Shown here in pieces: positions 1 to 64,000 of a DNA stretch of 64,000 nucleotides (the first letter of the stretch is position 1; each line of letters starts with the position of its first letter). The stretch comes from Longimicrobiales bacterium (GTDB lineage: Bacteria > Gemmatimonadota > Gemmatimonadetes > Longimicrobiales > Gaopeijiaceae). The notes beneath the pieces were generated by a model. That model searched no databases. It worked only from the letters and a program-made list of their open reading frames with translations, and was not told the origin of the DNA. The position numbers and the translations under genes are program-made. The stretch covers positions 3,840,001 to 3,904,000 of the forward strand of contig OZ250165.1 in NCBI GenBank assembly GCA_965238005.1, given 5' to 3'.

Positions 1-539
1 GAGATGGTCTCGAACGCCGTGCCGTAGGGGCGGTTGTCGTAGCTCTGGCGCCGCTCGTTCTTCACCACGTCGCGCTGGATGTCGAGCTTCTCCTGGGTCA
101 TGGTGTCCAGGAGCCACCCCATGCGGTCCGCCTCGATCCACAGGGCGAGCTCGAGAGCGTTGGAGGAGACGGTCTCCAGATAGTTGGTGCGGTCGGTGGT
201 GGTCGACCCGTTGGGCGCTCCACCCACCGCCTCCAGGAGGTTGTCGATATCCCCTTCAGGCACGTTGGCCGACCCCTCGAACATGATGTGCTCGAAGAGG
301 TGGGCGAACCCGGTCCGCCCCGGGCGCTCGTTCCTGGACCCCACGTGATACCAGAGATTCACGGCGACCACGGGCAGGGACCGATCCCTGTGGACGATCA
401 CGTTGAGGCCGTTCTCGAGGGTGAACTGGGTGTACGGGATGTACACCTCCATGAACTCCTCCTCCTGTGCCGAAATGACGTTGGGCCAGACGGCCAGGAA
501 CGCGAGGGCGACCGCGCAACCCCCCGCAACTCTCACCAT
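1..539 (-). CDS. M16 (pitrilysin/insulinase) family zinc peptidase, N-terminal part; runs off the window
   Basis: Manual translation: signal-like MVRVAGGCAVALAFLAVW, then FTLENGLNVIV...WYHVGSRNERPGRTGFAHLFEHIMF with the inverted zincin HxxEH motif. Not in the ORF track. Confidence 0.9.
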   Translation of the reverse strand, partial: MVRVAGGCAVALAFLAVWPNVISAQEEEFMEVYIPYTQFTLENGLNVIVHRDRSLPVVAVNLWYHVGSRNERPGRTGFAHLFEHIMFEGSANVPEGDIDNLLEAVGGAPNGSTTTDRTNYLETVSSNALELALWIEADRMGWLLDTMTQEKLDIQRDVVKNERRQSYDNRPYGTAFETI

Positions 540-642
540 GCATTACTCTACCAGACGCACAAGAGCGGGCCAGCCCACCGCCGTGCGAGCCCACGACGCA
601 GAGCCACACGCTGATAACGGATCTGTGGAAGATAAGGTACGA

Positions 643-1502
643 TCAGGGACGCGTCATGAGTCTCTCGCGTAACGCGCCCGTAACGAACTCCTCTTCGAGG
701 AAGGTCTTGCACACCTCGTGTCCGTCTTCCACCCGGTCCGAGACGGCCTCCACGAGGGGCAGATCTCCAGATTCGGCCCGCAGTCGGGCCCGCTCCACGA
801 GCTCGTAGGCCCGGTCCTCCTCACCGGACGCCGCGGCCGCCAACGCGGCCACGAGAGCAATTTCCACGTCCTCCGGACGGAGGTCCGCGGCCCCCAGGAG
901 ATCGCCGAGCGCGTCTTCCGTTCGGCCCAAGCTCACCAGGACGAGCCCGGCCAGCGCCCGCGCCCAGCCGTCTTCCGGATCGACCTCCCAAGCCTTTGAG
1001 AAAGTCTCCACGGCCTCGTCGAGGCGCCCGCTCAGGGCTAGCGCCACACCCCACTCGGTGAGCGTCTCGGGATTGTCGGGGGCAAGGCGAGGGCCGCCGA
1101 GAGCTCACGCAGGGCCTCCTCGAACATGCCCTCCCGGGACAGGTAGGCCCCGTACATGGTGCGGGCGAAGGGAACGTCGTCACCCATGAGGGCCGCCGTG
1201 CGCAGGGTCGACTCGGCCACCGGATCGTCAAAGCGGGCCAGGCCGTTTCCCGCGACGGCCAGGACGTGCGGGTCCCTGGGCACGGCGGCCACGCAGGCCC
1301 TGAAGCGCTCGTACGCAATGCCCTCCATGCCCAGCTCCCGCTCGGCCACGCCCAGCCAGCAGAGCACGGCCGGGTCGCCCGGATGCCGCTCGAGCATCTC
1401 CCGCAAGTACTCGGCCATCCCCTGCCATTCGTCTTCGTCTCCGAGCTGGCGGGCGCGCTCGAGCTCCTGCTCCAGCTCCTGCCCTTCGCCGAAGTCGCTC
1501 AT
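643..1502 (-). pseudogene. TPR-repeat protein split by a 1-bp frameshift near 1085 (real lesion or sequencing indel)
   Basis: ORFs 1038-1595 and 643-1047 join into continuous TPR-like helices (..ALA / APDNPETLTEWGVALALSGRLDEA..) if one base is added. The start overlaps the apgM stop (TGATG). Confidence 0.75.
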
Positions 1503-2716
1503 CAGGCGCCGTACTTCTCCAGCCGGACGGCGTGCGCCAGGGCCAGCGACATGAGCTCCTTGCCGGGCACGACCCCCAGGTCTCCCCCCCGGCACGCCGT
1601 CTCGCCGAACTCGTCCGCCGAGGGCCGTGCCCAGGGGGATGCGATGAGCGCCGGCACATGGTGCCAGGAGTGCTCGCGGTAGAGAGCGGGCGTGGAGTGG
1701 TCCCCCGTGACGATGACAACGTCGGGATTGAGGGCCGTGATCCTCGGAACGACGGCGTCCACCGCTTCGATGGCCGCCGCCTTGCCCTCGAAGTCGCCGT
1801 CGTGGCCCAGGGAGTCCGGGTCCTTGAAGTGGACGAAGTAGAAGTCGTAGTAGCCGTAGTGTCCCTCCAGGAGGGCCACGGTCTCTTCGTTGGATCCGGG
1901 CACGCCGTCCACCGTCATCCCCACCAGACTCGCCACCCCCCTGTACATGGGGTACTTGGCCACGGCCACCGCACGGAGGCCATAGCGCTCCTGGAAGGTC
2001 GGATAGGGGGAGAACTGTGCGAAGCCCCGTGCCAGGAATGTGTTGGCCTGCGGCTCGTCGGCGAGGATCTCCCCGACCTGGTCCAGGAGGCCCTGGATCA
2101 TCTCGGCCGTGGAGGCCGAGGCGGGATCCGTGGCGGTCACCGGGACGGGCCTCAGCCCCGTTCGTTGCGGATCCGTGTCCTCCAGGTCGGCGCCCAGCGC
2201 GCCACCCCGAAGCACGAGGACGGCGCGGTGCTCCTTCTCGTGGATGAGCGTGACCTCCACGCCGTCGGGCGGGCGGATCTCAGCCAGCACCCGGTCCACC
2301 ACCCGCCCCCCGTCTTCGTCGGAGGGACGCCCGGCCCGGCGGTCCGTCACCACGCCGTCGCCATCCAGGGTGGCCAGGTTCAGGCGCGCCGCCACGTCTC
2401 CCGTGTGTAGGTCGAACCCGACGCCCAGGGCGCTCAGGACCCCGCGTCCGATCATGGAGGTGACGGGATCATAGCCGAAGAGGGCGAGATGCCCCGGCCC
2501 GCTCCCCGGCGTGACCCCGTGCGCCACGGGCACGATCATGCCAAGCGAGCTCCGGGTCGCCAGGGCGTCTAGGTTGGGATTTGAAGCCGACTCTAGCTCC
2601 GTCCTGCCCGTATCCGGATGGGGCAGCCCGCCGAGGCCGTCCAGCACCACCAGGATGATCGTTCCACCATCGACACCCCGGAGGGCGAGCTCGTGGGGGA
2701 GCGAGGCGTGTGTCAT
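1502..2716 (-). CDS. apgM: 2,3-bisphosphoglycerate-independent phosphoglycerate mutase (ApgM type)
   Basis: LDGLGG, TPGSGPGHLALFGYDP, DSLGHDG, TGDHSTP and HSWH metal-binding motifs. Confidence 0.9.
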   Translation of the reverse strand: MTHASLPHELALRGVDGGTIILVVLDGLGGLPHPDTGRTELESASNPNLDALATRSSLGMIVPVAHGVTPGSGPGHLALFGYDPVTSMIGRGVLSALGVGFDLHTGDVAARLNLATLDGDGVVTDRRAGRPSDEDGGRVVDRVLAEIRPPDGVEVTLIHEKEHRAVLVLRGGALGADLEDTDPQRTGLRPVPVTATDPASASTAEMIQGLLDQVGEILADEPQANTFLARGFAQFSPYPTFQERYGLRAVAVAKYPMYRGVASLVGMTVDGVPGSNEETVALLEGHYGYYDFYFVHFKDPDSLGHDGDFEGKAAAIEAVDAVVPRITALNPDVVIVTGDHSTPALYREHSWHHVPALIASPWARPSADEFGETACRGGDLGVVPGKELMSLALAHAVRLEKYGA

Positions 2717-2818
2717 GTATTCGTCCCGATCACAAGAGGCTCCGTGAACATTGCGGCTCCGTGAACATAGCGGCTCCGTGGAGCCGAATCGACGCATGGG
2801 GGTACGTCCGCCAGACAG

Positions 2819-2878
2819 CTACCTGCCGGGCAGCGACCTGCCAGGCAACTACCCGCCAGGCAAGGACCCACAGGGACC
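2819..2878. repeat. Four imperfect 15-bp tandem repeats in a divergent intergenic region
   Basis: ctacctgccgggcag / cgacctgccaggcaa / ctacccgccaggcaa / ggacccacagggacc. Confidence 0.6.
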
Positions 2879-2899
2879 CTGGACGAGGAGGACGAGGAC

Positions 2900-4033
2900 G
2901 TGCGTTACAGCCCCTTCGCCATGGAGCGGTGGCAGTCCACGTACGAACACCGCGTACGCTTCAACCTGTCGGAGAGCGGTGTGCATCCACTCTCGGTCTC
3001 AGAGCTCCTGGGGCTGGCTGACCGCGGGCCGGAGGTCCTGGACGTCGGGCTGGGCTACGGACAGTCCAACGGCAGCGACGAGCTGAGGGACCGCATCGCG
3101 GCCCTATACCCCGGAGCAACCGAGGCGTCGGTCCTGGTGACGATCGGAGGGGCGGAAGCCAACTTCGCGGCCTTCTGGCACCTTCTCGATCCCGAGGCCC
3201 CCACCGCCGTCATGCTCCCCAACTATATGCAGGTGCCCGGCCTGCTGGAGAGCTTCAAGGCTCCGATCCTGCCCTATCACCTCATGGAGGAAGCGGGGTG
3301 GCAGCCCGACCTGGAGATGCTCGAGCGCTGCCTCGAGGAGGGAGCCCGCTCCATCCTGGTCACGAACCCCAGCAACCCGACAGGCGCAGTGCTGAGTCCC
3401 GAGTCCATGTCGGGTATCGTGGCGCTGGCCGAGCGCTACGGCGCCTGGATCTTGGCGGACGAGGTCTATCAGGGAGCCGAGCTCGACGGCAATCAGACCC
3501 CGTCCTTCTGGAGACGGACCGAGCGCGTGATCGTCACCAACTCGCTGTCCAAGGCCTACGGCCTTCCGGGTCTGCGCCTGGGATGGCTCCTGGGCCCGCC
3601 GGAGATCATGGAGGGCATGTGGGGCCGGACCGACTACACGACCATCGCCCCGGCCAACCTGTCCGACACCCTGGCTTGCCTGGCCCTCGAGCCCTCGACC
3701 CGGCAGAAGATCCTGGCCCGGACGCGAGGCATCCTCAACGACAACCTGGGCCTGTTGACCGAGTGGCTGGATGGCCAGGAGGGTCGCTATACGTATCGCC
3801 CGCCCGACGCCGGAGCCATCTGCTACGTCCGCTACAACACGCCGGTGAACTCCACCCAGTTCGCAGAGAAGATCCGGACGGAGATGGACCTTCTGGTGGT
3901 CCCGGGAGACCATTTCGGTATGGACGGCTATCTGCGCTTGGGGTTCGGACCGCCTGCGGAGGAGTTCCAGGAGGCGCTCGGGAGACTGGCCGAAGCCTTC
4001 GACCAGGTGGAGGCGGGGGCCGCTGCGGGCTGA
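2900..4033 (+). CDS. PLP-dependent aminotransferase class I/II
   Basis: NPSNPTG, ADEVY and SLSKAYGLPGLRLGW (PLP lysine). Confidence 0.92.
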   Translation: MRYSPFAMERWQSTYEHRVRFNLSESGVHPLSVSELLGLADRGPEVLDVGLGYGQSNGSDELRDRIAALYPGATEASVLVTIGGAEANFAAFWHLLDPEAPTAVMLPNYMQVPGLLESFKAPILPYHLMEEAGWQPDLEMLERCLEEGARSILVTNPSNPTGAVLSPESMSGIVALAERYGAWILADEVYQGAELDGNQTPSFWRRTERVIVTNSLSKAYGLPGLRLGWLLGPPEIMEGMWGRTDYTTIAPANLSDTLACLALEPSTRQKILARTRGILNDNLGLLTEWLDGQEGRYTYRPPDAGAICYVRYNTPVNSTQFAEKIRTEMDLLVVPGDHFGMDGYLRLGFGPPAEEFQEALGRLAEAFDQVEAGAAAG

Positions 4034-4035
4034 GA

Positions 4036-4278
4036 CTACCCCGAGCGCAGCCAGTCCCCGAGCCGCTCCATGGCACGGACGAACTCTTCCGCCTCCTCCC
4101 GGGCGGACTCGGGAACCAAGGCGGCCAAGTCGCGGGCTTTCTTCAGGTCGTCGGTGATCGTATCGGCCTCCGCCGAGACCCAGATTTCTCTTAACTGATC
4201 GATCACGGCTCTTCTCGACCCGCCTTCCGTGGAGCTTTGGATCGCCGCCTCCAGGCGCGAATGATATTCAACGATCAT
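4036..4278 (-). CDS. Small hypothetical helical protein
   Basis: 80-aa ORF with amphipathic helical composition, ending 2 nt from the convergent gene; no recognisable motif. Confidence 0.3.
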   Translation of the reverse strand: MIVEYHSRLEAAIQSSTEGGSRRAVIDQLREIWVSAEADTITDDLKKARDLAALVPESAREEAEEFVRAMERLGDWLRSG

Positions 4279-4386
4279 GCCGAAACGGCCGGTAACGCAA
4301 GACCGCCGCACGTTGCGTCGCCTCTTGAGGATACCGTTATTACGGTCGGTCTCGCTCACATCTTTCCGGCGGGCCCGTTTGGAGCT

Positions 4387-4926
4387 CGCGCCATGCGCAC
4401 CGCCGAGCAGATGGCGCCGGTGCTGCTGTGGATCGACGAGCTGGAGAAGGCGTTCGCCACGGGCGGTAGCGAGGACGGCGGCGTGTCGCAGCGCATCCTG
4501 GGAAGCTTCCTCACCTGGATGCAGGACCGGCAGGGTGACGTCTTCATCGTAGCCACGGCCAACGACATCACCCGCCTGCCTGCCGAGTTCCTACGTAAGG
4601 GGCGTTTCGACGAGATCTTCTTCGTGGATCTCCCCGACGTGGATACCCGCGCCGAGATCTTCCGGATCCACCTGGAAAACCGCGGGAAGGCGTCCGCCGA
4701 CCTCGACCTGCACGCCCTCGGCGCCGCCACTCCCGGCTTCAGCGGATCGGAGATCGAGCAGGTGGTGGTCTCGACTCTCTACTCGGCTTTCTCGGGGACG
4801 GACGAGCTGACCATGAACGCGCTCCTGAACGAGATCAAGCGCACTCGGCCCCTCTCGGTGATGCGCGCGGAGCACGTGGAGGGACTAAGGGCCTGGGCCA
4901 AGGAGAGGACCAGACCGGCGAACTAG
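4387..4926 (+). pseudogene. 5'-truncated AAA+ ATPase (Ycf46/SpoVK-like)
   Basis: Walker B (LLWIDELEK), sensor (ATAND) and SRH (LPAEFLRKGRFDEIFFVDLP) are present; no Walker A or N-terminus upstream. Confidence 0.8.
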
Positions 4927-4937
4927 GCGGCGACGGC

Positions 4938-5597
4938 TCAGGCGGGCTCAATGCACTCCGGGACGTCGTTGGCAGGAAAGTTCACCAGCGTCGACACGGC
5001 GTAGGCGGCCAGCTCGCCCTCGTATGGTCGGAGGATCTCCAGGACGTTCTCGGTCCGCACACTCTTGTCGAGCCATGTCGCGCGCTCGCCCTCGGGTACG
5101 ATGGCCGGCATGCGATCGTGAAGGGGACGGACCGCTTCGTTCGAGGCCACCGTGATGATGGTGAAGGAGTATACGGGCTCCTGGCCCCCGGCTTCCCACC
5201 GCTCCCAGAGCCCGGCCAGGCTCATCGGTGTGCGATTCGGGTCGTGAATCCAGTACGGGACTTTGCCCGACCCCTCCCGCACCCACTCGTAGAATCCGTC
5301 GGCCGGCACCAGACAGCGGCGGGCGACCACGGCCTCCTTGAAAGACGGCTTGGTCCGGAGCGTCTCGCCCCGGGCATTGATCATCCGGGATCCGATGGAC
5401 GGGTCATCGGCCCACGACGGAACCAGTCCCCAGTGCATCAGGCCCATCCGGATGCCCCGTCGATCCGAGGCCACGACCGGGGCCTCCTCCGTGGGAGCGA
5501 TGTTATAGCGCGGCTCGTGGTCGAACGTGACGGGTGGAACGTCGAAGACCTCTACCAGATCGTCCATTGGGGTGGATAGGGTATAACGGCCGCACAT
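4938..5597 (-). CDS. SRAP family abasic-site protein (YedK/HMCES-like)
   Basis: N-terminal MCGRY, RYNIAP, NARGET, GFYEW, HDRMP. Confidence 0.95.
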   Translation of the reverse strand: MCGRYTLSTPMDDLVEVFDVPPVTFDHEPRYNIAPTEEAPVVASDRRGIRMGLMHWGLVPSWADDPSIGSRMINARGETLRTKPSFKEAVVARRCLVPADGFYEWVREGSGKVPYWIHDPNRTPMSLAGLWERWEAGGQEPVYSFTIITVASNEAVRPLHDRMPAIVPEGERATWLDKSVRTENVLEILRPYEGELAAYAVSTLVNFPANDVPECIEPA

Positions 5598-5731
5598 GGC
5601 TCGGTCTCACTCCAGCCTAGAACTCGTTCCCGTGGATGCCGCCCACACAGATGAGGGTCGGGCCCGGGCGTGCTCCCCGAACTCGACCCATCACCCGCTC
5701 GACGTCACCCCTTCGAGCGGGAGAAACCCCT

Positions 5732-7675
5732 TTAGTCCCCGAAAGCTGTGTCACTGGCCGTGTGCTGTTCCTCCATCAGCTTGCTCTCGAGAAGCTGGTA
5801 CGCGATGGGCATGAAGTCCGCCTCCGTCACCAGCCCAACGAGCTTCCCGCCCTTCACCACCGGCAGGCAAGAGACTCCTTGTTCCCTCATGATATCGATG
5901 GCTTCGAGCGTCGGTGTCTCGGGGGCCACCGTGATTGGATCTTCATCCATTATCGACCGCACCGGCATGGTTTCTTTAACGCCCTCGCTGCCGAACTCGG
6001 AGACCATCCGCAGAATCGATCGATACGACACCAGCCCCACCAAACGGTGCTGGTCGTCCTCCACCGGCACGTGCCTGATCTGCTTCCGGTCCATGAGAAA
6101 GGCGACCATCTCCAACAGCTCGTCTTCCTGTACGGTAAAGAGCTGGGTGGTCATGTACTGTTCCACCTTCGTGTAGTTCCTGGTCCATCCGCCGGCTTCC
6201 TCCAGCTGGGCCAGTCCCCATTCGTGGCCCGGCTTTCGCCCTATCTGGTTACGGACCGTGGCCGCCGTGAGCGCGGCCAGGCGCTCGGCGTGCGTGCCCC
6301 GGTGCTTCATCTCATGCAGGGAACGGATCATCCAATCCGACCCGGTGCCCCGGCTCTCGACCCGCGCCTGGATCACGCCGAGATACTTGTCCAGCTCCGA
6401 GGAGTCGACACGACCCTCGAGGCCTGCCCGGGCGAGAGGAATCAACGTGCCGAGGATGAGCTCGGGAGCGCTCACCTGCTCACCGTCCACCCAGTGGAAT
6501 CCCGCGTTGAGCCCTTGCCTGGACGCCGCCAAGAAGTTGTACTTGGCATCGTCGAAGTCGAGCCTCTGGGTGATGTCGTCGTACTCCTCGCGGGAGCCGC
6601 GGACCAGTCCGATCCAGAAGACGGCATTGGCCACTTCGTCCAGGACGGTGGGCCCTGCCGGGAGGGCCCGGCACTCGATCCTCAGGTGTGGCTTACCCTC
6701 CGAGATACCGTAGCACGGTCGATTCCAGCGGTAGACGGTGCTGTTGTGGAGCTGCAGGGCCTGCAGCTTCGGAATACACCCGGCCTCGAGCTGCTCGAAC
6801 GGATCCTCCTCGCAGTCCTGGGCCAGGAGCACCCTGAAGTTGGCGATGTCCGACTGGAAGAGCTCCGTCACCGACTTCTCCACCCATCGCTCTCCGAAGC
6901 GCACCCGGGGGCTCAGCTCGCGCAGATGAACGGCAGTGCTCCGCGTATCCAGGGACTGCTGGAAGAGCGCGATGCGGGTCTCGGCCCACAGGCGCTTCCC
7001 GAACAGGAGGGGGGAGTTGACCGCGGCCGCCACCACGGGCCCAATGACCGCCTGCGACAGGTTGTACATGTCGGCGAACTCGTCGGCGTCGACCTGGAGA
7101 TGGACCTGGCAGCTGGTGTTGCAGGCCTCGAGCATGACCGAGTCGTGCTCCAGGTGGAGCTCGTCCCGCCCCTCGATCCGGAGACGATAGGCCCCTCCGC
7201 GCATCTTGGTCAGGGCTTCGTTGAGGGCGTAGTAACGGGCCTTGGGGGTGATGTTGTCGAGGCTCAGATCGGACTTGCTCAGCGTGGGCAGGATGCCGGA
7301 CAGCACCACCTCGGCCCCGACCTCGCGGGCCGCATCCCTGACCATGCCCAGGAGCTCCTCGATCCGGACCTGCAGCGCGCTGAAGCATCGCCCCTCGAGC
7401 AACATCGGCTCGATGTTCACCTCCAGATTGAACCGGGCGAGCTCCGGGGTGAAGTTCTTGTGATCGAGGAGCTCGAGAACCTCCGGGCCGACGGGGGCGG
7501 GCCGCCAGGCGCGGTCGACCAGGAACATCTCCTGCTCGCAGCCGAAGCGGCGGACGCCCGACTCTATCATCCCGTCCTCCAGCATCTTCTCCAGGGCCCG
7601 CAGGTCCGTGAGAAGGGCCTTTGTGAAAGACCGGATCGATTCGCTGTCCTGCTCGGGGACGAGGTCTTGACCCAT
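5732..7675 (-). CDS. Glutamate--cysteine ligase (GCS2-like) fused to a C-terminal CBS pair
   Basis: GCEQEMFLVD, ELARFNLE, SCQVHLQV, NSPLLFGKRLW, RIECR; the C-terminal region has two CBS repeats (IRHVPVED..LVGLV, VSCLPVV..LVGLVT). Confidence 0.85.
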   Translation of the reverse strand: MGQDLVPEQDSESIRSFTKALLTDLRALEKMLEDGMIESGVRRFGCEQEMFLVDRAWRPAPVGPEVLELLDHKNFTPELARFNLEVNIEPMLLEGRCFSALQVRIEELLGMVRDAAREVGAEVVLSGILPTLSKSDLSLDNITPKARYYALNEALTKMRGGAYRLRIEGRDELHLEHDSVMLEACNTSCQVHLQVDADEFADMYNLSQAVIGPVVAAAVNSPLLFGKRLWAETRIALFQQSLDTRSTAVHLRELSPRVRFGERWVEKSVTELFQSDIANFRVLLAQDCEEDPFEQLEAGCIPKLQALQLHNSTVYRWNRPCYGISEGKPHLRIECRALPAGPTVLDEVANAVFWIGLVRGSREEYDDITQRLDFDDAKYNFLAASRQGLNAGFHWVDGEQVSAPELILGTLIPLARAGLEGRVDSSELDKYLGVIQARVESRGTGSDWMIRSLHEMKHRGTHAERLAALTAATVRNQIGRKPGHEWGLAQLEEAGGWTRNYTKVEQYMTTQLFTVQEDELLEMVAFLMDRKQIRHVPVEDDQHRLVGLVSYRSILRMVSEFGSEGVKETMPVRSIMDEDPITVAPETPTLEAIDIMREQGVSCLPVVKGGKLVGLVTEADFMPIAYQLLESKLMEEQHTASDTAFGD

Positions 7676-7762
7676 CGGTGCAATGCCAGATGCCCGCCGC
7701 ACTCTACTGCTTCGGCAGGCCTCTATCCTTTCGTGTATGCAGGTCTCGAATGCGGGATACTA

Positions 7763-8903
7763 GTGTAGTGTCGCTAAAGTGTCTTGCATAATGTAGGACT
7801 GTGTGGTATCGTATGACATGCCACTACCCATTCGTGTTCTGCCACTGCGCAGCGGGGACCGCGCGCGCCTCGAATCGCTGGTCCGATCCCGCACGACCCC
7901 CCAACGAGTGGTCGAGCGCGCCCGCATTGTGCTCGGGTCCGCCGCGGGGGACTCGGGCTCGACCATTTGTGCTGACGTCGGCGTCTCGCGCCCGACCGTT
8001 ACCCTCTGGTTGGATCGGTATGAAGCCGGCGGGCTTGCGGCCCTCCGGGCCGATCGCCCGCGGTCGGGACGTCCGAAACGTATTACCCAGGCCGAGGAGG
8101 AAGCCATCGTGCGCCGCACGACACAAACGACGCCGCCCCAAGGCCGCGGCACCCATTGGAGTACGCGGCTGATGGCCGAGGTGACCGGCTTGCATCACTC
8201 CACGATTGCGCGCATCTGGAAGGCCCATGGGCTGCGCCCCCATCGGGTCCGGTCGTTCAAGTTGTCCACCGACCCCGCCTTCGTGGAAAAACTCCGGGAT
8301 GTCGTCGGGTTGTACCTGCAGCCGCCCGAGCGGGCGATCGTCTTCTCGTTTGATGACAAGAGCCAGATCCAGGCCCTGGATCGCACCCAGCCAGGCCTGC
8401 CGCTGAAGCGCGGGCGTGCCGGCACCTTCACCCACGATTACAAGCGCCATGGCACGACGACGCTGTTTGCGGCCCTCGATGTGGCCACCGGCCACGTCAT
8501 TCAGGCATGCATGCCGAAGCATCGCCATCAGGAGTTTCTCAAGTTCATGAACACGGTCGTGCGGATGACCGCGAAGGATCTGGACATCCACGTCATCCTC
8601 GATAACTACGCCACGCACAAACATCCCAAGGTGCAACAGTGGCTCCACCGTCATCGGCGAGTCCATTTCCATTTCACGCCCACCTCCGCGTCCTGGCTCA
8701 ATCTTGTCGGACGGCTCTTCAGCGAACTCACCGAGCGACAACTGCGGCGCCTCGCCGTCACCAGTGTCGACGAGTTGATCCAAGCCATCACCGACTACAT
8801 CGAGTGTCGCAACGAAAACCCCAAACCATTCACCTGGACAGCTACCGTCCGTCAGATTCTCAAGAAGGTCAACAAAGCCAATGAGACTTTGGCGACACTA
8901 CAC
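7763..8903 (+). mobile_element. IS630-family insertion sequence
   Basis: Terminal inverted repeats GTGTAGTGTCGC(T/C)AAAGT, flanked by duplicated TA within CTAG (7760-7763 and 8903-8906). Confidence 0.92.
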
Positions 8904-8906
8904 TAG
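7818..8906 (+). CDS. IS630 transposase (catalytic Glu apparently replaced by Gly)
   Basis: HTH region, DDKSQIQALDR, THDYKRHGTTTLFAAL, ILDNYATH, TPTSASWLNLVG. Confidence 0.9.
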   Translation: MPLPIRVLPLRSGDRARLESLVRSRTTPQRVVERARIVLGSAAGDSGSTICADVGVSRPTVTLWLDRYEAGGLAALRADRPRSGRPKRITQAEEEAIVRRTTQTTPPQGRGTHWSTRLMAEVTGLHHSTIARIWKAHGLRPHRVRSFKLSTDPAFVEKLRDVVGLYLQPPERAIVFSFDDKSQIQALDRTQPGLPLKRGRAGTFTHDYKRHGTTTLFAALDVATGHVIQACMPKHRHQEFLKFMNTVVRMTAKDLDIHVILDNYATHKHPKVQQWLHRHRRVHFHFTPTSASWLNLVGRLFSELTERQLRRLAVTSVDELIQAITDYIECRNENPKPFTWTATVRQILKKVNKANETLATLH

Positions 8907-8966
8907 GCCGAGCCCACGCGGCCGATCAAGCGCGGCCTCCGACGGTGGCGGAAGCCGCGCACCACA

Positions 8967-9638
8967 TCACTCGAGAAATGTAGCGATCTTGTCGAGTGAC
9001 TTCTTGCCGATATGGGGCACCGTGGAGTCCGCCTCCGGATGGCCCACCACCAAGATCAAGAAGGCACGCTCGTTCTTGGGCCGGCCGAGAATCTCGTTCA
9101 GAAACCCCATGGGTGACGGGGTGTGCGTGAGGGAGACCAGTCCAGCCCAGTGCACGGCGGTGATCAACATCCCCGTGGCGATGCCCACCGACTCGGTCAC
9201 ATAGTAGTTCTTGACCTTCTCGCCGTCCTCCCCCACCTCGTGGCTCTCGGCGAAGATCACGATCAGGTAGGGTGCCCTCACCAGAAAGGGCTTCTCCGCG
9301 TCGGTCCCCAGATGCTCCAGCGCTTCCAGCCATTCGTCGGAGGCGCCGCCCGAATAGAACGCCCGCTCTTCCTCCTCGGCCGCCTCCCGGATCTTGCGCT
9401 TGATCTCCGGGTCGCCCACCACTACGAAGTGCCAGGGCTGGCGGTTAGCACCGTTGGGGGCCGTCCCCGCCGCCAATAGGCAGGCCTCGATCACCTCACG
9501 CGACACAGGCCGATCGGAGAAGTCACGGACGGTGCGGCGCTTGCGCAACTCGTTCCGGAAGGCCTCGGACCGGGCCTTCATCTCGTCTTCGGGAATCTGC
9601 ACGTAGTCCGGAAGGGGGATGAACCGAGGTTCGGTCAT
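8967..9638 (-). CDS. Nitroreductase family, iodotyrosine deiodinase (IYD)-like
   Basis: [49 protein letters not shown]. Confidence 0.85.
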
Positions 9639-9642
9639 GGGT

Positions 9643-10197
9643 TCAGCTGCTCGTGAGTTGTTCGTGGACGAGGACCAGATCGCCGATGCGCTCCCAGGCG
9701 GCGAGCACTCGAGCCACCGGCACGCCCAACTGGTTCGAGAGAATGCGGATGTTGACCAGGGTCACCAGGGCCCCGTCTTCGAGAGGGAGGGTGGCCCAGG
9801 AAGCCCGCGGGGTAGCGGCGAAGCTCTGATACGTGTCTGCCAGCGGGCCGAGGCTCGTGCCCGGCGGGAAAGAGATGTGGAACACCCCGGCGCTCACCCC
9901 GTAGCGCTGGACGATCGAGGCCCACGGCGCTCCGGCACCCCGCTGCGTGGCAATCACGTCCGGAGACACGCCGGCCCGCCTCGCCAAGAAGAGGACCACC
10001 GCGATCTCCTCGGGCGGCAGCTGCCACTCTCCCAGGATCCGGACCTCTTCCAGGGAAACGGAGAAGGCGGCACCCACGGTCCGGTAGTACCCCTCCACGG
10101 CCTGGGCATCGGGTCCACGGCGCTGGGCCTTCAACAACGAAGGCAGGACGCACGTCACCACGAGCGCGCCCAACATGGCTTTCACGCCTGAACCCAT
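9643..10197 (-). CDS. Hypothetical exported protein
   Basis: Hydrophobic N-terminus ending LKA-Q; 4 nt from the next gene on the same strand. Confidence 0.6.
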
Positions 10198-10405
10198 GGC
10201 TCTCCTCCGGACCGGTGTGGGCCTCCACCCGGCGCGCTGCTCACCGCCGGATCTCCGCGACCCGCACACCTATATAACCTTCCGCCCGAATCGAGGATCC
10301 GTCATGCGCGACTGCACTGTGCGTGCCGCACTGCATCGAGGATCAGCCGCCGGCAGAGCTTGCCACCCTATTCCTGCCAAAACAGCAGGTTTCTTCGTCG
10401 TGCCG

Positions 10406-10420
10406 TGGCACGACTCTTGA
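10406..10420 (+). promoter_or_regulatory. Candidate sigma-54 (-24/-12) promoter
   Basis: TGGCACG-ACTC-TTGA versus consensus TGGCACG-N4-TTGC, about 60 nt upstream of the STAS gene. Confidence 0.45.
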
Positions 10421-10477
10421 GGGAAACAAAGGTGGGATGGACGCCCACACGGCGCCGCCCACCGAAACGAGGAGGTC

Positions 10478-10792
10478 ATGATGAATGGGCACGACAGCAA
10501 CAGGTGGGGTCGGAAGCTTCCGGCTAATATGCCGGTTGTTGCCACCGCGCCTACGGAGACAGCACCGCTCGAAGCGCACCCGGAACTCGATCTCGTGATC
10601 GACTTCGCAGGGACGCAAGTCTTTGACCTGGCTGGACTTGCGATGCTCCTGACGGCACAACAGATCGCCGACTCGGAGGACCGCCAGGTCTGGCTGATGG
10701 ACCTTCCCGAAGGGGCGTGGAGCCTCCTGAAGGCCCTGGGTCTCGATGACCTGTTCGTATGCGTCCCCCTACTCGGAGACCAGCCGAACTGA
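10478..10792 (+). CDS. STAS-domain (anti-anti-sigma-like) protein
   Basis: LVIDFAGTQVFDLAGLAMLL..LLKALGLDDLF; RBS GAGGAGG upstream. Confidence 0.75.
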   Translation: MMNGHDSNRWGRKLPANMPVVATAPTETAPLEAHPELDLVIDFAGTQVFDLAGLAMLLTAQQIADSEDRQVWLMDLPEGAWSLLKALGLDDLFVCVPLLGDQPN

Positions 10793-10807
10793 GGGCGACG
10801 TTGGGGG

Positions 10808-10848
10808 AAAAAGCCCTTCGCCGAGCACCGGCGAAGGGCTTTTTTTTT
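10808..10848. terminator. Bidirectional intrinsic terminator
   Basis: A5, an 11-bp perfect stem GCCCTTCGCCG/CGGCGAAGGGC, then T9, between convergent genes. Confidence 0.92.
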
Positions 10849-10880
10849 CGCATTTCTGACCTATTTGCCCCCAAAATAGG

Positions 10881-11698
10881 TCAGATTTCTGAGTGTATCT
10901 GCTTCCTCGCCGCTCTTGCCGACGCCAGAATGCGCTCGACTTTCCGCCGCGCCGACTCCGGCGGAGTCACTCCCTCGGATGCGGCCTCTCGGAAGATCAC
11001 GTCCAGAGTTCGCCCGGTCCCTCCGACCCGTGCCTGAAGCTCGGCCGTGTCGGTGATCCCCTGGGAGATCAGTCCGAAGGCCATGGCCCCTCCCGCATTG
11101 ATGATGTAGTCCGGTGCGTAGAGGATCCCGCGATGGAGGAGACGCTGTGCGTCGTCGTCGGTCTCCAGCTGGTTGTTAGCCGAGCCGGCCACGATTCCGC
11201 AGGCGAGCTGGGCGATGGTCCGGGCGTTGAGCGTGGCGCCCACCGCACACGGGGCGTAGACGTCACACTCGATGTCATAGGCGTGGTCCGCCTCGATCCC
11301 TCTCCGCCGACCTCGGCGGCCACCGACGCCCCCCGCTCCCCGTCCAGGTCGGATACGAACACGCGGCCCCCCGCATCGCGAACCATGCGGGCCAACGGGT
11401 AACCCACGTCCCCGACACCCTGGACGTGCACGGACCGGTTGGTGAGGTCGTCACTGTCGTCTCGATGGCGGAGGGCCGCTCGAATTCCGGCAAAGACGCC
11501 CAGGGCGGTGAACGGGCCTGGGTCCGTGTGCCGTCCCCCTTCCCCCGGCATCACCCCCACGACGTTGTCGCTCACGCGGGCGATCACCTGCATGTCGTCC
11601 GGGGTGGTGCCCATGTCCGGCCCCATTCCGTACGAATCATGAAGCGTATTGAGCAGCGCAGCGAATCGCTGGAGCAGTCCCTGCCTGGACCTCGGGGG
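10881..11698 (-). pseudogene. Leu/Phe/Val dehydrogenase remnant, 5'-truncated and frameshifted near 11300
   Basis: GPDMGT, PFTALGV, VQGVGDVG, then in another frame APCAVG, AGSANNQL, APDYIINAGG. The N-terminal catalytic region is absent because the peptidase gene ends at 11719. Confidence 0.85.
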
Positions 11699-11718
11699 TG
11701 GACGGCATCGTCATCCCC

Positions 11719-13269
11719 TCACTCACCGTCAGAGACAATCTGCCGGAAGCTGGCCGGATTCCACTGCGGGCGCTCCGTCCGGTTGGCCACCTCGTAGCCG
11801 AGGAAGAACATGAGCTTCGTGATCCTCGACGCCTTGTCCGTGTCGATGCGATCCACCTCGTCGTCCCGTCCGTGGTAGTCCTCGTGGGTGCCGTTGAAGA
11901 AGAACAGGATCGGCACGCCCTTCTGGGCGAAGCTGAAGTGGTCCGACCGGAAGTAGAACCGCTGGTCGGGCCAGAGGTCGTCGATTGCGGTCATGTCCAG
12001 TTCGGGGTGGGCTTCGTTGACCTGGTTCAGCGTCACCCCGAGGTCGGAGTGCTCCTTCCCGATGACGACGATGGTGTCGGACCAGTTCCGCCCCACCATG
12101 TCGGCGTTGAAGTCGGCTACGATCCGCTCCATGGGCACCGACGGGTTGTTGGCGTAGTACTCGCTGCCCCACAAATCCTTCTCCTCGCCGCTGACCAGGA
12201 GGAAGATCATGGAGCGCTTGGGCTCGGTCGCCATCTCGACGTAGGCCTCGGCCAGCTCGAGGACCGCCGTGGTCCCCGACGCATCGTCGTCTGCGCCGTT
12301 GTTGATGCTGTCCCCCTGGGAGTTGGGCGACCCGATCCCGATGTGGTCCATGTGGGCGCTGAAGACCACGTACTCCTCCTTGAGCTCCGGATCGCTCCCC
12401 TCGAGGATGCCCACCACGTTGGGAGCCGAGCCGCCCTCGAGGACCTCGATCCGGGGAGACACCGTCAGGGTGAGGCCCGGTGCCTCCAGCACGGTCACGG
12501 ACCGCCGATCCCGAGCCGACATGAGGTCGACGCCGTACGCCGCGAGGATGGGCTCGATGACCGCGTCGCGCACCTCGAGGGTCAACCCTCCCGAGCGGCC
12601 GCCGCTGAAGCCCACGCGGACGGAGGTCTGACGCGAAAGCCTCCGGACCCCCTGGTTCCAGGCCCGGCGGGACCGGTCGGTGGCGACGAGCACGGAAATG
12701 GCGCCTTCCCGCCGGACGTTCGACACGAAGCGGAAGCTGCTCCGGTCGAGTCCCGCCGGGCTCGACGCCACGACGACGTGTTTTCCGCTCACGGCGGCCC
12801 CGATCTCCGGCGTCACCCTGCCCAAGCCCCCGAGGACCACCACCTCGCCCTCGAAGTCTCCCTCGGCCGCACCAGAGGGCATGATGAGGTCGCGGCCGAA
12901 TCTGAGCTCCCGGCCCCCGCTCGCCTCGGCGGACGAAGCCACCAGATCGGCCCGGATCGTCTGAATGGCGTAGCGCTGGATGTAGGAGCCGTCATCGCCC
13001 CCCGGACTCAACCCCAGACGCTCGAACTCTCTGGCGATCCACGCGGCCGTCATCTCCAGTCCGGGGCTCGGCGTGTCCCGGCCGCCCATGCTGTCGTGGG
13101 CGATGACTCCGATCTTCCGGAGGTAGTCGGCAGGGGTGATGGACGCGGCGGCACGGAGCGCGTCATCGGTAAGGGGAGCGATGTTGGACTCCTCTGCGTC
13201 CTGGGCGCACGCCGAGCCGGCCCACACGACGATCCCGACGAACAACGCGATTCCCGACTTCATGCTCAT
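11719..13269 (-). CDS. M28 family secreted peptidase
   Basis: Signal peptide; SAHMDH, NGADDDASG, SGEE, NADM, RSDH, DYH. Confidence 0.92.
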   Translation of the reverse strand: MSMKSGIALFVGIVVWAGSACAQDAEESNIAPLTDDALRAAASITPADYLRKIGVIAHDSMGGRDTPSPGLEMTAAWIAREFERLGLSPGGDDGSYIQRYAIQTIRADLVASSAEASGGRELRFGRDLIMPSGAAEGDFEGEVVVLGGLGRVTPEIGAAVSGKHVVVASSPAGLDRSSFRFVSNVRREGAISVLVATDRSRRAWNQGVRRLSRQTSVRVGFSGGRSGGLTLEVRDAVIEPILAAYGVDLMSARDRRSVTVLEAPGLTLTVSPRIEVLEGGSAPNVVGILEGSDPELKEEYVVFSAHMDHIGIGSPNSQGDSINNGADDDASGTTAVLELAEAYVEMATEPKRSMIFLLVSGEEKDLWGSEYYANNPSVPMERIVADFNADMVGRNWSDTIVVIGKEHSDLGVTLNQVNEAHPELDMTAIDDLWPDQRFYFRSDHFSFAQKGVPILFFFNGTHEDYHGRDDEVDRIDTDKASRITKLMFFLGYEVANRTERPQWNPASFRQIVSDGE

Positions 13270-13420
13270 CTATCCCGTCAGCAGTTCAAAAGGAGCTCGA
13301 AATAGTTCATCGGCGTGCCCGCGGCCCTCCTGCTGGTGGCACTAATGGCCATTACGTCCCGGTATTCCGCGCCACGCGCCTGGATCCTATGAGGGCCACG
13401 CGGAACAAGTAGGGGCCCGA

Positions 13421-14689
13421 TCAGCGCCCGGCCACGGCCGCGTCCAGCAGCTCGGAGAGCTCGGCCTCGCTGAGAGGTCCGCGGAGTATTGCGACCCCAC
13501 CCTGGACGGCGCGAACGACCTGACTCCACCCTTCCGGGATGGACTCCCCGAGGAGGCCCTGGGCCTCTTCGAGGGCGTCACGCTCGGCCGCCTCACGGTC
13601 CGACGGGACTCCCTTCGAGGCCTTTCGCGCCAACGCTGCGCCGTCCACCGCGCCTCCCTGTGCCACTGCCACGAAACGAAGCTCCAGCGTACGCCCGTCC
13701 GGGAGCTCCTGCATGACGATCACCGAGGGCTCGAGCCCTTCCGTGACGGCCGAGAGCCGAACGTCACGGACCGGAAGCCCGGGGATGACGAAGGAGCTCG
13801 TCCGCGCAGTGACCGACATCTCATCGAGCGCCACCGCGTTGGCCTGGTCGGCGAACAGGTCGGCGGGATCGGCCTTGGAGAGCGCTTCAGCGGGGGCGGT
13901 GGGAGCCACCTCTCTCACCACTGCGCCGGCAGCCCGGTTCTCGGCGGCCCCCGCCACACCGGTGGTTTCGATGGCCTCGAGCCTTCTCCGTGCCTGCGCC
14001 GGTCCGGCCTGGCGCTCCGGCTCACGCTGCTGATCCAGCCGCAGCTCGCCACCGAGGGCCCGTCCCCTCCCGGGCTGAGCCGCTTCGGCGGGTGCCATCG
14101 GTGCCGCGGCCGGGGCATCGAAGTCCCTGGACTCCACGGGTGCCTCGGGCTGAATCGCGAAGTTGCTGCTGGCGTCCTGCTTATCCACGGACTCGTCTTC
14201 CGCCGTCTCGTTCAGTCTGATCAAAGAGGCCGTCACGTCGAGCTCATCCGCCTCCTGGGCGACATCCTCGTCGGTGCGTGACGCGACGGCGTCCTGTGCC
14301 CGCACGGCATCGAGGGTGGGCCCCCTCGCCAGGTCTCGAGCCGGAATCGTGAGATCGCGGGCCAGCCATCCGGCGCCGAGGGACACGACCACGGTGGCCG
14401 CCATACGGAGCAGGCGGAACCTGGACGCTCCGCCGGCAGGACGGGACGGCTCAGCCTCCCCCGCCCGGGCCACAAGCTCCTCGAAGGGAGCCAGGTCCAC
14501 AGGAGCTTGCGCCGTCGCGGCCAGAATCTCCGATGCCTCCTGGCGGAGGTGCCGCTCTTCGGCCAGCGATCGGGCGCACTCCCCGCACTCTTCCAGGTGC
14601 CGTCGAATGCGATTGGCCTCCTCCTCGGGGTAGGCGCTCAGGGCACCGTCGAGGTAGGCGTGGATGTCTCCCTCATTTACGTGCGGCAT
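13421..14689 (-). CDS. Zinc-binding (zf-HC2) transmembrane anti-sigma factor
   Basis: AYLDG..HLEECGEC (HxxxCxxC), one TM helix; overlaps the ECF sigma gene. Confidence 0.85.
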   Translation of the reverse strand: MPHVNEGDIHAYLDGALSAYPEEEANRIRRHLEECGECARSLAEERHLRQEASEILAATAQAPVDLAPFEELVARAGEAEPSRPAGGASRFRLLRMAATVVVSLGAGWLARDLTIPARDLARGPTLDAVRAQDAVASRTDEDVAQEADELDVTASLIRLNETAEDESVDKQDASSNFAIQPEAPVESRDFDAPAAAPMAPAEAAQPGRGRALGGELRLDQQREPERQAGPAQARRRLEAIETTGVAGAAENRAAGAVVREVAPTAPAEALSKADPADLFADQANAVALDEMSVTARTSSFVIPGLPVRDVRLSAVTEGLEPSVIVMQELPDGRTLELRFVAVAQGGAVDGAALARKASKGVPSDREAAERDALEEAQGLLGESIPEGWSQVVRAVQGGVAILRGPLSEAELSELLDAAVAGR

Positions 14690-15179
14690 CAGATTGCTCC
14701 AGCTCTCGATGCGCCTTCACGAGGCGCTGGCGCGCACGGGCGAGCGTGGTTCCCACCGCGCCCACCGCCAGGTCCAGCGCCTCTGCGATCTCTTCATAGT
14801 TCTGCCCGGCATCCCAAAGGAGAAGAGCCTCCCGGTCTCGCTCGCCCAGCGACTCCAGGGCCCTCCGCACCTCCGCCTCCCGCTCCCCCCGCTCCAGCTC
14901 GGCCTGCGGATCGGGGGCCGGTCCCCGTGCCTCCGCCTCGGACTTGAGCAGAGTCAGGTGCCGCTTGCGACGGATGGCCGAGCGCGCCTCGTCTCGCGCC
15001 AGATTGGCCGCCACCGTGAACAGCCAGGCCCGGGGCTTGTCCGGTTGCTCCCGTAGAGCCCGGACGAACGTCTCCTGTGCCAGATCCCTGGCCCGCTCCA
15101 GATCCCACACCTTGCGGTGCAGGAAGCGAACCAGATCCGGCAGCGTCGTCCGGTAGAGCTCTGCCCAATCAGCGCCCAC
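14673..15179 (-). CDS. ECF sigma-70 factor
   Basis: DLAQETF, AWLFTVAANLARD, and region 4 EEIAEAL..VGTTLARAR. Confidence 0.92.
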   Translation of the reverse strand: MGADWAELYRTTLPDLVRFLHRKVWDLERARDLAQETFVRALREQPDKPRAWLFTVAANLARDEARSAIRRKRHLTLLKSEAEARGPAPDPQAELERGEREAEVRRALESLGERDREALLLWDAGQNYEEIAEALDLAVGAVGTTLARARQRLVKAHRELEQSDAARK

Positions 15180-15347
15180 GGCATCCTCGTTCGATCACGA
15201 GCGGAGACGAAATCCCCTGGTCGGGGCTCCGAGGCTTTGCTCAGGTACCCCACGGACGGCCCCGGGGAGCCGTCCTACGTACCTGATGACGAACGAGGCG
15301 GGAAGACTTGCACACGTGGGGCGTGTAAAAGTCCGGCCGGACCCTAG

Positions 15348-16949
15348 GAGTCTGCGCCGCAGAACCCTGCGGCGGCTATCTTTGGTGGTAGCGAAGGCAT
15401 TGGGAAGGCTTGCGGATCACCGAGGGGGGTGAATGGGAACGACATTTCGACCGTACGATCCGGAGCAGATGTTGTTGCTGCCTCCGGATCTTCGGGAGTG
15501 GGTGTCGGAGGGTCATTTGGCGCACCATGTGAGCGACCTGGTGGACGCGGTGGAGCTGAGCGCGTTCTACGGGCGGTACCGGGGGGACGGGCGGCGCAAC
15601 TCGCCGTACGACCCTCGGATGATGGTCAAGGTGCTGATCTACGCGTATGCGACGGGCACCTTCTCGTCGCGGAAGATGGCGAGGAAGCTGGAGGAGGATG
15701 TCGCGTTTCGGATGCTGGCGGCGGAGAACTTCCCGAAGCACCGGACGCTGTGCGAGTTCCGCAAGCGCCATCTCGGGGATTTCCGGGCGGTGTTTGTGGA
15801 GGTGGTGATGCTCGCGCGGGCCTTGGGGCTGGCGGGGCTTGGCAGGGTGTCGGTGGACGGGACGAAGGTTCGGGCGAACGCGAACAAGCGCAAGGCGATG
15901 AGCTACGGCCGGATGGTGACCGGGGAGCCTCGGCTGGAGGCGGAGATCCGGGGGCTGTTGGAGAGGGCCGAGGCGGTGGACGAAGCGGAAGACGAGCGCT
16001 ACGGCGAGGAAGCATGCGGAGACGAGGTGCCGGAGGAGCTCAAGCGGCGCGAGGACCGGCTGGCGGCGATCCGGGAGGCGAAGGCGCGCCTGGAAGCCGA
16101 GCAGAGAGCGGCGGACGACGCACGGGGCCGCAAGCCGGGGCAGACGCGCAACCCGAAGGGCGGCAGGCCCTACAAGCGGGAGTACGGAGAGCCGGACGAG
16201 GCGGCGCAGAGCAACTTCACGGACCCTGAGAGCCGGATCATGAAGACGAGTTCGGAGGGGTTCCAGCAGTGCTACAACGCACAGACGGTCGTGGAGGGGG
16301 AGAACCAGCTGGTGGTCGGGGCCGAGGTGACGGACAACGCGAGCGACCAGGGCCAGCTGGTGCCCATGGTCGACGCGGTGGCGCAAGCGTACGGCGAGAC
16401 GCCGGCGCAGGTGCTGGCGGACACGGGCTATTGCAACGAGCGGGATCTCGAGGAACTGGAAGAGCGAGACATCGACGGGTATGTGGCGCTGGCCCGGGAG
16501 GGCAAGGCCGCCCCCACGGTTGACAAGGAGGAATATCCGGCGAAAGTCCGCATGGCGGAGAAGCTGGCGAGCGAAGATGGCCGCAGACGCTACGCACGGC
16601 GAAAGTCGCAGGCCGAGGCGCCCATCGGCTGGATCAAGGAAGTGATGGGCTTTCGACGATTCAGCTTCCGGGGCCTCGAGAAGGTCCGGGCCGAGTGGAC
16701 CCTCGTGTGCCTGGCACTCAATGTGAAGCGGCTGCACACCCTTCAGGCGGCATGACTGCACGAGGGTTCACCCGCATCTGCCGGCGCGAGGGCTCTCGTA
16801 GCTCTCTTGCCCCCCCCAACGCATCCATTCCGCTCTCCCGATCCGTCGCAGACACAAGTCCTCAACCTCCCAATCACCCGGATCCGCCTCGCCGCGGACG
16901 GCTCGATGACCATTCGGCTCAGTCAGCTGTGCTTCTGCGGCGCAGACTC
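15348..16949 (+). mobile_element. IS1182-family insertion sequence
   Basis: Perfect 17-bp inverted repeats GAGTCTGCGCCGCAGAA, with CTAG on both flanks (15344-15347 and 16950-16953). Confidence 0.92.
15433..16755 (+). CDS. IS1182 transposase
   Basis: YDPRMMVKVLIYAY..SSRK, VDGTKVRANA, TDPESRIMK, LADTGY, GFRRFSFRGL. Confidence 0.93.
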   Translation: MGTTFRPYDPEQMLLLPPDLREWVSEGHLAHHVSDLVDAVELSAFYGRYRGDGRRNSPYDPRMMVKVLIYAYATGTFSSRKMARKLEEDVAFRMLAAENFPKHRTLCEFRKRHLGDFRAVFVEVVMLARALGLAGLGRVSVDGTKVRANANKRKAMSYGRMVTGEPRLEAEIRGLLERAEAVDEAEDERYGEEACGDEVPEELKRREDRLAAIREAKARLEAEQRAADDARGRKPGQTRNPKGGRPYKREYGEPDEAAQSNFTDPESRIMKTSSEGFQQCYNAQTVVEGENQLVVGAEVTDNASDQGQLVPMVDAVAQAYGETPAQVLADTGYCNERDLEELEERDIDGYVALAREGKAAPTVDKEEYPAKVRMAEKLASEDGRRRYARRKSQAEAPIGWIKEVMGFRRFSFRGLEKVRAEWTLVCLALNVKRLHTLQAA

Positions 16950-17084
16950 CTAGTCCGCCCTCAAGGCGCTCACGGGATCGATGCGGGTGGCCCGGCGGGC
17001 GGGGACGTAGCTCGCCAGGAGGGCGACCACGACCAGGAGACCCGAGACCGTCCCCAGCGTCACCGGATCGCCCTCGCTGACGCC
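16950..17084 (-). pseudogene. C-terminal 44 aa of an ADOP/MacB-FtsX-type ABC permease
   Basis: Manual translation GVSEGDPVTLGTVSGLLVVVALLASYVPARRATRIDPVSALRAD*; its stop codon is the CTAG hit by IS1182. Confidence 0.85.
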
Positions 17085-17085
17085 G

Positions 17086-17281
17086 CCGGCGTCGCCCTTT
17101 CAGGCGTAAGGCGAGACCTCCCAGGGTAAGGCGCGTGACCTTCGCTCCATCTACTCGCCGCATTTACGTCCGCTCGGTCCGGGTGGCTATCGGGCTTCAG
17201 GTCTCATTGCCCCCTCGCCCACCTCGCGGCCACCTCCGATGCGGTTCGTGTTCCTCGGGCCAGAGCTTTGCCTTCGGCTTC
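17086..17281 (-). mobile_element. Group II intron fragment (class C-like, 5' domain I region; no RT ORF, no domain V/VI)
   Basis: Minus strand reads GAAGCCGAAGGCAAAGCTCTGGCCCGAGGAACACGAACC...GTAAATGCGGCGAGTAGATGGAGCGAAGGTCACGCGCCTTACCCTGGGAGGTCTC, matching my recollection of IIC intron 5' regions. Confidence 0.75.
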
Positions 17282-17283
17282 TA

Positions 17284-18042
17284 TCACTGAACGTCGAAGC
17301 CGCTCTCCTCGAGCTCATGCGCATGCTCGGCCCGCTTCGCGTCCTCCTCGTCGACGACCTGGCCGTCGAAGAGGTGCACCGAGCGCTGCGCCACCGTGGC
17401 GTAACGCGGATCGTGCGTCACCATGCAGATCGTGGCCCCTTCGTCGTGGAGCTCACGCATCAGGTCCATGACCGCGTTGCCGTTCTTCGAGTCGAGGTTA
17501 CCGGTCGGCTCGTCCGCCAGCAGGATGAGGGGCTTGCCCACGATGGCCCGGGCCACGGCCACCCGCTGCTGCTGACCGCCCGAAAGCTGGCTGGGATAGT
17601 GGTTCGTCCGGTGGGCCATCCCCACCCGCTCCAACGACGCATGGACGCGCTCCTTGCGCTCGCTGCCGGCCATGCCGCGATAGGTGAGCGGGAGCTCGAC
17701 GTTCTCGTAGGCCGTCAGGTCGCCGATCAGGTTGAACGCCTGGAAGATGAACCCGATAGCCTGGTTGCGGATCTTGGCCCGCTGTGAAGCCGTGAGGTTC
17801 GCCGCCGGCTCGCCGTCGAGATGGTACTCACCGCCCGTGGGCGAATCCAGGAGCCCGAGGATCGACAGCAATGTGGTCTTCCCGCAGCCCGAAGGGCCCG
17901 CGATGGAGACGAACTCGCCCGCCGCGATGTTCAGATGAATGTCCGACAGAGCGTGGGTCTCCACCTCTTCCGTGTAGAACACCTTGCTCAGGCCGTTCAG
18001 GTGGATGAGGGGCGTGTCCTGTGTCGAATCGCTGGTTTCCAT
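17284..18042 (-). CDS. ABC transporter ATP-binding protein (MacB/LolD-like)
   Basis: GPSGCGKTT, LSGGQQQRVA, LLADEPTGNLD, VTHD. Confidence 0.95.
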   Translation of the reverse strand: METSDSTQDTPLIHLNGLSKVFYTEEVETHALSDIHLNIAAGEFVSIAGPSGCGKTTLLSILGLLDSPTGGEYHLDGEPAANLTASQRAKIRNQAIGFIFQAFNLIGDLTAYENVELPLTYRGMAGSERKERVHASLERVGMAHRTNHYPSQLSGGQQQRVAVARAIVGKPLILLADEPTGNLDSKNGNAVMDLMRELHDEGATICMVTHDPRYATVAQRSVHLFDGQVVDEEDAKRAEHAHELEESGFDVQ

Positions 18043-18090
18043 CCCTACTGCTTCTTCTCTGTGAACCGACTCGGGGGAGTCCCCCCCATG

Positions 18091-18136
18091 GTCATGACTC
18101 GGGTCACAAAATAGTCATGAACAGGGTCATAACTAT
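18091..18136. promoter_or_regulatory. Tandem palindromic operator-like sites
   Basis: CATGA-ctcggg-TCACA and ATAGTCATGA-acaggg-TCATAACTAT, 23 bp apart, upstream of the ABC ATPase gene. Confidence 0.5.
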
Positions 18137-18191
18137 AGACGAGATTTCACCGCCGGAAGTTGCATCCTTCGAAAAATCAGCGGACCAGGCC

Positions 18192-18260
18192 CGGTAAACG
18201 CCCTCGAACGCGTCGGGGTCGCCCGCCTGAGCCCGGCGGACCATGCGGTCCACCAGGTTC
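18192..18260 (-). pseudogene. N-terminal remnant of an ECF sigma factor
   Basis: LVDRMVRRAQAGDPDAFEGVYR resembles ECF N-termini; the similarity stops abruptly. Confidence 0.55.
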
Positions 18261-18267
18261 TCGAATA

Positions 18268-18576
18268 TCAGCGGTCGGAGAGCCGGTACACGAAACGCAA
18301 GCTCGACCGGTCCTCGTCGACGCCGCACACCTTGTTGTCGACGAGTCCGGCCTCCAATCCCACGACCCGAACGTGGCTCCCGCGCAGGTCGGTCACGAAC
18401 AGGACGGCCACGTCGAGCGGGACGTCAGTGGCAGGTTCCGCCTCCACCCGGACGTCGTCGGGCAGTGTCGCCAGAAGGTCGGGAAAATGGGACGGGGCAT
18501 TGAAGGTGCCCACCCGGTGCCCCGCTTTGATCCCGAGCTTCCTGGCCAGTGGTGTTCCGGAGTATCCGACGCTCAC
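18268..18576 (-). pseudogene. DUF3052 protein with an internal in-frame deletion
   Basis: GYSGTPLARKLGIK and GLVDNKVC are present, but the central W-x-x-WPK segment expected between VLFVT and TDL is missing. Confidence 0.65.
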
Positions 18577-18704
18577 GAGCGGCACGCATGTGTGGTCATG
18601 CGTCCATCGTACCGATGAGGTTGTCGCCGGTCCACTGTGCACATCGCACCTTCGCCTCCATACTAGAGGCCCGCCGCTGTACTCCTTCAACAGGCCTCTG
18701 ATGG

Positions 18705-19502
18705 ATGGAGTTACTCACCAGCCCTGAAGCGTGGGTCGCCCTGGCCACGCTCACGGTCCTCGAGATCGTTCTCGGGATCGACAACATCATCTTTATTTCC
18801 GTTCTCGCGGATCGACTCCCGCGCGAGCAGCGCCGGAAGGCTCGCCAGCTGGGCTTGGGCCTGGCGATGGCGACGCGGATCCTGCTGCTGCTATCCATCA
18901 CCTGGGTCATGCGGCTCACCGCGCCGCTCTTCACGCTGGTCCAGCACGCCGTGTCGGGGAGGGACTTGATCCTCATCGTGGGGGGCCTCTTCCTGCTCAC
19001 CAAGTCCACCCGTGAGATCCACGACAAGATGGAGGGGGAGGGAAGCGACGGGCACACCACCGGCGCCAAAGTGGCGACCTTCAAGGGAGTGCTGATTCAG
19101 ATCGCTATCCTGGACATGGTGTTCTCGCTGGACTCGGTGATCACTGCTGTGGGCATGGCAGACGACCTGGCGGTCATGGTCGTGGCGATCGTCCTGGCCG
19201 TAGGGGTCATGATGATATCGGCTGGACCCGTGGGAGACTTCGTCTCGGATCATCCCACGGTGAAGATGCTCGCCCTGAGCTTCCTCCTCCTCATCGGGAC
19301 CAGCCTGGTGGCCGACGGGGCGGGCTTCCACATCCCGAAGGGCTACATCTACTTCGCTATGGGCTTCTCGGTTTTCGTGGAGTTCCTGAATCTCCGTGTG
19401 CGCCCGGCGAGTGCGGAGGGCCAGCGGGCGGGAGACGGACACGGGGAAGCGCCCCATCCCCCCGACGTGCAAGGGGCGACGGCCAGCGGCGGAGAGGGCT
19501 AG
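18705..19502 (+). CDS. TerC family membrane protein
   Basis: LEIVLGIDNIIFIS, DMVFSLDSVITAVG, IPKGYIYFAMGFS. Confidence 0.93.
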   Translation: MELLTSPEAWVALATLTVLEIVLGIDNIIFISVLADRLPREQRRKARQLGLGLAMATRILLLLSITWVMRLTAPLFTLVQHAVSGRDLILIVGGLFLLTKSTREIHDKMEGEGSDGHTTGAKVATFKGVLIQIAILDMVFSLDSVITAVGMADDLAVMVVAIVLAVGVMMISAGPVGDFVSDHPTVKMLALSFLLLIGTSLVADGAGFHIPKGYIYFAMGFSVFVEFLNLRVRPASAEGQRAGDGHGEAPHPPDVQGATASGGEG

Positions 19503-20074
19503 TTGCTTACGCCCGCTTCACCCTCGGCGGACACGTTGAAACGGACCCACATGCCGGTGACGGCATGTCCGGGGATGTAGCACACCATGGCGTACTCCCC
19601 GGCGACGTCGGCCGTGAAGGTGAAGGACTCGCTCTCCCCCGGCATCGTCGCCTCCTGCATGGACGTGGGCGTGCTGCTGACGGCTCCGCTGAACGCCGGT
19701 CGAGGATCGGTGAACATGGCGGGGAAGTCGCCCACCTGCGCATCGATCCCGACGCTGTGCGCCATGGCGGGGTCGTCGTTGGTGAGCTCCACGGTGACCG
19801 CGTAGCCCACGGGCACGGTGATCGTCCTCTCACCCCCCGCCATGCCGTTGAACTTCCACCCGCCATCCATCTGGGCGGCCATGTGCAGATCGACGGTCCT
19901 GGCGTCGTTGTCGATGTGGTACCAGTCGGGCACCCCGCTTTCGGTGGCGGCGGCTGCCGGAGCCTCGGCCGGCTCCGAGGCGGCGGGCGCGGAGTCGGGG
20001 GAGTCGGAGCCGCCACAGGCCACGAGCCCGGCGGAGATGAGGGCGGTCAGGCCCAGCTTCGAGGAGCGCTTCAC
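19499..20074 (-). CDS. Sulfocyanin-like blue copper lipoprotein
   Basis: Lipobox LVAC; AHS and the C-terminal CYIPGHAVTGM type-1 copper ligands. Confidence 0.85.
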   Translation of the reverse strand: MKRSSKLGLTALISAGLVACGGSDSPDSAPAASEPAEAPAAAATESGVPDWYHIDNDARTVDLHMAAQMDGGWKFNGMAGGERTITVPVGYAVTVELTNDDPAMAHSVGIDAQVGDFPAMFTDPRPAFSGAVSSTPTSMQEATMPGESESFTFTADVAGEYAMVCYIPGHAVTGMWVRFNVSAEGEAGVSN

Positions 20075-20281
20075 GATCCGTATCCTGTCTCGACGGTGGA
20101 CGGGCGGCGGGGGGGGCCACCGGCCCTCGGCACGGGGACACCCAAAAGTATCCAAGCCGCAGTACGGAAGTAAGACGCCACAACTAGAGGCCGGGGGTTC
20201 CCGGGGCCGAAACGGCCCCACAACAGAAAAAGGACGCCGCCTCGAAAGGCAGCGCCCCCAGAAAGGCTGGAGAACTCGGCT

Positions 20282-20410
20282 CTAGTGTTCCGTTTCCGAA
20301 GTTCGCGAGCCACCAAGAGGGCCGGGGCGCCGTGGGATTAAGGCGGGACGACGCGGCGTAGCGCAAGCGGGCACCGCGCGAAGCGTGGTTGCAAGGAGTC
20401 CCACGGCCGG
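20282..20410. repeat. Degenerate MITE or IS-end remnant
   Basis: CTAGTGTTCCGTTTCCGAAGT resembles the IS630 ends in this window, followed by inverted repeat GCCGTGGGA/TCCCACGGC. Confidence 0.4.
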
Positions 20411-20569
20411 GACGATTTGCGGGCGGTCCATCGGGAGTGCCTCCTCGGCCATCTGCCGAAGGAGCTCGGCCACACGATTATCCCCTTCACTCGACCCGAC
20501 TGGCCGCGAGGAAGGTTGCGTCGGGGTCACATCGCTTGACAGCCGTCGGGCGCGGTTGCACGCTGCGGG

Positions 20570-21703
20570 ATGCCTGACCCAGCCACGAACGCCCCGGACG
20601 GCGGTGCTCCCGCTCCGAGCCTCTTTCAGCGGTATCTCCTCCCCGGTTTCATCTTCCAGTCGGTGGTGATCGCCGGAGGGTACGGCACCGGACGGGAGCT
20701 GGCCGAGTTCTTCCTGCCCTACGGCCCCACGGGTGGGCTCATGGCCATGATGCTCGTGTCCATGACGTTCTGGTCGCTGGTGTGCGCCGTAGCCTTCGAG
20801 TACGCACGGGTCTTCCAGGCCTACGACTACCGATCGTTCTGCCGGCACCTGCTCGGGCGTGGCTGGGTCGTCTTCGAGCTGACGTACTCGGTCATGCTGA
20901 TCGTCGTCCTGGCGGTCATCGCCTCGGCGGCGGGCTCCATCCTCCAGGAGACGTTCGGGCTCCCCTACGCTGTGGGGGTCGTCGGGATCATGATCGCCAT
21001 CGGCTTCCTGGTCTTCGAGGGCACCGGGCTCATCGAGAAGGTGTTGGCCAGCTGGTCCTTCGTGCTCTATGGCACGTTCATCGTCCTGTTCGCATGGTCG
21101 CTGTCGGCTTTCAGCTCGGAGATCACGACGGCCTTGAGGACCATCCCCGTAGGCGACGGCTGGTTCGTCGGGGGGATTGACTACGCGTCCTACAACGTGG
21201 CCCTCATCCCCGTCCTGCTCTTCGGAGTGCGGCACGTGAGCACGAGAAAAGAGGCGTTGATCGCCGGAGGCCTCGCCGGACCCATCGCCATGATCCCCGG
21301 CTTCTTCCTGCTTCTGGCCATGGTCGGCCACTACCCCGAGATCGCAGACGAGACCGTGCCCGTGAACTACATCCTCGAAAGGCTGGGCTCACGGGGCTTC
21401 CAGATCGCGTTCCAGGTATGCCTGTTCGGGACCCTGATCGAGACCGGCACGGGCATGATCCACGGTGTGAACGAGCGCCTGGCCCAGACAGTCGCCGAGC
21501 GGGGACGCGAGCTTCCCACCGCGGTGCGCCCGGTGGTGGCCGTGACGCTCCTGATCATCGGCGCACTCCTGGCCCAGTTCGGGCTGATCAGCCTCATCGC
21601 CCGGGGCTACGGCACGCTCACGAGAATCTTCCTGGTGGTGATCCTGCTCCCGCTCCTGACCTGGGGCGTGTGGCAGCTGGCCAAGGCGGGTGAGGAGGGC
21701 TAG
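20570..21703 (+). CDS. YkvI-like membrane transporter
   Basis: SVVIAGGYGTGRELAEFF, YASYN, many hydrophobic segments. Confidence 0.8.
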   Translation: MPDPATNAPDGGAPAPSLFQRYLLPGFIFQSVVIAGGYGTGRELAEFFLPYGPTGGLMAMMLVSMTFWSLVCAVAFEYARVFQAYDYRSFCRHLLGRGWVVFELTYSVMLIVVLAVIASAAGSILQETFGLPYAVGVVGIMIAIGFLVFEGTGLIEKVLASWSFVLYGTFIVLFAWSLSAFSSEITTALRTIPVGDGWFVGGIDYASYNVALIPVLLFGVRHVSTRKEALIAGGLAGPIAMIPGFFLLLAMVGHYPEIADETVPVNYILERLGSRGFQIAFQVCLFGTLIETGTGMIHGVNERLAQTVAERGRELPTAVRPVVAVTLLIIGALLAQFGLISLIARGYGTLTRIFLVVILLPLLTWGVWQLAKAGEEG

Positions 21704-23508
21704 TCCGAGATGGGCCGCTCGTCCGGCATCCGGTAGCCGGGGCCCCGGACGATCATGCCGGGCTTGGCCCCTGTGTGCTGGCCGTCCCTGACGACACCTA
21801 CACCGTTCACGAACACGTCGCGTATCCCCTCCGAGACCTGGTGAGGCTCGTCGAAAGTGGCTCGATCGATGATCGTCTCGGGGTCGAAGACGACGATGTC
21901 GGCGTAGAAGCCTTCCCTGAGCAGACCGCGATCCCGGATGGAGAGCCGGGTGGCCACCGCCGAGCTCATCTTGCGGATGGCGTCCTCCAGGGGCACCACG
22001 CCTTCCTCACGCACGTATCGTCCCAGGATCCTGGGGAAGGTCCCGTAGGATCGCGGATGGACGAGGGCCTGGGTCGTCTCCGGATTCACCCCTCCGGCGT
22101 CCGTCCCGAACTTTATCCACGGCTGCTGGATCTGGAGCTTGATGTTCTCCTCGCTCATGAGGAAGTAGATGGTGCCAACGCGCTGACGCTCGTCCAACAC
22201 CAGGTCCATGGCCGTGTCGATCCAATCCCTCCCCATCTCTGCCGCGATGTCGTCCAGGTAACGGCCCGCGTACTTCCTGTTCTCCGGCTTGTCGAACCCG
22301 AGGAGGAGCGCGCCCTCCGGGGTCGCCAGGCTGCAGAGGTTCTCCCAATCCTCCGTCTGGTTCTGGATCTCGGCGCGGATGCGTTCCCGCATCTCGTCAT
22401 CGGCCAGGTTCTCGAAGAGTCTCCCGTTCGCCGAGGCCCAGGGAGGGAAGCAGGCGGTCAGACCGGTGCTCCCGGCCACGTACGGATACATGTTGGCCTG
22501 CACGTCCACTCCCGCCGCCCTGGCCGAGTCGATCTTGGCTATGGCCTGCGCGGCCTTGGGCCAGTTGCGGCGACCACCGGCCTTCAGATGGTAGATCTCC
22601 ACGGGCACCCCACCTCGCTCGCCGATCTCGATGGCCTCGTCGACGGCCTCCAGGAACCGGTCCGCCTCGGAGCGCATGTGCGTGATGTAGACGCCGCCGT
22701 AGCCCCCCATCGCACCTGCGATCTCCCCCAACTCCGCCGTGGAGGCGAAGTTGCCCGGCGGATAGATGAGGGCCGAGGCGATGCCGAAAGCCCCGTCCTC
22801 CATGGCCCGCCGCACGACCTCCTTCATGGTGTCCAGCTCGGCAGGGGTGGCCGCCCCCATCCGCATTCCGGCGGCGTAGGTCCGAACCGTGCTCGCCCCC
22901 AGGAACGAGCCCTGGTTCACCGACGTGCCGTTGCTCTCCATGGCACGCAGCCAGGCATCGAATCCGTGCTCCCCCGCGAAGGTCCGGGCCAGGCGGTCGG
23001 CCTCGGACTCGTCGTCACTGGCCGCCCCAAGGCCGGCAGGGTTCACGGGGGCGTTCGTGCTGCCCTCACCCATGATCTCCGTGGTGATCCCCTGCGTGAC
23101 CTTGCTGATGACGCGTCCGTCGCCCTGGAGGAAGGCGTACCGGGAGTGGCTCTGGATGTCGATGAAGCCGGGGGCGACCACGTGTCCGAAGGCGTCGACG
23201 CGCTCGGTGGCCGATGCGCGCCGCAGCATACCCCGAGGCGCGATCCGTGCGATGCGGCCGTCCTTCACCGCCACTTCACCGTAGAACCACGCGCTCCCGG
23301 TGCCGTCCACGATCCGCCCGTTCTCGATGACCAGGTCGTACTCCACCGCGGGGGCCGGCTCCGCGGGAGGCTCCGGGGCCGGACGAGGAACGGCCACGGC
23401 CGGAGGAGGCGTGCTGCCTCCACACGCGGAGAGCGCCAGGGCCGTGAGGAGGAGGGCGAACGGTCGCGAACGAGGCATGGAGACCTCCGGCGATGGGTTC
23501 TCGGTCAC
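21700..23508 (-). CDS. N-acyl-D-amino-acid deacylase (amidohydrolase) lipoprotein
   Basis: Lipobox LSAC; APGFIDIQSH, THMRSE, IYHLK, HPRSYGTFPRILG, ADIVVFDP. Confidence 0.9.
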   Translation of the reverse strand: MTENPSPEVSMPRSRPFALLLTALALSACGGSTPPPAVAVPRPAPEPPAEPAPAVEYDLVIENGRIVDGTGSAWFYGEVAVKDGRIARIAPRGMLRRASATERVDAFGHVVAPGFIDIQSHSRYAFLQGDGRVISKVTQGITTEIMGEGSTNAPVNPAGLGAASDDESEADRLARTFAGEHGFDAWLRAMESNGTSVNQGSFLGASTVRTYAAGMRMGAATPAELDTMKEVVRRAMEDGAFGIASALIYPPGNFASTAELGEIAGAMGGYGGVYITHMRSEADRFLEAVDEAIEIGERGGVPVEIYHLKAGGRRNWPKAAQAIAKIDSARAAGVDVQANMYPYVAGSTGLTACFPPWASANGRLFENLADDEMRERIRAEIQNQTEDWENLCSLATPEGALLLGFDKPENRKYAGRYLDDIAAEMGRDWIDTAMDLVLDERQRVGTIYFLMSEENIKLQIQQPWIKFGTDAGGVNPETTQALVHPRSYGTFPRILGRYVREEGVVPLEDAIRKMSSAVATRLSIRDRGLLREGFYADIVVFDPETIIDRATFDEPHQVSEGIRDVFVNGVGVVRDGQHTGAKPGMIVRGPGYRMPDERPISD

Positions 23509-23657
23509 GTAAGAGCCGTTGGAGCTGTGACGTGCTCGGATCCAATAGTACGGGGCAAGACGCTACCGCACACCCGCAAGGTTCGGGCCGGGGGGCGGGC
23601 GCGCTCGATCCGAAGTGGCAGGGTATCTGGGCCGGTGGGATCGGCGGCGGCGTGGGC

Positions 23658-24809
23658 TCACCGGTACCCGTAGTAGATGCGCCCCTCGGGTGGAGCCGGC
23701 GGTGGTGGGGGCGTCCAGCGCCCGGACTCGTAGTCCATCCAGCGCTCGAAGAGCCGCGCCGAGTACGTCGAACCGGCATCCGGGTCCAACCCTCGCAGTA
23801 CCTCGCCCATGACCGACGAGTATCCCGCCCGGGATACCCCGATGAGAGCCGTCAAGCCATCGTAGGCTTCTCCGAAGTCCGCGGCGGTGAAGGTGACGGC
23901 TCCGTCGTCGTAGCGGATCCCCGGTACGCCTGCCAGTGCGGCCAGGGAGGCCGGTGGCACGGCGTGCAGCGTCGCATCGATGGGTGCCGTGACCCTCATT
24001 GCCCGCGAGCTCGACAGGCCCTCGAGGGCCGCCCTGGCCTCGGCGCGAAGCTGGGCCCGGACGTCCTCAACGGGGTAAGGATCGGCCGTGGACGCGCTCG
24101 TGGCCTCCTTCACCGTCACGTAGCGGATCCAGGGCATGGTGGCCAGGTCGGCGGCGAGCCTGTCGTCGCCGGACGCGAAGATGACGGGCACGCCCACACG
24201 GCCCCAGGAGAGGGCAACGATCTCGGTCTCGGTGACGCTCTGCCCGTTGAGAAGGATTTCGATCCCGAGCGTGTAGGTATGGGATGCGAACCCACGGCTG
24301 CCGGTCTTGGCGTGCATGCCCACCACCGCGATGGCATCGAAGGCCCCCTGTTCGACGATGTCGACGTACGCCTCGAAGGGCTCGGGCCGCCCGAGCATCT
24401 CGGCCCGGGGGTCGAGGCGGTCGAGGATGATGTCCGGTTCCGGGTTTCCACTACCGTGGCCGTCCACCACCTGGACCACATCCGCCCCTCCATCGAACAG
24501 GCCGTCGATGACGGCGTTCACGTCACCGATCAGGTACTCTCTGCCCTGTGGATAGAACTCGGTGTTTCGGTATAAGAACGTGCGGTGGTCGGACTGACCG
24601 GAAAGTCCTTCCATGTCGTGGAGGACCAGCACCCGCAGCTCACTGTCGTCGTCGGGTGCCGGGTCGACTAGAGCCCAGGGCTCCCGGTCCGAGGCGGCCG
24701 ACGTGTCGCGCTCCTCCTCCGATTCGATAGTACAGCCAATGAAGGCCAGGGCGGCAAGAAGGGGCAAGGCGGCCAGAGGGGTTGGGGCCCAGGGTGCTCG
24801 GAATGTCAT
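23658..24809 (-). CDS. M55 (DppA-like) D-aminopeptidase lipoprotein
   Basis: Lipobox FIGC; HDMEG, DGHGSG, VGMHAK, SHT, SGD. Confidence 0.85.
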   Translation of the reverse strand: MTFRAPWAPTPLAALPLLAALAFIGCTIESEEERDTSAASDREPWALVDPAPDDDSELRVLVLHDMEGLSGQSDHRTFLYRNTEFYPQGREYLIGDVNAVIDGLFDGGADVVQVVDGHGSGNPEPDIILDRLDPRAEMLGRPEPFEAYVDIVEQGAFDAIAVVGMHAKTGSRGFASHTYTLGIEILLNGQSVTETEIVALSWGRVGVPVIFASGDDRLAADLATMPWIRYVTVKEATSASTADPYPVEDVRAQLRAEARAALEGLSSSRAMRVTAPIDATLHAVPPASLAALAGVPGIRYDDGAVTFTAADFGEAYDGLTALIGVSRAGYSSVMGEVLRGLDPDAGSTYSARLFERWMDYESGRWTPPPPPAPPEGRIYYGYR

Positions 24810-24954
24810 GCTCCAACGCCTCTCGGTGTGGGGGATCCGGCAGTCGGAGCATCATACGGACGAACGACCCCCGGAGCCACGCCGGCGCCCGAGCAATGAT
24901 CCACGGCGTGGCGCGAGCTTGCACGCTGCGTCTTTCGCACAGAAGCTTGCCACC

Positions 24955-25656
24955 ATGACAACAGGACTTATGAGCCGCGAGCACTTCGACGAGTCTGATC
25001 GAGCTGGCCGTGAGCAGAAGGGGCTGGCTCCGATTCCGTGGCAGAAGAGGATGCTGGACGTCGCTCTTTCCTTGGGCCTTCTCCTCTTGTTCTCGCCCCT
25101 GATGGTGCTGGTTGCCGTGATGATCCTGGTGGAGGGACTCGTCCGACCCGCGAGCAAGGGCCCGATCCTCCTCTCGGAGCCTCGGGGTTCGGAGGGGAGG
25201 GTCTTCAGAATCCCCAAGTTCCGAATCATCCGGATGGATGCGTACCGGAGGGTGTCCAAAGAACCGAAATACCTTCACATCAAGCCGATAGAACGGGTGC
25301 CGGAAAACCTCACGACGGTAGGCGGCTTCTTGAAGAAGTTCTATCTCGATGAGCTTCCTCAACTCTTCTCGATTCTAAAGGGTGACATGAGCTTCGTGGG
25401 TCCCCGGCCCTGGCCGCTCGAGCCATACTACGATGAGCTCGAGCGCGGCATCCTCAGGAAGAAGCTGATCAGGCCCGGGCTGACGGGATTGGTTCAGGCG
25501 AACAAGGGAAACCCCGACTCGCGCGATGAGTGGACCCTCGACTACGTCTACATCGGATTCATGGCGTCGAGCCGAAGCGGTTGGGTGAAGCTCGGGCTCG
25601 ACCTCAAGATCCTGTTCCGGTCTCTCAGGACCGTCCTTCAGGCCAGGGGCCTCTAG
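24955..25656 (+). CDS. Bacterial sugar transferase (monotopic phosphoglycosyl transferase family)
   Basis: KRMLD, KFR, LDELPQL, GDMSFVGPRP, RPGLTGLVQ. Confidence 0.9.
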   Translation: MTTGLMSREHFDESDRAGREQKGLAPIPWQKRMLDVALSLGLLLLFSPLMVLVAVMILVEGLVRPASKGPILLSEPRGSEGRVFRIPKFRIIRMDAYRRVSKEPKYLHIKPIERVPENLTTVGGFLKKFYLDELPQLFSILKGDMSFVGPRPWPLEPYYDELERGILRKKLIRPGLTGLVQANKGNPDSRDEWTLDYVYIGFMASSRSGWVKLGLDLKILFRSLRTVLQARGL

Positions 25657-25708
25657 AGGCCCGCGGTGCTCGCTGGGGATTGACTCGGAGACATATACCG
25701 GTGGCTGG

Positions 25709-26320
25709 TCAGGCTTCCGAGGTAGCCACCTCCACGAGGCCGCGCTCTCGCCTCGGCAGCTTGGCAACCATCGCCAAAGCTTCCTGTCGGCCCGCGTCCG
25801 ACATCTTGGCCCACGTTCGTCGGAGGATTCCCACCATCTTCTCGTCGTCGTGCTTCCGCGCGAGCTCGACGAACTCGTTCTCGAAGAACACCATACAGAT
25901 GGCGTCCTCGAAGAGCTGGACCTCGGGGTCACGCCCGAGTCCGATCTTGCGGAGGAGCGTCTCGACGCGGACGACGGTCGCCTCTTCGTACCCCACCTCC
26001 TCGAGCACTTCACGCGCGATCTCCGCGTGTATTCTGGACAGGTCGCTTCGCCAGCGGCGATACCCCCGACGACCCGCTTCGTACTCGCTCCGGGGCACCT
26101 TCCAGCGCCGAATGTGCTGACACGCGGCCGCGAGGCGAAGAGGAACGGAAGCCTCGGCATCGAAGTGGAGGACCCAGTGCGCCAGGCGCCGATGGTAGTG
26201 GACGGACCACGGAGTTTCGGCGCCCTCCACTGCGAAGGAGCGGGGGTCCTCCCGGTGGGCGGCTTCGAAGCGCGCGATCGCCCCCCCTAGACGCGGATCA
26301 CACTTCGCTTCTTCGCTCAC
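25709..26320 (-). CDS. DUF4202 family protein
   Basis: EDP, LRLAAACQHIRRW..PRSEY..GRRGYRRWR, EDAICMVF, TWAKMS. Confidence 0.85.
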   Translation of the reverse strand: MSEEAKCDPRLGGAIARFEAAHREDPRSFAVEGAETPWSVHYHRRLAHWVLHFDAEASVPLRLAAACQHIRRWKVPRSEYEAGRRGYRRWRSDLSRIHAEIAREVLEEVGYEEATVVRVETLLRKIGLGRDPEVQLFEDAICMVFFENEFVELARKHDDEKMVGILRRTWAKMSDAGRQEALAMVAKLPRRERGLVEVATSEA

Positions 26321-26363
26321 GTCCTCCCCCTAGGCTCCGCCGTCCGACTGTCTCGCCCCGGGC

Positions 26364-26978
26364 CTACGGTCTGGGCACCGCGAGTTGGCCCAGGAGCTCA
26401 TCGACGGTCGGGGAGCTCGGCGTCGTGATCGCCACCACGAATGGCTCCTCGGGGCCCGACACCATGTCGAAGCTCGCGTCTCCGTCCCCGTAGAGTGCCT
26501 TCACGTACTTCTCCAGCGCCGGCCGCACGGCGGCGAACGTCCCAGCGTCGCTGGGCGCCCGGAGCCGGTCGTAGATCCCGAACTCCACCTCGCTCGTACG
26601 GAACCGGTACCGCTCCTCCAGGGCAGGGTCGCTCTCCAGGAGCGACGCGGCCTGCAGCACGGAGCGGAAGGCCCGCGCGATCCCCTCCTCTTCCGTGGCT
26701 TCGGCCTTCCGGCGACCACGATACCGGAGCCCCGGGCGACCGGCGCGCATATCGAAGTAGTAGTGGGCCGTATCGCAGATCAGGACGATGCCGGGGCCCT
26801 TCGGCACGTGCTCGTAGCTCGCCACGTCGATGAGGAGCTCGTCCTCGAGAAGGCTCTCTCTGATCCACCGGTGAAAAACGGGGATCAGCTCCTTCAGACG
26901 CACGCCGGAGGGATCGTCGACGAAGAGCTTGACGCTGATCTCCGACGACGCGAGGGGTCGCAGGGGCTCCTCGGTCAC
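26364..26978 (-). CDS. Hypothetical protein coupled to the sulfite reductase
   Basis: 4-bp overlap with the reductase stop; IPVFHRWI..LIDVASYEHVPKGPGIVLI. Confidence 0.75.
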   Translation of the reverse strand: MTEEPLRPLASSEISVKLFVDDPSGVRLKELIPVFHRWIRESLLEDELLIDVASYEHVPKGPGIVLICDTAHYYFDMRAGRPGLRYRGRRKAEATEEEGIARAFRSVLQAASLLESDPALEERYRFRTSEVEFGIYDRLRAPSDAGTFAAVRPALEKYVKALYGDGDASFDMVSGPEEPFVVAITTPSSPTVDELLGQLAVPRP

Positions 26979-29251
26979 GCGGGTGCTCCGGCGGTCCCCA
27001 TCCTTTCGTAGCAGGCGTATGCCGCCTCGATGAAGAGTTGAGCCTCCTCGACGCGCTCCCGGGCTTGGTCGGGCCTCCCGCCATTCCCTCCGACCTCGTG
27101 CGCTCGGAACAGATAGCTGGCGAACTTCGCTCCCGCGAATCGGTCGTGGAAGCGCTTCGTCTCATGGAAGCGGGTCCTGAACTCTTCCACGATATGATCG
27201 GGGTCGTCGGTGACGTCGAGGAATTCGGTCTTCACCAGAGCCTTCGCGGCGGACAGCATGGCTCGATAGGCCAGTTCCGTGGCCTTCGCCGAAGCCTCCG
27301 CGTCGAGGAAGAGCTGCGCTTCGAAGACCTCGCGCTCGCTGGCTTGCAGCCCGAACTCCACCAGCGGCAGCATCTCGCCCGCGCACTCACCCTCTCCGTA
27401 GTCCTCCATCGTGTACTCACGTGGATCGCCCCAGTCGGAGTAGTAGGAGGGATCTTCCGCGTAGCGAGGGACCGCGGTGAGGTCTTTCAGGAAGTCCTTC
27501 ACCTCCGCCTTGCCGAGGCGCTGAATGAACTCTCCGAAGGTCTCGTCCGCCGCGCGCTCCTTGACATACCGGTCTGTGACCCGCCGAACGACTTCGGGTA
27601 TCTTCTTCGACGGGATCGCGAGCGTCGCCAGGCCGTACGAGCCGGCGTTCTCGGTCCACTTCCCGCCGAGCACGACCTGGAAGTGCGGCACGAGGCGGCC
27701 GTCCTTCTTGCGGCTGATGCCGTAGAAACCGAGGTCAGCGACGTGGTGCTGTCCGCAGGAGTTGAAGCAGCCACTCGCCTTGATCCGCAGGCCCTTGATG
27801 GCGTCATCGGCGTCACCCAGCTGGCTCCGAAGCTCGGCCGCCAGGCCCCGGGACGAAGCGATCCCGAGCTTGCAGGTGTCGGTGCCCGGGCAGGCCGTGA
27901 TGTCCGCGATGCTTTCGGCACCGGCCTCGGCCAGGTCGACGGCCTCGAGGGCCGCGTGGAGGTGTGGGAGGTCGGCCTCCTTCACCCAGCGAAGCACGAT
28001 GTTCTGCTCCACCGTCAGCCGGACGTTGTCGCCCACGAAGTCGCGCGCGATGTCGGCCAGGGACCGCATCTGGTCCGACGTGATGTCTCCAAGCGGCAGC
28101 TTTGCCGTGGCCACCGCGTATCCTGCCTGTCGTTGGGGCCGGACGTTGGTCTGCTGCCAAGCGAGGAAGGCCGCAGAAAAGTCGCCGTTGGTTGGCGGGT
28201 CGAGCGGCCTTCCCTCCCCGAGCGGTCGCTCCTCGTAGGCGTCCAGCTCTTCGAGGTACGCCGTCCAACGGGGATCGTGTGGAAGCGCCGCCCGCTCTTC
28301 GAGCACCAGCTTGCGGAACTCGTCGATGCCGAGCTTGGCCACGAGGAACTTGATCCGTGCGCGCCCCCGATTCTTCTTCTCACCCAGTCGTGCGAAGACT
28401 CGGGCCACGGCCTGGGAAAGGGGCAACAACTCCTGCTCGGTCACAAACTCGTCCAGGAGCTTCGCCTGGTGCGGGATCGCGCCGAGCCCCCCGCCGACGT
28501 AGAAGCCGAACCCGCGCCGTAGCTTGCCGTCCTCCATGAGCTCCCTGGCGATCAGCCCCAGATCGTGCAGGCTCACGAGCCCGCACGCCTCACCCTCACA
28601 GCCCGAAAACGCGACCTTGAACTTGCGGCCGAGGTCCTGTACGTCGGGGTGACCCAGCAAGAACTCTTTGAGTGCCTCAGCGTACGGCGTGACGTCGAAG
28701 GTCTCCGTACGGCACACACCGGCGAGGTGGCAAGCCGTGACGTTGCGCACCGAGTTGCCGCAAGCTTCGCGCGTGGTGATCCCCACCGCGGCCAAGCGTC
28801 GCATGAGGTCGGGAGTGTCGTCGATATGGACGAAGTGGAGTTGGATGTCTTGGCGGGTCGTCACGTGGGAAATCCCGTCCGAGTAGTCCTCAGCCAGCTC
28901 CGCGAGCACGTCCATCTGCTCGGTCGTGACCTTCCCGTATGGGATCTTGATCCGGACCATGCCCGGCGCGTCCCACACGGTTTCGGCACCCTTCGTTTCG
29001 TGTTCCTGATAGCGCAGGCTCCGGTTTTGGGTCCCGTCGTGACGCTGACCGTTGTCGTAGCGCTGGCCGTAGACCCCACGTCGGAGACGAGTCTCCGCGA
29101 ACAGCCGCTCGTCGACCTCGCCTCGACTTCGGAGCTCCATCTGCATCTCGAAGACCTCGATCTCTCGACCGAGCTTGTCGGGGATCCGCCCCTTCAGCTT
29201 CTCACTCCAGGAGCCGGGCGTCCCTGTACTCTCGAGCACGCCTTCCATCAT
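26975..29251 (-). CDS. Siroheme/[4Fe-4S] sulfite (or nitrite) reductase with a C-terminal extension
   Basis: TTRQDIQLH, ACGNSVRN, RKFK, CPGTDTC and SGCFNSCGQH cluster/siroheme ligands. Confidence 0.92.
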   Translation of the reverse strand: MMEGVLESTGTPGSWSEKLKGRIPDKLGREIEVFEMQMELRSRGEVDERLFAETRLRRGVYGQRYDNGQRHDGTQNRSLRYQEHETKGAETVWDAPGMVRIKIPYGKVTTEQMDVLAELAEDYSDGISHVTTRQDIQLHFVHIDDTPDLMRRLAAVGITTREACGNSVRNVTACHLAGVCRTETFDVTPYAEALKEFLLGHPDVQDLGRKFKVAFSGCEGEACGLVSLHDLGLIARELMEDGKLRRGFGFYVGGGLGAIPHQAKLLDEFVTEQELLPLSQAVARVFARLGEKKNRGRARIKFLVAKLGIDEFRKLVLEERAALPHDPRWTAYLEELDAYEERPLGEGRPLDPPTNGDFSAAFLAWQQTNVRPQRQAGYAVATAKLPLGDITSDQMRSLADIARDFVGDNVRLTVEQNIVLRWVKEADLPHLHAALEAVDLAEAGAESIADITACPGTDTCKLGIASSRGLAAELRSQLGDADDAIKGLRIKASGCFNSCGQHHVADLGFYGISRKKDGRLVPHFQVVLGGKWTENAGSYGLATLAIPSKKIPEVVRRVTDRYVKERAADETFGEFIQRLGKAEVKDFLKDLTAVPRYAEDPSYYSDWGDPREYTMEDYGEGECAGEMLPLVEFGLQASEREVFEAQLFLDAEASAKATELAYRAMLSAAKALVKTEFLDVTDDPDHIVEEFRTRFHETKRFHDRFAGAKFASYLFRAHEVGGNGGRPDQARERVEEAQLFIEAAYACYERMGTAGAPA

Positions 29252-29264
29252 CGTTCTCCTTCTC

Positions 29265-30704
29265 TCAGGCAACGCCCGCCGCCGCGCGCCCACCGTCGGC
29301 CACCACGGCGTATTCGTCGTTGCGTTCGCCCTTCAAGACTCCTCCCTCGTTTTCCAGCAGCCGCCGGGCCACCTCGCCTACGATGAGGGTCGCGGGCGAG
29401 CGGAGCTCCGACGCGCGGATTCTCTCGGCTAGCGTAGCGAGGGTTCCGACGACCATCCGTTCGTCGCTGCGGGAGGCGCGGCTCACGGCCACCGCGGGGG
29501 TGTCGGGTGCGCGCCCCTCGGAAGCGAGCCCCTCCAACACGTCTTCGGCCGATCCGAGTCCCATCAACACGATCACGGTTTCCTCTTCGGGAGGAAGCTC
29601 ACCACGCATGCGGCCACCGGCGTCGTGCCCGGTTCGCACCGTGAACCCCTTCGCGAGGCCGCGCTGGGTCAGGGGTGTTCCCGCAGCGGCGGGCGCGGCA
29701 ACCACGGCGCTCACGCCTGGTACAACCTCCCAGGAGATCCCGGCTGCAGTGAGGGCCTCCACTTCCTCGCCCCCCCGCCCGAAGACGAACGGGTCACCCC
29801 CGTGGAGGCGTACCACGCGTCTTCCGGAACTCGCCTCTCGGATCATGAGCGGAACCCTCCGATCCGAGGCTGAGACAACACGCTTGGACGCCCCCCGCGA
29901 ACGGTGCCCTACGTCGACCACCTTCGTGCCCGGAAGCGCGAGTTCCAACACCTCATCCTCCACGAGGGCATCGTGGAGGATGACGTCGGCCCGCTGGATC
30001 CGGTCCAGAGCACGCAACGTCAGAAGCTGCCGGCTGCCCGGTCCCGCACCCACGATCGCCACGGTCCCCGGGTCGAACGGCTCCTCCTCCTCCCAATACA
30101 TGGCCTCCAGGCGGCGCGCGGCCGTCTCCGTGTCACCCCGGTCCACCAGCTTGGTGATGGTGGGATCGAAGAGCGCCCTGAGGAGGCGGCCGCGTTGCCT
30201 GAGGCCCTTGAGGCCTCGAGAGCGAAGGCGGATGAGTAAGTCCGCCACCGACGTCAGGCTGCGGGGAATGGCCGCCTCCAGCAGCCGGCGAAGCTGCCCC
30301 GCCAGGAGCGGCGAGCCGCCGTCGGTGCTGATGGTCATCACCACAGGACCCCGGCGGACGATGGCCGGCGAGTAGAAGTCGCAGAAGGCCGGGTCATCCG
30401 CCGCGTTCACGAGGATGCCCCTAGCCCGGGCCGCTTCCGCCAGTCGGCGATTCACGGCGGGATCGTCCGTGGCGGCCACCACCACCTTGGCCCCCGAGAC
30501 GTCGTCGTCCCGGACGGGCCGCCGGTCGAAGCGCCACACCTCGGGCAGCCACGCCTGCATTTCCGGCGACACGCCTGGAGAGACGAGGTGGATCCTTGCG
30601 CCCGCGTGGATCAGCGGCACGATCTTCTCCGCCGCGACCCCGCCGCCCCCGGCCAGGAGGACGCGCCGGCCTTCCAACCCCACGAGCTGAATCGGATATC
30701 CCAT
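29265..30704 (-). CDS. cysG: Siroheme synthase
   Basis: GGGGVA..K, NAADDPAFCDFY, VGAGPG..LLT, GGDPFVFGRGGEE. Confidence 0.92.
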   Translation of the reverse strand: MGYPIQLVGLEGRRVLLAGGGGVAAEKIVPLIHAGARIHLVSPGVSPEMQAWLPEVWRFDRRPVRDDDVSGAKVVVAATDDPAVNRRLAEAARARGILVNAADDPAFCDFYSPAIVRRGPVVMTISTDGGSPLLAGQLRRLLEAAIPRSLTSVADLLIRLRSRGLKGLRQRGRLLRALFDPTITKLVDRGDTETAARRLEAMYWEEEEPFDPGTVAIVGAGPGSRQLLTLRALDRIQRADVILHDALVEDEVLELALPGTKVVDVGHRSRGASKRVVSASDRRVPLMIREASSGRRVVRLHGGDPFVFGRGGEEVEALTAAGISWEVVPGVSAVVAAPAAAGTPLTQRGLAKGFTVRTGHDAGGRMRGELPPEEETVIVLMGLGSAEDVLEGLASEGRAPDTPAVAVSRASRSDERMVVGTLATLAERIRASELRSPATLIVGEVARRLLENEGGVLKGERNDEYAVVADGGRAAAGVA

Positions 30705-30739
30705 ATGACAGCTCCAAGAGCTCCGAAGCTTCAGGAACG

Positions 30740-30773
30740 AAAAAAAACCCCGACCTCCTCAGGGAAGCCGGGG
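30740..30773 (-). terminator. Intrinsic terminator (attenuator) upstream of cysG
   Basis: Minus strand CCCCGGCTTCC-CTGA-GGAGGTCGGGG-T8, ending 35 nt before the cysG ATG. Confidence 0.85.
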
Positions 30774-30795
30774 CTCGGGAGTCTCGCCGCGTCCG

Positions 30796-30879
30796 CTAGG
30801 GGCAGCCGGCTCCGGACCCGCCCTCCCGGGCCAGAGTCATGCGACAACAGCAACAAGCACAGTGATCAAAGCGGCTCAT
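30796..30879 (-). CDS. Cys-rich leader peptide MSRFDHCACCCCRMTLAREGGSGAGCP
   Basis: 27-aa ORF with upstream AGGGAG; five Cys in codons 7-12; directly precedes the terminator. Confidence 0.8.
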   Translation of the reverse strand: MSRFDHCACCCCRMTLAREGGSGAGCP

Positions 30880-30937
30880 GTTCCAGGTGTCTCCCTGAGC
30901 GGTCGTGCGCCGATGCGTTCTGAATTCCAGGCTATAT

Positions 30938-30967
30938 AGATTAAGAGGACACTCCCGGCCGAGTCAA
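30938..30967 (-). promoter_or_regulatory. Candidate sigma-70 promoter of the cys leader
   Basis: TTGACT-N18-TAATCT in an AT-rich patch. Confidence 0.45.
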
Positions 30968-31101
30968 CGCCGCCGGCGGTAGTGGTACCCCGCCGGCGCA
31001 CACCGCCTGAGGACAGGACGGACGGATCCCCAACCCGACATCAGTGGCGCGTCGCTCCGTTTAGTTCGAGAGATACCGCTTGGCTTCTTGGAGACCGGCG
31101 T

Positions 31102-31158
31102 GACCGGAGTCGGGAGATCGGGCTGCGGCTCGCCATCGGAGCCGATGGGCGGCGAGTG
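31102..31158 (+). pseudogene. Short remnant of an FtsX/ADOP permease
   Basis: DRSREIGLRLAIGADGRRV matches the REIGIRxAxGA signature, with no flanking homology. Confidence 0.5.
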
Positions 31159-31467
31159 CCCGGGGGACGGCGTGTTCTGTCAACGTGACACCCGGGTCCG
31201 TTTCCTGGGACAGTCTCCCCGGCCGACCCTTCCCAACGGACTCCCTCCCGGCCCTCGAGATCGGCCCGTCACAACGACCCTTCGCATCCTGTAACTTATT
31301 GTTGTCTAATACGTAAGGGTGTAACACACGCTCCGGATGGCTCGGAACGTGGGTGAGAAAGCGGAGTTTGGCCCGCTTCCTGCATTTATGCAGTCCGACC
31401 GCCCGAGGCGGCGGTCTCAATCGTGGAAAGGGTCGAAACGACCTGGGAAGAGGTGGTGGAGAAGAAA

Positions 31468-31581
31468 ATGTTTACTGAAGTGACACGTATGACGCGAGCC
31501 ATGAAGGCGGTCCGCATGGGACTGATCGTTACGTCCTGGGCGTTCGTGGTCCTGGGCTTCATGCTGATGTACAACGCATGA
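31468..31581 (+). CDS. Candidate 37-aa single-TM small protein
   Basis: MFTEVTRMTRAMKAVRMGLIVTSWAFVVLGFMLMYNA; GGAG upstream; basic N-terminus plus hydrophobic C-terminus. Confidence 0.4.
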   Translation: MFTEVTRMTRAMKAVRMGLIVTSWAFVVLGFMLMYNA

Positions 31582-31816
31582 CCACTCGGGTGTCCGCCTG
31601 ACGGACGCCCTTACACTCTGCCAATATGGCAGACGACACGGCTGGATGGCAGGGATGGGTCCCGCCGAGGTGGCAGGAGAGGCTCCGTAGCCGAATGGCT
31701 GCGGGGCCTCTTGGGTTTTGGGTTGTGATCCATGCTCCGAGCCCCCACGTTGGTCGACCCTGCTGGACCTGCGACTGCGATGCCTGCAGCCGTGCAAAGG
31801 AGAAGACATACACGCC

Positions 31817-33031
31817 GTGATCTCGGATCCCCTCGCGGTCTTCCTGGTCCTTGCCGTCATCGTCCTCGTGGCGCTGAGCCTCGAGGTACGCTTCCCGCTC
31901 TTCCGGGCCCTCGGGGCCGCCCTGGTGGGGATCCTCATGGGCATGCTGCTGTCCAATACCGGCGTGCTCCCGGGGGAGTCGGCCGCGTACGAGCTCCTCA
32001 TGGGTCCCGGGGTGAGCATGGGCGTCGTGCTCATTCTGCTGAGCGTGGACATGGGCTCCCTCCGCCAGGCGGGCCCCAAGATGCTCGGCGCGTTCGGAAT
32101 CGGAGCGCTGGGCACGGCGATCGGCGCGCTGGTCGGCGGGCTCGCACTGGCGGGCATGATCGGTCCCGACACCTGGAAACTCACGGGACAGTTCACGGGG
32201 ACGTACACCGGCGGCGGCCTCAACTTCGCGGCTCTGGCACAGGCGTTCGACACCCCTAGCGATCTCTTCACGGCGGCGGTGGCAGCCGACGTCATCGTTA
32301 CGGCCGTATGGATGATGATATGCCTGGTGGTGCCGCTGCTGTTCTCCAGGGGCGCAGCCAGGTCTCAGGCGACGGCCGGGGCGGATGACTCGGCCGAGGG
32401 CGGCGCGGACGGCTCCATGACCGAGAGCGAATCGGGTGCCTCCTCGGCGTCGGGCGACGCCGCCGGATCGCCCTCGCTCGCGCACTCTCTCTACAACTCT
32501 GGCAAACCGGTGCCCATCGCCGACACCGCCGCCCTCGTCGTCATCGCCGTGGGTGGGGTGTGGCTGGCCGGAGTCATCGCGGACCGGGTTCCGGTCCTGC
32601 CGGAAATCCTTTGGCTCACCACGCTGGCTTTGATCGTCGCTCAGATCCCCGCCGTGAAGTCCCTGTCGGGGGGTGCCATGTGGGGTAACTACCTGATCCT
32701 TCTCTTCCTGGCGAGCAATGGCGCGCAGTCGGTGGTGGCCAACATCGTGGAGGTCGGTCCGGCCGTCTTCTACTTCGCCCTCATAACGGTGTCGATCCAC
32801 GGGCTCGTCATCTTCGGACTCGGAAGGGCCGCCGGCATCGACGCCCCCACGCTCGCGGTGGCCTCCCAGGCGAACGTCGGGGGCCCCGCGTCGGCCATGG
32901 CCCTCGCCAGCGCGAGAGGATACACGGATCGCCTGCTCTCGGGAGTCGCGGTGGGCCTGCTCGGATACGCGGCAGGCAACTACGCGGGCTTCGCGGTGGC
33001 AGCGCTGGCGAGGGTGCTCCTCGGCGTCTAG
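31817..33031 (+). CDS. DUF819 family membrane protein
   Basis: GTYTGGGLNF, ASQANVGGPASA, GLLGYAAGNY. Confidence 0.85.
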   Translation: MISDPLAVFLVLAVIVLVALSLEVRFPLFRALGAALVGILMGMLLSNTGVLPGESAAYELLMGPGVSMGVVLILLSVDMGSLRQAGPKMLGAFGIGALGTAIGALVGGLALAGMIGPDTWKLTGQFTGTYTGGGLNFAALAQAFDTPSDLFTAAVAADVIVTAVWMMICLVVPLLFSRGAARSQATAGADDSAEGGADGSMTESESGASSASGDAAGSPSLAHSLYNSGKPVPIADTAALVVIAVGGVWLAGVIADRVPVLPEILWLTTLALIVAQIPAVKSLSGGAMWGNYLILLFLASNGAQSVVANIVEVGPAVFYFALITVSIHGLVIFGLGRAAGIDAPTLAVASQANVGGPASAMALASARGYTDRLLSGVAVGLLGYAAGNYAGFAVAALARVLLGV

Positions 33032-33044
33032 TCCCGCCGGAGCC

Positions 33045-34076
33045 CTAGTAGAGCGTTTCGGTGTCCAGCACGTTCAGGAGCGGCTCACCCGCCAGATATC
33101 GTCTGAGGTTCTCGCAGAACAGATCGGTGATCCTGCCGTTCTCGCGATCGCTGGTGCTGGCCGAGTGTGGGCTCACGATAACGTTGGGCGTATCCCAGAG
33201 CGGGGAGTGGGTGGGGAGGGGCTCCTCCGCGAAGACGTCGAGCGCCGCCCCCACCAGATGTCCCGCCCCCAGGGCATCGATGAGCGCAGCCTCGTGGAGG
33301 AGTGCGCCGCGGGACACGTTGACCACCACGGCGCCCGGGGCCAGTAGACCCAGCTCAATCTCGCCAATCAGCCCTTCGGTCACGGGCGTGTGGGGCGCTG
33401 CCAACACCATGTGCTCCGCTCCCTCTAGGGCCGTATGTAGATCCTCGAACCCGAACAGGGCGTCCAAGCCCAGTTCGTCGGGATCGATTCCGGTGACGGT
33501 CCGTTTGACGCCGACGGTCCGCATGCCGAAAGCGCGGCCTATCCTGGCCACCGCCGTACCGATGGATCCCATGCCAACGACCACGAGGCTGCGGCCTTCC
33601 AGGTCGGTGCCGGCGTAGCGCTCCCAGCGGTGCCTGACCTGGTCGTCGAGGGTCACGAGAAGACGCTTCCGGAACGCCAGCATGGCCATGAGGCTGAACT
33701 CCGCCAGCGGGATCGCGTGGACGCCGCTCGCGGTGGTGAAGACCGTGTCCGGCATGCGCTCCGCGTAGCCCCGGCGATGGACGAGCTGCCCGATGCCGGC
33801 GCTCGTGGCCTGGATCCAACGCACACCCGGAGCGCACTCGGGCAGATCCTCGAAGTGCGTGCGATCGAAATCGAAGAGCACCTCGGCGCTCGCCAGATGC
33901 GAGAGCCAGGTCTCCTCGTCCGCCTCGGACCGCTGGAACGGCGCGCCCGTGTGGTCGGCAGCGTACCGGGGACTGGCGACGAGAGCGGGCTCATAGACCA
34001 CCTCGATCCGGGGGTCCACTTCCCGGATGCGCTCTACGTGATGAGGCTCGAGGTAGCTGGCGATGACGAGGCGCAT
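33045..34076 (-). CDS. D-2-hydroxyacid dehydrogenase
   Basis: GMGSIG, NVSRG, ALDVF..EPL, SPH. Confidence 0.92.
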   Translation of the reverse strand: MRLVIASYLEPHHVERIREVDPRIEVVYEPALVASPRYAADHTGAPFQRSEADEETWLSHLASAEVLFDFDRTHFEDLPECAPGVRWIQATSAGIGQLVHRRGYAERMPDTVFTTASGVHAIPLAEFSLMAMLAFRKRLLVTLDDQVRHRWERYAGTDLEGRSLVVVGMGSIGTAVARIGRAFGMRTVGVKRTVTGIDPDELGLDALFGFEDLHTALEGAEHMVLAAPHTPVTEGLIGEIELGLLAPGAVVVNVSRGALLHEAALIDALGAGHLVGAALDVFAEEPLPTHSPLWDTPNVIVSPHSASTSDRENGRITDLFCENLRRYLAGEPLLNVLDTETLY

Positions 34077-34105
34077 GGAATCTCCCGAAAGGTGGCCGCC
34101 GGGAA

Positions 34106-34918
34106 CTATGTAGTCTCGCCCGACATGAGTCGCGCAAGGGCGTCCACCGTGAGGTTGTCCCGGCTTCCCTTCGCGATCACGCGGCCACGGCGGAGCACCA
34201 CGAACCGATCTCCGATGGGGTGCGCGTGTTGAGGGTTATGGGTGACAAGGATCACGGCGACGCCGCGCTCGGCGGCGCGTCGGACTTTGTCGAGCACCAG
34301 ATCGGACTGGCGGATCCCCAGCGCCGCCGTGGGCTCGTCGAGGAGCAGGACCCGCGCCCCGAAGTGGAGCGCCCGGGCGATGGCCACGGCCTGCCGCTCT
34401 CCGCCCGAGAGGCTCCCTACCGGCTGGTCCGCATCCCTCAGCTCGATGCCCATTGCACTCAGCTCGCTCACAGCTTCCCTTCGGCATCTTTGCACGTCGA
34501 TACGACGCAGCGGCCCCCAGCCCAGGACTGGCTCGGAGCCGAGATAGAAATTTCGCCACACGCTCATCAGCGGAATCACCGCGAGATCCTGATAGACGGT
34601 GGCGATGCCCGCGGCCAGGGCCTCGCGTGGAGAGGACAACCGGACGGGCTCTCCGTCAACGAGGTAGGCGCCCGTCGTCGGGGTGTGCACGCCCGCGAGC
34701 ACCTTGATGACGGTGGATTTTCCCGCGCCGTTGTCACCGAGCAGACAGGTTACTTCTCCGGAACGCGCGGCGAACGACGCCTCCTCGAGGGCCACTACGC
34801 GGCCGAAGCGTTTCGCTATTCCCCTGACCTCGAGGATCGGAGCATCCGGATCGGTCCCGCCCTCGCCGCCCCGGGTCTCCAGCCCGGAGCTGCCCTGAGG
34901 CACCACGTCGTCGCTCAT
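34106..34918 (-). CDS. Sugar ABC transporter ATP-binding protein
   Basis: [26 protein letters not shown]. Confidence 0.93.
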
Positions 34919-35886
34919 GCCGCCCTTCGTGCCCGACGCAAAGTGTAGGTGTTCACGACCACGGCCACGAGGAGCATTCCGCCCAGGACGACCTGGAACC
35001 AGTCGGCGTCCACACCCGCCATGACGATGCCCTGGCGGACCATCCCGAAGATGAGGGCGCCGAACGCGGCCCCGATGACGGAGCCGTATCCACCCGTGAG
35101 CAACGTTCCACCGATGACCACGGCGATGATCGCGTAGAACTCCTGGAGCTGTCCCCGAAGGGCATCGGCCCCGGTGAAACGCACGGCCTGGAGGATCGCG
35201 ACCAAACCGGCGCACAGCGCCGTCGTCATGAACAGGCCGATCTTCACCCGGGCGACAGGCACACCGACGTTACGCGCCGCCTCCGCCTTGCCGCCGGCAC
35301 CGAAGATCCAATTCCCGTAGGGAGAGCGCAGCAGAACCCATGTAGCGAGTGCCGCGGCCCCGATCCACCACAGGATCGACACACGGAAGCCGGCCACCGG
35401 ATCGGAACCGAAGAGAATTCGGGCCGACTCGTATCCCGGGACGTCGTCCAGCCGCCCGAGCTGCGTGCGGCGAGTCAGGCCGCGAGCGGAGGCGATGGTG
35501 AGGCCACGCACGATGAACAGGGTGGCCAGCGTCACGATGAAGGAGGGGAGCCCGGTGCGGACGACCGCATACCCGTTCAGGAAGCCGATGAGCAGGCAGA
35601 GCGCCAATGTGGCGGCGATGGCCGGCCACACGGACCACCCAAAGTGGGTGGTGAGAAGCATGATCGACATGCCCGCAGCTCCCACAGTTGACCCAATCGA
35701 TAGATCGAACTCCCCACCGATCATTAAGAGCGCCACCCCGACCGATAGAATCCCGAGGGGGGCCGCAGCATTCAGATACGCCGCGGCTCCGTCGAGACTG
35801 CGGAAGGGCGCGCCCGCCGAAACCGCAAAGAGGACCCAGACGAAAACGACTCCCGTGGCCGCGGCCCACTCGGGCCGCGCCATCAA
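34915..35886 (-). CDS. Sugar ABC transporter permease
   Basis: [32 protein letters not shown]. Confidence 0.93.
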
Positions 35887-35891
35887 GCGGC

Positions 35892-36926
35892 TCAGCGGAG
35901 CCCCCGCTCCGAGAGGCTCATGACGCTCTCGGCGGTCTCCGCTGTGACGAAGCTGGGACCGGTGGGAATCGGGCGCCCACCTCCTGGCACAGTCCCGGTC
36001 TCCAGGTACTTGGTGAGCAACACGATGGGAAGGTATCCCTGCAAGTACTGCTGTTGATCGATGGCGAAGAGCATGTCGCCGTCGCGCACCGCATCCAGGA
36101 CCGTCGGGGACAGGTCGAAGGTGCCGAGGGGGAGGGCGCCTGCCCCGCCGATCTCCTCCAGGGCGCGGAGAGCGGGCTCGGCCCCGGTGGTCCCCAGCGT
36201 GAGGATGCCATCGATGGACGGATCCGCGACGAGTGCCCCGCGGATGCGCTGCTGCGTGTCTTCGGGATCGGCAAGGTCGACCGCTAGAACCGAGACGGAG
36301 CCTCCAGCCTCGGCCATCGCATCGATGAGCCCCTGGCAGCGTAGGTCCAGGGAGACGTTCCCCACCTCCTGGTTCACGCAGAGGGCCCTGCGGACACCGG
36401 TCGCCACGAGGCGCTCGCCGCCCTGATAGCCACCGTCGTACTCGGCCTGCCCGACGTGCGTGAGCACTCCGAGGGCCTGGTAGGAGTGATCCCCCGAGTT
36501 GATGGAGATCACCGGGATGCCCGCGGCCACCGCCGCACGTATGGACGGGCCAAGAGCGTCTTCGTCAGGGATGGACACCACGAGGCCGTCAGGCCGCGAG
36601 GCCACGGCCGCATCGATGAGCTGGCTCATGGCAACCATGTCGAACGTGACGACCGCCTGATAGTCGACATGAACGCCCAACTCCTCGGCAGCGTCCCCTA
36701 CCCCATTGGTGACCACGGACCAGAACGGGTTCGCGGCCACGCCGTGCGTCACGACCACGAATCGGAGATCGGCCCGATCAGGTCGGGCGGGGTCGACATC
36801 TGCCCGTGAGCGATCGGCATCACCGCCGGATCGGGTGCAGCCGATGACGAGTACGCAGAGCGTCAGGATCGAGCAGCCGAGCCGCCCCGTTCGGGGTCGG
36901 TCTCGACCCTCGAGGGTGCTTTTCAT
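35892..36926 (-). CDS. Sugar ABC substrate-binding lipoprotein (possibly inositol-type)
   Basis: Lipobox [33 protein letters not shown]. Confidence 0.88.
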
Positions 36927-37055
36927 GGGCTGAAGAATGCGCGCTCACGGTCTGGAGACCAAGTCCCGTGAGGCCTCGTCCCGGGGGCTCCTGGTACAGG
37001 CGCCCGGTACCGGACCCGGAGGCGAGGGGCGCCGGGCGGACTGGACGGCCGGGTG

Positions 37056-37409
37056 TCAGGCCGGCAGACCGCCCCCTGCGAGTCGATCCGTCTTGGCCGC
37101 CGCGATGAAGTCGTTCTGGTGGAGACCGCCTATCTTGTGCGTCCACCAAGTGATCCTCACGATCCCCCATTCGGTCAGCAACGCCGGGTGATGCCCCTCG
37201 GCCTCCGCAAGCTCTCCCACCTTGTTGGTGAACGCGAGGGCCTCGGCGAAGTCGGGAAACGTGAACGTTCTCTCGAGGCGCTGGATCTCTTCCCGCTCGA
37301 CGATGCTCCAGTCGGGGATCTGGACGCGAAGCCTTTGTGTCTCCTCGGCTGTGACTCTAGGAGCATCGCGGCGACACGCTTCACACTTCATCTGAACGAG
37401 CTCACCCAC
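37056..37409 (-). CDS. phhB: Pterin-4a-carbinolamine dehydratase
   Basis: [27 protein letters not shown]. Confidence 0.92.
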
Positions 37410-37635
37410 TTGCTTGCACCTCTGTCTATCTGTTCAACCCCGAAGATATCGTCCTGGTTTCATGGTTTCGAGGGGAAGATCGTCCGGGTTCCTCATGGCG
37501 ACTCGGTCGCGTCGTGCGTCATTGAGCCGGGTCGGGACGAGGATTCTTCGCATCGATTGCAGGACCGTTGCCGGGGGCATACGATGGGATTGGCCGTTGT
37601 GGCACCCCGCTCACCGGATTGGAAGGAGGTGGCTC

Positions 37636-38616
37636 ATGACGCACCAGACGTCCCTTGCAGCTTTGCTTTGCCTTCTGCTTGGCTGCTCGTCCAGCGACGA
37701 CGCTGCGGGCCCCAACGACGATGACTTCGGCGAGGAAGGCTGCACGTCCGGCTGTGGGAGCTGGAGCGATGCCGCGCCCATGCCGACGGCCCGCTGGGGG
37801 GTGGGAGCCGCATCCCTCGGTGGACTTCTCTACGTCGTTGGGGGAAGGCCCCCCCTCGTCGATGACACTGTAGACGCCGGCTTGACTACACTCGAAGTCT
37901 ACGATCCCCTGACGAACAGCTGGTCCCCGGGCGCGGACTTGCCCGAAGGCCTGAACGAACCGGCTGTGGCCGTTCTCGACGGGAAGCTGTTCGTGATCGG
38001 CGGGTGCTGTGGTCCTTCTACCGCGAACTTCCAGTATGACCCGGTGACCGATCAATGGGCAGCGCGAGCCTCGGCACCCCGCGCACGGCACGGGGCAGCG
38101 GCCGGCACCCTCGGCGGGAAGATCTACGTCGTCGGAGGCCAAACGGGCAGCAACGCCGAATCCTGGGTCGATGTGTACGACCCTGCGACAAACGCTTGGA
38201 CCGCCGCGGCCGCCGATCTCATTGTTCCCCGGGCCGACGTATCGGTTGCAGTGGTAGACGGCCTGCTATACGCCATTGGCGGCGCGGTGCCGGAAGGCGG
38301 CGTGCAAGATCTGGAGCGATACGATCCAGACCTCGATCAGTGGTCCCTGCGAGGTAGGATGCAATTCCTCAGAGGCATAGTGGCGGCCGGCGTCATCGAT
38401 GGGCACATCTATGCCGCGGGGCCTGGGGAGGGTGAGGGCGCGGCCACCGCAGTGTACGATCCTTCAGTCGATGTCTGGACCCGCCTAGCCGATCCACCGA
38501 GCTTCCGCACGGGAGCGAAAGGTGCGGCAGCAGACGGCCGGTTGTTCGTGTTTGGCGGAATTGGGTCGGACGAGGAGGTCCTCGACCGGGTCGAGGTATT
38601 CACCCCAGACGGTTGA
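37636..38616 (+). CDS. Kelch-repeat beta-propeller lipoprotein
   Basis: RBS AGGAGG; lipobox LLGC; about six GG..YDP..W repeats. Confidence 0.9.
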   Translation: MTHQTSLAALLCLLLGCSSSDDAAGPNDDDFGEEGCTSGCGSWSDAAPMPTARWGVGAASLGGLLYVVGGRPPLVDDTVDAGLTTLEVYDPLTNSWSPGADLPEGLNEPAVAVLDGKLFVIGGCCGPSTANFQYDPVTDQWAARASAPRARHGAAAGTLGGKIYVVGGQTGSNAESWVDVYDPATNAWTAAAADLIVPRADVSVAVVDGLLYAIGGAVPEGGVQDLERYDPDLDQWSLRGRMQFLRGIVAAGVIDGHIYAAGPGEGEGAATAVYDPSVDVWTRLADPPSFRTGAKGAAADGRLFVFGGIGSDEEVLDRVEVFTPDG

Positions 38617-38660
38617 AGACCCCAGGCTCGCACCCCCTCTCATGAACCGAAGGGCGTGAT

Positions 38661-41600
38661 TCACGCTCCGGAGACCACATCCGTCGCCACCCGCACGAGC
38701 CCCGGATTCTCCCGGCGCTCCTCCTCGAACATGTTCCGGACGCAGACGGCGAAGTGCTGGCCTCCGGGAGCGGTCCCTGTGACCGCGAGTGGGATACGGA
38801 TCTCGTCCCGCCCCTCGAAGTCCACGCTGAATCGCTTCACGAGCCCGCCGCCTCGCATCCAGGAGAGGCAAGCCGGCAGGTCGACGTGGACGAGGTCTCC
38901 GACCCGGTACCCGTCCTCGAGTCCGACCACCAGGTCGACCCGCCGCCCAGGCTGAAGGAGGCTCGGTCGCCGATCTCCGTTCTCCCGGAGACCCACCCGG
39001 ACCTCGAATCCAGCTCCGTACTCCTCCCAATCCTCCTCCCGAATGGCCAGCGCCTGCACGGCGACGGTGCCTTCGATGGACTCGACCGACTCCACACGAT
39101 CTCCGAGCTCGATCGCTTCGCTGAGGTCCATCTCCTCACCGTTCACCCGCACGCGCGCCTTGCTTGAGATCACGGACCGGATGCGCAGCTGGATCAGAAG
39201 GGCGATGGCCCCCACGGAGTCGACCGTCGAATAGAGGGCCCCGTTCTCCCCGAACTCTCCCACGACGACGTTGGCAGCCCTCAGGCCTCGGGCCACATCC
39301 CCGGCTGCGAGGAGACCCGCGGCGACGTATGCGAGCCCTGCGCGACTCGCCACCGCGTGCCCACCATTCCGGAGGCGCACCTCGTTCCCAGAGAAATCCA
39401 CGAAACGGTCGATGACGGTGAGCGCGTCTGAGCGATTTCCGCCGCCTACCAGAGTAGCGTAGGCGTCGTCCAGGGTAGCCGGCTTCGACGGGATCTTCTC
39501 GATACCGTGGAACGCGCCGGCGTCGTCTGCCATCTCGCTGCCTCTCTTCACCGCGTCCCTGAGACCCGGCGAAAGGTCCGGGATCTCCGCGAGGCGATCG
39601 AGCTTCCAGAGGTACCGGGCCGCGAGTTGGCTGTAGTGATCGCTCACGTGGCCGGACTCGGGGTACATGAGGAACCCTGCTCCCGGCCGGAACATGCTCT
39701 CTTCCCGGGCGATCCCCTTGCGGATGATCCTCTCGGCCTTGGACCTCCGCCCGTCGTCTCCGGGGGAGAGATACATCGCTACTGCCGACAGGATCTTGGC
39801 GGCTGTCTGCTCGCAGCAAAGGTGAGTATATGTGGCGGTGGTCTCGACCAGGAGGTCGAACGGCCCGTCCAGCCCGGGGAGGACCCGCAAGCTCACTGCG
39901 CCTGCGTCCTCCAGGGTGATGGACTTGCCCTCCGAGAGGAGAACGAGCTCCCGAGCGTGCGACCGGAGGCGGCCGGGCTCGGAAACCACGGCTTCCATCG
40001 AGTCGATCTCGCCCGACTCCGGATCCTCGACGCGCACCTCGTATGCCCCAGGAGCGACAGCGAACGTCAGGGCGGCCGGAGCCGAGATCTCTCCCTGCAC
40101 CGTGGCGCCGTCGGCCGATCGAAGCTCGACGGAGTCCCCGTCACGAGTGAGGCTCACGAGCGCTCGCCCCGACGCCGTCGTCACACGGAGCCGGCCGGTG
40201 ACGTCGTCGCCTGCGCGCACCATGGGTGGAATCTCCAGGTCTGCGCGCACGGGCAGGTCGATGACCAGATCACGGACGACGGCCCGCCAATCACCGGCAT
40301 CGTAGGCAAAGGCCTCGATCAGGAACGTACCCGTTCCGTCGCCCGTCCACACGGGGACCTCTGCGCGGCCCTCGACCTCGACCAGGCCGACGAAGAGAAC
40401 CGGCGGGAACTCGGCACGGGGCGGAGGGGCTGCCGCGTCCAGCGGGCTCCCCGCGTCCACCGGGATTCCCACGTCTTCCGTGCCCACCACCTCGAAGGCT
40501 TCGGCGGCCACTTCCCCGAGGAGCTCGGCCATCCCCCCCGCGGTCGCCCCTGCCTCGGCCACGTAGACCTCGGAGGGCTCGGCCATCCCCAGGTCGAGGA
40601 GGACATCCTCCATCGCAAGCCTTGGAATCCCGAATGCAACGGTCGAGGGAAAGAGCTGCTCATGGAGATCCAGCGGTTCGATCCCCCACTCCGCCATCCC
40701 CTCCGTGGCGGACTCGACCCCCCGCTTCAGAGAAGCCGCGAGGCCCGACGACGGCGTGTCGGTCCGTGTCAGGCGGCGGTCGCGCACCGTGAGCAGCACC
40801 GGAACGGCTCGCTCCGCATTCGTCTCGATCTCGAGCGTCACTTCCTCTCTGGGCCGGACCGTCTCGGGCGCCGACACCTCGACCTCCAGACGGCTCGGCC
40901 GCATAAAGGTCGTGAAGCCTTCGAAGGGCTTCCCGCCGACGATGCCTGCCGCCACGACCAGCGTAAGGCCGGAGGGGTTGTCGAGAGGAATCGAATCACC
41001 GGCGACGGCGTCCCCGTGCTCGATCACGTGAGCCACGCCCCCGACGAGGTCGAACACAAGGAGATGGAGCTGAGAGGTATCCGCATGGACCTCGATCGCG
41101 GGCTCCTCGGTGAGAACCGACTCGACGGTGAGCGGAGTGGTGAGCCGATCTCCCTCGGTGAGGTGGCCGCCCCGCATGGGCATGGAAGAGGGCTCGGGAA
41201 GCAGAGAGAACATGAACTCCAGCCCGAGCTCGTTGAGCACCGTGAGCTCACGCTCGGCCTGGCGGGTCCCCGGGATGGACACGGTGGCGATCCGACCGGG
41301 ATCCGTCTCGACCCGGGCTTCGAGGCGGAAGGGCCCTTCGCCCTCCATCTTGAGGACACCTCGGTACCGACCTGGCGCTTCCGGACGCAGCACGGCCGAA
41401 TCGACCGGACGATCGTCATCGAGCAGTGAGACCTGCAGACTCTCACCGCAGGGCTGCTGCCAGCTCTCCACCGAGAGTGCGAAGGAGAGCTGCCCGGCTT
41501 CACGGTCGGCCGCATGCTCGAGCAGTCGGGCGCTCAGGGGGGCGAGTGAGAAGTCGGCCACCGTAAACTCCGCGCGAGCCCCAAGGCGGGCTCCGGCGAC

Positions 41601-42065
41601 TTCCACGTAGGCGCAGTACTGCCCCGCAAGAAGCGCGGCGAGAGGGACGAGCTCCATCCCTTGATCGAGGGCGAGTTCCCGCTCGGCGAACGGCTGACCG
41701 TCGCACTCGACCACGAGCCTGGCGTCCGCGGAGGCGGAGGGCAAAACGACCAGGAGCTGGGCCGTGTCTTCCTCGGCGCGGTAGAGGTCTCGATCCGCGA
41801 CGACCGCGGCCAGCGGCTCCGGATCCATCCTCGAGGCGGTCAGCGTTATCCCCGGTAGGTGGACGGGCCCTGTGGAAATGGGGTACACGCGAAGGCGCTC
41901 CCCCGCCTCCGCCAGCTGAAGCCTCTTCTTTCGGCCGGAGGGCCAAATGCCGCTTCCCTTAATGGGCATCTCCACGAAGAGGAAGTCCCGGCCGGCCCAG
42001 ACGTGGCCGTCGAATTTCTCTACGAGCTTCTGGTTCGTGATCTCGATTTCGATCGGGGACTTCAT
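38661..42065 (-). CDS. Alpha-2-macroglobulin-like thioester protein lacking a signal peptide
   Basis: ADRDLYR (MG domain-like), PRAEFP after an acidic low-complexity stretch, HLCCEQT (CxEQ) at 39807-39818, YSTVDSVGAI (STQDT-like). Confidence 0.75.
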   Translation of the reverse strand: MKSPIEIEITNQKLVEKFDGHVWAGRDFLFVEMPIKGSGIWPSGRKKRLQLAEAGERLRVYPISTGPVHLPGITLTASRMDPEPLAAVVADRDLYRAEEDTAQLLVVLPSASADARLVVECDGQPFAERELALDQGMELVPLAALLAGQYCAYVEVAGARLGARAEFTVADFSLAPLSARLLEHAADREAGQLSFALSVESWQQPCGESLQVSLLDDDRPVDSAVLRPEAPGRYRGVLKMEGEGPFRLEARVETDPGRIATVSIPGTRQAERELTVLNELGLEFMFSLLPEPSSMPMRGGHLTEGDRLTTPLTVESVLTEEPAIEVHADTSQLHLLVFDLVGGVAHVIEHGDAVAGDSIPLDNPSGLTLVVAAGIVGGKPFEGFTTFMRPSRLEVEVSAPETVRPREEVTLEIETNAERAVPVLLTVRDRRLTRTDTPSSGLAASLKRGVESATEGMAEWGIEPLDLHEQLFPSTVAFGIPRLAMEDVLLDLGMAEPSEVYVAEAGATAGGMAELLGEVAAEAFEVVGTEDVGIPVDAGSPLDAAAPPPRAEFPPVLFVGLVEVEGRAEVPVWTGDGTGTFLIEAFAYDAGDWRAVVRDLVIDLPVRADLEIPPMVRAGDDVTGRLRVTTASGRALVSLTRDGDSVELRSADGATVQGEISAPAALTFAVAPGAYEVRVEDPESGEIDSMEAVVSEPGRLRSHARELVLLSEGKSITLEDAGAVSLRVLPGLDGPFDLLVETTATYTHLCCEQTAAKILSAVAMYLSPGDDGRRSKAERIIRKGIAREESMFRPGAGFLMYPESGHVSDHYSQLAARYLWKLDRLAEIPDLSPGLRDAVKRGSEMADDAGAFHGIEKIPSKPATLDDAYATLVGGGNRSDALTVIDRFVDFSGNEVRLRNGGHAVASRAGLAYVAAGLLAAGDVARGLRAANVVVGEFGENGALYSTVDSVGAIALLIQLRIRSVISSKARVRVNGEEMDLSEAIELGDRVESVESIEGTVAVQALAIREEDWEEYGAGFEVRVGLRENGDRRPSLLQPGRRVDLVVGLEDGYRVGDLVHVDLPACLSWMRGGGLVKRFSVDFEGRDEIRIPLAVTGTAPGGQHFAVCVRNMFEEERRENPGLVRVATDVVSGA

Positions 42066-42724
42066 GATATCTCTCCCTGGTCTTTGCTCTCTATTTCCTG
42101 TTCGCCTTCCTGTTCGGTTTCATGTTCGCTCCTGAGTGTCGCGGCCGCCGTCTCGAGCGCCCGAGCGAGCGCTTCCCGTGCGGCCGGGTTCGCGACCGTC
42201 TCCGGTGGGACGTCCAGACTCGCCCCGCCGGGAAGCTCGACCCGCCGGACCGTCCGCCCCGCTAGGGGCCCGCGCGCCGGGGCACTCATCGAGGCACGGG
42301 GCGCAGCTTCACCCGGCTCGGACGGCAGGGCGATACCCTCCGCCCGGCCCTCACTCGTCTGCGAGGAGTCCGAATCCTCACCGAGGAGAAGCCGGAGGAC
42401 GGCCCCATCGTCTGCACCCTCGAGCGTGCTGCTGATCCGCGTGAGCGTGTGATGCTCCGCCTGGAGCTTCTTGATGAGAAGCAGCCTCATGAGGTGGGCG
42501 CCTCCGTAGCGGGCTCGCCCTCCCTCGTAGCCGCTCGCCCGGGGCAGAAGCCCTCGGGTGACGTAGTACCGGATCGTCCGGACGTCTGGACGGTCCGTGA
42601 CCTTGTAGCGCGTTTGGCGGTCGGCGACTAAAGGCAGCAGCCGATCGGCCTCGTCCACGAGGTCGTCGATCGTCATTCCCTGGCGGGACTGAATCTCCTG
42701 AAACACGTCGCGCAGCTCGCTCAT
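42062..42724 (-). CDS. MerR-type HTH regulator
   Basis: VRTIRYYVTRGLLP..ARYG..HLMRLLLIKKLQ; ATGA overlap with the downstream gene. Confidence 0.85.
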   Translation of the reverse strand: MSELRDVFQEIQSRQGMTIDDLVDEADRLLPLVADRQTRYKVTDRPDVRTIRYYVTRGLLPRASGYEGGRARYGGAHLMRLLLIKKLQAEHHTLTRISSTLEGADDGAVLRLLLGEDSDSSQTSEGRAEGIALPSEPGEAAPRASMSAPARGPLAGRTVRRVELPGGASLDVPPETVANPAAREALARALETAAATLRSEHETEQEGEQEIESKDQGEIS

Positions 42725-42730
42725 ACTTCG

Positions 42731-42759
42731 ATTATAGTATATAGTGTTACTACTGTCAC
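42731..42759 (-). promoter_or_regulatory. Sigma-70 promoter predicting a leaderless mRNA
   Basis: GTGACA-N17-TATAAT-N6-ATG, with no Shine-Dalgarno sequence. Confidence 0.75.
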
Positions 42760-42781
42760 CGGAGACCCGCTGAGGTGCCTC

Positions 42782-43863
42782 GGCGTTGGTGCACGGCTCC
42801 TGATTTTACCTTCGAGGCCAGACGAAGCCCTCGACCCGGGAGGCGCCACCGATGAGGTATCCGAAGCGAACCCAGTACAAGTATGCGAAGTCTCGATATC
42901 GGGTGCGGAATTGGGCTGAATACGAGGCCGGCCTCCGGAGACGAGGCGACCTGACCGTCTGGCTTTCGGATGACGCGCTCGACTTCTGGCGAGCAGCGCC
43001 GAACGGCAAACCCGGTGGCCAGCGCACCTACACTGACGTCGCGATCGAGGCCGCACTGACGATTCGCATGGTCTTCCACCTTCCGCTTCGACAGACTGAG
43101 GGCTTCCTCCGTTGCCTGGCAGAGATCCTCGAGGTCGATCTCCCAATCCCCGATCACACCACGCTGTCTCGGCGGCTGAAGAAGCTCAGTGACATTCAAT
43201 TTCGCAGGCTACCGACCGATCGATCGATCCACCTGCTCATCGATAGCACGGGACTCAGGGTCCACGTCGGCCATCTGCGGAAACCGCCAAAGAGAAGGGC
43301 TTGGAGGAAGTTGCACCTCGCGGTCGATGCTGCATCAGGTGAGATCGTCGCATCGGATTTGACCGCTCGCCGGACGCACGACTGCACCCAGGTCCCGGCC
43401 GTGCTTGAGCAGATTGCTGATCCCATCGCATCGGTCTTGGCGGACGGCGCGTACGACAGCAAGGCGGTCTACGAAGCCGCCCATGGGCGGGGTGACGGAC
43501 CGGCGGTGCGTGTGCTCATTCCACCTGGACGCAACGCCCAGCTCAGCCCGAAGCCGTCGGCCGCACTCCAAGAGAGAAATCGCAACATTCGCTCGATCCG
43601 AGAACTCGGGCGGCGCGAGTGGCACACGTCCTCAGGCTACAGCCAGCGCAGCCTGGTGGAGAATACCGTCTTCCGATACAAGACGATCATCGGTCGAAGT
43701 ATGCGAAGTCGATCCATCGACGGACAACGAGTTGAGGTGCATCTGGCGAGCAAGATTCTCAACACGATGACCCTGCTTGGGATGCCGGACAGCTACCGCG
43801 TGGAGTGATTTACGCTTGGGGGATGGGGGATCTGTCCTCTGCTCCAAGCCATGCACCAACGCC
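42782..43863 (+). mobile_element. IS5-family (IS903-like) insertion sequence
   Basis: 17-bp inverted repeats GGCGTTGGTGCA(C/T)GGCT; no target duplication visible. Confidence 0.9.
42852..43808 (+). CDS. IS5-family transposase
   Basis: YRVRNWAEYEAGLRRRG, PDHTTLSRR, IDSTG, WRKLHLAVD, ADGAYD, RSLVE..RYK. Confidence 0.93.
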   Translation: MRYPKRTQYKYAKSRYRVRNWAEYEAGLRRRGDLTVWLSDDALDFWRAAPNGKPGGQRTYTDVAIEAALTIRMVFHLPLRQTEGFLRCLAEILEVDLPIPDHTTLSRRLKKLSDIQFRRLPTDRSIHLLIDSTGLRVHVGHLRKPPKRRAWRKLHLAVDAASGEIVASDLTARRTHDCTQVPAVLEQIADPIASVLADGAYDSKAVYEAAHGRGDGPAVRVLIPPGRNAQLSPKPSAALQERNRNIRSIRELGRREWHTSSGYSQRSLVENTVFRYKTIIGRSMRSRSIDGQRVEVHLASKILNTMTLLGMPDSYRVE

Positions 43864-43993
43864 TCCTGGAGGCCAGTGGGTAGCGTTTTTTTGTGCTCAT
43901 TCCGGATGCAAACGGGATGCATTTTGGAATATCGAGGCTGACGAGAGAGGCCCCACAGGGCTAGAAAGCCTTACGGGGCCTCATCTTTCTCAG

Positions 43994-44067
<74 letters not shown>

Positions 44068-44071
44068 GACA

Positions 44072-44454
<383 letters not shown>

Positions 44455-44564
44455 TACGTGCCAGTGCGGACGAAGAATCCGACGCCGAAGCCCCGGATCT
44501 CGAACCGCGTAGGTACGTCTAACTCTAAACTCAACCGCGATTTGGAACAACGACCGACCAGTGA

Positions 44565-44720
44565 TCAGAAGGTCCAGAACAACCCTACGGTCGTCTCGTT
44601 GTTGGAGTACGTGACCACCTCGTGGTTGTTCTCACGGAATCGGTATTCCCCTCTGATCCCCAGGTGGTCCATAATCCAAATACGAGGGCCGAACGGGAAC
44701 GAGAAGGTGCTCCGGGAGAA
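44565..44720 (-). pseudogene. C-terminal remnant of an outer-membrane beta-barrel protein
   Basis: Alternating beta pattern LGIRGEYRF..TTVGLFWTF with terminal Phe; no N-terminus. Confidence 0.4.
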
Positions 44721-44885
44721 TCGCAGGCCTTCGGAGTCGTCGTCGACCCGCGCGGGACTGTCTATAGGGGCCAGCAGCATGGAGCCCTGGCCTCATCCCC
44801 ACCGGTCGTGAATGTTTGGCCCTTCGTGGCGGCGCCCGGGGGGCGGCCCCACGGTTGCCCGTACCGGCGAGGAGCGTTCCGAGCA

Positions 44886-45803
44886 GTGCAGCCGACACCG
44901 TCCTACGACATCGAATCCTGGAGGAGCCGGATCCCTATCCTCCAGACCACGATCCCGATGAACAACTGCTCGCAGGGGCCTCAGGTGGCCTCGGTGCGGG
45001 AAGCGGCCGAGCGCTACCTGGACTCCTGGCGGGACGACGGGATGGACTGGGACCCCTGGGTCGAGGAAGTGGAGAAGGCGCGGGGGGAGTTCGCTCGACT
45101 GATCAACGCCGATCCGGGGGACGTCGCGGTCTGCACATCGGTGTCCCAGGCCACGGCGGCCGTGGCCGGAGCCCTCACGTACGACGCTCCCCGTGACACG
45201 GTCGTGGTGTCTCAGGCCGAGTTCCCCACCGTGGGTCATGTCTGGCAGGCTCACCAGCGTCTCGGAGCCAAGCTTCGCTGGGTGCCTGTGGAGGGCGGTG
45301 AGATCTCTCTGGATCGGTACTCGGAGGCCCTCGAGGGAGACGTCGCTCTCGTGTCGGCGTGCCATGGCTATTACCAGACCGGCTTCAAGCAGGATCTCGA
45401 GGCCCTCGTCGAGCTCGCCCACGGAGCCGGCGCCCTGCTCTTCGTGGACGCGTATCAGACCCTCGGGACCCACCCGGTGGACGTGCAATTGCTGGACGTC
45501 GACCTCCTCGCCTCCGGAAATCTGAAGTACCTCATGGGCACGCCGGGCATCGCCTTCCTCTACGCAAAACGGGAGATCGCCGACCGGCTGGAGCCCAACG
45601 TGACGGGGTGGTTCGGACAGCGAAATCCCTACTCCTTTCGGGTGGATGAGCTCGACTTCGCCCCGGGCGCCCGCCGCTTCGACACGGGCACCCCGCCGAT
45701 CCTGAACGCCTACGTGGCCCGAGCCGGGATGGAGATCATCAACGAGGTAGGGCCGGCGGCGATCCGGGCGTGGACGGAGGAACTATCTCGTCGGCTCATC
45801 GAG
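44886..45803 (+). pseudogene. Class V PLP aminotransferase (desulfurase/kynureninase-like), 3'-truncated
   Basis: EFPT, VDAYQ, SGNLKYLMG, RRFDTGTP; homology stops at SRRLIE where the transporter fragment begins. Confidence 0.8.
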
Positions 45804-46484
45804 CGCTGGGTCAGGTGGTCTTTTCGCTGGCCCTCGGTGGCACCTTCATGGTGGTGTACGGATCGTACCTGAACGACGACGACGCCCTGGGGTCAAATGC
45901 CGTCTTCACGGTCCTGGGGGACACGGGGGCCGGGCTCCTCGCCGGGCTGGCCATCTTCCCGGCGGTCTTCGCCCTGGGCCTGGAGCCTCGGAGCGGCCCG
46001 GGCCTCATCTTCGCCACTCTCCCGCAGGTCTTCGACGGCATGCCCGCTGGACACTTCTTCGGCTTGCTCTTCTTCGCCGCGCTGGGTGGCGCCGCCTACC
46101 TCAGCGCGGTGGCTGCCTTCGAGGTACTGGTAGCCGGCTTGACGGACAACACCGACATGGGGCGGCGCAGAGCCGCGAGGCTCGTGGCGGGAACGGTGGT
46201 GCTCTTGGCGGTGCCACCCATGATCAACCTCAAGATCTTCATACCCTGGGACCTGACCTTCGGGACGGGATTCCAGACGGTGGGAGCCTTGGCGGCCGCC
46301 GTCACCGTGGGGTGGGCCCTGAAACGCGGCGAGGCCCTGAAGCAGCTGGCCGGTGACTCCGCTGACTCGAGGTCGGCCCGGCTGCTCTACCTGTTGGATC
46401 CGATTCGTCATCCCGGGGGCTATCCTGGCCGTGGGCATCTGGTGGCTGCTCACCGAGGTGCTAGGCGTGGCAGAAGGCGTGTAG
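45803..46484 (+). pseudogene. C-terminal half of a sodium-dependent (NSS/SNF) transporter, with an extra frameshift near 46392
   Basis: ALGQVVFSLALGG..YGSY, AGLAIFPAVF, GPGLIFATLP; the C-terminus WIRFVIP.. lies in another frame. Confidence 0.82.
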
Positions 46485-46488
46485 CTCC

Positions 46489-47376
46489 TCAGGTTCTACT
46501 CCCGGCCATCCAGCGGTAAATGGCCCGGACGTTCAGCGGGAACCAGGCGTCGTACTGTCCCCAGTGGCCGAACTCCGGCAGCCGGATCTCCGCCGCCGCC
46601 CGGTCTTCCGACCATCCCGCGTCGAGCGCCTTCCTGACCTCGGACCGGATCTGGTCGTAGTAGCGGATCTGCCGGTGTATGGAGCTCCGGTCCCCCGCCG
46701 GCCCGTGCCCGAAGACCATGGTCTCGAAGTCGATCTCCAGGAGGCGGGGCATGGACTCGAAGAAGTCTGGGAATTGCCAGCCGGAAAGGCCCTGATAGCC
46801 GACGTTCAGGTGGTGGGATACGAAGTCCACGGCGAACGCCACCTTCACGTCCGGGACGTAGACCACCGTGGAGTTGTCGGTGTGGTTCGCGCCCACGTAG
46901 TGGAGCTCGATGTCACGGCCGCCCTGGTTCATGGACATGAACTCCTGGTAGGTGACGGTCGGCACGGGTAGATCCGCGCTGCCGGCCGCCGTGATGGCCG
47001 CCACCGAGTTGCGATGCGCAAGGATGGGCACCGTCTGGCCCATCTCGCTCATGAGCGCCGGAGCACCCGTGGCGTGGTCGGCGTCCTGGTGGCTGTAGAT
47101 GATGGCCAAAAGAGGAGCGTCCGGGGCCACCTTCCTGATCTCCCGGGCGTACTGCATGGCCGCCTCCGGCGAGATCGGGTCCACGGCCACGACCCCGGCG
47201 GGTGTGACCACGAAGAACCCGTTGTGCGCTTGCCAGCGGAACTGAAAGACCCCGTCGGCAATACGGCTCGTCTCGTAGTTGGAGGTCTGGGCCTCGGTCA
47301 TGACGGGGCCGAGAACGACGACGGCCGTCGAGAATATTACGGCCACCAGCAGTGGAATATGTCTCGCTCGCACCAT
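46489..47376 (-). CDS. Secreted MBL-fold metallo-hydrolase
   Basis: Signal peptide; YSHQDADH (variant HxHxDH), NHTD, FGHG. Confidence 0.85.
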   Translation of the reverse strand: MVRARHIPLLVAVIFSTAVVVLGPVMTEAQTSNYETSRIADGVFQFRWQAHNGFFVVTPAGVVAVDPISPEAAMQYAREIRKVAPDAPLLAIIYSHQDADHATGAPALMSEMGQTVPILAHRNSVAAITAAGSADLPVPTVTYQEFMSMNQGGRDIELHYVGANHTDNSTVVYVPDVKVAFAVDFVSHHLNVGYQGLSGWQFPDFFESMPRLLEIDFETMVFGHGPAGDRSSIHRQIRYYDQIRSEVRKALDAGWSEDRAAAEIRLPEFGHWGQYDAWFPLNVRAIYRWMAGSRT

Positions 47377-47437
47377 GGGATCCTCCTGGCCGATCCGTCC
47401 CGCGGCCGGCCGTTGGCTGAGTGTTCTGAGGCGAGAC

Positions 47438-48094
47438 CTACGGAATGACGGGCAGCAGGGCGCCGGAGTCCAGCAGGTCCCGGGCTATCGTCGCGTCGAG
47501 GGCGAAGACGACCACGAACCCCCCGACGCCAATGATCAAGGCGAACATGAATACGGTGTACGATATCCGTAGGAGGTTGAACTTCTTCTTGAGCACCTGA
47601 CCGAGCCCGTACAGATCCCTCACCATGTTGATGTAGAGGTGGTCCGGCGTCATCATCAAGTCCCGCATTCCCTCTACGAAGTCTTCTTCCGACAGGTTCA
47701 CGAAGTTCCCGAAGAACAGGATATTGGCGTCGTTTCGCTCGATGTCGTCCAGCGTCAGCGGCTGGTTGCTCACCCGGGGGCGTGCGGCCAGAACCGCATA
47801 GACGAGCGCTATGAGGCACCCCACGAGCAGGATGCTGACAGGCAGGACAAGGAGCGGCAGGCCTCCCATGCGGGGCGCCAAGGCCGCGAGCGTGATGGAG
47901 ATGATCAGTCCGTTCACGCTGATCATGATGTTCGCCTTGGCGTCGGCCAGGCCGACCAGATCCTGGTGGACCCGGTAGCTGGTCCGGCGATCGGGGGCAT
48001 CGGCTCCCACCACGGACTCGGTGCCGCCGACCTCAGCCGTCTCGTCGTCTACGGCTTCCGCAACGTCTCTCGGTTCGTTCCGGTCTACGTCCAT
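47438..48094 (-). CDS. Pycsar effector-like (DUF5706) membrane protein
   Basis: LADAKANIMISVN, ARP, NILFFGNF, LGQVLKKKFNLLRISY; three TM segments. Confidence 0.85.
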   Translation of the reverse strand: MDVDRNEPRDVAEAVDDETAEVGGTESVVGADAPDRRTSYRVHQDLVGLADAKANIMISVNGLIISITLAALAPRMGGLPLLVLPVSILLVGCLIALVYAVLAARPRVSNQPLTLDDIERNDANILFFGNFVNLSEEDFVEGMRDLMMTPDHLYINMVRDLYGLGQVLKKKFNLLRISYTVFMFALIIGVGGFVVVFALDATIARDLLDSGALLPVIP

Positions 48095-48110
48095 GCGCTC
48101 TCACCCTGGG

Positions 48111-50258
48111 TCAACTGGTCCGGACCTTCCCCAACAGTTCTTCCAAGTACCGGTACGTGTCAATCTGGCTGCGCACGGAGGGGCTATCGTCGGCCGTCAC
48201 GAACCGGTTGCTCTGGTCTCCGTCGAGGATGCGCGCCTTGGTGTTGTCGGCGAGCTGGAGCGCCAGAACATGCCGAAGCTCGGCCCTGAGGTCGGGATCG
48301 TAGATGGGAAACGCCACCTCCACCCTTCGGTTCAGGTTCCGAGTCATCCAGTCGGCCGATGCCAGGTACAACGCCTCGGCCCCTCCCGCGTGGAAGAGGT
48401 ACATCCGCGAGTGCTCCAGGAATCGGTCCAGGATGCTTCGGCCCTCGATGGTCTCGCTCAGCTCGCCCACCCCCGGTCGGAGGCAGCAGATGCCTCGTAT
48501 CACGAGTTGAATCGGGACGCCGGCGGCGCTGGCTTCGTAGAGCCGGTCGATGATCCCGCGGTCCTGGAGGCTGTTCATCTTTGCTGTGATCCCAGAGGCC
48601 CGCCCCGCTCGGGCCGCCTCGATCTCGGCATCGATGAGCGAGTTGAAGCCGTCCCTGAGGTCTGAAGGGGCCACCAGCAAGTGCTCGAAGGCCGGCTCGA
48701 CCTCCTCTGCGTCGAGGATGCGGAACACCCGGTGCACCTCTTCGGTGAGCCTCTCGTCGGCGGTTAGCAGACCGTGATCGGCGTAGATCCGGGCCGTCTT
48801 CTCGTTGAAGTTGCCCGTGGCCAGGAAGGCGTAGAGCCTGCTCACGTCGCCTTCGCGGCGACGGATGAGCGCGAGCTTGGCGTGCACCTTGATCCCCTGC
48901 CGGCCGTAGAGCGTTTGCACGCCGGCCCGCTCCATCTGCTCGGCCCACTCCAGGTTCAGCTCTTCGTCGAAGCGGGCCTGCACCTCAACGAAGGCCGACA
49001 CCTCCTTCCCGTTCCGGGCTGCCTCGATGAGGGCTCTGACCACGGCAGAGTCCTGTGCGACCCGATACAGCGAGATCCAGATGGCGTCCACGGCGGGGTC
49101 GGCAGCGGCCTCCTCGAGGAGGCGCACCACGTAGCCGTACGACTGGTAGGGAAAGTGGAGCAGCCGGTCCTTCTCCGAGACCACGTCGAAGAGATTCGGG
49201 GCGCCCTCGAGCGCCGGGTGTGCCAGTGGCTGGAGCGGGGGATCCTGGTGCTCGGGGGCCTCGCCCACAGGGAGCCCGAACAGGTCGTGCAGGTTGTGGT
49301 AACGCCCGCCCAGGATCAGGTCCTCTTCCTGGAGGCCGAGGCAGGCCTTCAGGCGGTTCACCATGACGTGAGGCGATCGCATGTCGTAGAGGAAACGGAT
49401 CGGGATCCCGGTATCGCGCTTCTTCAGGCTCTTCTTGATGGCCTGCTTGAGTCCTTGGTCGAACTCGTCGTCGAGGTAGAGGTCGGCATCCCTTGAGACC
49501 TTGACCGCGTACGCCCCCGTCGCGACCTGGCCGGGGAAGACGCACGGAAGGTTATGCCGGATGACGTCGTCCAGGAATACGACGTAACGCCGGTCACCCG
49601 GAGCCGGGATGGCGATGAACCGTGGCAGGGGCGGGCTGGGAACCTCCACCAGTCCCAACCTCGGCCCAGCGGACCCCACGGCGATGTCCTGGACCGGCTG
49701 GAGCTCCACCACCAGATAGACCGTCTGATCCTTCAGGAACATCGGCTCTCCGACGTCCTCCAGATAGGTGGGCTCCAGGAGTGGCTCGACGTGCTCGATG
49801 AAGTAGTCCTCCAGAGTCGAGCGGTACTCTTCGGGCACTCCGAGCTCATCGACGAGGTCGATCCCGGCCTCGCTCAGCCCCGGGAGGATCTGCTCGCGAA
49901 AGACGCGCCCGAATCGCTCCTGCTGCGCCAGCGCGACGTCAGGGATCTCACGGAGCAGCCCGGTGGGATCCAAGCGGCGTTTCTTGCCCTTCTTCTTCTT
50001 GAGCGAAAGGAGGCTCCGGAGAGACGCCACACGCACTCGGAAGAACTCGTCCAGGTTGGACGAGAAGATGGCGAGGAACTTGAGGCGCTCGAAGAGAGGC
50101 ACCGCCGGGCTTTCTGCCTCCTGAAGCACCCGTTCGTTGAAGGACAGCCAGCTCAGCTCCCGGTTGACGTAGCGCACCTCGGTGGAGGAGACGCCCAGCG
50201 CGGCCTCACTAGGATCCTCCTGCGCCTCGATGACGACAGGACTCGTGCTCTCAGCCAC
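48111..50258 (-). CDS. ppk1: Polyphosphate kinase 1
   Basis: NRELSWLSFNERVL, SSNLDEFFRVRV, ARFDEELN, KVHAK, RFLEHSR, SADWMTRN. Confidence 0.97.
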   Translation of the reverse strand: MAESTSPVVIEAQEDPSEAALGVSSTEVRYVNRELSWLSFNERVLQEAESPAVPLFERLKFLAIFSSNLDEFFRVRVASLRSLLSLKKKKGKKRRLDPTGLLREIPDVALAQQERFGRVFREQILPGLSEAGIDLVDELGVPEEYRSTLEDYFIEHVEPLLEPTYLEDVGEPMFLKDQTVYLVVELQPVQDIAVGSAGPRLGLVEVPSPPLPRFIAIPAPGDRRYVVFLDDVIRHNLPCVFPGQVATGAYAVKVSRDADLYLDDEFDQGLKQAIKKSLKKRDTGIPIRFLYDMRSPHVMVNRLKACLGLQEEDLILGGRYHNLHDLFGLPVGEAPEHQDPPLQPLAHPALEGAPNLFDVVSEKDRLLHFPYQSYGYVVRLLEEAAADPAVDAIWISLYRVAQDSAVVRALIEAARNGKEVSAFVEVQARFDEELNLEWAEQMERAGVQTLYGRQGIKVHAKLALIRRREGDVSRLYAFLATGNFNEKTARIYADHGLLTADERLTEEVHRVFRILDAEEVEPAFEHLLVAPSDLRDGFNSLIDAEIEAARAGRASGITAKMNSLQDRGIIDRLYEASAAGVPIQLVIRGICCLRPGVGELSETIEGRSILDRFLEHSRMYLFHAGGAEALYLASADWMTRNLNRRVEVAFPIYDPDLRAELRHVLALQLADNTKARILDGDQSNRFVTADDSPSVRSQIDTYRYLEELLGKVRTS

Positions 50259-50260
50259 GG

Positions 50261-52867
50261 TCAGAATGAGAAGCCGAGGCCAACGAGCAGTCTCGTAGAG
50301 TCGTCGGAGTCCGCAAAGGTCACCGAGATCAACGGTGTGTGCTGCCTGAGGAAGGAGAACCAGAGACCTCCACCGTACGCGCAATGCCACAGGTCCGAGT
50401 CCTCGCCCTCCAGGTATACCCGTCCCACGTCGGTCATGGCATGGACTCCGAACTGGCCCGGCAGGACACTGCTCAGCGCCCCCAGACGGAGCCGTAGCTC
50501 GCTCTTCGCGAAGATCATGGCGTCGCCGGCGTAACGGTCGTCGTGCGTGCCCCGGAAGGTCTCGGCCCCGCCCAGATAGGCAGCACTGAGGTAGGGATAG
50601 ACTCCCCACACCTTCTTGCCCCCGACCTTGAGAGCGAGCACGGGAGACATGGGCATGGGCGCCTGGAGGAAGACCTCCACCGAACCGGCCAGCGTCCCGT
50701 AGTCCGACGTGAGCTCCGTGAACTCAGGGAAGTATGTGGCCTCGATCTCGATCCGGGCGCCCCTCGTCGGGAACCAGTCGTGGTCTCGGCCATCCCACTT
50801 CATCCCCGTCTTGATCCCGAACTGGAAGAGGTCGGAGAAGCCGTAGGGGTTCTCCTGCGCAATGAGGGTCCCCTCGTTCTTCGATCGCGAGTGCAGGTCC
50901 AGCTCGAACAGCGCTCCGCCGGTGATGACGAAGTCGTCGCCGGACCACCACTGAAGCTCCGACTCGAAGCTCAGGATCTGGCGATCGACCCGGAAGAAGT
51001 CGAGCCCGAAATCCGACCTCGTCGTCTCGTTCCCGAAGCCGAAGAAGCGGTAGCGGTCCGCGCCCTGGTAGCGCGCCCGGGCCTCCCCCCTGAGACGAGC
51101 CAGGGGGAAGTTCGTCCGGAGCTCGAGGAGCGGGAGCGGGGTCGCAGTCCCGACTCCGGCGGTGAATCCGAAGGAGCGTTGGTACGGGTAGTGGCGGAAG
51201 CCGAAGCTCTGCCGGGTCGCGCCCATCTGGACGTAGGTGCCTTTTCTTCCGCCGAACTCGAAGAGCGGGAAGTAGGCCCAGACATGGCCCCAGTCCTGCG
51301 GGCGAGCCCCGTAGCTCTCGACCACGTCGGGGGTCCGGTAGTCGTACTCGTGGACTTTCGTGTTCCGCCCCCTGGTGATCTCGTTATTGCCTCGGTCGTC
51401 GTGGAAGTGCACTCGACCCGAGCCGCTGGTTTCGTCGATGAGAACGTCGGCGCGGCCGCCCCCGACGACGCGAACCGTCACGCCACTGGAGGCATCGCCG
51501 CGAACCGTGGCCCGATCCTGCTCTCCCAGCAGGTAGTTGCGAACATCGTCGGTCTCCGAGCCGAGGAAGGTACGGTCGTAGAAGGCCTCGCCCCTGGGCT
51601 CTTCCTGGCTGTTCTTCTCCCAGAGCCGAACCCTCACCCGGTCACCCTCCAGCCATTCGACCAGGGCGTACTCCTCCTGGTCGGTCCCGAAAACGTCCAC
51701 GTTCCGGGCCAGGAGGTCGTAGAAGTCCCGGGCCTGGACCATGAGGTTGTCACGCCGCAGGGTGAGGGCCCGCGTCATGAAGTCTCCGACCCGATCGTAG
51801 TAGGCCGGTGGGAGTCGACCCACGGCGTCCCGGATGACCGCGTCGCTCAACCGCCGCTGGAGATCCGAGGCGATGGCTTCCCAGGTGCTCCACTCGAGAC
51901 CGGTGAGGAACTGACGGTCCAGGGCCCGGCCCGACCACGTGATCGCCAGGGCCGAAGGGTACTCCTCCTCGAACCCCACCAGGTGGGGAGCGACGCCCGG
52001 GGCGATACTCCGGAACCAGCGCAGTATGAGACCGTCCAGCCTGGTCAGGGCCCAATCCCGGTCGCGGGGAACCGGCCTGAAGACCAGGAGATCACCGTCC
52101 TCGAAGCCGGCCCACCGCCACTGATCGGGATGCCGGTCCCAATCTCGCACGAACATGTCCATGAGCCGGGCTCGTAGGAAATCCTCTGCGTCGACCCGGT
52201 TGTCCGGGTCCTCCTCGAGGCGCTCGAAGAGGCGCTCGGAGCTGATGACCCGGGTGGAGCCGGCGAAGCCGGGCTCGCCGTCGGGACCCTCGTCGGGCCG
52301 CTCCTCGGTGAATCCCAGGAGACCGGTGAACTCCTCCCGGAACTCGCCCAGTCGGGGATCGTCGGGCATGACCACGAGAATGGGATCGGGATGAAGCAGC
52401 TGTGCGGCCTCGAGGAGGGGGGCCACCAGGATCGCGGCCATGGGAAAGATGGCCGAGATCTGGTCCTGCTGGGCCCAGGCCACGAAGGTCCGCTGCAACA
52501 GTGGGTCCAACCCCCGCGCCGCGTCCTTGTCGATGGAGCGGAAGTTGTAGAGCACGCCGTCCTCTCCCCGCATCCTCAAGGACGACGTCTGCTTGCCGCC
52601 GCCCCGCCGCACCACTGTGAGCCCCCCGGCGTACTCGTCGAGGTCGAGCACCTGTGCCCTCACGGGGACCCGCCAGAGCTCCCGCCAGCCCCGCCCCATC
52701 ATGGCCGCGCGCAACGGATCTGCGTCGTAGCTCATACGGGGAGTGGCAAGGACCGAGTCGCCCCCATGAGGGGTCTGGGCCGAACCGGCTGGCGGTGGGA
52801 CGAGGACGGTCAGACACAGCAGGCCGAGCATCACCCAATCGCCCCGAAGCCCTTGCCGCGAGCGCAT
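50261..52867 (-). CDS. Outer-membrane protein: N-terminal kinase-like domain plus C-terminal Omp85 (BamA/TamA-like) barrel
   Basis: Signal peptide; GGGKQT, DWDRHPDQW, PRDRD; C-terminal LGG..FRG..RYAG, DVGRV, YGGGL and terminal GFSF. Start uncertain. Confidence 0.78.
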   Translation of the reverse strand: MRSRQGLRGDWVMLGLLCLTVLVPPPAGSAQTPHGGDSVLATPRMSYDADPLRAAMMGRGWRELWRVPVRAQVLDLDEYAGGLTVVRRGGGKQTSSLRMRGEDGVLYNFRSIDKDAARGLDPLLQRTFVAWAQQDQISAIFPMAAILVAPLLEAAQLLHPDPILVVMPDDPRLGEFREEFTGLLGFTEERPDEGPDGEPGFAGSTRVISSERLFERLEEDPDNRVDAEDFLRARLMDMFVRDWDRHPDQWRWAGFEDGDLLVFRPVPRDRDWALTRLDGLILRWFRSIAPGVAPHLVGFEEEYPSALAITWSGRALDRQFLTGLEWSTWEAIASDLQRRLSDAVIRDAVGRLPPAYYDRVGDFMTRALTLRRDNLMVQARDFYDLLARNVDVFGTDQEEYALVEWLEGDRVRVRLWEKNSQEEPRGEAFYDRTFLGSETDDVRNYLLGEQDRATVRGDASSGVTVRVVGGGRADVLIDETSGSGRVHFHDDRGNNEITRGRNTKVHEYDYRTPDVVESYGARPQDWGHVWAYFPLFEFGGRKGTYVQMGATRQSFGFRHYPYQRSFGFTAGVGTATPLPLLELRTNFPLARLRGEARARYQGADRYRFFGFGNETTRSDFGLDFFRVDRQILSFESELQWWSGDDFVITGGALFELDLHSRSKNEGTLIAQENPYGFSDLFQFGIKTGMKWDGRDHDWFPTRGARIEIEATYFPEFTELTSDYGTLAGSVEVFLQAPMPMSPVLALKVGGKKVWGVYPYLSAAYLGGAETFRGTHDDRYAGDAMIFAKSELRLRLGALSSVLPGQFGVHAMTDVGRVYLEGEDSDLWHCAYGGGLWFSFLRQHTPLISVTFADSDDSTRLLVGLGFSF

Positions 52868-53105
52868 CCATGACCCGTCGAGGTGGTGGCGATGTCGCCC
52901 GCACCAGGGCCGGGTCGGCTCCACCCGAATGCGGGCCGACGGCGGATCGATCATTGATGGCTCCGTTGGTATGGCGGGAAGAGAGAGGTCGGTGCCGGTC
53001 AAGTAATGACGTCCCATGCTGTACAGGGCAAGGCGTCCTTGAAGTGTGCCTGCCCCGGACTGATCTTCGTTCGATCCGGCGACCACCTGGCGGAAGGCAC
53101 AGACT

Positions 53106-53627
53106 ATGCGGATCGTTCCCCGTGTGAGCCTCTATGGCGTTCTCCTGGCGACCCTGTTCCTGACCCTACCGAACCGGGCCCGGTCGCAGGGCAACGCCAC
53201 CGTGGTGTACCTCGTGAGGCACGCGGAAAAGGTGGACGACTCCCGGGATCCACCCCTCTCGGAGGCCGGCCGGGAGCGGGCAGCGCTCCTCGCGGAGATG
53301 CTGGGGGACGCAGGGCTCACGCGCCTGCACAGCACGGATCTCGAGCGCACCCGGGAAACCGCGGCTCCCATCGCGCGGCAGTCCGGCCTCGAGGTCCAGC
53401 TCTACGATGGGCAGGACCTCGAGGGCTTCGCCGCGCGACTCCGTGCCACGCCTGGACGGCACTTCGTGAGCGGTCACTCGGACACGACACCGATGCTCGT
53501 GCGACTGGGAGGCGAGAGCTCGGACATCCCCGACCATGAGTACGACCGGCTATACGTGCTCACGCTCGAGCCCGGTGGTGGAGCGAGCACGGTGCTGATC
53601 CGCTTCGGGGCGTCGTCGGGGCGCTGA
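53106..53627 (+). CDS. Secreted histidine phosphatase (SixA/PGM-like)
   Basis: Signal peptide; LVRHAEK, RTRET, SGHSDT. Confidence 0.88.
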   Translation: MRIVPRVSLYGVLLATLFLTLPNRARSQGNATVVYLVRHAEKVDDSRDPPLSEAGRERAALLAEMLGDAGLTRLHSTDLERTRETAAPIARQSGLEVQLYDGQDLEGFAARLRATPGRHFVSGHSDTTPMLVRLGGESSDIPDHEYDRLYVLTLEPGGGASTVLIRFGASSGR

Positions 53628-53734
53628 CGGCTGACGGGGCGACCCCATGAGCCCCCCTGGGATCCTGGGGAAGGAACCGCCATCTTGTCTCGTAGTGTAG
53701 TTAGCCTATTCGAAGGATCCTCACCGAGACGCAC

Positions 53735-55327
53735 TTGGCCAGCATCGCCGTAGCAGAAGCCCAACCCGACGTCCTCAAAGCCCTTCGGTCCCTCGGGGGA
53801 CGGGGCACGGTGGGCGACGTCGTATCCGATGCCGGACTCCCCCGCGACCAGGTGGAGGCCTCTCTCAAGGGCCTCCTGGAGACCCACCAGGGACACCTGG
53901 AGGTCTCGGAGTCGGGAGAGCTCGTCTACCTCTTCGACCGGAAGCTGATCCGGCGCGACCGGGTCTCGACGCTGGAGCGCATCAAGAACTCGACCAAGAC
54001 GTTCCTCACGGGTGCGTTCAAGGCATGGATCGTCACCATGCTCGTCGTCTATTTCGTGGTGTTCGTGGCCCTGGTCATCGCGGCCATCATGGCGATGATG
54101 TCCAGAGGCGGCAGCCGAAGGAGCGGGGGGGGGAGCTGGGGACGCGGTGCCGGGAGGCATCACGGCCACTTCCACATCCCGAGCTTCTGGCTGTGGTACT
54201 ACATCTGGACCCCGCGCTGGCGTCTGGGTCGGCCGTACTACGGCCACCGCTGGGAGAGGACGCTGGAGAAGGACAACCGCCCCCCCTTCTACAAGAAGGT
54301 CTTCGCGTTCGTCTTCGGCCCGGACCGGCCCAAGCCCACGCAACAGCAGCTCGACCGCTCGACGATAAGGCTGATCCGGGCGCGGAAGGGCGTTCTGACC
54401 ACGACGGAGCTCATGGAGCACAACGCTCTCCCCCGTCCCGACGCCGAAGAGGAGATGGGGCGGCTGCTGGGATCGTACGCCGGTGAGCCCACCGTGTCCC
54501 GCGACGGAGAGCTGGTCTACACCTTCCCCGAGCTCATGGTGAGCGCTCACGGACCGGTGACCGCCAAGGAGCCCAATCCGGCCTGGCTGCGGCTGCAATA
54601 CCCACTGGAGCTCACGGGCAACGAGAAGAAGCACGACGCCGTCATCATCGGGATGAACGGCTTCACCCTGTTGGCGGGGGCGACGGCGCCTTGGTTCATC
54701 TTTCCGCAACTCGGCATCGCCGGGCCTGCCGCTTTCGTCGGACTCGTCCTGGTACCGGTGGTGTTCAGCGTGCTCTTCTTCGGTGTGCCCCTCCTGCGCA
54801 TGATGGGCGTGCGCCGCGAGAACAAGGCGCGGAAGGCCCGGAACGTGAGACGCCTGGTCCTGGGGATGGTCTATCGCGAGGCCCTGGCCGGAAGAGGGGC
54901 AGTGACGGTGGAGGGAGCCGTAGGCTACGTCCGTAACCGGCTGACGGACCAGCCCTTGGATCATTCCGCAGTGGAGGCCGCGCTCCACGACCTGGCGGCC
55001 GAGCTGGACGCCGACGTGTCCTCCGCGGCCGATGGGGCGCTGGTGTTCACTTTCCCGGCGATCCGACGTGAGTTCGTGGCCAGCGAGACCATCCGTCGGG
55101 AGCTGACGCTCGAGGACCGCGAGCTGGGTGATGTCGTCTACTCGAGCGCCGACACGCCACAGGAGGCCGCCGAGCGCGACATGGCCGACTTTGACCGCCA
55201 GCTCGCCGCCGCGGAAATGGACCTGAGCGGTTACCTTCCCTCCCCTGGCCGCACGGGCTTCGAGGACGACTACGAGATCCTCGCGTTCGATGAGGAGTTG
55301 AGAGGCCGCCGCATCAAACAGGGCTAG
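53735..55327 (+). CDS. Hypothetical membrane protein with repeated wHTH-like modules
   Basis: Three copies of (L/V)xVS..G(E/A)LV(Y/F)xF plus three TM segments; resembles uncharacterised cyanobacterial/plastid proteins (recollection). Confidence 0.75.
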   Translation: MASIAVAEAQPDVLKALRSLGGRGTVGDVVSDAGLPRDQVEASLKGLLETHQGHLEVSESGELVYLFDRKLIRRDRVSTLERIKNSTKTFLTGAFKAWIVTMLVVYFVVFVALVIAAIMAMMSRGGSRRSGGGSWGRGAGRHHGHFHIPSFWLWYYIWTPRWRLGRPYYGHRWERTLEKDNRPPFYKKVFAFVFGPDRPKPTQQQLDRSTIRLIRARKGVLTTTELMEHNALPRPDAEEEMGRLLGSYAGEPTVSRDGELVYTFPELMVSAHGPVTAKEPNPAWLRLQYPLELTGNEKKHDAVIIGMNGFTLLAGATAPWFIFPQLGIAGPAAFVGLVLVPVVFSVLFFGVPLLRMMGVRRENKARKARNVRRLVLGMVYREALAGRGAVTVEGAVGYVRNRLTDQPLDHSAVEAALHDLAAELDADVSSAADGALVFTFPAIRREFVASETIRRELTLEDRELGDVVYSSADTPQEAAERDMADFDRQLAAAEMDLSGYLPSPGRTGFEDDYEILAFDEELRGRRIKQG

Positions 55328-55403
55328 TGTTGTACGGGGCTCACATCATGATCCCCGTCGACCCCAGGTAACACGCCGAAGGACCGATACACCCGGAGGG
55401 CAT

Positions 55404-55436
55404 GAGGGCCCCGACCTCCCGCGGGTCGGGGCCCTC
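55404..55436. terminator. 13-bp perfect hairpin between convergent genes
   Basis: GAGGGCCCCGACC-N7-GGTCGGGGCCCTC; weak U tails. Confidence 0.65.
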
Positions 55437-55437
55437 T

Positions 55438-56469
55438 TCATGCGTAGTAGCGGGACAGCCCCTTCGACCTGACGACTTCCTGGTCCTTCGTCACGATCAT
55501 GGCCTCGGCGTCGGGCAGCCGATCGATCAAGTCCAGTCCCTCCCGGGGCCCCAGAACCATTACCGCCGTGGAGAGCGCATCGGCCGCCATGGCAGACGTC
55601 GTCACCACCGAGACCGCGCTCGTGTGATCGGGGGACCTACCCGTCCGGGGATCGACGATGTGGTGATGGCGCCGGTCCGCCGAGAGGTACTGCATGTAGT
55701 CCCCCGAAGTCGCCACGGACTCACCCCGAAGCTCGAGAACCTCCAGATGCCGGTCCACGGCGCGGGGGTCCTGGATCGCGACCGTCCATCCGTCGCCCCA
55801 CAGTCCGTCTCCCGATGACGACATCTCGCCACCCGCGTTCACCAGGACGCTCTCGGCGCCCCGACCCACCAGTGTGGCCACCGCCCGGTCCACGATGTAG
55901 CCCTTTGCGATGCCGTCCACTGTGATGGCCATCCCCGGCTTACCCAGGGCGATCCTCTCTTCGCTGACCGCCAGCTCGTGGAAGTCCACCAGGGTCAGAG
56001 CCCGCCGCAGGTCCGTGTCACTCGGCGGCCCACCGGTCCTGGAGAAGCTCTCGGAGTACAGGGTCAGGAGAGGGGCCACCGTGACGTCGAAGGCCCCCTC
56101 GGTCATGGCCGAATACTCGACGGCTCTCGACAGCACCTCCACGACTTCGGGAGCCGGTCCCGAAAGGAATCCGTGGCTGTTGAGGCGCCAGATGTCGGTG
56201 CCCTCCCGGTGGCGGCTGAGCAGACCTTCGAGACGCTCTATCTCGTCGAAGGTCGCGCTCATCATCTGCCGGGCCACCGACCCGTCTTGGTGCACGACGG
56301 AGATCTCGACCAGGGTCCCCATCTGTGTGTGGGTCTCGCTTATGCGGTGGAGCCCGGCTCGGCGCACCACGGCCTTCACGAGCCCGCCGCCGGCCAGCAG
56401 GCCCACACCGGACAAGGCCGCGATCCGCAGGACGTGGCGCCTGGAGACGTCGGGACCGGCGCGCTCCAC
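55438..56469 (-). CDS. apbE: FAD:protein FMN transferase with a Tat-like signal
   Basis: SRRHVL; MGT, GAFDVT, GIAKGY, ATSGDY, HHIVDPRTG, ADALST. Confidence 0.93.
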   Translation of the reverse strand: MERAGPDVSRRHVLRIAALSGVGLLAGGGLVKAVVRRAGLHRISETHTQMGTLVEISVVHQDGSVARQMMSATFDEIERLEGLLSRHREGTDIWRLNSHGFLSGPAPEVVEVLSRAVEYSAMTEGAFDVTVAPLLTLYSESFSRTGGPPSDTDLRRALTLVDFHELAVSEERIALGKPGMAITVDGIAKGYIVDRAVATLVGRGAESVLVNAGGEMSSSGDGLWGDGWTVAIQDPRAVDRHLEVLELRGESVATSGDYMQYLSADRRHHHIVDPRTGRSPDHTSAVSVVTTSAMAADALSTAVMVLGPREGLDLIDRLPDAEAMIVTKDQEVVRSKGLSRYYA

Positions 56470-56480
56470 CCTGTAGCCGC

Positions 56481-58775
56481 CTAGCGTCCCGTCGTCTGGA
56501 GCTGAACCAGCCGCGACTGCACGTCATCCATGTCGTGTAGGCAGACTCCGGCCTTCGTCAGGAGCTTGACCTCGCAGATGTTGCACCGGACGCACTCCTT
56601 GAAGTCCACGTCGGGACCGGAGATGGCGCCAGTGGGGCAACTCTGCTCACACACCTTGCAGACATCGCACTGCTTGACCCGTGGGATGCGGAAGATCGAG
56701 ATGAAGGAGGCGACGCCGAGGGCGGCGCCCAGCGGGCACGCGTACCGGCAATAGAACCGAGGGATGACGGCGGAGGCCAGAAGAATGCTGCCCGCGATGC
56801 TCCACATCAGAACGGAAGAGCTCAGGAAGAACACGGTTCCGAACGGCTCGAAGAACCCATATATGGAGATGTCGCTCCGGACCAGGGCTAGGACGACGAT
56901 GACGGCGAGGATGCCGTACTTGATGTAGATGGCCCGTTCGTGGATTCGCCTGGGCATCTTGCGCTGGAAACGCTTGGGTATCACGCGTTCCATGAAGTCC
57001 TGCAAAGCGCCGAACGGACAGAGGAATCCGCAGAACACCCGGCCCCAGAGCAGGGTCGTCACGATCGTGAAGACGATCAGCAGCAGCATGGCCAAGTCGC
57101 CGAGATAGACCCCTGGCCCTCCGGCGATGCCGCTGGTGATGTGCGATACGGACAGGAACCCACCGTCGACCCAGCCCAGATAGACGAGGGTCCCGCCAAG
57201 AGCCACCCAGCGCGCTGCCACGCCCTTGAAGAGGAATGCGTTCATGGCGAGTCCGAGGATGATGAGCAGTCCGACGACCCGGCTCCAACGGGTCTGCGCG
57301 AGCATCACGGAGAGCGCGGACTCGTCCTCCTCGTCCGAGAAGTCGAACTCGAAGCCCGGGGCGGCCTGGTCCGTCGGAGATTGCGCCGGATCCGCGGCAG
57401 CCGGCGCCGACTCGGCTTCCGGCGCCTCGGGCTGAAGAGTGGCGCCGTCCCCGCTCTCCACGGGCGCCGTGTCCCCTCCGTTCGTCCCGTCGGTGCCGCT
57501 TTTCCGGTCGCTTTCGTTGGCGCCGGTCGTGCCAACTCCCTCGCCGGACTCCGGTCCGGACGCGTTCACCGACGTCGTGGCGACCTCAGCAGCCTTGCTG
57601 TCCGACGATGCCACGGCATCGGTCTGGACGGGAGTCGAGCCTCCCCGAACGAACCTCAGGACGTCCGGGGGCACCGTGTACTCGATGTCGAAGGGATCGC
57701 CCTGCTCGTCATCGTACCGAATCGTGAACGGCTGGCTCAGGTCCACAGCACGGTCCACCAGCAGCATGGCCGAATAGAACACCTGCTCCGCCATCTTCCC
57801 CTCTGCGGGCCGTCCCCAGTAGACGACCTGGTTCCTGGGCAGGGGGTACGACTCTCCACCCTGTAACACCGTGAGGGCCCTGGGCCGGAAGCCGGCGATG
57901 AAGCTCCCGTCGAGTCCGAGGATCATCAGGTGGTAGTCCTCGTGCCGGGGACCCACCTTATGGACCATCGACGCGTACGCGTCGCCGCCGACCAGGATAT
58001 CGCCGAGTCGCTCGTTGCCCACGTACGCGAAGGAGAGGTCGAGCCCGAGGGCGTTATAGCGGACCACCTCCATCTTCGCGATGAGGCCGCTGGAGACCAG
58101 CTCGAGCCAGGTGAACTGCTCGAGCGCGGCGGCGGTCACACCACCGCCGCTGGATGCCGCGATCACCGTGGGTGCGGACCGGCGCAGATAGGCCATGGCC
58201 ACCCGACGAGCCGAGTTCCGGATGCCCCGTGCCATGGCCCCCATGCTGATGGTAGCTCCGCTGATGCCGTCGATGTCCCGGTAGATCCTGAACGCGTCCG
58301 CGACGTACTTGCCCGTGAACTGCGCCTCGACGCCGGGGGCCCTGAGGAAGTCACCCCTGGAGGCGGCCAGCGCCTCGTGGTGCGCGACCACGGCGGCCCC
58401 GGTCAGGTTACCGGTCAGGTCGACTCCCACCAGGACCTGGATGGATCCGCTGTATCCGAACTCCTCCGGGGGCAGGTCGGACGACAGGAAAACGTAGCCG
58501 ATCGATCTCCGGGACGTGCCGTTCGGATCGTCGGCGAAGGCGTGATAGACAGGCGGATCGCCAACCTTGTCGGAGAAGCTCGTAGCACCAGGCATCACCC
58601 TGGTGAGCAGCTCATCGTCGATGCGAAGGGGGATTTGTGCGACGGCGCTTCGTGGCAAAAGCAGGAGTGGCAGAAGCAGGAGAAGAGCCAGGGCCCGAAT
58701 GCCCCACACCTGGAGCGCAGGCCGGATCCTCGAACGACATCTCCTACCCTTCCCGGGCATATTCCTCAGCATCAT
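56481..58775 (-). CDS. NosR/NirI-like FMN-binding, 4Fe-4S membrane protein
   Basis: GYSG, DGISGATIS flavinylation motif, GRVFCGFLCPFG, RFYCRYACP, CDVCKVCEQSCP, CVRCNIC. Start uncertain. Confidence 0.88.
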   Translation of the reverse strand: MMLRNMPGKGRRCRSRIRPALQVWGIRALALLLLLPLLLLPRSAVAQIPLRIDDELLTRVMPGATSFSDKVGDPPVYHAFADDPNGTSRRSIGYVFLSSDLPPEEFGYSGSIQVLVGVDLTGNLTGAAVVAHHEALAASRGDFLRAPGVEAQFTGKYVADAFRIYRDIDGISGATISMGAMARGIRNSARRVAMAYLRRSAPTVIAASSGGGVTAAALEQFTWLELVSSGLIAKMEVVRYNALGLDLSFAYVGNERLGDILVGGDAYASMVHKVGPRHEDYHLMILGLDGSFIAGFRPRALTVLQGGESYPLPRNQVVYWGRPAEGKMAEQVFYSAMLLVDRAVDLSQPFTIRYDDEQGDPFDIEYTVPPDVLRFVRGGSTPVQTDAVASSDSKAAEVATTSVNASGPESGEGVGTTGANESDRKSGTDGTNGGDTAPVESGDGATLQPEAPEAESAPAAADPAQSPTDQAAPGFEFDFSDEEDESALSVMLAQTRWSRVVGLLIILGLAMNAFLFKGVAARWVALGGTLVYLGWVDGGFLSVSHITSGIAGGPGVYLGDLAMLLLIVFTIVTTLLWGRVFCGFLCPFGALQDFMERVIPKRFQRKMPRRIHERAIYIKYGILAVIVVLALVRSDISIYGFFEPFGTVFFLSSSVLMWSIAGSILLASAVIPRFYCRYACPLGAALGVASFISIFRIPRVKQCDVCKVCEQSCPTGAISGPDVDFKECVRCNICEVKLLTKAGVCLHDMDDVQSRLVQLQTTGR

Positions 58776-58901
58776 TCTCCCATGGGCGATCGCGGCCTAG
58801 AAATGGCCCACTGTACTTCTTCAACGGCCTGCTAGACGAACCCGGGCCTAATGGGAGCTTCAACGCGTGGGTCAGGTGTGTCAAGAATCGGCTCGATCTC
58901 G

Positions 58902-60563
58902 CTACCATAGCTTCTCGATCTCGTCCTCCAGACCGGTCATCTCCCAACGAATGAGCGAAACGGGGATCATCCCGGCGGCGTGGAACTCGTCGATGAAGCG
59001 CCCGAGGCTGAACTCGTCACCGAGCTGCTGGGCCCGATCCGCCAGCAACTTGTCGATGGACACCTTCCCGATGACATAGCTGGTCCCGTATGTGGGCTGC
59101 TCCAGGTAGAGCTGCTGCTCACCCCACACCGTGTTGCTCTCCGGGGGCATCCAGCCCCGCGGAGTCCACTTGGCCGCGAAGTCGACAGCGTCCTGGATGG
59201 TGTACTCGTTGCTGTGCATCCTGAGTCCGGCCAGCGCCCGGGCGGCTCGCTGGGCCAGCAGGATGTAGACCAGCTCCTGCGCCCTGGGGAGGTCGTCCAG
59301 GTATCCCGCCCCCATGACCAGCTCCTCCATCCCGGTGGCGAAGCCTTCGGCCCGGGGGGACCAGATGTTGTAGAGGAGCGGGACCCTCCGAATGGGGCTC
59401 GCATGCGGCTCGGCATCCATTCGGGCCAGGTCGAACCAGTGGGTGCCATGGGCCCGCATGGGCAGGAAGTTCCGGTAGCTCACGTTGTTGAAGAACCCGA
59501 CGTCGCCCGTGGGGGGCGAGAATCGCCCCTCCCGAGCCATGAGCGCGGGCGCCGCATAGTCGGGGACGGTGAAGAAGTCCTCCCGATCGAGGAAGTCGAT
59601 GAACGCGCGCACGGCCGCACGGTACTGCCTCTGGTACTCCGCCTCCGCGTCCACCATCTCGAGCTCGGGCAGGTCGCGGTTCTTGTTTTCCAGAAGCTTC
59701 AGGTAGGCCCACGACCGTCCCAGCTCCCGCTCGACTATGGCAACCTGGTCGGCCCACGTGTAGGGCAGGAGCTGAACGTTCTTGAGGTACCAGTCGTATT
59801 CCTCCACCCCCACGCCCGAGAGGGCCGTCATCGATTGGTGCCGCTCTTCGATCCACGCCGTGAAGTCGTCCACCGCGGCCTGGGCTCGCTCCGTGTCGGC
59901 CGAGAGCTCCGGGTTGTCTGCGGCCACCCGCTCCGCCAGGCCTCCCAGCGTCCGGCTCACCCCCTGCATCACTCGGATGCTGAGGAACCAGAGGTCGGCG
60001 GCGTCCACCACGAGGTTGCCCTTGGCCTGCTCGAGGACGGCCGGAATGGCGCGGACACGGTCGTGAAGCTCGGCCGCGCTGGGCTCGGAGAGGGGGAATT
60101 GGTAGGTCCAGAGCTCTATGACGCCGTGCATGACCTCGCCCTCGCGGGCGGGCACATCAGTCTGCGATCCGTGGATGAGCATGTAGAAGGCGGGGTTCCG
60201 AGCCCACGGCCGGAGAACCCGATGGTCGAACTCGAGCCCGTTCATCTCGGCACGGACGATGTGGTAGTCCACCTGCTGGGAGACGGGCCACCCCTCTGGA
60301 TCGATGGCGGCTAAGCGGGTCTGATGGCGGGCCAGCTCCTGCTCCTGGCGGGCCATGGCCGCTGCGGCGTAGTCGGGCACCCCGTCGGTAAGGGTGGGCT
60401 TCTGGACGTCGCGCCAGTCGTCGTGGAGCGTGAGAAGGTACTCGTACCGGGTGCTCTCGGCCGCGTCTTCTCCTCCGGTGCCCGGCGCCCCCTGGCAGGA
60501 TGAAAAGAAGAGCAGGGATGCGAGTACGACGGCGGGGCGGCCCCTCACAGTGCGCGGTTGCAT
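58902..60563 (-). CDS. DUF885 family lipoprotein
   Basis: Lipobox FSSC; AHGTH, AEGFA..E, QPTYGTSYVIGK. Confidence 0.75.
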   Translation of the reverse strand: MQPRTVRGRPAVVLASLLFFSSCQGAPGTGGEDAAESTRYEYLLTLHDDWRDVQKPTLTDGVPDYAAAAMARQEQELARHQTRLAAIDPEGWPVSQQVDYHIVRAEMNGLEFDHRVLRPWARNPAFYMLIHGSQTDVPAREGEVMHGVIELWTYQFPLSEPSAAELHDRVRAIPAVLEQAKGNLVVDAADLWFLSIRVMQGVSRTLGGLAERVAADNPELSADTERAQAAVDDFTAWIEERHQSMTALSGVGVEEYDWYLKNVQLLPYTWADQVAIVERELGRSWAYLKLLENKNRDLPELEMVDAEAEYQRQYRAAVRAFIDFLDREDFFTVPDYAAPALMAREGRFSPPTGDVGFFNNVSYRNFLPMRAHGTHWFDLARMDAEPHASPIRRVPLLYNIWSPRAEGFATGMEELVMGAGYLDDLPRAQELVYILLAQRAARALAGLRMHSNEYTIQDAVDFAAKWTPRGWMPPESNTVWGEQQLYLEQPTYGTSYVIGKVSIDKLLADRAQQLGDEFSLGRFIDEFHAAGMIPVSLIRWEMTGLEDEIEKLW

Positions 60564-60643
60564 GCCGAACCTCCTAACACAGACGCCTTAGTGTCCCGTT
60601 GCCAAAGTGTCTCGGCCAGTCGAGGGCACATCAGGCGGTCTCT

Positions 60644-61588
60644 TCAGCCTTCACGGCGGGGCGCCGGCGGGAGCGCATCCACGAACTCTTCCATGCGGCG
60701 GCGCATGGTCGCATCGGGCAGTCTTCCGGTGGCCGCTCCGATGTTGTCCACGGCGTGGTGCGCCTTGGTGGTGCCCGGGATCACCGCCGTCACCGAGGGG
60801 TGCGAGACGACGTACTTGAGGAAGAACTGGCCCCAGCTCACGCAGTCGATCTCCGACGCCCAGTCGGGTAGCTCCCGATCGCCGACCCGTGAGAACAAGC
60901 GCCCCCGGCCGAACGGAAGGTTGACGAGCACCCCCATGCCGCGGTCGGCGGCCAGAGGAAGAATGCGGTCCGCGGCGGCCCGTGCGTCGGCGGCATAGTT
61001 GATCTGGATGAAGTCGAGCTCCGCCCGGCGCATGATCTCCTCCATCTCCCCGTACTGCCGGGTGCTCGACGTGGTGACACCCAAGTACTTGATGCGCCCC
61101 TCCTGCTTCCACTCCCGGAGCGTGGGCAGCTGTGCCTCCCAGCCCCGCAGGTTGTGGACCTGCATGAACTCGAAGTGATCGGTGTGCATGCGCTCCATGG
61201 AGCTCTCCATCCGAGCGATGCCCGATTCACGATCTTCCCGGTCCACCTTGGTCGCCAACCACAGGTTCTCGCGGATGCCTAGATCGGCCAGCAGGTCGCC
61301 GACGATGGTCTCGGAGGCGCCGTAGTTGGGCGACGTATCCAGAACTCGGCCGCCGAGCTCGTGAAACGTCTGAAGCGTCTTGCGGAACTCGGCGGTGTCC
61401 TGCGCCCAGCCTTCACCTAGCCGGTAGTTGCGCGCCCCGAGTCCGACGACAGGGACGCGTTCGCCCGAGGACGGTATCGGCTTCGTGATGAGCTCGGATG
61501 TCTGGGCCGGAAGAGGCCGGCAGCCGAGGAACAATGAAGCTCCTGCACCCGCTCCGATCTTGATCGCTTCACGACGCGTGAACTTCAT
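60644..61588 (-). CDS. Aldo/keto reductase with a Tat-like signal
   Basis: FTRREAIK; DTSPNYG, ATK, QVHN, VIPGT. Confidence 0.9.
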   Translation of the reverse strand: MKFTRREAIKIGAGAGASLFLGCRPLPAQTSELITKPIPSSGERVPVVGLGARNYRLGEGWAQDTAEFRKTLQTFHELGGRVLDTSPNYGASETIVGDLLADLGIRENLWLATKVDREDRESGIARMESSMERMHTDHFEFMQVHNLRGWEAQLPTLREWKQEGRIKYLGVTTSSTRQYGEMEEIMRRAELDFIQINYAADARAAADRILPLAADRGMGVLVNLPFGRGRLFSRVGDRELPDWASEIDCVSWGQFFLKYVVSHPSVTAVIPGTTKAHHAVDNIGAATGRLPDATMRRRMEEFVDALPPAPRREG

Positions 61589-61681
61589 TCTGAGGCGGCC
61601 TCCCAGTTGCAGCCTGGATTCCGGGAGGATATCGTCGGCGGTCCGTCTCCGCCACCGACTCACTGATCCCTCGGAGCGCTC

Positions 61682-62617
61682 TTGGACCTCGTCCTCCTCG
61701 TCCTCGCACTTCTGGCCCTCTGGCAGGGGACCGATTTCGCTATCGAAGGCGCCCTCCGGCTCAGCGAGCGCTTCGGCGTCTCACAGGGATTCATCGGGCT
61801 GACCGTTTTGGCCATCGGGACCGGGCTGCCCGAGCTCGTCGTGGGTGTCGTGGGCGGCATGGAGCAGCTGGGCGGGATCGAGGCGTCGGGGGTCGTCGTC
61901 GGCAACGTTACCGGCAGTGTAGTTGCGCAGGGCGCCCTGGTGCTCGGGTTGTCGGGTCTCTTCACCTACCTGCGCCTCGCTCCCCGCATGATCCGCCGGG
62001 ACGGGATCATCCTGCTGCTTGCCATAGGCCTCTTTACGCTGGTGAGCATCGACGGACGCATCGGTCGCGCTCAGGGGGCGGTCCTCATCCTCGGGTATGC
62101 CATCTATCTGGTCGCCCTCGTCCAGTCCGAGCGAAACGGGGAGTACACCCCGAAGCCATCGCAGCGGCGGGCCATCGTCGACTTCGCCACCGTGGCCCTC
62201 GGCATGGCGACCGTCGTCGTCGCGGCGCACGTGGTGGTCACCCGGGCCGTCTCCATCGCCGAGGCCTGGAACGTCAGCCAGACCGTGATCGGCATCTTCC
62301 TCGTGGGGGCCGGCACCAGCCTGCCCGAGATGGCCGTCTCCGTCCGCGCCGCTTTGAAGGGGCAGGCCAGCATCTCGGTAGGAAACGTGATCGGGAGCAA
62401 CACCTTCGATCTGATGGTCCCGTTGGGCGCGAGCTCCGTGCTCTTTCCGCTTGCCGTCAACCGGGACTCGCTGGTAATCGACGTACCCGTCATGGCGCTG
62501 GTCACCGTGGCGATGCTGATCTTCTTCATCCGGAAGAAGGGTCTCCAAAGGGGCGAGGCGGCGTCACTCGTCCTCATGTACGTGGGCTACCTTGTCCTCC
62601 GGGTCTTCATCGTCTGA
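61682..62617 (+). CDS. Ca2+/Na+ antiporter (YrbG-like)
   Basis: Two alpha repeats: GTGLPEL..GNVTGS and GTSLPEM..GNVIGSN. Confidence 0.9.
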   Translation: MDLVLLVLALLALWQGTDFAIEGALRLSERFGVSQGFIGLTVLAIGTGLPELVVGVVGGMEQLGGIEASGVVVGNVTGSVVAQGALVLGLSGLFTYLRLAPRMIRRDGIILLLAIGLFTLVSIDGRIGRAQGAVLILGYAIYLVALVQSERNGEYTPKPSQRRAIVDFATVALGMATVVVAAHVVVTRAVSIAEAWNVSQTVIGIFLVGAGTSLPEMAVSVRAALKGQASISVGNVIGSNTFDLMVPLGASSVLFPLAVNRDSLVIDVPVMALVTVAMLIFFIRKKGLQRGEAASLVLMYVGYLVLRVFIV

Positions 62618-62747
62618 CCTCGGGGGGGGATCGAAGGTAGGGCGTTGACGTGCTGGCACGGCTGCGGCATGGCGGTCCTCCTTTCCTTGCGTGAGGCCGG
62701 TGGCGCGTGCTCCGCGGCCAGTCGAGGGACGGGCTTTCGAGTTCGTC

Positions 62748-64000
62748 CTAGAACACCGGCTGATCCCGTTTCTTCAGGATGAACAGACCCTCCTGCACAC
62801 TCGTGACGATGACCGTGCCGCTCTCGAAGAACGGGTAGTTGCTCCAAGCGCCGCTGAAGCCCGGGCCCGTCTGATACGGCGACGTGTCGAAGGAGCCGAC
62901 CTCACGGGGGTTCTCGGGATCGGAGATGTCCAGAATGTGGAGCCCGTACCGGTAGTTCGCCTGATAGACGTGGCCGTCCTTCACGTACAAGTTGTGTGCG
63001 CTGGCGGTCATGGAGCCCATGAACTGCTTGGTCAGCACCGGGTCTTCCACGTCGCTCAGGTCCCAGATGAGGGTGCGGGTGGTCGGCACATTGCCTCGGA
63101 TCACATCGCTCTCGTCGTCCACGAAGAAGTAGCGGTGGTCCTCAGTCAGCCACCCCTGATGGATGTAGGCCGCGTTGGGGGACGTGGAGCGCGCCACCGC
63201 CACCGGATTGTCCTTGTCCGTGACGTCGGCGATGGCGAAGAAGCTCCCGTTCAGGTTCAGGCAGAGCTCCCGGCCCTGGTAGGCGGCGTCGGGCCCCTGG
63301 TAGATGACGCACTGGGAGTCGTGCGTGCCGCGCTCCTCCACGAAGCAGCCTGCGAACTCGGGATTACGGGGGTCCTGGATGTTGATCATGTGCAGCCCGC
63401 CACCGCACGTCTCGCCGCCGTCCCGGTTCCCCACGGTATAGGCGAAACCAGTCTCCTCGTTGATGATGATGTTGTGGGAGCTGTTGATGAGCGTGTAGTG
63501 CACGTCCGGCTCGAAGAGCTCCGGTGGGTCGGCCACGCTGCGCAGCCGGGTCAGGTCGAAGACCTGCATGCCGTGGGCGCCGGCGCCGTCGGCCACGATG
63601 AAGGCGTGGTCCTTGTAGGTCTTGATGTCGCGCCAAAGCTGTGAGGGTGGCGTGTCGTCGGGCTTTGGCAGGTCGCCGATGAGCACGGGGTTCACAGGGT
63701 CCGTGATGTCGATGAAGGAGGTGCCGTCGTTCCGGCCCACCAGGGCGTACTCGCGGCCGGTATCGGGGTCCGTCCAGCCCCAGTTGTCGTTGGTCCGCAC
63801 GCCGCGCGCGTTGGCCCCCGCCCGCAGGATCGAGTTCGGCACGAAGGCCAGGAGCTCCACGTCGTTGCAGTCGAATGGACCGACGGTGCCGTCGGTGCAC
63901 CTGCGCTCCTCGCCCACCAGCGATCTCAGGGCGTCGGGCGCGCTCACCAGCATGTCGCCGCCCTGCCAGTCGCCGGCCGCGTCACGCTCGTAGACGTAGA
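62748..64000 (-). CDS. Choice-of-anchor B family protein, C-terminal part; start lies outside the window
   Basis: NDNWGWTD, WRDIK, HDSQCVIY, YIHQGW, HNLY, GAWSNYPFF. Confidence 0.85.
   Translation of the reverse strand, partial: YVYERDAAGDWQGGDMLVSAPDALRSLVGEERRCTDGTVGPFDCNDVELLAFVPNSILRAGANARGVRTNDNWGWTDPDTGREYALVGRNDGTSFIDITDPVNPVLIGDLPKPDDTPPSQLWRDIKTYKDHAFIVADGAGAHGMQVFDLTRLRSVADPPELFEPDVHYTLINSSHNIIINEETGFAYTVGNRDGGETCGGGLHMINIQDPRNPEFAGCFVEERGTHDSQCVIYQGPDAAYQGRELCLNLNGSFFAIADVTDKDNPVAVARSTSPNAAYIHQGWLTEDHRYFFVDDESDVIRGNVPTTRTLIWDLSDVEDPVLTKQFMGSMTASAHNLYVKDGHVYQANYRYGLHILDISDPENPREVGSFDTSPYQTGPGFSGAWSNYPFFESGTVIVTSVQEGLFILKKRDQPVF

Follow-up and report, generated by a model that had tools for sequence, protein, structure and literature searches.

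A siroheme synthase gene (cysG) in this Longimicrobiales genome is preceded by a short open reading frame (ORF) with a run of Cys codons and by an intrinsic terminator, which raises the question of whether translation of the ORF decides how often the genes behind it are transcribed. The window (the whole stretch of DNA that was analyzed, 64,000 nt) carries these elements on its minus strand. A promoter-like site, a Cys-run ORF, and a terminator are conserved upstream of cysG, and from this conservation and from modeled folds we consider it very probable that the leader of the cysG-sulfite reductase genes is a classical leader-peptide transcription attenuator sensing charged tRNA-Cys. The features of that class are present, namely, an upstream ORF (uORF) with clustered Cys codons and an intrinsic terminator before the first gene and, by folding, an excluding antiterminator and a spacing by which a stalled ribosome would free the antiterminator strand and a passing one would cover it.

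Leader architecture and operon genes

The 27-codon ORF with five Cys residues at codons 7 to 12 was found as predicted, and so was the T8 terminator 35 nt ahead of the cysG ATG at 30704, whose 14-pair hairpin has a folding energy of −24.0 kcal/mol (Table 1). Codons 7, 9, 10, 11, and 12 read TGT, TGT, TGC, TGT, and TGT, and a sixth Cys follows at codon 26. The further claim that TGT is disfavored held as well: TGT makes up 24% of Cys codons genome-wide (1944 long ORFs), and four of five in the leader run is a significant excess (P = 0.014). The genome has one tRNA-Cys, with anticodon GCA. Two other elements of the original prediction were borne out in part. A consensus promoter scan called no promoter, the element at 30967-30938 lying below its threshold; we call the element because it is conserved in homologous loci, with TTG(A/C)(C/T)N-N16-18-TANNNT found in 16/16 homologous upstream regions. 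The ribosome-binding site proposed for the leader exists as a GGGAG motif, at a long spacing and without conservation. The leader ATG in the window lies 58 nt past the −10 box, too far for a leaderless small ORF (sORF).

Table 1. Features of the cysG leader and of the genes behind it (positions in the window; nt numbers and codons are those of the leader).
Feature	Positions	Strand	Basis or remark
Promoter candidate, sigma70-type, TTGACT-N18-TAATCT	30938..30967	-	Sequence and conservation
Possible Shine-Dalgarno (SD) sequence GGGAG of leader ORF	30891..30895	-	11 nt to ATG (long); weak, not conserved
Leader ORF, 27 codons, MSRFDHCACCCCRMTLAREGGSGAGCP	30796..30879	-	ORF list; frame kept in relatives
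Sensor codons 7-12, 5 Cys	30844..30861	-	Cys at codons 7, 9, 10, 11, 12
Early protector/pause hairpin (predicted), nt 44-70, segment 1:2	30810..30836	-	Folding
Antiterminator 5' strand, nt 53-71, codons 18-24	30809..30827	-	Folding, alignment
GGAGCCGG, weaker second register for terminator-arm pairing	30806..30813	-	Folding, alignment
Inner hairpin, leader stop codon in loop	30786..30806	-	84.5% and 92.6% of cells paired
Antiterminator 3' strand, nt 97-118, overlaps terminator 5' arm	30762..30783	-	Folding, alignment
Intrinsic terminator, 14 pairs + U8	30740..30776	-	Hairpin 30776-30745, U8 30747-30740
cysG, siroheme synthase, first regulated gene	29265..30704	-	NF007922, 402.5 bits (cut-off 400)
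Siroheme/4Fe-4S reductase	26975..29251	-	PF01077, PF03460; alternative GTG start 29293
204-aa gene	26364..26978	-	No Pfam/NCBIfam match; overlaps reductase stop
DUF4202 gene	25709..26320	-	PF13875; in 11/80 related loci

Between the U tract and cysG, a small GAGCT hairpin (30732-30711, minus strand) lies over the cysG ribosome-binding region and may damp cysG translation; the pattern occurs in 9/17 loci. Rfam covariance models, riboswitch and T-box families included, gave four matches, all far below the gathering score (E = 0.36 to 3). The whole-leader minimum free energy (MFE) has an uninformative z-score of −0.57, and no second DNA copy of the cysG leader was found in the genome.

The reductase gene is the only NIR_SIR gene of the genome, and no family model passes its cut-off on it. 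Its best solved relatives are Mycobacterium tuberculosis NirA and plant nitrite reductases, with near-equal scores. At one position the reductase has GRKFK, compared to PRKYK in NirA and RKWN in plant nitrite reductase; the Lys found there in GRKFK and PRKYK presumably goes with sulfite, and we take mycobacterial NirA to be a sulfite reductase. Across 80 related loci, cysH (24/80) and cysG (34/80) stand beside reductase orthologues. The reductase is likely a ferredoxin-type sulfite reductase, judging from sequence and neighboring genes. Its C-terminal extension (residues about 600 to 759; 27451-26975, minus strand) resembles HEPN-domain clusters, a match (score 0.91, with PF05168 on 24 to 54% of members) that we treat as a lead only. 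The 204-aa gene, which likely belongs to the same operon, follows the reductase in 76/80 related loci across phyla and hits only unnamed clusters in the Atlas. Its product may be a partner of sulfite reductases of this type or a factor in their maturation. The operon likely ends with the DUF4202 gene. Among named records, the closest come from Longimicrobiales/Gemmatimonadota, at 75 to 83% identity.

Specificity and conservation of the Cys run

A strict genome scan for an ATG with an SD sequence, a run of one residue, and a T6 tract returned five matches, of which three were Cys runs: the cysG leader and two identical copies of a leader before cysH (identified by PF01507). In a looser scan, the ORFs preceding 520 terminator-like sites were scored for Cys within 8 codons. 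Those with at least four Cys were again only the cysG leader and the leaders of the two cysH copies; they hold five or six Cys per 8 codons, and no site had four. Three-Cys ORFs before terminators occurred at four of the 520 sites, with no sulfur gene behind them. No Cys leader precedes sat, cysK, or cysS in this genome. Upstream of cysH, the looser scan also revealed another, unrelated Cys leader arranged in tandem. The identical cysH copies (G000:C1:1719254-1720528 and 1745062-1746336; loci L026 and L027) are thus each preceded by two unrelated Cys leaders, with three hairpin-plus-U signals, and insertion sequence (IS) elements lie near both. Tandem cysH leaders were also seen at L133, L134, and L136, and a decayed second leader at L138.

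The same scan recovered a His-run leader (G000:C1:3573748, plus strand) before a hisG-like gene and a Tyr/Phe-run leader (G000:C1:2059390, plus strand) before an aroF-like gene, both genes being presumptively identified by their N-termini. Since His and Tyr/Phe leaders were recovered, the organism uses leader peptides. A leuA-like gene near G000:C1:3475346 also has a terminator ahead of it, and a tRNA-SeC gene is located at G000:C1:1907151-1907247.

Orthologues of cysG (E ≤ 1e-60) were found in 17/251 genomes of the family, spread over six genera with ten from one genus; one locus is cut by a contig end, and the region upstream is complete at the other 16. Each of these has kept the promoter pattern, the Cys-run ORF, and the hairpin, so that the Cys codons and terminator proposed for the window recur upstream of every intact orthologue. 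The leader ORFs have 25 to 32 codons with four to six Cys in the first 16, and the terminator hairpins range from −22 to −31 kcal/mol, with interrupted U tails in some relatives (L044, L046, and L048). At three of the 16 loci (L041, L042, and L047), the leader ATG lies 6 to 9 nt past the −10 box, as for leaderless translation, and from these sequences initiation at the leader appears to be SD-led in some relatives and leaderless in others. The cysG matches at L042 (G229) and L050 (G245) each contain one internal stop.

Among 14 colinear sequences, codon identity is 0.62 to 0.67 at codons 2 to 8 and 0.95 at codons 9 to 12, where third positions are as conserved as first and second ones (0.95); such fixed third positions would also fit an RNA-level role or shared ancestry. 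TGT accounts for 48/76 leader Cys codons in the cysG homologues compared to 24% genome-wide. The number and spacing of Cys residues vary (CACCCC, CTCRCC, CRCCC, and CCTCACCC), and codon 18 changes its amino acid freely (AGG, CGG, GGG, and AAG). In the 14 aligned sequences, the stop at codon 28 is TAG in six, TAA in four, and TGA in three, and one ORF stops at codon 26.

Cys leaders are also frequent before cysH. The family held 46 cysH matches, from which 30 upstream regions were cut out, and 28/30 had a Cys ORF plus hairpin; the other two comprise a five-Cys run lacking a standard start and a locus with two Cys. At the former (L147), the five-Cys run is followed by a terminator and has no in-frame ATG, GTG, or TTG, and a CTG start is possible. 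In two more distant families of the class, a Cys ORF, a hairpin of −17 kcal/mol or better, and a T run preceded cysH at 20/25 loci; of the other five, three had the ORF followed by a hairpin that was weak or had no score, and two had neither. Within one of these families (f2), 16/17 cysH loci are operon internal and uninformative, and the single operon-first locus has a leader. Met codons are mixed with Cys in the cysH leaders of L142, L149, L153, L155, L159, L193, and L197 and further in L200, L202, and L209-L214, a mixture that suggests sensing of both sulfur amino acids.

For the 80 reductase loci, from many phyla, our script counted 22 with at least four Cys on the strand of the gene. Same-strand controls gave 0 for Trp, 0 for Met, 0 for Tyr, 2 for His, and 4 for Phe, and the opposite-strand control for Cys gave 2. 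Inspection by eye corrected the count to 24/80, as L073 was spurious and three 3-Cys leaders were genuine. By record title, 15 of these leaders are from Acidobacteria/Vicinamibacterales, 6 from Chloroflexota, and 3 from Longimicrobiales (already counted above). No Cys leader was found at the 12 Latescibacterota-titled or 7 Binatia-titled loci, nor upstream of the reductase of G041. Seven loci without a Cys leader (L055, L110, L117, L120, L122, L126, and L128) have what we take, from the sequences, to be a ferredoxin-like ORF, and at several of these the next gene is presumably glutamate-synthase-like; their titles are Latescibacterota and some Gemmatimonadota.

Recurrence of this kind bears on one alternative, a constitutive terminator with an accidental ORF in front of it. 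Short ORFs are common in GC-rich DNA, and the four three-Cys ORFs elsewhere in this genome have terminators and no sulfur genes. However, the strand has no upstream gene whose end would call for this terminator, and Cys ORFs recur before sulfur genes at 16/16, 28/30, and 20/25 loci. Chance is thus already contradicted by the conservation data, and we regard it as extremely improbable.

It is also conceivable that the Cys-rich peptide itself is the sensor or the product, through metal- or thiol-redox-dependent arrest of the nascent chain or as a metal-binding peptide with its own terminator. Cys clusters bind metals, the enzymes encoded downstream carry siroheme and Fe-S centers, and a C-terminal P-R-E-G recurs in two leaders of the genome. 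Yet the number and spacing of Cys residues vary, the recurring C-terminal codons form the antiterminator strand while their amino acids change freely, and the leaders at cysH and in other phyla share nothing with the cysG leader except the Cys (often Met) run. Taken together, a role for the peptide is very unlikely.

Ribosome position and the nascent leader fold

At full length, the terminator wins at equilibrium under every ribosome mask (P = 0.99 to 1.0 in the window and ≥0.70 in all 16 sequences), so any antitermination must be kinetic. Nascent RNAs of the 16 sequences, cut at the terminator loop, were folded with the ribosome placed at given codons. With the ribosome on the last Cys, all 16 fold a long stem that joins a strand starting at about nt 51 to 55 to the 5' arm of the terminator. 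In the window, the stem pairs nt 53 to 71 with nt 97 to 118 (−37.9 kcal/mol; about 66 nt) and carries the stop codon in its top loop. The probability that the terminator arm is held upstream is 0.66 to 0.91 with the A site on the last Cys versus 0.10 to 0.56 at the stop codon (16/16 sequences). The mutually exclusive fold anticipated for this leader is thus predicted for nascent RNA, where it depends on ribosome position.

The mean advantage of the terminator is −13.9 kcal/mol without a ribosome, −8.6 kcal/mol with the ribosome on the last Cys, −7.0 kcal/mol one codon further (+1), and −20.6 kcal/mol at +6; in these folds a ribosome stalled on the Cys run leaves the antiterminator in place, and one that has moved on by 5 to 6 codons melts it. 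For footprints of 7 to 15 nt, the profile peaks between 2 codons before and 4 codons after the last Cys, 14 to 15 kcal/mol above the stop state. In the window, with a 10-nt footprint, the peak is at codon 14, two codons beyond the last Cys. A ribosome at Cys12 (−11.2 kcal/mol) makes no difference compared to ribosome-free RNA (−11.7 kcal/mol), and the value at the stop is −19.2 kcal/mol. As modeled, the design of the window leader is that the stem is intact with the ribosome before codon 14 and broken once it is past codon 16. The His, Tyr/Phe, and both cysH leaders have a ribosome-position profile of the same shape.

The original prediction had placed the alternative fold elsewhere, in pairing of GGAGCCGG with CCGGCTTCC. 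Such pairing is possible with one bulge; it is the weaker register, as the main antiterminator starts at nt 53 (−39.0 kcal/mol for the main helix versus −30.8 kcal/mol in the window). The weaker register has 86.6% of cells paired, with no excess over shuffles (100, 274, and 160 of 500), and enters the MFE structure in 4/16 sequences only once the ribosome covers nt 53 to 61. It repeats the same complementarity internally and, according to these folds, may serve as a fallback.

Covariation was assessed in an alignment (A2) of 14/16 sequences, two divergent ones being left out. In the terminator, the best-conserved helix, 98.5% of cells are paired, and three pairs have changes in both partners; the antiterminator has 87.1% of cells paired and four such pairs. 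Slid controls reached at most 69.9% (terminator) and 64.1% (antiterminator). Of 500 shuffles for the antiterminator, 12 reached the percentage paired, 78 the number of double-changed pairs, and 29 the score. This modest covariation is consistent with a helix and is not proof of one, because the sequences are closely related (a single genus supplies 10 of the 17). The register of the predicted protector hairpin at nt 44 to 70 differs among genera; if that of the commonest genus is applied, 76% of cells are paired.

Ribosome-free RNA of 118 to 121 nt likewise folds into the antiterminator. This, together with the conserved third positions in the Cys run and the weak SD sequence of the leader, could point to a translation-independent RNA switch bound by a ligand or protein, in which the ORF is incidental and the UGU repeats serve in binding or as part of the structure. 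However, no Rfam family scored above threshold; the ATG and reading frame are retained, as is the stop, for which relatives use all three stop codons; three loci place the ATG 6 to 9 nt past the −10 box, as in leaderless translation; and unrelated leaders converge on in-frame Cys codons. We therefore judge such a switch very unlikely.

A somewhat different possibility is that stalling at Cys acts mainly on translation of cysG, as in the mycobacterial type, or adds a translational layer, with the terminator secondary. Translational control is the only experimentally demonstrated Cys leader mechanism according to the accessible text of Canestrari et al. (10.1101/834739), and the GAGCT hairpin would cover the ribosome-binding region at about half of the loci. 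Against this, the best-conserved helix is the terminator with its U tail, the partner of the leader strand in the ribosome-dependent fold is the terminator arm and not the cysG SD sequence, and the SD hairpin, located downstream of the U tract, is absent from 8/17 loci. Mainly translational control is improbable, if marginally less so than action through the peptide.

In the transcription attenuator that we favor, scarce Cys-tRNA would make the ribosome wait on codons 7 to 12, leaving leader nt 53 to 71 free. These would pair with nt 97 to 118 in a long stem of about −38 kcal/mol, which would hold the 5' arm of the terminator before the 3' arm leaves RNA polymerase and so permit read-through into cysG. 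With plentiful Cys, the ribosome would pass codon 17 and reach the stop codon in the top loop of the stem; the stem would be melted by its passage, the terminator would form, and the RNA would end at U8. The scheme supposes translation of the leader ORF, a pause by which ribosome and polymerase are coupled, a sufficient lifetime of the antiterminator, which is a kinetic rather than an equilibrium state, and cysteine as the in vivo signal. Counting against it are the dominance of the terminator at equilibrium, the modest covariation among related sequences, the value at Cys12 in the window, the fixed third positions, the weak SD sequence, the interrupted U tails, and the lack of Cys leaders at sat, cysK, and cysS. 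Five metatranscriptomes matched 7 to 9% of sequence words; four were mapped at 88% likeness, and one gave a 180-nt contig over 30740-30896 (depth 2.8; 13 differences, i.e., from a relative), with scattered short pieces on cysG and the reductase gene. RNA contigs show neither ends nor levels and are therefore of no use as evidence here.

Known attenuators and the meaning of the leader

Classical attenuators include Escherichia coli trpL, Salmonella hisL, pheL, thrL, and leuL. Like the trpL/hisL type, the cysG leader combines a uORF holding a run of end-product codons with an antiterminator that overlaps the terminator, and the position of the ribosome would decide between them. In contrast to that type, cysteine would be sensed and a siroheme synthase and sulfite reductase controlled, and the antiterminator stem is long, spanning about 66 nt, and closes on a loop that contains the stop codon. 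Here the 1:2 protector shows little strength and varies, so the state without translation is not predicted to be clearly off.

The trp/his/leu-type layout of the original prediction is supported, while its expectation that Cys leaders are known mainly from Actinobacteria needs widening, as one has also been predicted before cysS of Rhodobacterales. This element, uORFC-8-2 (Brewer et al. 2021, PMC8632094), is, in the accessible part of the paper, a predicted Cys uORF plus intrinsic terminator with read-through proposed on stalling, as here. By the description given there, it has two tandem Cys codons (14 and 15), mostly UGC, and is found only before Rhodobacterales cysS, whereas the present leaders, compared by description, have four to six Cys, mostly UGU, and precede assimilation genes in Gemmatimonadota; cysS of the present genome has no Cys leader.

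In mycobacteria, polycysteine leaderless sORFs form a "Cys ribulon" that acts on translation, as stated in the available sections of Canestrari et al. (10.1101/834739), which in 2020 also described uORF attenuation for cysteine as not previously reported. Poly-Cys sORFs at several independent sulfur loci with a shared tRNA-Cys response, here a proposed one, are common to that account and to ours, and the leaders of some relatives here look leaderless. At the mycobacterial locus tested, the same sections report an effect on translation initiation and not on transcription termination, whereas here the terminator is the conserved output; the leader pairs with its arm and not with a downstream SD sequence, and the window leader, unlike the leaderless sORFs, has a 5' untranslated region of about 50 nt. 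For Actinobacteria, leader ORFs with a Cys run were predicted upstream of cys operons by Seliverstov et al. 2005 (PMC1262725); as far as the accessible text goes, these have no conserved terminator hairpins, Rho being proposed, and carry the Cys run near the stop, whereas the present leader has a conserved terminator and a Cys run 15 codons before the stop. The accessible parts of PMC2965389, PMC8079986, and PMC13236596 yielded nothing beyond mycobacteria. Our literature search, with most subscription journals outside its range, found no published terminator-type Cys attenuator for sulfate assimilation genes or for Gemmatimonadota. A comparative survey of attenuators, reportedly by Lopatovskaya et al. 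in 2010, may hold Cys predictions. The mechanism is thus textbook knowledge, and what was not found in print is the combination of signal, target, and phylum.

Considering the leaders as a group, it is an evenly balanced possibility that a terminator-based cysteine ribulon runs sulfate assimilation in Gemmatimonadota, Vicinamibacterales, and Anaerolineae, with each sulfur operon (cysG-sir, cysH, and cysC-cysH) having its own Cys attenuator, independently evolved, sometimes tandem, and tuned through UGU wobble. Several poorly cultured phyla would then sense sulfur mainly through ribosome speed rather than through a transcription factor. For the locus itself, the leader would mark the NirA-like enzyme as a sulfite and not a nitrite reductase and would tie the unnamed 204-aa gene to sulfur assimilation. 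If the proposed attenuation is true, it would provide a compact (about 230 nt) cysteine sensor, fill the cysteine gap among amino acid attenuators for an assimilation pathway, and extend leader-peptide control to Gemmatimonadota.
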